Source: an uncultured Planctomycetales bacterium
GTDB lineage: Bacteria > Omnitrophota > Gorgyraeia > Gygaellales > Profunditerraquicolaceae
Length of the DNA stretch: 30,725 nt
NCBI GenBank assembly: GCA_964486875.1
Contig: CAZAPC010000002.1
Location: 1 to 30,725 of the forward strand
Direction: 5' to 3'
The notes under the pieces were generated by a model that made no database searches, was not told where the DNA came from, and saw nothing but the letters and a program-made list of their open reading frames with translations. Numbering within the stretch: position 1 is the stretch's first letter; each line of letters starts with the position of its first letter. Positions 1 to 30,725 of this stretch are shown piece after piece. The translations under genes were made by a program, and so were the position numbers.

Positions 1-761
1 GCATAGAGCACAAATTTTTCCATGTAATCAAAAGCATCGAAACTTATAATATCTATATCCTTGATTTCGGTAAAAATAGACCAGTCAGTATTGCCGCAGC
101 AATGTACCCCCAGCATTGCGCATAAAGGCTTTAGGCCTTCGATAAAATCCGTTAATCCACAAACCACTTCCTCCCTGTTTAAAGGCGTATAGGCAGAACC
201 GAAACAACCCAGGTAAGGCTCGTCGATAAACATGGCTATTCTTTTGCCGAATCCCTTAAACATATTTGCCTGCCAGAGCGCCTTCATGTTTAATGATTTT
301 AATACCGCCTGGAATAATACCTTATTATGCAAAATGGCCGTTCCCGATTCATCATTAACAGCTCCGGCAAAAGTAAAAGGACCGGTGATCTGAAGCTTTA
401 AAAGCTCAATACCGGCAATGCCGGTACCTCCGGTTAACATTTCATGAAATCTATAAAGTCCCGAAGCATACTCCCGGCTTATCTTAAAATAATCCAGATC
501 GCAGGCAATTGCCTTTTCATAGAATCTCTCTAATTCTTCTTCCTGTTTACTGGCATCAAAAAATAATCCTGAAGGCCCGATTTTTAAACACGGAATTTTC
601 TCGCTAAACTGGGAGATCATCCCTTCCCTTAAATCACGCTTAGGCAATTGGGGCCAGAAAGGAATACCGGGTATGTATTTGAATATTAAGCTCAACGCGC
701 TATCAGCATCTTGATGCGGTAGGCTACCTATGCCCGTAGCCAAACCTTTTAAATTATTCAT
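1..761 (-). CDS. Cobalamin-independent methionine synthase catalytic-domain-like protein (core-MetE/MesB-like), 3' end truncated by the window edge
   Basis: Not in the ORF track because it runs off the window. Manual translation from the ATG at 761 gives MNNLKGLATGIGSLPH...IPFWPQLPKR..EGM..QF...KLQITGPFTF...FIDEPYL...GVHCCGNTDW. TGIGSLP, QxTGP, DEP and HxC (Zn ligand) are MetE/URO-D superfamily motifs. Confidence 0.8.
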   Translation of the reverse strand, partial: MNNLKGLATGIGSLPHQDADSALSLIFKYIPGIPFWPQLPKRDLREGMISQFSEKIPCLKIGPSGLFFDASKQEEELERFYEKAIACDLDYFKISREYASGLYRFHEMLTGGTGIAGIELLKLQITGPFTFAGAVNDESGTAILHNKVLFQAVLKSLNMKALWQANMFKGFGKRIAMFIDEPYLGCFGSAYTPLNREEVVCGLTDFIEGLKPLCAMLGVHCCGNTDWSIFTEIKDIDIISFDAFDYMEKFVLY

Positions 762-763
762 AA

Positions 764-1345
764 TTAAAATCCCAGGCTCTCTGCGACCAAAAATACCGTT
801 AATCTTCCGGTAACAATTTCCCCCTCTATAGCCAAAACCTGACAAACCATTCTTTTTTTACTATCCCAATTAAGGCGTTTATAATTCAAAGGAGTGGCGT
901 ATTCTTTAGCCCGTTTCAGCGCACTGTTTAAATCCGGGGTAATTTTATTTATCCCGCATACGCAGATAACCCTTCTTGCGTTAGCTATTCCGGCAATTCT
1001 GTGGCCCCAGGCGCTTAAAAAAACAAGCTCTCCGTCTTTAGATACGGCATTAGCACTGGTTAAATAATAATCTGCGCCTGCTCCCAGCTGCCTTAATCTT
1101 ACGCTCTCATTTTTATCTATTCCGGGACTATACTGGTCAAAAACTGTATTCCCGCGCGCTTTAAGCCTTTCAACTAAACCTAGCTCTGCCAGGGTCTTTG
1201 ACCCAGAAATACCTATACTGGCATCAACAGGTATAAAGCCCAGGATCTTTTCTGTTGCTTCAAGGGCGTTATTACAATATAAAGCATCAATATTTCTTTT
1301 GGCTAAATTATTAATTAATTCCTGCGCCAGGCCATTCATGATCAT
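764..1345 (-). CDS. LUD-domain (LutC/YkgG, DUF162) protein
   Basis: Motifs GISGSKTL, YLTSANAVxxDGELV, GHRIA and VICVCGINKI match stand-alone LUD proteins. Confidence 0.8.
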   Translation of the reverse strand: MIMNGLAQELINNLAKRNIDALYCNNALEATEKILGFIPVDASIGISGSKTLAELGLVERLKARGNTVFDQYSPGIDKNESVRLRQLGAGADYYLTSANAVSKDGELVFLSAWGHRIAGIANARRVICVCGINKITPDLNSALKRAKEYATPLNYKRLNWDSKKRMVCQVLAIEGEIVTGRLTVFLVAESLGF

Positions 1346-1349
1346 TATA

Positions 1350-1844
1350 CTACTCTAAATTTAATTCTTGCAGCTTTATTTTCGAAAAACGGTTTCCGCT
1401 AAATACTACTTTGCCGAATTTACCGATCAAAAAATATGTCGGAACCCCTAAGACATCGTAGTTATCCGAAACCTGAGAATTACGGTCAAGCAATACAGTA
1501 AAATCTATGCCTGCCCCTTCCACGAAACCCGTTACCTTCTGTAAAGATTCTCCGACATTTATCGCTAAAAGTTCAACCCCCCTGTCATTAAAATATCTGC
1601 GTTCATCTTTCAAAGAATTTAATGCAAACCTGCAATACGGGCACCAGGTAGTCCAAAATACCAGCAACACGGACTTTTTACCGCGGTAATCGCTTAAAGA
1701 TACCCGACTGCCGGAAAGGCTCTCAAGCTCAAAATCATTAACCTGAGGAATTCCCTCAGTAGATACACCTTTCTGAAAAGCATCGCATCCCGATAAGAAT
1801 AAAATAAATAAGGCTGATAAGAACAAAAATCTGGCGGATCTCAT
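1350..1844 (-). CDS. TlpA/ResA-family thiol:disulfide oxidoreductase, predicted lipoprotein
   Basis: FWTTWCPYC (CxxC), cis-Pro motif GVPT, and an N-terminal signal with lipobox LSGC. Confidence 0.9.
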   Translation of the reverse strand: MRSARFLFLSALFILFLSGCDAFQKGVSTEGIPQVNDFELESLSGSRVSLSDYRGKKSVLLVFWTTWCPYCRFALNSLKDERRYFNDRGVELLAINVGESLQKVTGFVEGAGIDFTVLLDRNSQVSDNYDVLGVPTYFLIGKFGKVVFSGNRFSKIKLQELNLE

Positions 1845-1848
1845 AAAT

Positions 1849-2523
1849 TTATTGGAATCTCCTTATACCTGAATATATGAAATAAATACCCGTAACTAAC
1901 AAAACCACCCCTGCCAACTTCTGAAAATAAACCATCCATTTGCCTGATTTAGGGATATTAGATAAAAAACCGCTAAATGTACCCGAAAGGATAAGAATTA
2001 AACCCATTCCATAGGCAAATGAAACCAAAAGGCTCATGCCGTAGAAAATGTTTTTTCTCGTAGCAAGATACGAAAGTATCGAGCCTAATACCGGAGTAAG
2101 GCATGGCGAAACAATAAAACCCGAAGTTATCCCTAATATAAAAACCGATACGTAGTTTTTAGCTCCCGGATAAGGCACGCTAACTTTTGGCCCACTGTTA
2201 AAAGAAACTTTGGGTAAACCGAACATGGAAAAACCGAATAGGCATATTACCAGCCCCACCAAAATATAAGCAAAAGGATGGCTGCTTAAGCTACCGAATA
2301 ATTTCCCTGTTAAAGAAGCGATTAAGCCTAGAATTGAATACGTAAGGGCTATTCCGCTCACATAAACCAAACTTAAAACGAATCCCCTTCTCCTTGAAGT
2401 GCTTTTCGCGCCTATATAGCTTACGCTAACCGGTATCAAAGGATAAACACACGGAGTAAAGCTAACCGCAATTCCGCCTAAGAATGCAAAAATATAATCT
2501 GACGGGCTACCTGATAGATTCAT
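1849..2523 (-). CDS. ccdA: CcdA / DsbD transmembrane-domain protein
   Basis: About 6 TM segments with the two catalytic Cys in FTPCVYPLIP and SPCLTPVL. Confidence 0.9.
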   Translation of the reverse strand: MNLSGSPSDYIFAFLGGIAVSFTPCVYPLIPVSVSYIGAKSTSRRRGFVLSLVYVSGIALTYSILGLIASLTGKLFGSLSSHPFAYILVGLVICLFGFSMFGLPKVSFNSGPKVSVPYPGAKNYVSVFILGITSGFIVSPCLTPVLGSILSYLATRKNIFYGMSLLVSFAYGMGLILILSGTFSGFLSNIPKSGKWMVYFQKLAGVVLLVTGIYFIYSGIRRFQ

Positions 2524-2818
2524 TTATCCACTTTAAATAAGGCTTAAATCCGGAAGTTACAGGCAGGCTTATTATCTCCGGTACGCTGTAACTGTGCATT
2601 AACTTTACCATCTTTATTATTGCGGGGACCTTTACTTTCTTAGATTTTATAATAAGCAAGGACTCGGATACGGAATCAATTTTGCCCTTCCACCAGAATA
2701 GCGATTCCACGCTGCTTACGATATTAACACACGCGGCAAGCTTATTTTTGATTAACGCTTTAGCAATACCCCTGGCCTTTTGTTTATTTTTAGCAGTTAC
2801 CAATATTACTCTATACAT
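2507..2818 (-). CDS. cutA: Divalent-cation tolerance protein CutA
   Basis: LAACVNI, S.FWWKGKI, HSYSVPEII and YLKWI motifs; 103 aa. Confidence 0.95.
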   Translation of the reverse strand: MYRVILVTAKNKQKARGIAKALIKNKLAACVNIVSSVESLFWWKGKIDSVSESLLIIKSKKVKVPAIIKMVKLMHSYSVPEIISLPVTSGFKPYLKWINESIR

Positions 2819-2821
2819 CTT

Positions 2822-3067
2822 CTAATCTTCCTCGCGGTCTATTTTTACCGACCTTATCCTTCCAAATTGAGAACAGATATCAAAGACTAACTCCGGATCT
2901 TCAGCGTTAATACTGACAAAGAAATCGTTCCCCTTACCCTGCGTCCCGCAGGAATCCGAGACCATAATATTCTCCCCGAATTCAGCCAAAGAATTCTTTA
3001 CTGCCTGTAAAGAAGTATTATAAACATGCAGGGTAAACTCTAGTTTATATTTTTGTACCGGGATCAT
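2822..3067 (-). CDS. Hypothetical 81-aa protein, possibly ferredoxin-like (ACT/RRM-type) fold
   Basis: Fills the gap exactly and shares an ATGA overlap with pgeF. The alternating beta/alpha pattern was judged by eye. Confidence 0.65.
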   Translation of the reverse strand: MIPVQKYKLEFTLHVYNTSLQAVKNSLAEFGENIMVSDSCGTQGKGNDFFVSINAEDPELVFDICSQFGRIRSVKIDREED

Positions 3068-3780
3068 TTAAGCATCATTACCGAAACCATTCTACCGCAG
3101 GCAGGGCCTTCCTTACGGAAAGAATAAAATTCGTTATTATGGCAAAATGTACATGCCTGTGGCGGATAGATATTTTCTTTTCTTAATCCTGCGACAAGAA
3201 GCTCTTTGGTATTAACATCTGCTAAATCTAAATACAAGCGCCCATCCCGGTTAATCAAACCATCTGAAAAATATTCCTTAAAATTCTCGGAGACCTCATA
3301 ACAACAACCTCTTATGCTGGAGCCAAACCCGGCATAAAGATTTCCCGGGTCAATGTTAAATTTTTTCTGCATGAGGCTTACTGCCTTTGATGCTATCCTT
3401 GCCTTAGAGCTGCGCCATCCGCAATGTAATAACCCTATTACCGGGGTATTAGGATCATAAATAAACAAAGACAGGCAATCTGCGGTAAAGACAGCAATCG
3501 GAACATTAGTCTTATCTGTAATAAATCCGTCGGTATCTGCTATTGACCCTCCGTACGCGCTTGCGCCGCTGCCCTTATCTGCTTCAGTAACATACCTTAT
3601 GCTGTCTCCATGAACCTGCCTTGCGCAAACTAAGTCACGGTAATCAATCCCTAAACTGCTTAAAAAAATCCTCCGATTATTTAACGCCTCTGACGTTTCC
3701 CCGTAGTACAAAGACATATTCCCGTGTTTACGGCCGGAAAATGCGATTGTAAGATTAGGCCTATTCGGAAATCCGGACAA
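3064..3780 (-). CDS. pgeF: PgeF/YfiH family (polyphenol oxidase-like, purine nucleoside phosphorylase-like)
   Basis: GNMSL, QVHGD, TADCL, HCGWR, CT.C and FYSFR motifs. Confidence 0.93.
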   Translation of the reverse strand: MSGFPNRPNLTIAFSGRKHGNMSLYYGETSEALNNRRIFLSSLGIDYRDLVCARQVHGDSIRYVTEADKGSGASAYGGSIADTDGFITDKTNVPIAVFTADCLSLFIYDPNTPVIGLLHCGWRSSKARIASKAVSLMQKKFNIDPGNLYAGFGSSIRGCCYEVSENFKEYFSDGLINRDGRLYLDLADVNTKELLVAGLRKENIYPPQACTFCHNNEFYSFRKEGPACGRMVSVMMLK

Positions 3781-3982
3781 GTTTATCTCTCGCTTTCTCT
3801 CCCTTGATTATACTAATCAGGTATTTCTTAACTCCAAAATAATCCGCAAGAGCTGATATCAACTCTTTATTTGCCTTGCCCTCTATTGCCGGCTTAGCAA
3901 GGTAAACTTTTAAAGTCCCGGCCGAATTTTCCTTAACCAATCTCCTGCCTGCATTAGGCACTACCCGGACCTTAAAAACCAT
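3761..3982 (-). CDS. DUF167 (YggU-like) protein
   Basis: VRVVPNA, KVYL..PAIEGKAN.ELI..LA..FGV and I.KGEKARDK motifs. Confidence 0.92.
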   Translation of the reverse strand: MVFKVRVVPNAGRRLVKENSAGTLKVYLAKPAIEGKANKELISALADYFGVKKYLISIIKGEKARDKLVRISE

Positions 3983-3989
3983 CTAAAAT

Positions 3990-4919
3990 TTACCCTTCGA
4001 CCTGCCTATGATCCTGCATATTAGATAATTTATCGGTAAATTTCTCCAGTCGTTTCTGGCTATCTACATATTTTGTGCTTGCGTTATTCAAATGCCCGCC
4101 CAATATCCCAAACTCTTCCCTAAATTTGTTCAATTCTATATCAAGCGTGCTTAAAGATTTAAGGATCGCCTTGGCATTTTCTTCAACTTTAAACCCTCTT
4201 AAGCCCAAACAAATTACCTGTAAATACGCATAGAAGGTATTCGGAGAAACAGGAATGACTTTTTTGCTTAACCCGTACGAAAACAAATCTTCTTTTATGA
4301 CGATTTCGTAATAAACATTCTCCGCCGGTATATACATAAGGGCAAAATCATAGGTATTCTCGTGAGGCAGGATATATTTTGACGCAATTTCGTCAATACG
4401 GTTTTTTGCATCCTGAATGAATTTCTTTCTATACAAAGACTTCGACTGCTCATCCTGAGCATCTAACATCCTCTGGAAATTCTCCAGGCTGAATTTTGCA
4501 TCAACCGGGACTAACCTATCTGCAAGCCTGATTACTGCATCTACCGTATCGCTGGTCTTAAACCGGTATTGGCTTGAATAATGCTGTTTTGGCAAAACCT
4601 GAGATAGTAAATTTTCCAGCATGGTTTCGCCCATTGCCCCCCTGAATTTAGGCGCACGCAACAACTCTTGCAAGCTTGAGATATCCCGGCTTATATCGAT
4701 AATCTGCTTATTGGTTACCTCAAGCCTGCCTAATTGTTCTTTTACATTGCCAAAGACGCTTACAGTATTACCTAAATTCTGGGAGACTATCTTATTAGAC
4801 TCCTGCAAGGCCTGGCTCATCTGATTGAGCCGGTCATTCATCTGAGAAGAAATCTTAAATATCAGGGCTAATACCCCGACACACAAAACAAGAAATAATA
4901 CCCCTAAAATTAATCCCAT
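3990..4919 (-). CDS. rmuC: DNA recombination protein RmuC
   Basis: N-terminal TM plus coiled coil, followed by RGxxGE..LE..L, VDAVI, PVDAKF, FALMYIPAE and VSPNT motifs. Confidence 0.93.
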   Translation of the reverse strand: MGLILGVLFLVLCVGVLALIFKISSQMNDRLNQMSQALQESNKIVSQNLGNTVSVFGNVKEQLGRLEVTNKQIIDISRDISSLQELLRAPKFRGAMGETMLENLLSQVLPKQHYSSQYRFKTSDTVDAVIRLADRLVPVDAKFSLENFQRMLDAQDEQSKSLYRKKFIQDAKNRIDEIASKYILPHENTYDFALMYIPAENVYYEIVIKEDLFSYGLSKKVIPVSPNTFYAYLQVICLGLRGFKVEENAKAILKSLSTLDIELNKFREEFGILGGHLNNASTKYVDSQKRLEKFTDKLSNMQDHRQVEG

Positions 4920-4943
4920 TATACCTAACGCTCCTTGCCTGTA

Positions 4944-4952
4944 ATTATATCA
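4944..4952 (-). promoter_or_regulatory. Putative extended -10 promoter (TGA-TATAAT) for rmuC and downstream genes
   Basis: The minus strand reads GTGATATAAT about 25 nt upstream of the rmuC ATG, with SD AAGGAG at 4931-4936. No canonical -35 at 17 bp. Confidence 0.55.
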
Positions 4953-4966
4953 CAGGGACATTCTTA

Positions 4967-5686
4967 TCAAAGCAAATATTCTTTCTTTATCCTTTTGACG
5001 CTTCTACATATATTAGTTTTTAATTCCGGGCAGAACCTTTCTAATTCTTTTATTATTTTAGCCATCCGGGTACGGTTGGAAGTAACTGCATTAGGACAAC
5101 GACAGGTTTCGTAAGGCAAGTTTTCCTTGCACGCAAAAGAGGCAATCATACGTTCTTCGACATAAACAAACGGCCGGATAATAGTAATCTTGCCATTAAA
5201 TAACCGCTGTTTCGGCGACATCGCCGAGATTTCACCCTGAAAAAACATATTCAGCATGATTGTCTGGGCAATATCATCTTTGTGGTGTCCAAGCGCAAGC
5301 TTATCGCATTTAAGGCGGTTTGAAGCTTCAAAAAGCGCCTTTCTCCGGTTCCAAGCGCACCAAAAACAGTTTATTTCTTTCTTATCGGCCTTCTTTAATG
5401 CATCTATCTTCTCAATATGGTACTTAACCCCTATTTCCTTAAAGTACTTTACTAATTTCTTAGATACTGACTTCGGGTATCCTAAATCAATATGCACGGC
5501 GATAATATCATATTTAACCGGCACAAAACTCCTGCGGTCAGAGAGTACGCGTAAAAGCGCCATACTGTCTTTTCCCCCGGAAACCGCAACGGCAATTTTA
5601 TCCCCTTGGGCAATCATCTTATAATCCATAATTGCCCGGCCAGCGCGCTTGGAGATATAGAATTCCGTTCCTTTTAGTAAAGACAT
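4967..5686 (-). CDS. ttcA: tRNA 2-thiocytidine(32) synthetase TtcA family
   Basis: PP-loop SGGKDS, CFWC, GHHKDD, IIRP and a C-terminal CRC. Confidence 0.85.
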   Translation of the reverse strand: MSLLKGTEFYISKRAGRAIMDYKMIAQGDKIAVAVSGGKDSMALLRVLSDRRSFVPVKYDIIAVHIDLGYPKSVSKKLVKYFKEIGVKYHIEKIDALKKADKKEINCFWCAWNRRKALFEASNRLKCDKLALGHHKDDIAQTIMLNMFFQGEISAMSPKQRLFNGKITIIRPFVYVEERMIASFACKENLPYETCRCPNAVTSNRTRMAKIIKELERFCPELKTNICRSVKRIKKEYLL

Positions 5687-5729
5687 CTATTCAAAATAAC
5701 ATTTTCCTTATACAAAAGATTAAGAACTG

Positions 5730-5912
5730 ATAGACCTGTGGTTTTGATTAGGCGTGCATTAGAGAACTTTCGGCAAAAGTGCACAAGGAATTACGTCGAG
5801 CTTAAAGCCGAGCAACCTTGGCTTAAAAACGTAAGTCGCGAGCGAAAGCGAGACGTAAACCGCAGTGCACGGCGAAAGTTCTCAGCACGCATAAGCAAAA
5901 CTACAGGGCTAT
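5730..5912. repeat. Long nested-hairpin intergenic element, family H copy 1
   Basis: Pairing arms: CCTGTGGTTTTG/CAAAACTACAGG, GCGTGC/GCACGC, GAGAACTTTCG/CGAAAGTTCTC, GTGCAC/GTGCAC, TTACGTC/GACGTAA. Homologous to 25485-25649. Confidence 0.9.
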
Positions 5913-5917
5913 ATTCC

Positions 5918-7726
5918 CTATATCCTTCCTGACTCTGAAACTAAATCACGGATATCGCGGGTAACTTTATGCTTCAGCAAATCCTCAAGCGGTATAGGAA
6001 TCTTTACAGACCAGTTGGTTTTAGAGACAGTACCGGGAGTATTAATACGGTATTTATAGGGCTCGCTTTCTAAAACCTCACCCGGATAAAGCAGGTCGAA
6101 TATATTATTTATACAAATTAGAGAATTTGCATCCAAAACAAACTTTAAAACTGAACGGGAAATCTGGCTATCGCATCCCTCTCTCATATCACCCGGCAAT
6201 TCTAACAACTCCCAAAGCTTCTCCTTCTCTTTAAATGTATTCTCCCACATATCTATAAAGTCGAGAAAGTGTTCTTTTGGAATAGCCCCGTTTGGCGATA
6301 GGACTTTAAACAGCTTATCAATTGTATCTATCTCATTTCGCCAACGCAATCTTCCATACCTACTGCGTTTCGGGTCGAAAAGAATACCTTTCACCCTGTC
6401 AAAACCTATGCCGCGATGGTCGCTGCATTTGCGGATAAAAAGCGCCTCGTCAACTGTCCCTGCCTCATTCTCCCACCATGCCGCCCAATTAGTGGTGTCA
6501 TGAGTTGAGAGCATGGCAACAGACATAAACCGGTACTCTTTTTTATCCAAAAAGTCATGCCTGCAATTCCAATCCTTTACCCAACGCTGCACGTCATTCC
6601 CGGGGATATTCAATTCTTTTAAAGTATCGGTGCACGCTTGAGGAACAACGCCTAAATCCTCAGCGCAAAGAAACATATTACAGCTATCCTGCATTACCTT
6701 AAGAATTTTTCTGCCCTGCCCGAGCCAGAGATATTCATCTTTTGGGTCAAAAGAACCATTTAGGCCCTTATTCTCCAAAGGCTCATTATACGGGATACCC
6801 CAGATCCTGAAAATCCCGACTACATGGTCAACGCGTAAAATATCGTAGAAGTTTTGCGCATATTTTAATTTTTCTTTTAGGTATATAAACCCTTTACTCC
6901 CGATCTCCTTCCAGTTATATGTAGGCATGCCCCAGCGTTGCCCCAGAGCGCAATACATATCAGGAGGGGCTCCGGCGGCAAATTCCAACTTAAAGAATTC
7001 AGGATGCGCCCATACATCGCTTGAGTCTCTTGACACTAAAATCGGCAGATCCCCTTTTAATAATACGCCCTGCTTTGCAGCGTGCTTTTTAGCACGCTTA
7101 AACTGTTCATAGAGCTGCCACTGCGTCCATTCCTCAAAAGTAATTTTATCAATATTCCGGGCGCGGAACTCTTTTAGGCTTTTTTCATCCCTATCTCTAT
7201 GCTCTTTAGGCCAGGCATACCAGGAAAGCCCGTTGTGAGATACCTTAAGCACTTTAAATAATGCAAAATCAGGAAGCCAGTATTCATTTTCTCGCCTAAA
7301 ATTCAATAAGCCCTCCGGCGTGCCCTGCCCCTGCATCAAAAAAACTTCGCGCAATACGCGCATCTTCTCTTCCTTAACCGCATAATCACAATAAGCCCGG
7401 TTTAAAGGAAGATTCTTCTTTAGGTTTTCTATCTGCCTTCGGATAGATTTGTCTTTCGGAATAGGCAGGTCTGAAAGCGAAATATAAACTGGCTCCAGGG
7501 CAAAAGAGCTTAAAGCGTCATAAGGACAAAAGACAGGGCCCATTTCATTCATCGGTAAAAGCTGGAGGATAGAATTACCGGACTCTTTTACCCAGTCAAT
7601 AGCGAGTTTCAAGTCGCTGAAATCAGCGATGCCAAAGCTTTTTTCTGAATAAACAGAAAAGAGCGGGATTAATACTCCCGCTCTTTTCTGGCTAATAAGC
7701 CCTTTATTCTTAAATTCTTCGTCCAT
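5918..7726 (-). CDS. malQ: 4-alpha-glucanotransferase (amylomaltase, GH77)
   Basis: QLLP, SPY-like CPYDALSSFA, GDLPI, GAPPD, GQRWGMP, RVDH (nucleophile), AEDLG and THDT motifs. Confidence 0.95.
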   Translation of the reverse strand: MDEEFKNKGLISQKRAGVLIPLFSVYSEKSFGIADFSDLKLAIDWVKESGNSILQLLPMNEMGPVFCPYDALSSFALEPVYISLSDLPIPKDKSIRRQIENLKKNLPLNRAYCDYAVKEEKMRVLREVFLMQGQGTPEGLLNFRRENEYWLPDFALFKVLKVSHNGLSWYAWPKEHRDRDEKSLKEFRARNIDKITFEEWTQWQLYEQFKRAKKHAAKQGVLLKGDLPILVSRDSSDVWAHPEFFKLEFAAGAPPDMYCALGQRWGMPTYNWKEIGSKGFIYLKEKLKYAQNFYDILRVDHVVGIFRIWGIPYNEPLENKGLNGSFDPKDEYLWLGQGRKILKVMQDSCNMFLCAEDLGVVPQACTDTLKELNIPGNDVQRWVKDWNCRHDFLDKKEYRFMSVAMLSTHDTTNWAAWWENEAGTVDEALFIRKCSDHRGIGFDRVKGILFDPKRSRYGRLRWRNEIDTIDKLFKVLSPNGAIPKEHFLDFIDMWENTFKEKEKLWELLELPGDMREGCDSQISRSVLKFVLDANSLICINNIFDLLYPGEVLESEPYKYRINTPGTVSKTNWSVKIPIPLEDLLKHKVTRDIRDLVSESGRI

Positions 7727-7735
7727 AGAATGCTT

Positions 7736-8542
7736 TTAAGGAATTAAAAGTCGCATTATCCTATCTGCCCAGAAAATAGAAAAAAGCGCAGCTAAAGATA
7801 AAAACGGACCGTAAGGTATGGTGTGGTCTTTCTTAGTGGCCAATATATATATACCTATGGCCGCGCCAAAAAAAGGGGCAAGGAAGAAAGTCATAAGAGC
7901 CCTTTGCCAACCCAAGAAAGCTCCGATCATAGCTAAGAGCTTTACATCGCCTCCGCCCATAGACTCAGTCTCTCCCTGTATCGGAGGTTTCTTGAGAAGT
8001 TTAAAATAAATAAGGTCGAAGAGCCACCCGGTGAAATATATCACGCCTCCCCCTATGATAATACCGAGTAAAGAATTAATCATAGGCTTAAAACTAAAAG
8101 TAAGCGGGCCTAAATTCACCCCTCTTACCGCGCTTAATATAAACCCTATGGCAATTCCGCCTAAAGTTATTTCGTCAGGAATAATCCTGTGCGGTATATC
8201 TATAAAAGTTGCGACAATTAAGGCACAGGCAAGAATAAAATAAAAGAAAAAATCATAACTTAAACCATAACGCATAAAAAGAAATAAAAACGTTAAAGCT
8301 GTTAAAAATTCAACTAACGGGTAACGCAAGGATATCTTTTCTTTACACATACGGCATTTGCCTTTTAACAGGATAAAACTTACAAAAGGTATATTATCAT
8401 ACGCAGGAATACGTTTTTTACATTTTGGGCAATGCGAACGCGGCCAAACTACAGACTCGGATTTTGGCATACGGTGTATACAAACATTTAAGAAACTACC
8501 CATTATTGCGCCCAGAATAAAAATTATTATATTTGCAATCAT
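7736..8542 (-). CDS. pilD: Type IV prepilin peptidase / N-methyltransferase
   Basis: GSFLNVCIHR, CPKC...C..C Zn motif, FIDI....IPD and MGGGDVKL (two catalytic Asp). Confidence 0.95.
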   Translation of the reverse strand: MIANIIIFILGAIMGSFLNVCIHRMPKSESVVWPRSHCPKCKKRIPAYDNIPFVSFILLKGKCRMCKEKISLRYPLVEFLTALTFLFLFMRYGLSYDFFFYFILACALIVATFIDIPHRIIPDEITLGGIAIGFILSAVRGVNLGPLTFSFKPMINSLLGIIIGGGVIYFTGWLFDLIYFKLLKKPPIQGETESMGGGDVKLLAMIGAFLGWQRALMTFFLAPFFGAAIGIYILATKKDHTIPYGPFLSLAALFSIFWADRIMRLLIP

Positions 8543-8557
8543 ATATCCCTCTCTTTT

Positions 8558-9403
8558 CTATCCACGCATAACAGCTTTTTCTAAAGCTTTTTGCATTGCC
8601 TCAATAGGGGCTTTTCTCGGATGTATCCATATATTTAACGATTCAACTCCCTGATACAAAAGCATACCTAAACCATTAGAATAATTAACTCCTGCTTCTT
8701 TCGCCAGTTTCAACAACTTAGTCTCTTTAGGATTATAAATTAAGTCGTAAACAAAAAGCCCTGGATGGAGCATGCTACGGTCAATTAAAAGCGGGTCATC
8801 AGGTTTCATGCCAACCGAAGAAGCATTAACCAAAAGATCTTTATCCGCAAGGCTCAACTCTTCGATTTTCCCTACTGCCCTGAATCCTGAACCGGGGAAT
8901 AGGGAATTAAACTGCTTCATCAGGCTTAAAGAGCGGAAATGGTCAATATCATATATAAGGACTTCGGAAACTTTCTTTTTCCCTAAAGCAAAACATACGG
9001 CCCTGGCTGCTCCTCCTGCGCCAACCATAGCTACTCTTTTAGGCTTAAGATTTAATTCCTTGATGTGCCTTAAAAAACCGAGGTAATCGGTATTAAAGAA
9101 ATTAACACTGCCTTTTTTATCCACAAAAACAGTATTGGCAGCACCGATAGAGCTAACTACGCTATTTTTTCTCCCGCGGACAAGCTGCAATAGTACTTCT
9201 TTATAGGGTACAGTTATATTCAAACCGCGTATATTATTTTTATCAAGGTTTAAAAAGAAATCCCTAAGCTCTCTCTTATCTAGAGGAAATAGTTTATAGT
9301 TTGCTTTTATTCTCAGCTTAAGAAATGCGGCGTTGTGCATCGAAGGAGAAAAACTGTGTTTTAGAGGATTTCCTACTAAGCCGAAGGTGAGACCCTGAGT
9401 CAT
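8558..9403 (-). CDS. aroE: Shikimate dehydrogenase
   Basis: GNPLKHSFSP, NITVPYK, GAANT, NTD, GAGGAA, DLIYNP and GLGML..QG motifs. Confidence 0.96.
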   Translation of the reverse strand: MTQGLTFGLVGNPLKHSFSPSMHNAAFLKLRIKANYKLFPLDKRELRDFFLNLDKNNIRGLNITVPYKEVLLQLVRGRKNSVVSSIGAANTVFVDKKGSVNFFNTDYLGFLRHIKELNLKPKRVAMVGAGGAARAVCFALGKKKVSEVLIYDIDHFRSLSLMKQFNSLFPGSGFRAVGKIEELSLADKDLLVNASSVGMKPDDPLLIDRSMLHPGLFVYDLIYNPKETKLLKLAKEAGVNYSNGLGMLLYQGVESLNIWIHPRKAPIEAMQKALEKAVMRG

Positions 9404-10905
9404 TTATGCTCTAGCCTGTTTATTGCATCCAAATATGCCCTAATTGCCGCTTCGATAATATCAGTACTTGCGCCGCGCCCGCCGAGTACCTTATCCTTGA
9501 CCTTAAGCTTTAAACTTACCTGGCCTAAGGCGTCTTTGCCTGAAGTCACTGCTTCAAGCCTAAAATCACCGAGTTTAGCTTTGTACCCTGTTACCTTATC
9601 TATCGCTTTGAATACTGCATCCACCGGCCCATCCCCTGACGAAACACCGGATAAAACTCTTCCTTTCTTGTTTAGCTGAACTCTGGCATTAGGTTTAATT
9701 TTAGTGCCCGAGGTAACCTCAAAACTTATCAAACTCCATAACGGCTTAATTACGCGTATTTCATCTTCAGCAATAATCCTTAAATCATCATCAAAAATAT
9801 TTTTCTTTTTATCGGCGATCTCTTTAAAGCGGATAAAGGCTTTATTTAGCTTCTCTTCGTTAAGATGAAATCCTAAGGCTTTCAGCCTATCCCTGAATGC
9901 ATGCCTGCCGGAGTGCTTACCTAAGATAAGCCGGCTTGAAGACATACCGACATCCTTAGGGTCCATAATCTCATAGGTTATACGCTTCTTTAACACTGCG
10001 TCCTGATGAATGCCTGATTCATGCGAAAAGGCATTCCTACCTACAATGGCCTTATTAGGGGGGACAACGAAGTCAGTAAGGTTATTTATCATGCGGGATG
10101 TCCTGAATATCTCTTTAGTATTTACATCCGTATAAAAAGATCCGAAAGCATCCCTGCGGGTTTTAATTGCCATAACAATCTCTTCCAGGGACGCATTTCC
10201 TGCGCGCTCACCTATGCCGTTTATAGTGCAGTGCGCCTGGCGCGCTCCGGCTAATATACCGGAGAGAGAATTAGCCACAGCCATACCCAGGTCATCGTGG
10301 CAATGCACAGCAATAACCGCCTTATTAATATTTGTCACATTATTTTTTATATCCTCTATTAATGAATACATCTCCTGAGGATAGGTGTATCCGGTAGTAT
10401 CAGGGATATTAATAGTCCTGGCTCCTTCTTTTATAACACCTTCTATTACGCGGTAGAGAAAATCCCTTTCTGAACGCGTTGCATCTTCGGGAGAGAATTC
10501 TATATCAGGGCAAAGCTTTCTTCCAAACTTTGTAGCATCCAACGCTATTTTTAGTATCTCATCCTCTGCCTTTTTAAATTTATACTTAAGATGAATTTTT
10601 GAGGTGGCAAGGAAAATATGCAGCCGGGGCATCTTTGCTGCTTTCGTCGCATTATGCGCAGCTTCAATATCAGGCCTTAGGCAGCGCGCGAGCGCACAAA
10701 CACCGCAAGCTTTAACAGCTTTAGAAATCTTCGCAACAGCCTTAAAGTCACCTGGCGAAGCAATAGGAAACCCCGCTTCGATAACATCAACTCCTAATTT
10801 CTCTAGCTGAAAAGCAACTTCCAGCTTCTCCTGATCGGTTAAAGATCCTCCCGGAGCCTGTTCTCCATCGCGTAAGGTTGTATCAAATATTATTATTTTC
10901 TCCAT
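9400..10905 (-). CDS. leuA: 2-isopropylmalate synthase
   Basis: [39 protein letters not shown] and a C-terminal regulatory domain (GDGPVDA). Confidence 0.9.
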
Positions 10906-10908
10906 TAT

Positions 10909-11901
10909 TTAATGTTTCATCCAAGGCATCATCTCGCGTAACTCTTTACCCACCTTTTCAATAAGATGGTTATCTCCTTCGGAAATCAGCTTGTTGAAAT
11001 TCGGCCTGCCGTCCTCATTCTCCTTAATCCACTCTTTGGCAAACTTTCCGCTCTTTATCTCTTTCAGTATCTTCTGCATTTCTTTACGGGTCTTAACAGT
11101 AATTATCCTGGGGCCTCTTGTCAAATCACCATAGCAGGCAGTATTAGAAACACCTCTGCGCATTCCGGATATGCCGCGCTCCTGGATTAAATCGGTGATT
11201 AACTTTAGTTCATGCAATACCTCAAAATAAGCAATCTCCGGCTGGTATCCTGCCTCAATTAAGGTATCAAATCCTGCCTTTATAAGCTCGCTCACACCTC
11301 CGCAAAGCACTGCCTGTTCGCCAAAAAGATCAGTCTCTGTCTCTTCTTCAAAAGTTGTCTCGATAACACCGGCAGTAGTAGCCTTAATTGCTTTTGCATA
11401 TGCAAGCGCTAACTGTTTAGCCTCGCCCGTTGCATCCTGATAAATAGCAATTAAAGACGGGACACCTTTGCCTTCCTCGTACATTTTTCTGACCAATGCA
11501 CCGGGGCCCTTTGGTGCCACCATAAATACATCTACATTTTTCGGAGGTTTTATCTGTTTAAAGCGAATATTAAAACCGTGGGAAAAACAAAGCGCTTTTC
11601 CCTTTTTCAGATTGGGCTTTATGGCATCTTTGTAAACTTTCGCCTGAACATGATCCTGAGTCAAAATCTGGATTATATCTGCAGCCTTAGCTGCCTCTGC
11701 CGCAGAGACCGGAATAAAGCCATCTTTCTTTGCCTGTTCAAAATTAGGCGTACCTTCCATTTCAGATACAATAACCCGGACACCTGAATCACGCAGGCAT
11801 AAAGACTGCCCCCTGCCCTGAATACCGTAGCCGATAATCGCTATAGTCTTATCTTTTAACAAATTCAAATCCGCGTCGTTGTCATAATAAATCTTCGCCA
11901 T
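10909..11901 (-). CDS. ilvC: Ketol-acid reductoisomerase (class I)
   Basis: [36 protein letters not shown] and AYFEVLHE motifs. Confidence 0.97.
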
Positions 11902-11918
11902 TACTTATTCCTCCTTTT

Positions 11919-11991
11919 GGGACGGTTCTTAACTTAATCTAAAAGTGTCCCTATTTTGGGAACAGTTCTGCTTTGGCTTAAGAACCATCCC
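11919..11991. repeat. 73-bp REP/REPIN-like palindromic element, family G copy A
   Basis: Terminal inverted repeat GGGACGGTTCTTAA/TTAAGAACCATCCC (1 mismatch). Shares 66/73 identity with the reverse complement of 17169-17241. Confidence 0.92.
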
Positions 11992-12464
11992 TAATTACTG
12001 ATTGCTAATTTTCCTGTTCTGATTAATTCTTTAATTCCAAACTTATCCAACTCTTCAAGAAGCGATTTAATCTGCACGTGGTTTCCTACAGCCTCTATAA
12101 TCGCAATATCATCTTTACAATGGATTATCTTTCCTACATACTTTAAGAAAATAGATTCCAGCTTTTCTTTATCTTTAGGGCTATAATTAATCTTTGTTAA
12201 AACAAGCTCACGGTCGATATGTTCTTTTTTGGTGAAATCAGTGACGGTAATTACATCGATCAGTTTATTCAACTGTTTTTTTATCTGCTCCAGTATCTTT
12301 TCGTCCTGCGCCTCGACTACAATAGTCATATATGAAATTGTCGGGTCCAGCGTTTCAGAAACAGCTAAAGAGGCAATATTATAGCCCCGGGCGCTGAATA
12401 AACCGGCTATGCGCGCTAAAACTCCGAATTTATTCTCTACTAAAACAGATATTGTATGTCTCAT
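11991..12464 (-). CDS. ilvN: Acetolactate synthase small (regulatory) subunit
   Basis: ACT domain LVENKFGVLARIAGLFSARGYNIASL, QLNKLIDV, RELVL and RTG motifs. Confidence 0.95.
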   Translation of the reverse strand: MRHTISVLVENKFGVLARIAGLFSARGYNIASLAVSETLDPTISYMTIVVEAQDEKILEQIKKQLNKLIDVITVTDFTKKEHIDRELVLTKINYSPKDKEKLESIFLKYVGKIIHCKDDIAIIEAVGNHVQIKSLLEELDKFGIKELIRTGKLAISN

Positions 12465-12476
12465 CCTATTAATTCC

Positions 12477-14144
12477 TTATGCCAGACCATCAATCATATT
12501 GTTAATCGCATGGCCCGCAGGTACCATTGGCCAGACATTCTCTTCGGGCTCAATTATGAACTCCACAAAAACAGTGTTATTTATTTTCATTGCCTTTTGG
12601 ATTGCCTTCTTTACTTGCTCTTTTTTGGTTACGCGCATTCCCACAGCGCCATAGCTTTCTGCAAGCTTTACAAAATCGGGGCTGGTAATAGGGGTATACG
12701 AGTAGCGTTTCTTATAAAATAACTCCTGCCATTGCCTTACCATGCCTAAGTAGCCGTTATTAAAAATCAACACCTTTACATTAATCTTATTTGCTACACA
12801 AGTAGCCAGCTCCTGAATATTCATCTGAATTGATCCATCTCCGGCAATATTAAAAACCTCCTTCTCAGGAACTCCCAGCTTCGCTCCCATTGCCGCAGGA
12901 AATCCAAAACCCATCGTTCCTAACCCTCCGCTTGAGATCCAAGTGCGCGGATTTAAATGCTTATACCACTGGCATGCCCACATCTGGCTCTGCCCCACTT
13001 CAGTGCAGATAATAGCATCCCCTTTGGTTAAACCCCAGAGCTGCTCTAATATATACTGAGGCTTAAGCAGTTTACCGCTACTTTTATAGGTTAAAGGATG
13101 CTTCTTCTTCCATGCATCAACAGTTTTAAGCCACAGGGAGGTGTCCGGAACCTTTTTAATTTCTTCGAGCAGCTCTCCTATAATATTTTTTGCATCCCCC
13201 ACTATGGGAATCTCGACCTTAACATTCTTGCTGATTGATGAAGGATCTATATCTATGTGTATTACCTTTGCGTACGGAGCAAAATGGTCAAGCCTGCCTG
13301 TTACGCGGTCGTCAAAACGGGCACCCACTGCAATAATTAAATCTGCTTCCATAGTTGCATGGTTAGCATAAGCAGTCCCATGCATACCAAGCATCCCTAA
13401 ATATAATTTATTGGTGCTGGGAAAACACCCTAACCCCATAAAAGTAGTAGTTACCGGGGCCTGAATTCTCTCCGCTAACTCTCTTAAGACAAAATGAGCC
13501 CCTGAAGTAATTACCCCTCCCCCTGCATAAATAATCGGTTTTTTAGCCAAGGAGATTAACTTTGCAGCTTTTTTAATCTGGCCCGGATGGCCAAAATAAG
13601 TAGGTTGATAACTGCGTATTTTTATGTCTTCCGGCCAGATAAAATCTGCCTCTGCCCTCTGCACATCTACCGGGATATCAATAAGTACTGGCCCCGGACG
13701 TCCGCTGGATGCGATATAAAAAGCCTCGGCGATAGTACGCGCTAAATCCTTTACGTCTTTTACCAGAAAATTGTGCTTTGTGATAGGGCGGGTAATACCA
13801 GTTACGTCCGCTTCCTGGAAAGCATCGTTACCGATTAAATGTGTCCCTACCTGTCCGGTTATGGCAACCATAGGGATAGAATCCATATACGCATTCGCTA
13901 TCCCAGTCACCAGATTTGTTGCCCCGGGACCGGAGGTAGCAAGGCAGACGCCTACTTTGCCGGTTGCCCGCGCGTAACCGTCAGCAGCGTGCGCCGCCCC
14001 TTGTTCATGCCGCGTTAGAATAAACTTTATATTAAAATCGTACAGCGCATCAAAGATGGGCAGAACCTGCCCCCCGGGATATCCAAAAATTACTTCTACC
14101 CCTGCTTTCTTTAATGACGCTAATAATATTTGCGCACCTTTCAT
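12477..14144 (-). CDS. ilvB: Acetolactate synthase large subunit (biosynthetic)
   Basis: FGYPGG, RHEQGA, TSGPGATN, RFDDRVTG, the ThDP motif GDGS...NN and GMVRQWQ. Confidence 0.97.
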   Translation of the reverse strand: MKGAQILLASLKKAGVEVIFGYPGGQVLPIFDALYDFNIKFILTRHEQGAAHAADGYARATGKVGVCLATSGPGATNLVTGIANAYMDSIPMVAITGQVGTHLIGNDAFQEADVTGITRPITKHNFLVKDVKDLARTIAEAFYIASSGRPGPVLIDIPVDVQRAEADFIWPEDIKIRSYQPTYFGHPGQIKKAAKLISLAKKPIIYAGGGVITSGAHFVLRELAERIQAPVTTTFMGLGCFPSTNKLYLGMLGMHGTAYANHATMEADLIIAVGARFDDRVTGRLDHFAPYAKVIHIDIDPSSISKNVKVEIPIVGDAKNIIGELLEEIKKVPDTSLWLKTVDAWKKKHPLTYKSSGKLLKPQYILEQLWGLTKGDAIICTEVGQSQMWACQWYKHLNPRTWISSGGLGTMGFGFPAAMGAKLGVPEKEVFNIAGDGSIQMNIQELATCVANKINVKVLIFNNGYLGMVRQWQELFYKKRYSYTPITSPDFVKLAESYGAVGMRVTKKEQVKKAIQKAMKINNTVFVEFIIEPEENVWPMVPAGHAINNMIDGLA

Positions 14145-14152
14145 ATGTTTAA

Positions 14153-15805
14153 TTATTTTAAAACCGCTCCCTTGTCCGCGGATGTAACTAGTCTTAAATA
14201 ACGCGATAAATAACCGGTCTTAATTTTCGGCTCTACGGCCTTCCAACCCTTAAATCTTTTATCGATCTCCTGCTTGCTTAATCTTGCGTTAAGCTTACGG
14301 TTTGGTATATCTATTTCTACTATATCTCCGTCTCTTAATATGGCTATCGGCCCTACGGCTGAAGCTTCCGGAGAGATATGCCCGATACATGGGCCCTTTG
14401 TACCTCCGGAGAACCTGCCGTCGGTAATTAAGGCAACCGAATCTGAAAGGCCCATCCCCACTATTGAAGCAGTAGGCGCCAACATCTCGCGCATCCCCGG
14501 GCCTCCTGCAGGGCCTTCATAACGGATAACCACGACATCCCCGGATTTAATCTTTCTACCCATAATCGCCTTCATCGCCTCTTCTTCACGGTTAAAAACC
14601 CGGGCACGTCCGGTAAATTTCATCATCTTCTCGCTTACCCCTGACTGCTTTACTACTGCGCCGTTGGGCGCGATATTCCCGTAAAGAACCGCGATCCCAC
14701 CCTGCTTATGATACGCCTTACTAAAGGGACGAATAACATCCTCATCATAAATTACTGCTTTATCCGCGATCTCAAATGTTTTCTCTCCGCTTACATTCAG
14801 AGTATTATTAAGTTTTGATTTCAGCCTTTTTAATACCGCGGGGATCCCTCCTGCGTATTCTACATCCTCCATAAGATGTGTGCCTGCCGGCTCAATGCTT
14901 GCGATATGCGCAACACTCTTGCTTATTTTATCAAACGTCTTTAAATCAAGTTTTACCCCTGCTTCATGGGCAATAGCCATAAGGTGAAGTACGGTATTGC
15001 TTGAACCTCCCAGCCCCATATCAACTACAATCGCATTCTCAAGAGAATCCTTGGTTATTATATCGCGCGGCTTTATATCTTTTTTTACCAGCTCAACAAT
15101 CCGCTCTCCGCTTGCCTGCGCGATCCTGCGCTTATTTGCGGAACCGGCTAAACCCGTGCCGCAGCCCGGCAAAGACATACCCATGGTTTCTGTAAGGCAA
15201 GCCATGGTATTTGCGGTATAAAGCCCCTGGCATGAGCCCTGGCCCGGGCAAGCTTCCATCTCTAAACAGGATAATTCCTGCATAGAAATATCCCCCTTTC
15301 TTGCCCGCGCAATTCCCTCGTAAGTATCATGCACAAAAGCAAGCCTTCTCTTATTCCATCTTCCCCCTAACATCGGGCCGGCAGTAACTATAATCGCCGG
15401 GATATTAAGCCGGGCAACACCCATAAGCATCCCCGGAGTAATTTTATCGCAATTAGTCAAGCAGACAATCCCGTCTAACTGGTGCGCATTACAGACGGTT
15501 TCAATGGTATCAGCCACAAGCTCGCGAAGCGCCATCGGATAACACATACCCAAATGCCCCATGGCAATCCCGTCGCAGATGCCGGGAACGCCGAAAAAGA
15601 AAGGAACTCCCTGGCCGTAACAGATGCCGCGCTCAATAAAACGCTCCAAATCGCGCATCCCCACATGGCCGGGGATTAAATCATTAAAAGATGTGGCTAC
15701 CCCGATAAAAGGCCTGCCTAAATCCTTGCGCGATAAACCCGTAGCATGCAATAACGCCCGGTGCGGAACTCTCTCTAAGCCTTTTTTTACTTTATCCGAA
15801 CGCAT
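14153..15805 (-). CDS. ilvD: Dihydroxy-acid dehydratase
   Basis: [48 protein letters not shown] and TDGRFSGG motifs. Confidence 0.97.
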
Positions 15806-15814
15806 GTTTACCTC

Positions 15815-17137
15815 CTAATCCGCCCCTTCTCCATCATGAACTATCTCTTTCTCGCTTCTTTTACGCACGATAACGCGCTTTAAAGTAACATACTTATCCA
15901 CAATATCTTTATTGTTAACGGCATCAAGCTGTTTAAATAGAAAATCAAATTTTTGCTCAATCTCTGCTGCGATTGCACTACGCACTTCCTGTGATAAGCC
16001 CATAATCTCTTTCTTAAAAGGACCTAATGCCTTCTTACGGGTTTTATAAAAGAACTGCTCATCAGTCTCTCCATCTTTGCGCTCTGAAGCAGCGTTGGTT
16101 TTAAGCCATTCGTAGATTTTATTCTTTAACTCAATAGGAAAATGCTTGCTGTCAAACATCATATTCTGGAAGCCCGTAGCTAAATGCACCTCTAACGTAT
16201 CATTCTCCGGGAATTTATGGAACATATCTTCCGGCAAAGTAGACGCACCATGCTGCACTGCCCCCCCAAGCCCAAATTCCTTCTTCGCAATTTCTGATAT
16301 TGTCTTTAAGGTGTTAAAGTCGAGCTTTACCTCAGCAATACTCCCGTCCGCCTTTACAACTCCTCCGTGCGAAGTTCCTGTTTGAATTGAAATCTTGCTT
16401 ATTCCTACCAACCCTTTGCGTAATCTCTCCCTAAACCCTTCCATGAAAGCGCGCAGGTCTTCAGGCGTTGAATTAGTGTGTCCTACTTCACCGATTTCTC
16501 CGCCAACCGAAACAGTAATCCCCTTTGGCTCTATCCTACGGATAAACTGAGTAAGCTTTGCGCATGACTCGTAATTATCCTTCTGTTGTTTCTTTATTTC
16601 TTTTTTTGATAAATCTACTAAGGTAGACGAATCGATATCAATATTATAAAACCCGCAAGCAACCGCATCAGCTATTAAATCCTGCAGAGTTTGCAATTCA
16701 TCACCAGCATTCTCTTTAAATTTTTTAAGATTTACCTGGGTATGGTCGGCCTGAATAAAAACAGGCCCCTGCCAACTCTCCTTTATTGCTGCAGCTAATA
16801 TTACCCCAGTAAATTCTGCAGGAGGTTGCGCAGTATAGCCCATCTCAGACTTAGCAATCTCAAATATGAAAGCGCCGCTATTATTTTTTATAGCTGTTCT
16901 AAAAATAGCACTCGCTAAATCATAAGACATGCTTCTTAAATTTATAGCCGGTACTGTAAATCCGGAGACTTCCCCTCTTCCAAAAGCCACATACAACTCA
17001 TGTATACTTGAAGGATAAATTCCTTTTTTATAGGCTAGGTTTAATATCTTCTTAGATAATTCATTTTTTGCCGCTGCGTCATCGCTAAAAACTAACTCCA
17101 TTGCAAGCTTATCAATGCTTAAAGACTTTCTTCCCAT
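15815..17137 (-). CDS. fba: Class II fructose-bisphosphate aldolase, long atypical subfamily
   Basis: TVPAIN, QADH, GGEIGEVG, GTSHGG, VQHGAS and EVHLATGF motifs; adjacent to pfkA. Confidence 0.85.
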   Translation of the reverse strand: MGRKSLSIDKLAMELVFSDDAAAKNELSKKILNLAYKKGIYPSSIHELYVAFGRGEVSGFTVPAINLRSMSYDLASAIFRTAIKNNSGAFIFEIAKSEMGYTAQPPAEFTGVILAAAIKESWQGPVFIQADHTQVNLKKFKENAGDELQTLQDLIADAVACGFYNIDIDSSTLVDLSKKEIKKQQKDNYESCAKLTQFIRRIEPKGITVSVGGEIGEVGHTNSTPEDLRAFMEGFRERLRKGLVGISKISIQTGTSHGGVVKADGSIAEVKLDFNTLKTISEIAKKEFGLGGAVQHGASTLPEDMFHKFPENDTLEVHLATGFQNMMFDSKHFPIELKNKIYEWLKTNAASERKDGETDEQFFYKTRKKALGPFKKEIMGLSQEVRSAIAAEIEQKFDFLFKQLDAVNNKDIVDKYVTLKRVIVRKRSEKEIVHDGEGAD

Positions 17138-17168
17138 CTTATTTAACTACTCCTTTCATCTTTATCCA

Positions 17169-17241
17169 GGGATGGTTCTCAAACCAAAGCAAAACTGTCC
17201 CCTAAAAAGGGACACTTTTAGATTAAATTAAGAACCGTCCC
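17169..17241. repeat. 73-bp REP/REPIN-like palindromic element, family G copy B (inverted relative to copy A)
   Basis: GGGATGGTTCT...AGAACCGTCCC ends; inner stem AAAACTGTCCC/GGGACACTTTT. Confidence 0.92.
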
Positions 17242-18200
17242 TAAGTTAGGGTCTTGATTAAATTATACCAGTACTCTGCTTTTAGCTCTTTCTTTTTAAT
17301 TGCGTTCTCAAATTTAACTTCGGAGATCCTACCACAGCATAAACCAACAGCCAAATCTTTTTTCCCCTCTAATAAAGCATCTACGGCCGCATCCCCTAAC
17401 CTTAAAGCTAAATCACGGCTAAATGCTGTAGGGCTTCCCCCGCGCTGCACATGGCCTAAAACAACAGCTCTGGTTTCCAAAGAAGTTATCTCTGTTATCT
17501 TGTTAGCGATATCAACCGCGCTGCCCGCGCCTTCTGCTACGACAATAATCCAGCTCACCTTCCCGTGTATATTACCCTCGACTATATCATGGCACATCTT
17601 TTCAAAATTAGGTTTAAGTTCCGGGATAATCACGTCTTCACACCCTCCGGCAAGTGCAACCGAAAGAGCAATAAACCCGCAATCTCTCCCCATAACCTCG
17701 ATAACAAATATCCTCTCCATGCTGGTTGCGGTATCGCGTATGTTATCAATAGCCTTTAATGCAGTATTGATAGCGGTATCGGATCCTATCGTGTAATCTA
17801 TCCCGTTAATATCATTATCAATTGACGCAGGTATCCCGACACAAGGAATATCATAAGCGGTCCCGAAATTATGGGTGGCGGTAAAGCTTCCGTTGCCTCC
17901 GATAACTACAAGGCCATCAATAGAATTATTTTTAATCGTTTTAAATGCGCGATCCTGATATTCTTTGGATGAGAACTCCGGACAACGCCCTGTTTTAAGC
18001 ATTGTTCCGCCCTGGCTGATAATGCCGGATACAGAACGGTGATCAAGGTCTCTAAGCTCCTCATTAATTAATCCCCACCATCCCCGGAAAATACCCGTTA
18101 CTTTCAGGCCTCTGTTAATCCCATAACGCACCACAGAGCGTATTGCCGGATTCATCCCCGGCGCATCTCCGCCGGTAGTTAACACTGCGATCTTCTTCAT
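17241..18200 (-). CDS. pfkA: 6-phosphofructokinase (PfkA family, probably ATP-dependent)
   Basis: GGDAPGMN, GGNGS, SIDND, EVMGRDCG, VAEG and LGHVQRGG motifs. Confidence 0.95.
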   Translation of the reverse strand: MKKIAVLTTGGDAPGMNPAIRSVVRYGINRGLKVTGIFRGWWGLINEELRDLDHRSVSGIISQGGTMLKTGRCPEFSSKEYQDRAFKTIKNNSIDGLVVIGGNGSFTATHNFGTAYDIPCVGIPASIDNDINGIDYTIGSDTAINTALKAIDNIRDTATSMERIFVIEVMGRDCGFIALSVALAGGCEDVIIPELKPNFEKMCHDIVEGNIHGKVSWIIVVAEGAGSAVDIANKITEITSLETRAVVLGHVQRGGSPTAFSRDLALRLGDAAVDALLEGKKDLAVGLCCGRISEVKFENAIKKKELKAEYWYNLIKTLT

Positions 18201-18241
18201 CTTTTCCCTATCTCCTGGCTACTAGCTGCTGACTACTTACT

Positions 18242-19498
18242 CTACGTTCCCATCTCCCAGCTTGTCAGGTATTTCTTCTGTTCCGGAGTTAATACGTCTA
18301 TTCTAGACCCTAAAGATCTTAATTTCAATCTAGCAATATTTTTATCAATGTCTTCGGGAACACAGTAAACCTGCTTCTTCAATTTCTTGTAATTATTAGC
18401 CATATACTCCGCGGAGAGAGCTTGGTTGGCAAAAGACATATCCATAACTGACGCAGGATGCCCTTCTGCCGCTGCCAGATTTATAAGCCTTCCTTCACCC
18501 AGAAGATAAATCTTACGGCCGTCTTTTAAGATATACTCCTCAACAAAATCGCGGATTAACTTTCTTTTCTTGGATAATTTCTTTAAGCCGTCGATATCCA
18601 ACTCTACATTAAAGTGCCCTGAATTAGAGACTATTGCGCCATCCTTCATAATTTTAAAATGTTCGCGGCGTATTACATTAATATCCCCGGTAACAGTCAC
18701 AAATATATCTCCTATCCTTGCGGCATTCATAATCGGCATAACCTCAAAACCATCCATAACAGCCTCCAATGCGCGCAAAGGATTAACTTCTACTACAATT
18801 ACTTTTGCGCCCAGGCCTTTAGCACGCATCGCCACGCCTTTGCCGCACCATCCGTAACCTGCGACCACAAAGTTGCTACCGGCTATTAATTTATTTGTAG
18901 CGCGGATGATACCGTCAACCGTAGACTGCCCGGTTCCGTAGCGGTTATCAAATAAATGCTTGGTCAAAGCATCATTAACCGCAATAATCGGATAACGAAG
19001 TTTATTTTGGCAAGCCAATGCCTTCAACCTTATAACACCCGTAGTGGTCTCTTCGGTCCCTCCTATAATATTACTATGCATTGAATGCGGACGCTGATGG
19101 ATAGTGCTGACTAAATCAGCTCCGTCATCCATAGTAATATCCGGCTTTACCCCGAGCGCTGATTTTATATGATTATAGTAAGTTTTAGTATCCTCACCTT
19201 TAATTGCGAATACGGAAACCTTAAGATCTTTGGCCAAAGAAGCGGCAACATCATCCTGCGTAGAAAGAGGATTCGACGCGCAGATAAAGACTTCTGCGCC
19301 ACCCGCTTTAAGCACGCCTGCCAATACCCCGGTTTCAGTAGTTACGTGTAAACATGCAGCTATTTTCAAGCCCTTTAATGGTTTCTCCCTTAGAAACCTT
19401 TGCTTAATAAGGCTCAAAACAGGCATATTATTGCTGGCCCACTCAATTCTTAATACGCCCTTTTTTGCTAATTTTATATCCTTAATATCATACCCCAT
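18242..19498 (-). CDS. ahcY: Adenosylhomocysteinase
   Basis: [44 protein letters not shown] and GRLINL motifs. Confidence 0.98.
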
Positions 19499-19506
19499 AT
19501 TTTCTC

Positions 19507-20682
19507 CTATAATCTGCTCGCTTGTCTTCTCAACTCAGCGGCTTTATCCGTCTTTTCCCAGGCAAACCCATCCCTGCCAAAATGCCCGTAACACGCAGTG
19601 CTTTTATATACCGGCTTGAGCAGATTTAATGAATTAATTATTCCCCTTGGCGTCAGCTCAAAATTCTGGCGGATTAATTTAACTAACTTTTCGTCATTAA
19701 TCCTGCCTGTGCCGTATGTATCAACATATATAGAAAGAGGATTTGCGTGGCCGATGACGTATGAAAGCTGCACTATAAACCTATCTGCCAGGCCGGAAGC
19801 CACAATATTCTTGGCAATATAACGGCACATATAGGCTGCGGAGCGGTCGACTTTAGTCGGGTCTTTTCCCGAAAAAGCTCCTCCGCCATGGGCAATAGTT
19901 CCTCCATAGGTATCTACAACTATTTTTCTACCGGTCATACCCGTATCTGATTGAGGACCGCCTACTATGAATTTACCGGTCTGGTTAACAAAATATTTGG
20001 TATTTTTATCCGTAAAACCCTTTAAGACCGGATCAGCTATTACCCTAACCATTTCCTGCCTCGCCCTAGAAGTAATATGCCTTCCTGAGGCATCAAGTAT
20101 ATCCTCGGTATGCTGACAGGCGATAACAACAGAATCTACGCGCTTAGGTTCCCCTTCCTCATATTCAACGGTAACCTGGGATTTACAATCAGGGCCAAGG
20201 TACTTCAAAATCTTTGCCCTGCGCACATCCGCCATGCGTTTTACTAATTTATGCGCCAAAGTAATAGGAAGAGGCATATACTCCTTTGTCTCGTTACAAG
20301 CAAACCCGAACATAATCCCCTGGTCCCCTGCTCCGCCGGCATTTACGCCCTGGGCAATATCCGGAGACTGCCTATTAATGGTATTAACTATTGCACAGGT
20401 CTGGTAATCAAACCCGTACTTAAGATGAGTATAGCCTATTTCCCTAATTACCTCCCGCCCCAATTTCTGCATATCGACATAGGCATTGGTCGTAATCTCC
20501 CCTCCTACTATCAAAAGCCCCATGGTGACATATGTCTCGCAGGCAACCCTTGCGCACTCAGGATTTTTGTCTTCCTTTAATATCTTATCTAAAACCGCAT
20601 CCGAAATCTGATCGCAGACCTTATCCGGATGGCCCTCGCCGACCGACTCTGAAGTAAAAAGATACTTGCGTAAACCCATCAC
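19507..20682 (-). CDS. metK: S-adenosylmethionine synthetase
   Basis: [29 protein letters not shown] and GGGAFSGKD motifs. Confidence 0.98.
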
Positions 20683-20694
20683 TATTCTCCTTTT

Positions 20695-21432
20695 TTAAGC
20701 AAACCTCTTTTTTGCCGCGTTTAAATATTTATAATCGCCAATATCATACCAGGCGCCCTTGAATACATAACAGTAAATATCAACCTGCCCCTTAAGCCAA
20801 TCTATGTACTTTCCTGTCGCATCTGTTTTATACTTTTTAAATCTCATATAAACATTAACCAGCGAAAGCTGCTGCCTGGGAATATGGTATAAACACATAG
20901 CTACAAGGGAAGAATCAGGCTTAGCAGGCTTTTCTTTAAATTCTGTCACCCTATTATTCTTATCAATCTTCAAAACCCCGTATTTACCCGCGTCTTTAAT
21001 ATCCCTAAGGCGATAAGCTGCTATTGCCGTATTCGGTTTATTCCTTAGTGCAAAATCGACGAAGTCCTTGATGCTCCCGTTAAAAAGGTTATCCCCTCCA
21101 ATAACCAACAAGCCATCTTTAATCCCCCTGTTTTTCAGCACGAAATTTATATCTCCTATCGCACCAAGCCTGTCTTCGTTACTCTTGGTGCGATCGTCAA
21201 CAAGAGAGATTTTCTTAGGAGACTTAACTCGGGCTTTCCACTCTCGGAATTTATCGATGAACTTATTGTTAGTTACTACAATGATTTCATCAACGAGTTT
21301 GACTTTATTTAAATTATCTACTATATAATTAATAATCGGCTTTTTATTTACCTTAAGCAAAGGCTTAGGATACTCCTTTGTCAAAGGGTATAACCTTGTG
21401 GCATAACCTGCAGCTAAAATTAACGCTTTTAT
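20695..21432 (-). CDS. Sugar-phosphate nucleotidyltransferase (NTP_transferase family); start extended to an ATA codon at 21432
   Basis: In-frame extension upstream of the track's TTG gives (ATA)KALILAAGYATRLYPLTKEYPKPLL, the family's N-terminal signature. SD GGAG lies 8 nt upstream. Later motifs GDN, FKEKP and WYDIG are also present. Confidence 0.88.
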   Translation of the reverse strand: MKALILAAGYATRLYPLTKEYPKPLLKVNKKPIINYIVDNLNKVKLVDEIIVVTNNKFIDKFREWKARVKSPKKISLVDDRTKSNEDRLGAIGDINFVLKNRGIKDGLLVIGGDNLFNGSIKDFVDFALRNKPNTAIAAYRLRDIKDAGKYGVLKIDKNNRVTEFKEKPAKPDSSLVAMCLYHIPRQQLSLVNVYMRFKKYKTDATGKYIDWLKGQVDIYCYVFKGAWYDIGDYKYLNAAKKRFA

Positions 21433-23159
21433 TTCAGTATCTCCTTTAGCTTAGCCTGAGCGTAAACCTCCACCTCTTCGCCGGTAGAGAGCTTTAAAGC
21501 CTCTTCGGCTATCTCCTTAGCCTGGCTTAAAGTTATAGAACAAACTAAATATTTTAACTCCGGTATAACCTGAGGAGGCATGCTGAATTCGTCTAAACCT
21601 AAACCTAAAAGTATAAGCGCTAGGCTGGGTTCTCCTGCCATTTCTCCGCACATACCAACATTAATATCCCCTTGATGCGCGGAATCAATAACATTTTTTA
21701 TAAGGCGTAAGACTGCCGGATGAGCAGGCTCATAAAGATAAGCTACTTTCTCATTAGCCCGGTCAACCGCAAGGGAATACTGAATTAAATCATTGCTACC
21801 GATACTAAAAAAATCTGCCTCTTTAGCCAGTATATCTGCCGTAAGCGCTGCCGAAGGAACTTCTATCATCACCCCTACCTGTATATCATCTTCAAAAGGA
21901 ACACCTTTTGACCTTAATTCATCCTTGGTCTCTTTAAGTATCTTATTCGCCTGGCGCAATTCATCAACACTGGATATCATTGGATACATCAACCTTAAAT
22001 TCCCGTGTACTGAGGCCCTCAAAATAGCCCTGAGCTGTAACTTAAATATCTCCGGACGGGCCAGGCAAAAACGGATAGCCCTCCAGCCTAGAAACGGCTG
22101 CATCTCATGAGGAATAGCAAACTGAGACAAAAACTTGTCGCCGCCTAAATCCAAGGTACGTATAATAACAGGATAGGGGCTCATTTCTTCAGCAACATAT
22201 TTATAAGCCAGGTAATGCTCTTCTTCCGTAGGGGAATCCTTTCTGTTCATATAAAAGAACTCCGTGCGGTAAAGCCCTATGCCTTCTCCTCCATGCAACT
22301 TTACAGCCGGTACTTCATCGGGAAATTCTATATTTGCGTTTATTTCGACTTTTACCCCGTCTAAAGTAACCGCGGGCAGATCCTTGGCAGAAAGGAACCT
22401 TCTGGTAACCCCTTTTAGCTTTTCTTCCTCGATATGGTATAAATCTAAAATCTTCTGGTCAGGATTTACGATAACAATACCCAAGGCGCCGTCTACTATC
22501 AACGTATCGCCAGAGTTAATAGTATTGGTGGCGTTTTCAACTCCGACTACGGCAGGTATCTCTAGGGATTTAGCCATAATTGCGGTGTGGGATGTTTTGC
22601 CACCTACATCCGTGACAAATGCCGCTACGCTCTTCTTGTGCATAGCCGCCGTGTCTGAGGGAGAAAGGTCATGCGCGACAATAATTACTTTTTCTTTAAT
22701 CTCGCTTAAACCCTTCTTTTCCCTACCCAGCATATTCCTTAATATCCTTCTACCGACGTCATTGATATCGCTTATGCGTTCTTTAAGGTATTCATCCTCT
22801 ATCCTAGCAAATACCGAAACATATTTCTTCAATACCTCCTGAAAGATAAAGGCAACATTAAGCTTATCCCTCTTAAGGCGGGATATGACCTCTTCGATAA
22901 ACATGCGGTCTTCCAGCACTAACAGGTGGGCATCAAATATTTGGGCTTCCTCCTTGCCCATATCAAAACTTATTCTCTTCTGAAGCTCGATAATCTCCCT
23001 GCGGGTCTTAATCAATGCTTCTTCAAAAAGCTGTATCTGCAGGGGAATTTCAGATTCGGTGATATCCTGGCGCGGGACAACAAATTCCTCCTTACCCAGC
23101 TTATGCGCGATTCCTATACTTATACCGTTTGCAGCGGCTATACCTTTAAGCTCTGTCAT
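21429..23159 (-). CDS. ptsI: PTS enzyme I (phosphoenolpyruvate-protein phosphotransferase)
   Basis: Phospho-His in SHTAIMA; GIGLYRTE, RTLDLGGDK, LGWRAIR, MIEVP, SIGSNDL and CGEMA motifs. Confidence 0.97.
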   Translation of the reverse strand: MTELKGIAAANGISIGIAHKLGKEEFVVPRQDITESEIPLQIQLFEEALIKTRREIIELQKRISFDMGKEEAQIFDAHLLVLEDRMFIEEVISRLKRDKLNVAFIFQEVLKKYVSVFARIEDEYLKERISDINDVGRRILRNMLGREKKGLSEIKEKVIIVAHDLSPSDTAAMHKKSVAAFVTDVGGKTSHTAIMAKSLEIPAVVGVENATNTINSGDTLIVDGALGIVIVNPDQKILDLYHIEEEKLKGVTRRFLSAKDLPAVTLDGVKVEINANIEFPDEVPAVKLHGGEGIGLYRTEFFYMNRKDSPTEEEHYLAYKYVAEEMSPYPVIIRTLDLGGDKFLSQFAIPHEMQPFLGWRAIRFCLARPEIFKLQLRAILRASVHGNLRLMYPMISSVDELRQANKILKETKDELRSKGVPFEDDIQVGVMIEVPSAALTADILAKEADFFSIGSNDLIQYSLAVDRANEKVAYLYEPAHPAVLRLIKNVIDSAHQGDINVGMCGEMAGEPSLALILLGLGLDEFSMPPQVIPELKYLVCSITLSQAKEIAEEALKLSTGEEVEVYAQAKLKEILK

Positions 23160-23425
23160 AATTCTTCCTCTGACATAATAATCTTTTCTAATTCTGCCAA
23201 GGCCGATTGGGCATCATCCCCGTCTGCCTCAATAATAATGGAACTGCCTTTTTCAGCCCCAAGCATCAGTATGCCCATAATCGACTTGCCGTTAACCTCT
23301 TCATCATCATGCCTGACTATAATACGGGAATCAAACTTATTGGCTATCTGGACAAATAATGCCGCCGGCCTGGCATGCAAACCCTGCCTGTTCTTAACGA
23401 CCAGTTCTTTTTTCAGCTTAGCCAT
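23156..23425 (-). CDS. ptsH: HPr-family phosphocarrier
   Basis: GLHARPA (His15) and NGKSIMG (Ser46) motifs. Confidence 0.95.
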   Translation of the reverse strand: MAKLKKELVVKNRQGLHARPAALFVQIANKFDSRIIVRHDDEEVNGKSIMGILMLGAEKGSSIIIEADGDDAQSALAELEKIIMSEEEL

Positions 23426-23429
23426 TAAA

Positions 23430-24671
23430 TTATATCTCCTCTATAAGGCCCAAAATAATCTTTGCTAATTTAAGGTGATCATGCCTGATCAGAGAATCCT
23501 CAATAATTACAAAATCGTCCCCGATAACACGGTAACCCATATTCTCTATCTTTTTCCTATCGTCTAAAACAAGGTAGGACCCTTGTTCAGAATAACGGTT
23601 TAAAATATCTTTAGGCATAACCGCGGTATTCACAATACAATAATCTATAATCTTAGGATGAGAATGCGAAATGAGCGATTTTATATGCTCAGAGGCGCTA
23701 TAATCATCGGTTTCCCCCGGCTGAGTCATAGCATTGCACACGTAAATCTTAACCGCATCTGACTGCACAATAGCTTCGTTAATCTCGCCAATTAAAAGAT
23801 TAGGTATTATACTGGTATACAAAGAGCCCGGGCCTAAGACGATAACCTGCGCCTCTTTTATAGCCTTTATAGCATCAGGAGTAGCCTGAGGTTTATCAGG
23901 CTTAAGATACACCTTTTCGATTGAGCGGCGCGTCTTGGGTATCTTATTTTCTCCTACCGTAGTCGTCCCGTCTTTATGCTTAGCAACTAAAACTACTTTA
24001 TCTAATGTAGAAGGCATCACCTGCCCGCGCAAAGCCAATACTTTACTTGTCTCTTTAATCGCCTTCTCAAAATCTCCGGTAAGCCTTGTCATTACCGTAA
24101 TAAAAAGATTGCCGAAGCTGTGCCCCGAAAGCTCTGAGTTAGTATCAAACCTGAACTGGAATAAATCCCTCATTAAGGCCGGTGCGTCGGCTAAAGCTAC
24201 AAGGCAATTTCTTATATCTCCCGGGGGCAATATATCAAATTCTTCCCTTATCCTCCCCGAAGAACCGCCGTCATCGGCTACGGTAACTATCGCAGATATA
24301 TTTGAAGTAAACTGCTTGAGGCCGGTTAAAAGGACTGACAGCCCGGTCCCCCCGCCTATTACTACGACCTTAGGCCCGCGGTTAATCTGTTTATTCTGGT
24401 AAATTATATCTAAAAGCTCCAACCCCCTTGAGGTAGGGACAAAAACCGCAATTAGCGACCTTAATATCCTCTTAACCCCAAGGATAAGAATAATTATTCC
24501 GGAAAATAAAATTACCGCATCAAGGATCTTAAAAAATAAAAACTCATCGGTGCGCAGCCTACCTGAGGAAAAAATCAGTATAATAACGCCAAAAATGCTT
24601 AGGGCAATCCAGCGCTTAATCCCGATTCCGGGATAAAACCATTTAAGCAGAGTCTTAATTCTGTCCGGCAT
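23430..24671 (-). CDS. yvcK: YvcK/CuvA (gluconeogenesis factor, UPF0052) with an N-terminal membrane extension
   Basis: GGGTGLS, DDGGSSG, PPGDIRNCL, GHSFGNL and GPGSLYTSI motifs, preceded by two hydrophobic segments. Confidence 0.92.
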   Translation of the reverse strand: MPDRIKTLLKWFYPGIGIKRWIALSIFGVIILIFSSGRLRTDEFLFFKILDAVILFSGIIILILGVKRILRSLIAVFVPTSRGLELLDIIYQNKQINRGPKVVVIGGGTGLSVLLTGLKQFTSNISAIVTVADDGGSSGRIREEFDILPPGDIRNCLVALADAPALMRDLFQFRFDTNSELSGHSFGNLFITVMTRLTGDFEKAIKETSKVLALRGQVMPSTLDKVVLVAKHKDGTTTVGENKIPKTRRSIEKVYLKPDKPQATPDAIKAIKEAQVIVLGPGSLYTSIIPNLLIGEINEAIVQSDAVKIYVCNAMTQPGETDDYSASEHIKSLISHSHPKIIDYCIVNTAVMPKDILNRYSEQGSYLVLDDRKKIENMGYRVIGDDFVIIEDSLIRHDHLKLAKIILGLIEEI

Positions 24672-24681
24672 AAAAAAACCC

Positions 24682-25152
24682 TTAAACCCTTTTCTCGTCT
24701 TCCTGGGTTATTATCCTGACAATGGCCTTTTCGTCTTCACAGGCACGAAGAGTATCGCGGAAGTATTTATCTTTAAGGAGCCTTGAGATACGCGCCAAGG
24801 CCTTTAAATGCGGCCCGGCAGAATCCTGAGGAGCCACCAAAAGAAAAAAAATGTATGCTGGTTCGCCGTCTAAAGAATCGAAATCCACCCCTTTGCTAGA
24901 GAGCCCAAAAGCAGCGACCAATTTTCCGACACAATCGGATTTAGCATGCGGTATAGCTATCCCCTGGCCTATAGCAGTTGAACCCAAGGCCTCCCGGTTC
25001 ATCAGAGATTCAATCAGTTTATTGCGCGCGCGCTTTTCGATATCGCCGGCTTCAATCAAAACATCAACCAGCTCTCTGATAACATCTTCCTTCTTGGTAA
25101 ATTTGATATCGGTAATAATGGCTTTCTTAGATAGAAAATCCATAATCTGCAT
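24682..25152 (-). CDS. Stand-alone PTS EIIA (Ntr/fructose-mannitol type)
   Basis: RE.LGSTAIG.GIAIPH (phospho-His), GVDFDSLDG and HLKALA motifs. Confidence 0.92.
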   Translation of the reverse strand: MQIMDFLSKKAIITDIKFTKKEDVIRELVDVLIEAGDIEKRARNKLIESLMNREALGSTAIGQGIAIPHAKSDCVGKLVAAFGLSSKGVDFDSLDGEPAYIFFLLVAPQDSAGPHLKALARISRLLKDKYFRDTLRACEDEKAIVRIITQEDEKRV

Positions 25153-25184
25153 TTGTTTCTCCTTTCAAAGTTAGTTTCTTAAAA

Positions 25185-25257
25185 AGCGGGAGACGGGATT
25201 CGAACCCGCGACATTAACCTTGGCAAGGTTACGCTCTACCAACTGAGCCACTCCCGC
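25185..25257 (-). tRNA. tRNA-Gly(GCC)
   Basis: Full cloverleaf with acceptor GCGGGAG/CTCCCGC, anticodon loop TT-GCC-AA and T-loop TTCGAAT; no encoded CCA. Confidence 0.97.
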
Positions 25258-25345
25258 AATGCCTATTTTTCTCGAGCACTGCGCAATTCGCGTATGCCTT
25301 TCTCCTTGCTTAAACCTATATCAGAAATTATGGTACCGCTCGGAG

Positions 25346-25369
25346 TGAATTTTGCGTTAGCAAAATTCA
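25346..25369. repeat. Perfect 10-bp inverted repeat abutting the tRNA-Leu 3' end
   Basis: TGAATTTTGC-GTTA-GCAAAATTCA; no following U-tract. Confidence 0.7.
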
Positions 25370-25451
25370 TGGGCGGAAGAGGATTTGAACCTCCAAGGGT
25401 TGCCCCAATAGCTCCTAAGGCTATCGCGTATGCCAATTCCGCCATCCGCCC
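25370..25451 (-). tRNA. tRNA-Leu(TAG)
   Basis: Acceptor GGGCGGA/TCCGCCC, anticodon arm ATAGC-CTTAGGA-GCTAT, long variable arm and T-loop TTCAAAT; no encoded CCA. Confidence 0.97.
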
Positions 25452-25484
25452 TATTTCCTCTTACCGCATAAAATCAAACAATTA

Positions 25485-25649
25485 TTGATAACCTGTGGTT
25501 TAGGGACGTACATTAGAAATTTTTCGGCAAATGGGAGCAAGGAATTACGGCGAACGAAGCCCGACGGTTTGTATGGTCGGACGAGAGCGAGCCGTAAACC
25601 GAAGCTCCCGGCGAAAATTTCAGCACGGAGCGAAACCACAGGTTATCAA
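25485..25649. repeat. Long nested-hairpin intergenic element, family H copy 2
   Basis: Perfect 17-bp terminal inverted repeat TTGATAACCTGTGGTTT/AAACCACAGGTTATCAA. Inner arms GGGAGC/GCTCCC, TTACGGC/GCCGTAA and CCGAC/GTCGG. Confidence 0.9.
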
Positions 25650-25652
25650 ATC

Positions 25653-25677
25653 AATGAGCCTCCCGAGACTCGAACTC
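25653..25677 (-). repeat. 25-bp direct duplication of the tRNA-Lys 3' end (att-like)
   Basis: AATGAGCCTCCCGAGACTCGAACTC is identical at 25653-25677 and 25797-25821. Confidence 0.93.
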
Positions 25678-25796
25678 ATCGCTCCTAGCTTATGCTAGTC
25701 GCTCTTTAAGAGGGGGCAAGCCCCCTCTTAATGTTCTCCCCCAATCGCAGGGGAATCTTCCCCTGCACCCCTGGAGTTCTCGTTTTAACAATATTT
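25678..25796. mobile_element. 119-bp hairpin-rich mini-element or island remnant between att-like repeats
   Basis: Bounded by the 25-bp tRNA repeat; hairpins at 25685-25698, 25706-25731 and 25747-25766; no ORF. Confidence 0.5.
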
Positions 25797-25798
25797 AA

Positions 25799-25871
25799 TG
25801 AGCCTCCCGAGACTCGAACTCGGCACACGCGGCTTAAAAAGCCGCTGCTCTACCGGATGAGCTAGAGGCCC
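25799..25871 (-). tRNA. tRNA-Lys(TTT)
   Basis: Acceptor GGGCCTC/GAGGCTC, anticodon arm GCGGC-TTTTTAA-GCCGC and T-arm CCGAG-TTCGAGT-CTCGG; no encoded CCA. Confidence 0.96.
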
Positions 25872-25896
25872 GTAAAATTTTGCTTTGCAAAATCAC

Positions 25897-25944
25897 GGGC
25901 CAACCACGTGATGCCGCCACAGGCGGCATTTTACGTGGAGGCCC
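25897..25944. repeat. GC-rich interrupted hairpin between frr and tRNA-Lys
   Basis: Arms GGGCC/GGCCC, CCACGT/ACGTGG and ATGCCGCC-ACA-GGCGGCAT. Confidence 0.75.
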
Positions 25945-25948
25945 AAAT

Positions 25949-26509
25949 CTAGAATTCCAATACTTCTTTTTCTTTATTCTTTAATGTCTCATCTACTTTT
26001 GCTATATATTTATCTACCTGCTTCTGCAGCTCATCTATACCGCGGAATTTATCATCTTCAGATATAAGTTTATCCTTCTCCATCTTTTCCAAATGCTCTT
26101 TTGCATCGCGCCTTATAGTGCGAAGCGATATCCTTCCGTCCTCAGACATCTTATGTATTACTTTGGCCAACTCCTGACGCCTCTCCTTAGAAAGCTGAGG
26201 AACAGAGAGCCTTATTACCTTGCCGTCATTAGAAGGAGTAATCCCCAGGTTTGACTTCATTATTGCCTTCTCTATCTCCGGTATAGCTGAAATATCCCAT
26301 GGCTGAATAACCAGAAGATGTGCATCAGGAGCAGATATAGAAGCGAGCTGCTTAAGTAGAGTAGGGGTACCGTAATAATCTATATGCATTCCTTCGACAA
26401 GAGTAGGGCTTGCCCTTCCGGTACGGATCTCCGAAAACTCCCTAGTTACCGACTCTAAGACCCTCTTCATCTTTTCTTCTGCCCCATGCAAAATCTCTTT
26501 AGTACTCAT
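25949..26509 (-). CDS. frr: Ribosome recycling factor
   Basis: IRTGRA, DYYG..T, IQPWD, SNDG..IRL and RxIRRDA motifs. Confidence 0.98.
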   Translation of the reverse strand: MSTKEILHGAEEKMKRVLESVTREFSEIRTGRASPTLVEGMHIDYYGTPTLLKQLASISAPDAHLLVIQPWDISAIPEIEKAIMKSNLGITPSNDGKVIRLSVPQLSKERRQELAKVIHKMSEDGRISLRTIRRDAKEHLEKMEKDKLISEDDKFRGIDELQKQVDKYIAKVDETLKNKEKEVLEF

Positions 26510-26550
26510 CTCATTGCCTCCCGTGATTCTTAAGAATATGTTGGGTATTT

Positions 26551-27276
26551 TTAAGCGACAACCGTACCGATCTTTTCTCCCAGGACAACGCGTTTAATAT
26601 TACCGGGCTTATTCAGGTTGAATACTACTATGGGAAGGCTATTATCCATACAAAGGCTGATTGCAGTTGCATCCATAACCTTAAGCCCCTTCTTCAATAC
26701 TTCAATATATTTTAACTTTGAGAATTTTTTTGCGCTTTTTACCTTTAACGGGTCTGCCGAATAGACGCCATCCACCTGAGTCCCTTTAAGTATAGCATCG
26801 GCATTTATCTCCATTGCACGCAAAGCCGCAGCCGTATCAGTGGTAAAATACGGATTGCCTGTCCCGGCAACGAATATAACCACCCTGCCCTTCTCCAGAT
26901 GCCTTATAGCGCGCCTTCTTATATAAGGTTCGGCAATACGCTCCATATCAATTGCCGTCATAACCCGGGTGGGGACTTTTGACTTCTCTAAAACATCCTG
27001 CAAGGCTAGGCCGTTAATAACCGTAGCCAGCATGCCCATATAATCAGCCACAGACCTATCCATATCCAGGCCGCGGGAACCGGTATTTTCCTGGCCGCGG
27101 AAAATATTGCCTGCGCCCAGCACAACCGCAACATCTACTTTCAAATCACGGATTTCTTTAATCTGGCGGGCGATAGATATTAACACAACATGGTCTATAC
27201 CGTGGGATTTCTCCCCTTGCAGGGCCTCACCGCTTAATTTAAGGACTATTCTTTTATAAGCTGAAGAAACTGCCAT
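26551..27276 (-). CDS. pyrH: Uridylate kinase
   Basis: [34 protein letters not shown] and DGVYSADP motifs. Confidence 0.98.
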
Positions 27277-27800
27277 TATTCGCCGATCTTATAACGCATA
27301 AATCGGCGTATAACTACATTCTCGCCGACCTTAGCTACAATGCTGCCCAAATAATCATTAACTGTTATAGACTGATCCTTTACAAAAACTTGCTCCAAAA
27401 GGCAGTGATTTTTATAAAAATCATCTTTGCTCTTTTCATTCTCCAACACCTCTGCCGGGACATCATCTTTCTTTAAATATAGCGGGCTTGTTGCAGCTAT
27501 CTGCATAGCCACATCCTTGGTAAACCTAGCGAAATCTTCATTACGCGCCACAAAATCAGACTCACAGTTTACCTCAAGCAAAACCCCGATCTTATTGCCA
27601 TGATGTATATACGCCTCTATCCTTCCCTCTTTTGCCGCGCGGGATTGCTTTTTCGCGGCAATCTCTAAACCTTGCTTGCGTAATAAAACCGCCGCCTTTT
27701 TAATGTCTCCCTGGGACTCTTCAAGCGCCTTTTTGCAATGCGCCACGCTTGAAGAAGTAATTTCCCTCAATTCCTTTATTAAATCTACCGAAATCTTCAT
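27276..27800 (-). CDS. tsf: Elongation factor Ts (short type, 174 aa)
   Basis: [30 protein letters not shown] and RRF motifs; located between rpsB and pyrH. Confidence 0.96.
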
Positions 27801-27806
27801 CTTGAA

Positions 27807-28700
27807 TTATACCTTTCTTTTGCCTTTAATCTTAGGCTCCGCCGGTTTGACGTGCCCCTTTTTTAATGTTTTACCCTCTTCATCTATAGGCTCTATAGTT
27901 TCCACTATTTTTTCTATCTCTTTTATTTTTATCTCCTCTTCCGGCAAAAGACCTGGCTCAGCTTCGCCTTCGCCTGCACCATCAACCTTGACACCCTCCT
28001 GACTTAAATAAGAAAGGAATTTTTTTCTTCCCTCTATGATCGTATCAGTAATGATCCCAGCCACCGCCTTAATAGACTTAGTAGCATCATCATTGCCGGG
28101 TATAGGATAATCTATTAAATCAGGGTTAGAGTTGGTATCGATTAGCGCAACTATCGGAATACGCAGCCTCCTTGCTTCCTTTACTGCCGTATCTTCCTTG
28201 TAGGTATCTATAATAAACATCGCCTTGGGCATTTTCTCCATAGGAACAATACCAGCAAAGTTTTTGTTAAGTTTAGCTAATTCTTTTTCTAAGGCAGCAA
28301 TCTCTTTTTTGGTAATCTTTGCAAACGTCCCGTCCACGCGCATCTTCTCTATATCCTTGAGGCGGTTTATGCTCTTCTTTATGGTAGAAAAATTAGTAAG
28401 CATTCCTCCCGGCCAACGGTCGGTAACATAATACATCCCGCAGCGCAATGCCTCCTGCTGCATTACTTCCTGCGCCTGCTTCTTGGTTCCTACAAACAGC
28501 ACGAATTCACCCTTAGAAGTTATATCCATGAGGAAATCGCGGGCGCGGTTAATACACTCTTCTGACTTTTCCAGGTCAATTATATAGATCCCGCTCCTTG
28601 AGCCGAAAATAAATTTTTTCATTTTCGGGTTCCACCTCTTGGTCTGATGCCCGAAATGAACCCCTGCTTCTAATAACTGCTTTATTAAATCTGATGGCAC
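27807..28700 (-). CDS. rpsB: 30S ribosomal protein S2
   Basis: LLEAGVHFGHQT, WNPKM, FVGTK, RWPGGMLTNF and IPGNDDA motifs. Confidence 0.99.
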   Translation of the reverse strand: MPSDLIKQLLEAGVHFGHQTKRWNPKMKKFIFGSRSGIYIIDLEKSEECINRARDFLMDITSKGEFVLFVGTKKQAQEVMQQEALRCGMYYVTDRWPGGMLTNFSTIKKSINRLKDIEKMRVDGTFAKITKKEIAALEKELAKLNKNFAGIVPMEKMPKAMFIIDTYKEDTAVKEARRLRIPIVALIDTNSNPDLIDYPIPGNDDATKSIKAVAGIITDTIIEGRKKFLSYLSQEGVKVDGAGEGEAEPGLLPEEEIKIKEIEKIVETIEPIDEEGKTLKKGHVKPAEPKIKGKRKV

Positions 28701-28764
28701 GTCTTATTCCCCCTGTTAAATTGTTAATATAGCTCAAACCCGTTCAATCAACATTTAGTGGAGT

Positions 28765-28793
28765 ATTATACTTAAAAAAAGAAGAGTTTGCAA
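28765..28793 (-). promoter_or_regulatory. Sigma70-type promoter for rpsB-tsf-pyrH-frr
   Basis: The minus strand reads TTGCAA-N17-TATAAT. Confidence 0.8.
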
Positions 28794-30584
28794 CTATTTT
28801 TGTATCTTTTGAATAGAATAAAGACTCTTGTACAAACCACCCTTATCTAAAAGCTCCTGGTGCGTGCCTGCTTCGGCAATAGCACCCTTATCCATAACCA
28901 CTATCCTGTGTGCGTTGCGCACCGTAGAAAGCCTGTGTGCGATAACAAATACAGTCCTGCCCTCTACAAGCCTATCTAAAGCCTCCTGGACTACCCCCTC
29001 AGAGTGAGAATCTAACTGAGAGGTAGCCTCATCAAGAATCAATATTGGAGGATTTTTTAAAAGCGCGCGGGCTATTGCTATCCTTTGGCGTTCCCCTCCT
29101 GAAATACGCATGCCCCTGTCTCCGATAAAGGTATCATATCCTGAAGGCAATTTCATTATAAAATCATGGGCGTTAGCCTGGCGGGCTGCCTCCTCTACCT
29201 CTTTATCTGTTGCCCCCGGATTACCATAAACTATATTCTTTTTAATACTATCGTTAAATAGAATAGTCTCCTGCGAAACTATACCGATCATATTACGCAG
29301 AGACTTTAAAGTAATATCTTTTATATCCACGCCGTCAATCGTTACCCTCCCTCGGTTAGGGTCATAAAAACGCGGAATTAAGTCCAAAAGTGTCGTCTTC
29401 CCCGTACCGCTGGGACCTACAATAGCGAACATAGAGCCATAAGGCACATCCAAATTTATCCCTTTGAGCACCTGGTCATGGCCATAGCTGAACCAGACAT
29501 CGTCAAACACAATGCGGTCCTTAAAAACTTTAAGATCGTATGCCGTAATAGACTCTGCGACCGAAGGCTTAGCCTCTAAAACCTCGTATATCCTGTCACT
29601 TGCTGCTACCGCCTGCTGGTTTAAGGAATTCACCTGGCTTAATTTCTTAAAAGGGCGGATAGTCGATAAAAGTGAGCCGATGAAGAGCCCGAAGACGCCA
29701 AAAGAAATCTTTCCCGCGATTACTTCTCTTCCCCCTAAATAAAATACCGTAACCCCCGCAAGACATCCTAAGATCTCGGTAACCGGGCTTAACAGAAGCG
29801 TGCGCTTAATAGACTTCATCGAGATACGGTAAGCATCATTATTAATCTTATTAAATTTATTTATTTCATATGACTCCATATTGAAAGCCTTGACAATGCG
29901 CGCTCCGGTAATGGTTTCGTAGAGGACAGAGTTTATATCCGCAGCATTCTCTTGAGAACTGCGCGACAACTTTCTTAATTTCTTGCCTACCTTTGAAATG
30001 GTAAACCCGAGTATTGCCAGCGGAGGCAGAATAAAAATAACAAACTTAGGGTATATAAAAAGCGTGAGCGAAAAGAATATTACAACCTGCAGCCCCTGGT
30101 AGACTAAATCCGTCGAGCCGTAAGATACGGCATTTTCAACCACCCTGGCATCATTAGTGATTCGAGAAATCATTTCTCCCCCGCGCTTATGGGTAAAATA
30201 ATCCAGGGAGAGGTCCTGAAATCTTGCGTAAAGTTTTGCCTTGATATCCCTTACTATGCGCTGGCCGATATCCGACATGAAATAACTCTGCAAAAAACCG
30301 AAAACCCCCTTGACTATAAAAAGCAGAACAATCGCCGCCGCCATATACCCTAGAAGCGCTTCTGCAGGAACATTATTTATCTTATCCACAAGATTGCTTA
30401 GAAAATCAGGCAGTTTGGCAGGTATAATGATTTTCTTATTAGTAAGGACCTTGTCCGCCAGAGGAACCATCATTGCAAGTGACACGCCGTCAAATATAGC
30501 AGAAAATCCCATGCAGACTGCAGCAAAGATAAAAATCCCCAGATAAGGCCTGATAAATCTCAGCAGCTTAAAATAATCACGCAT
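28794..30584 (-). CDS. msbA: MsbA-like ABC exporter (TMD+NBD); start revised to the ATG at 30584
   Basis: Walker A GPSGTGKT, signature ISGGERQR, Walker B ILILDE and H-loop IAHRL. SD AGGAG lies 9 nt before ATG 30584. The track's upstream ATG (30650) lies upstream of the predicted promoter. Confidence 0.8.
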   Translation of the reverse strand: MRDYFKLLRFIRPYLGIFIFAAVCMGFSAIFDGVSLAMMVPLADKVLTNKKIIIPAKLPDFLSNLVDKINNVPAEALLGYMAAAIVLLFIVKGVFGFLQSYFMSDIGQRIVRDIKAKLYARFQDLSLDYFTHKRGGEMISRITNDARVVENAVSYGSTDLVYQGLQVVIFFSLTLFIYPKFVIFILPPLAILGFTISKVGKKLRKLSRSSQENAADINSVLYETITGARIVKAFNMESYEINKFNKINNDAYRISMKSIKRTLLLSPVTEILGCLAGVTVFYLGGREVIAGKISFGVFGLFIGSLLSTIRPFKKLSQVNSLNQQAVAASDRIYEVLEAKPSVAESITAYDLKVFKDRIVFDDVWFSYGHDQVLKGINLDVPYGSMFAIVGPSGTGKTTLLDLIPRFYDPNRGRVTIDGVDIKDITLKSLRNMIGIVSQETILFNDSIKKNIVYGNPGATDKEVEEAARQANAHDFIMKLPSGYDTFIGDRGMRISGGERQRIAIARALLKNPPILILDEATSQLDSHSEGVVQEALDRLVEGRTVFVIAHRLSTVRNAHRIVVMDKGAIAEAGTHQELLDKGGLYKSLYSIQKIQK

Positions 30585-30609
30585 ATTTTTATTCTCCTGT
30601 AAAGGTTGT

Positions 30610-30638
30610 ATTTTATCATAGCGATTGACTTTTGTCGA
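30610..30638 (-). promoter_or_regulatory. Sigma70-type promoter for the msbA-like gene
   Basis: The minus strand reads TCGACA-N17-TAAAAT with a TGn extended -10. Confidence 0.65.
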
Positions 30639-30725
30639 GCCCCGTTGCAACTATTTTCTTAGAAAATAAGGATAATGTAAAATATATTTCGCACTTTTGA
30701 TATTGCCTTTGGAGTAAAAAAGGCA

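Follow-up and report, generated by a model that had tools for sequence, protein, structure and literature searches.

A multicopy family of structured hairpin elements within one class of Candidatus Omnitrophota

The window, that is the whole stretch of DNA analysed here, comprises the first 30,725 nt of contig CAZAPC010000002.1 and belongs to a 1.22-Mb draft genome (90% complete) of an uncultured bacterium of the phylum Omnitrophota. Homologs of its ribosome recycling factor gene bear the name Candidatus Omnitrophota or Omnitrophica. Every protein and tRNA gene in the window is carried by the minus strand. Two of the gaps between them contain sequences, called copies A and B (Table 1), which on folding each form one long imperfect hairpin. 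Copy A is antisense to both of its neighbours and ends, on its 3′ side, 5 nt from the GH77 stop codon. Copy B is found within a minus-strand cluster of tRNA-Gly, tRNA-Leu and tRNA-Lys genes, 33 nt away from tRNA-Leu and 2 nt away from the 3′ end of a duplicated tRNA-Lys.

Table 1. Features of the window considered in this study
Feature	Position	Strand	Basis	Remark
PP-loop/TilS-like gene	4967-5686	minus	Pfam	start faces copy A
Copy A, 183-nt hairpin	5730..5912	+	covariance model, MFE, Pfam naming of neighbours	
Conserved core of copy A	5752..5888	+	alignments	
GH77 4-alpha-glucanotransferase gene	5918-7726	minus	Pfam	stop codon faces copy A
Copy B, 165-nt hairpin	25485..25649	+	covariance model, MFE, tRNA placement	perfect 17-bp outer stem
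Fixed insertion point in copy B	25533..25534	+	alignments, G008 ortholog	CGGCA^AATG bulge

The two copies are 71% identical in a BLAST alignment (E = 1.7e-11). The MFE of copy A is −84.1 kcal/mol (z = −10.2) and that of copy B −69.1 kcal/mol (z = −7.9), values equalled by none of 200 dinucleotide shuffles in either case. Since the sequences are near-palindromic, the reverse strands of A and B also fold into very stable hairpins. The core of A is the part common to the whole family, while the flanking outer stem is paired and variable in sequence. The 5′ arm of this core reads GCGTGC-ATTA-GAGAACTTTCG-GCAAAAG-GTGCAC-AA-GG-AA-TTACGTC-GA, followed by a variable apex and the 3′ arm GA-GACGTAA-A-CC-GCA-GTGCAC-GG-CGAAAGTTC-TCA-GCACGC. 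The first-pass annotation of this DNA had listed a series of blocks shared by A and B, and all of them were recovered in the identical order. It had also described stem differences that are compensated on both arms, and these are present as claimed: GTGCAC/GTGCAC in one copy faces GGGAGC/GCTCCC in the other, TTACGTC/GACGTAA faces TTACGGC/GCCGTAA, and a third stem reads GAACTTTCG/CGAAAGTTC in one and GAAATTTTTCG/CGAAAATTTC in the other.

The anatomy of the fold, read 5′ to 3′ on the plus strand from alignments of copies from relatives, begins with an outer stem (P1) of 10-20 bp which is free in sequence yet paired. In the genus of the window P1 takes the form CCTGTGGTTT.../...AAACYACAGG, in most other groups ATTTTAGGGTTTTTGCT/AGCAAAACCCTAAAAT and in a third group TTTTGCGAAGGG.../...CCCTCGCAAAA; how freely it varies is apparent when CCTGTGGTTT, ATTTTAGGGTTTT and TTTTGCGAAGGG are compared. 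A symmetric GGA/GGA loop, present in most copies and lacking in A and B, is followed by the 5-6 GC-rich pairs of P2, an ATTA/A loop and the 11-bp A/T stem P3 (GAAAATTTTCG/CGAAAATTTTC). Beyond P3 come a G.G mismatch with an A-rich bulge (C-AAAA-G), the 6 bp of P4, an AA/GYA loop, a GG/CC step, an AW/A loop and the stem P6, TTAC(G)/(C)GTAA. One or two tandem G.A/A.G motifs then lead into an apex that varies across copies, in keeping with the apical region of A and B having been noted at the outset as freely different. GNRA tetraloops are not a hallmark of this apex, being found in only 11 of 165 predicted hairpin loops. In many copies the AAAA bulge is replaced by an extra hairpin of 9-60 nt, which turns the rod into a three-way junction. 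The ortholog of B in a species of the same genus (G008) carries such an extra branch of about 50 nt at precisely the insertion point of Table 1, seven further copies of a first 20-copy alignment have 9-13 additional nt at the same bulge, and copies fitted later to the covariance model likewise have inserts there. Variants from other families of the class possess an additional conserved apical module, GGAACTGACCGAG...GAGGGAATTCC. The elements are about 165-260 nt long.

A covariance model, R1, was derived from 20 full-length aligned copies. In this first alignment double changes affect 20 of the 31 pairs of the consensus fold. Among 52 distinct copies from relatives they affect 22 of the 31 pairs (194 cells), and 99.0% of the 1,538 core pair cells are standard pairs; the observed values of pairing and double change were reached in none of 500 shuffles, and slid controls were only 23-48% paired. 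The double changes include many transversion swaps (CG/GC, AU/UA) and one-sided intermediates are rare (16 cells). The unpaired blocks ATTA/A, the CGGCA-AAAG bulge, AA/GYA and the tandem GA are near-invariant. The proposal that covarying stems are combined with conserved asymmetric loops, initially based on two copies, is thus borne out in the 52-copy alignment.

Several observations set the two strands apart. Copy A scores 154.6 bits against R1 on the plus strand and 31 bits on its reverse strand; copy B scores 127 bits (25484-25647), so that the contrast is one of 127-155 bits versus at most 31 bits. As RNA, the plus strand of 104 copies exceeds its complement in stability by an average of 8.6 kcal/mol (Wilcoxon p = 7.5e-18), and 75% of its unpaired bases are purines. 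Mismatches of the G.U type outnumber those of the A.C type in the outer stem (47 vs 18, p = 4e-4) and in the core pairs (22 vs 11; 15 vs 4 in the first set), the counts being restricted to these parts because a whole-arm count is confounded by the conserved loops. Model score, stability, purine-rich loops and G.U excess together identify the plus strand as the one whose single-stranded fold matters. Selection on a fold, as first suspected from A and B, is therefore substantiated for the plus strand: its fold is under selection and acts as a single strand, which is compatible with RNA and DNA alike.

The Omnitrophota, uncultured bacteria that are mostly ultra-small, have genomes of 1-2 Mb in which genes are packed very tightly. 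A BLAST search with A gave matches in 49 of 61 related genomes, often several in each. Model R1 recognised at least 490 copies in 92 of the 151 genomes of the same Omnitrophota family, with up to at least 17 per genome, and none in the other 59, which include three genomes of the window's own genus that are 90-96% complete. In a phylum-wide sample 18 of 151 genomes matched R1, all of them from the same class and from eight families (seven besides the window's own, with diverged variants); one family of that sample, f35, gave no match in 47 genomes and the other Omnitrophota classes in it gave none either. The first-pass annotation had anticipated a dispersed family with many copies genome-wide, and the dispersed family clearly exists. 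The abundance holds for the relatives and not for the genome of the window, in which R1 finds only A, B and one internally deleted 70-nt remnant (C48:2860-2929).

An exact 24-nt pattern searched in 185,579 species genomes yielded at least 114 matching stretches. Among the 80 records listed about 60 are titled Omnitrophota, including single-cell genomes, and most of the remainder are metagenome bins with Planctomycetes-type titles, of which five of nine tested match R1. Pattern matches in Paenibacillus, Clostridium and one Bacteroidales bin fail R1, while one other bin labelled Bacteroidales passes it. Viral contigs gave no match in the exact-pattern scan. At gathering score, Rfam 15 recognises only three tRNAs in the window, and none of its covariance models overlaps A or B, which led us to reject membership in an Rfam 15 family; at E ≤ 10 nothing was obtained over the two copies except a 15-bit chance match to a snoRNA (E = 6). 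The diverged variants from other families of the class have no Rfam match either, in agreement with the initial failure to assign the element to a named family, and a literature search on repeats or RNA motifs of Omnitrophota returned nothing relevant. We conclude that A and B belong to an undescribed multicopy family of structured elements within one class of Candidatus Omnitrophota.

The first-pass annotation had called for a comparison of orthologous empty sites, and this reveals that A and B are both insertion polymorphisms among the species of the genus. At site A the same gene gap is empty and only 12-43 nt long in five species (G001, G003, G004, G006, G008), and in two others it holds unrelated inserts (about 190-240 nt). 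At site B the hairpin is carried by G000, G002 and G008; the site is empty by alignment in G003, G004, G006 and G010, and empty by match spacing in G001 and G007. In a four-protein tree of the genus the carriers of site B are scattered, G008 being nested with the empty G003 and G004, so that at least three gains or losses are needed. Turnover appears to be recent in one genome (G094), where five copies on five contigs are 91-98% identical, a degree of likeness which points to a recent burst. Remnants of 70-117 nt lacking the interior of the hairpin occur across genomes and arise through internal deletion of the hairpin.

The resident copies are strongly conserved. The orthologous B copies of G008 and G002 are 90% and 84% identical (83-90% overall), at a distance where the fourfold-degenerate sites of the two genes flanking site B are only 36-47% identical, equivalent to saturation. 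Copies from different genera have a median identity of 81%, those within one genome 83-91%. Twelve copies were aligned from another genome (G072), of which the eight compared pairwise are 81-91% identical, with stems that are complementary by eye. In three genera the element occupies one site upstream of a thymidylate-kinase-like gene and always points the same way. Resident copies are either maintained by purifying selection or replaced from a shared constrained pool, and under both options sequence and fold are functionally constrained. Conservation of this order (81% across genera, and 83-90% at site B where fourfold sites are saturated) is higher than would be expected of a selfish relic and as such speaks against a mobile repeat; the pattern looks more like that of a functional gene family, or of recent spread between species.

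Of 104 copies, 49 have both flanking genes antisense to the element and 27 have both in sense, 3 lie between convergent and 6 between divergent genes. The gaps between genes in which copies sit are tiny, and the copies may face either way. With antisense neighbours the 3′ end of the element is a median 18 nt from the convergent stop codon, with a median 5′ flank of 128 nt; with sense neighbours the medians are 55 nt (3′ side) and 109 nt (5′ side). When the neighbours are antisense, which is the commoner case, the plus strand is not the mRNA strand, nor would it be the lagging-strand template if genes are co-oriented with replication, an observation which sits uneasily with a repeat. A bias with respect to replication strands cannot be separated by GC skew because the coding strand is itself skewed (+0.145). 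In three loci the 3′ end of the element abuts the 3′ end of a tRNA gene. All four adjacent pairs of copies are arranged head-to-head, with gaps of 19-83 nt. No recurrent protein family flanks the copies, only a few sites being syntenic, and the sole motifs shared by the flanks are other repeat families at about 10% of copies. Upstream of the plus strand the best scores for a positioned sigma-70-like promoter equal those of a mirror control (p = 0.61), and no terminator tail is present. We also considered whether the conserved loops could be a −35/−10 promoter on the reverse strand (TTGCGC-17-TCTAAT), a reading which was rejected since the second position of the −10 box would be an invariant C.

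A link to HUH, RAYT or IS200-type transposases had been proposed early on and is not supported by the genomes. Genes of the Y1_Tnp (IS200/RAYT) type are present in 125 of the 151 family genomes, with 1-8 matches per genome among those listed, and the two-by-two table of element and Y1_Tnp (78/14/47/12; odds ratio ~1.4) reveals no association. Forty-seven genomes have Y1_Tnp without the element and 14 have the element without Y1_Tnp, the latter including G119 with at least 16 copies and G091 with 13. A look for a transposase gene flanked by the ends of the element had also been recommended; at the ten Y1 loci examined neither the element nor shared words flank the gene, and no transposase between the arms or pair of arms split by a coding insert was seen. 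Among five high-copy genomes, TnpB, RVT_1 and rve were each detected in one, RVT_1 not being adjacent to the element, and IS110 and DDE_Tnp_1 in none. G119, which is 93% complete, has none of Y1_Tnp, TnpB, RVT_1, IS110, rve and DDE_Tnp_1. As potential RNA-binding partners we considered CsrA (PF02599), because of the GGA motifs, and L7Ae (PF01248), because of the tandem G.A pairs, and both are missing from all five high-copy genomes. These searches cover metagenome-assembled genomes, which under-assemble repeats and tend to lose repeated genes.

The boundaries of the element are equally devoid of classic signatures. No clear target-site duplication is visible at the boundaries in G094, in G072 and at site B, where divergence limits sensitivity, and since the MFE fold with flanks over-extends beyond the element it does not provide the boundaries for such a check. 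Conserved terminal repeats were not seen either; conservation is lowest at the termini, contrary to what a transposon end would show. The lack of a mobilising enzyme among the families tested and of classic transposon marks also speaks against a mobile repeat.

The closest parallels are found among the intergenic repeats of other bacteria. ERIC/IRU sequences are imperfect palindromes of ~127 bp in Enterobacteria and Vibrio, which occur in tens of copies in transcribed gaps, in either orientation, with presence/absence differences and conservation across genera; their size variants result from insertions at fixed internal sites and from internal deletions, and no transposase is known for them. 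The element resembles them as a non-coding intergenic imperfect palindrome with tens of copies in both orientations and presence/absence among relatives, and also in its conservation across genera, its fixed-site insertions and its internal deletions, again without a transposase having been found. It differs by its Omnitrophota host, its length of 165-260 nt and its variable termini, and it is far richer in invariant asymmetric loops and has strong strand-specific signatures; the resemblance is one of kind only and the two are set apart by description. Correia/NEMIS, BOX and RUP repeats and DDE-type MITEs are bounded by conserved terminal inverted repeats and target-site duplications and can be traced to parent insertion sequences. 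Like these, the element is a small non-autonomous repeat near gene ends which becomes an RNA hairpin if co-transcribed, but no terminal inverted repeats, target-site duplication or parent insertion sequence were seen. A DDE-type MITE was accordingly rejected on the grounds of variable termini, the lack of a consistent direct repeat and the lack of a parent among rve, DDE_Tnp_1 and IS110.

REP, BIME and REPIN sequences with their RAYT transposases (PMC3116915, PMC2817692, PMC3733652) are extragenic palindromic repeats. Formation of hairpins, long vertical persistence and an occurrence as inverted pairs are features which the element shares with them. Its genomes also carry Y1/RAYT-like genes, as do those of REP/REPIN hosts. 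REPs are 20-40 nt long with a GTAG or CGTC head, whereas the element is longer and has no such head, and a REPIN has conserved ends with a free middle where the element has a conserved middle with free ends. Membership in REP/REPIN was rejected for these reasons, the conserved blocks being located mid-arm, the head being absent and RAYT genes neither tracking nor adjoining the element. A derivative of IS200/IS605 (PATE) or an omega-RNA of TnpB was likewise discarded: the element is one long hairpin instead of distinct left and right ends with small subterminal hairpins, Y1 genes do not track it, and TnpB occurs in one of five high-copy genomes. An RNA borne by a retroelement (retron, group II intron or DGR) does not fit with the solitary, non-adjacent RVT_1 and the lack of a recurrent flanking protein, and a CsrB/RsmZ-like or K-turn RNA was dismissed as CsrA and L7Ae are both lacking in the five high-copy genomes.

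The explanation we favour, with a probability of about one half, is that of a structure-dependent intergenic repeat of the ERIC/REPIN kind in which the fold of the plus strand is under selection. From its resemblances, the element may work like ERIC/IRU, BOX or REPIN while being a member of none of them; its conserved core, free termini and fixed insertion point constitute an architecture that differs from the ERIC/REPIN kind. It would multiply by copy-and-paste as a non-coding passenger, and a trans-acting host factor would be required for its propagation or retention. Such a factor could read the conserved purine-rich loops on a single-stranded plus form, which might be an extruded or replicative DNA hairpin or else a transcript. 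Once inserted, a copy might be tolerated or be useful as a stable hairpin near gene ends.

A possible, if more tentative, reading is that the copies are multicopy structured ncRNAs, expressed independently from the plus strand and acting in trans with a conserved Omnitrophota protein, with genes that duplicate and move. The purine-rich internal loops, the tandem sheared G.A pairs, the U.G wobble that recurs in the outer stem and the occasional GNRA loops would all be at home in an RNA, these RNA-typical features are limited to one strand, and the same can be said of the variable-length extra hairpin at one fixed junction and of the additional apical module (GGAACUGACCGAG...GAGGGAAUUCC) that other families of the class conserve. 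An identity of ~81% across genera, and of 83-90% at an orthologous site where neutral sites are saturated, is also what a gene for a functional RNA might display; moreover, the orientation of the element is not dictated by neighbouring genes and there is more free space 5′ than 3′ of it (medians of 128 against 18 nt with antisense and of 109 against 55 nt with sense neighbours). This space is nevertheless devoid of a promoter signal beyond the mirror control (p = 0.61) and of a 5′ flank motif, there is no terminator tail, copy B has only 33 nt upstream on the plus strand before a tRNA gene, and head-to-head pairs separated by only 19-41 nt leave no room for two promoters. The absence of the element from 59 of 151 family genomes, including the three of the genus that are 90-96% complete, and its patchy presence among sister species imply that it is dispensable, and neither a CsrA nor an L7Ae partner is encoded in the five high-copy genomes. 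A version of this reading to which we give slightly less weight is a mobile ncRNA gene, a new class-wide Omnitrophota structured RNA made from the plus strand whose units colonise gene-to-gene gaps; a conserved host protein would then dock on the invariant purine-rich loops, the double tandem G.A motif and the optional three-way junction.

Two further explanations place the function of the hairpin elsewhere. It could act in cis on mRNAs or tRNA precursors by protecting 3′ ends, by offering RNase III or E a place to process the transcript or by insulating cistrons from one another; selection would then favour a copy where it stands for its use to the adjacent genes, as has been suggested for REP and ERIC. 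The copies do lie in transcribed gaps, in the commonest class a median 18 nt past a stop codon and in three loci immediately behind a tRNA 3′ end; a very stable hairpin forms from either strand, and the site upstream of the thymidylate-kinase-like gene holds the element in three genera, always in one orientation. But in 49 of the 76 co-directional cases the transcript would contain the reverse complement, which has pyrimidine-rich loops, loses 8.6 kcal/mol in stability and is a poor match to the model. Since a plain stabiliser needs no invariant asymmetric loops, the neighbouring genes are unrelated and sister species do without the element at the same site, we judge a cis-acting hairpin unlikely, and less likely than a mobile gene family for a structured RNA, which is an alternative to be taken seriously. 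The least probable explanation, to which we give little credence, is a REPIN/REP or IS200/IS605-type single-stranded DNA substrate of one Y1 (HUH) transposase subfamily. Strand-specific, fold-dependent recognition would suit such an enzyme, HUH enzymes would leave no target duplication and none is seen, an unusually large share of genomes (125 of 151) has Y1_Tnp/RAYT-like genes, and the genome with the recent burst has four of them. Against this stand the lack of association at the family level (14 element-only and 47 Y1-only genomes), the ten Y1 loci examined, none of which the element flanks, and the conservation of the middle of the hairpin rather than its foot, with neither a GTAG nor a CGTC head; furthermore, the plus strand would be expected on the leading-strand template in most co-directional contexts.

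Many compact Omnitrophota genomes carry ten or more copies of a 170-nt element which is constrained in sequence and fold to the same degree as a functional RNA, yet whose copies come and go between sister species and to which no transposase can be tied. This combination suggests either that structured DNA or RNA is moved in a way not yet recognised, or that the phylum has an RNA-protein system not yet recognised. The model and alignment would allow annotators to mask or name hundreds of loci and give metatranscriptomics a target.

The element can also be followed in environmental DNA. In four lake-water or freshwater DNA runs locus A occurs in its filled form and no exact empty allele of the site was seen in them; a single 396-nt skip at site A stems from a relative at 85% likeness. 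Extra contigs from these runs match only the core, from position 5752 onward, and are other copies of the element from co-resident relatives.

The gap between malQ and the tilS-like gene, where hairpin A lies, is a hot spot. In two other species of the genus (G010, locus L069, and G002, locus L075) it contains inserts of ~190-240 nt which are different from hairpin A but related to each other, with CCTGTCTT... and GCTCGTCCC... common to both, and in five other species the gap comprises only 12-43 nt. The att-like tRNA-Lys insert beside hairpin B, the second window copy, is independent of that hairpin. Both are found together in G000 (the draft genome of the window) and in G002, while the insert occurs without hairpin B in G004, G006 and G010, and hairpin B without the insert in G008; G003 has no such insert. 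The 3′-terminal 23-25 nt of tRNA-Lys are present twice here, and the 123-nt stretch between the two copies is hairpin-rich.

Coordinates of the features described and sequences of the flanking repeat families
Feature	Location	Sequence
tilS-like-malQ gap	window 5687-5917	
att-like tRNA-Lys insert	window 25652-25822	
tRNA-Lys end, second copy	window 25652-25675	
tRNA-Lys end, within the tRNA	window 25799-25822	
Hairpin-family remnant, 70 nt	G000 contig C48:2860-2929 (= L037:1501-1570), outside the window	
Y1 transposase gene	G000:C38:83-427	
Head-to-head pair	L011:1197-1583	
Head-to-head pair	L128:4010-4438	
Head-to-head pair	L129:5105-5503	
Head-to-head pair	L186:1201-1599	
Flanking repeat family		GAGCGAGAAAAT..CAGATTCATTT
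Flanking repeat family		TTAGCGGGTGGCTTGGACTGG / GGCAGGACCCGCTAA
Flanking repeat family		GGGACAGTCCC
73-bp palindrome	window 11919-11991	
73-bp palindrome	window 17169-17241	

The remnant on contig C48 still has its outer stem, along with P2 and the ATTA loop, its interior having been deleted at the self-complementary GAAAGCTTTC, and among other copies it most resembles a full one in G010. Where hairpin copies are closely adjacent, all four pairs seen are arranged head-to-head, the two 5′ ends pointing towards one another across gaps of 19-83 nt, and none is tail-to-tail or tandem. IS200/RAYT-type Y1 transposase genes are carried by 125 of the 151 genomes of the same Omnitrophota family, often several per genome and mostly as ORFs of 160-250 aa. 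This load is unusually high for genomes of 1-2 Mb.

Five copies in G094 (L096-L100), a relative with an apparent recent copy burst, are 91-98% identical, and their differences fall mainly on unpaired purine positions, as A/G exchanges. The bulge sequence is GAAG, AGAG, AAAG or GGAG, that of the loop GGAA, GGGG or GGGA, and the apex exists in two mosaic versions. Diverged variants belonging to other families of the class (L136, L137, L138 and L140) possess an extra module at the apex. This module is conserved, has the form GGAACTGACCGAG-[hairpin]-GAGGGAATTCC, bears a loose likeness to a hammerhead or C/D-box core and matches no family in Rfam.

Other repeat families cluster beside hairpin copies in related genomes (flanks of loci L021, L038, L041, L043, L044, L046, L052, L058, L060 and L063), and the GGGACAGTCCC repeat resembles the two 73-bp palindromes of the window.
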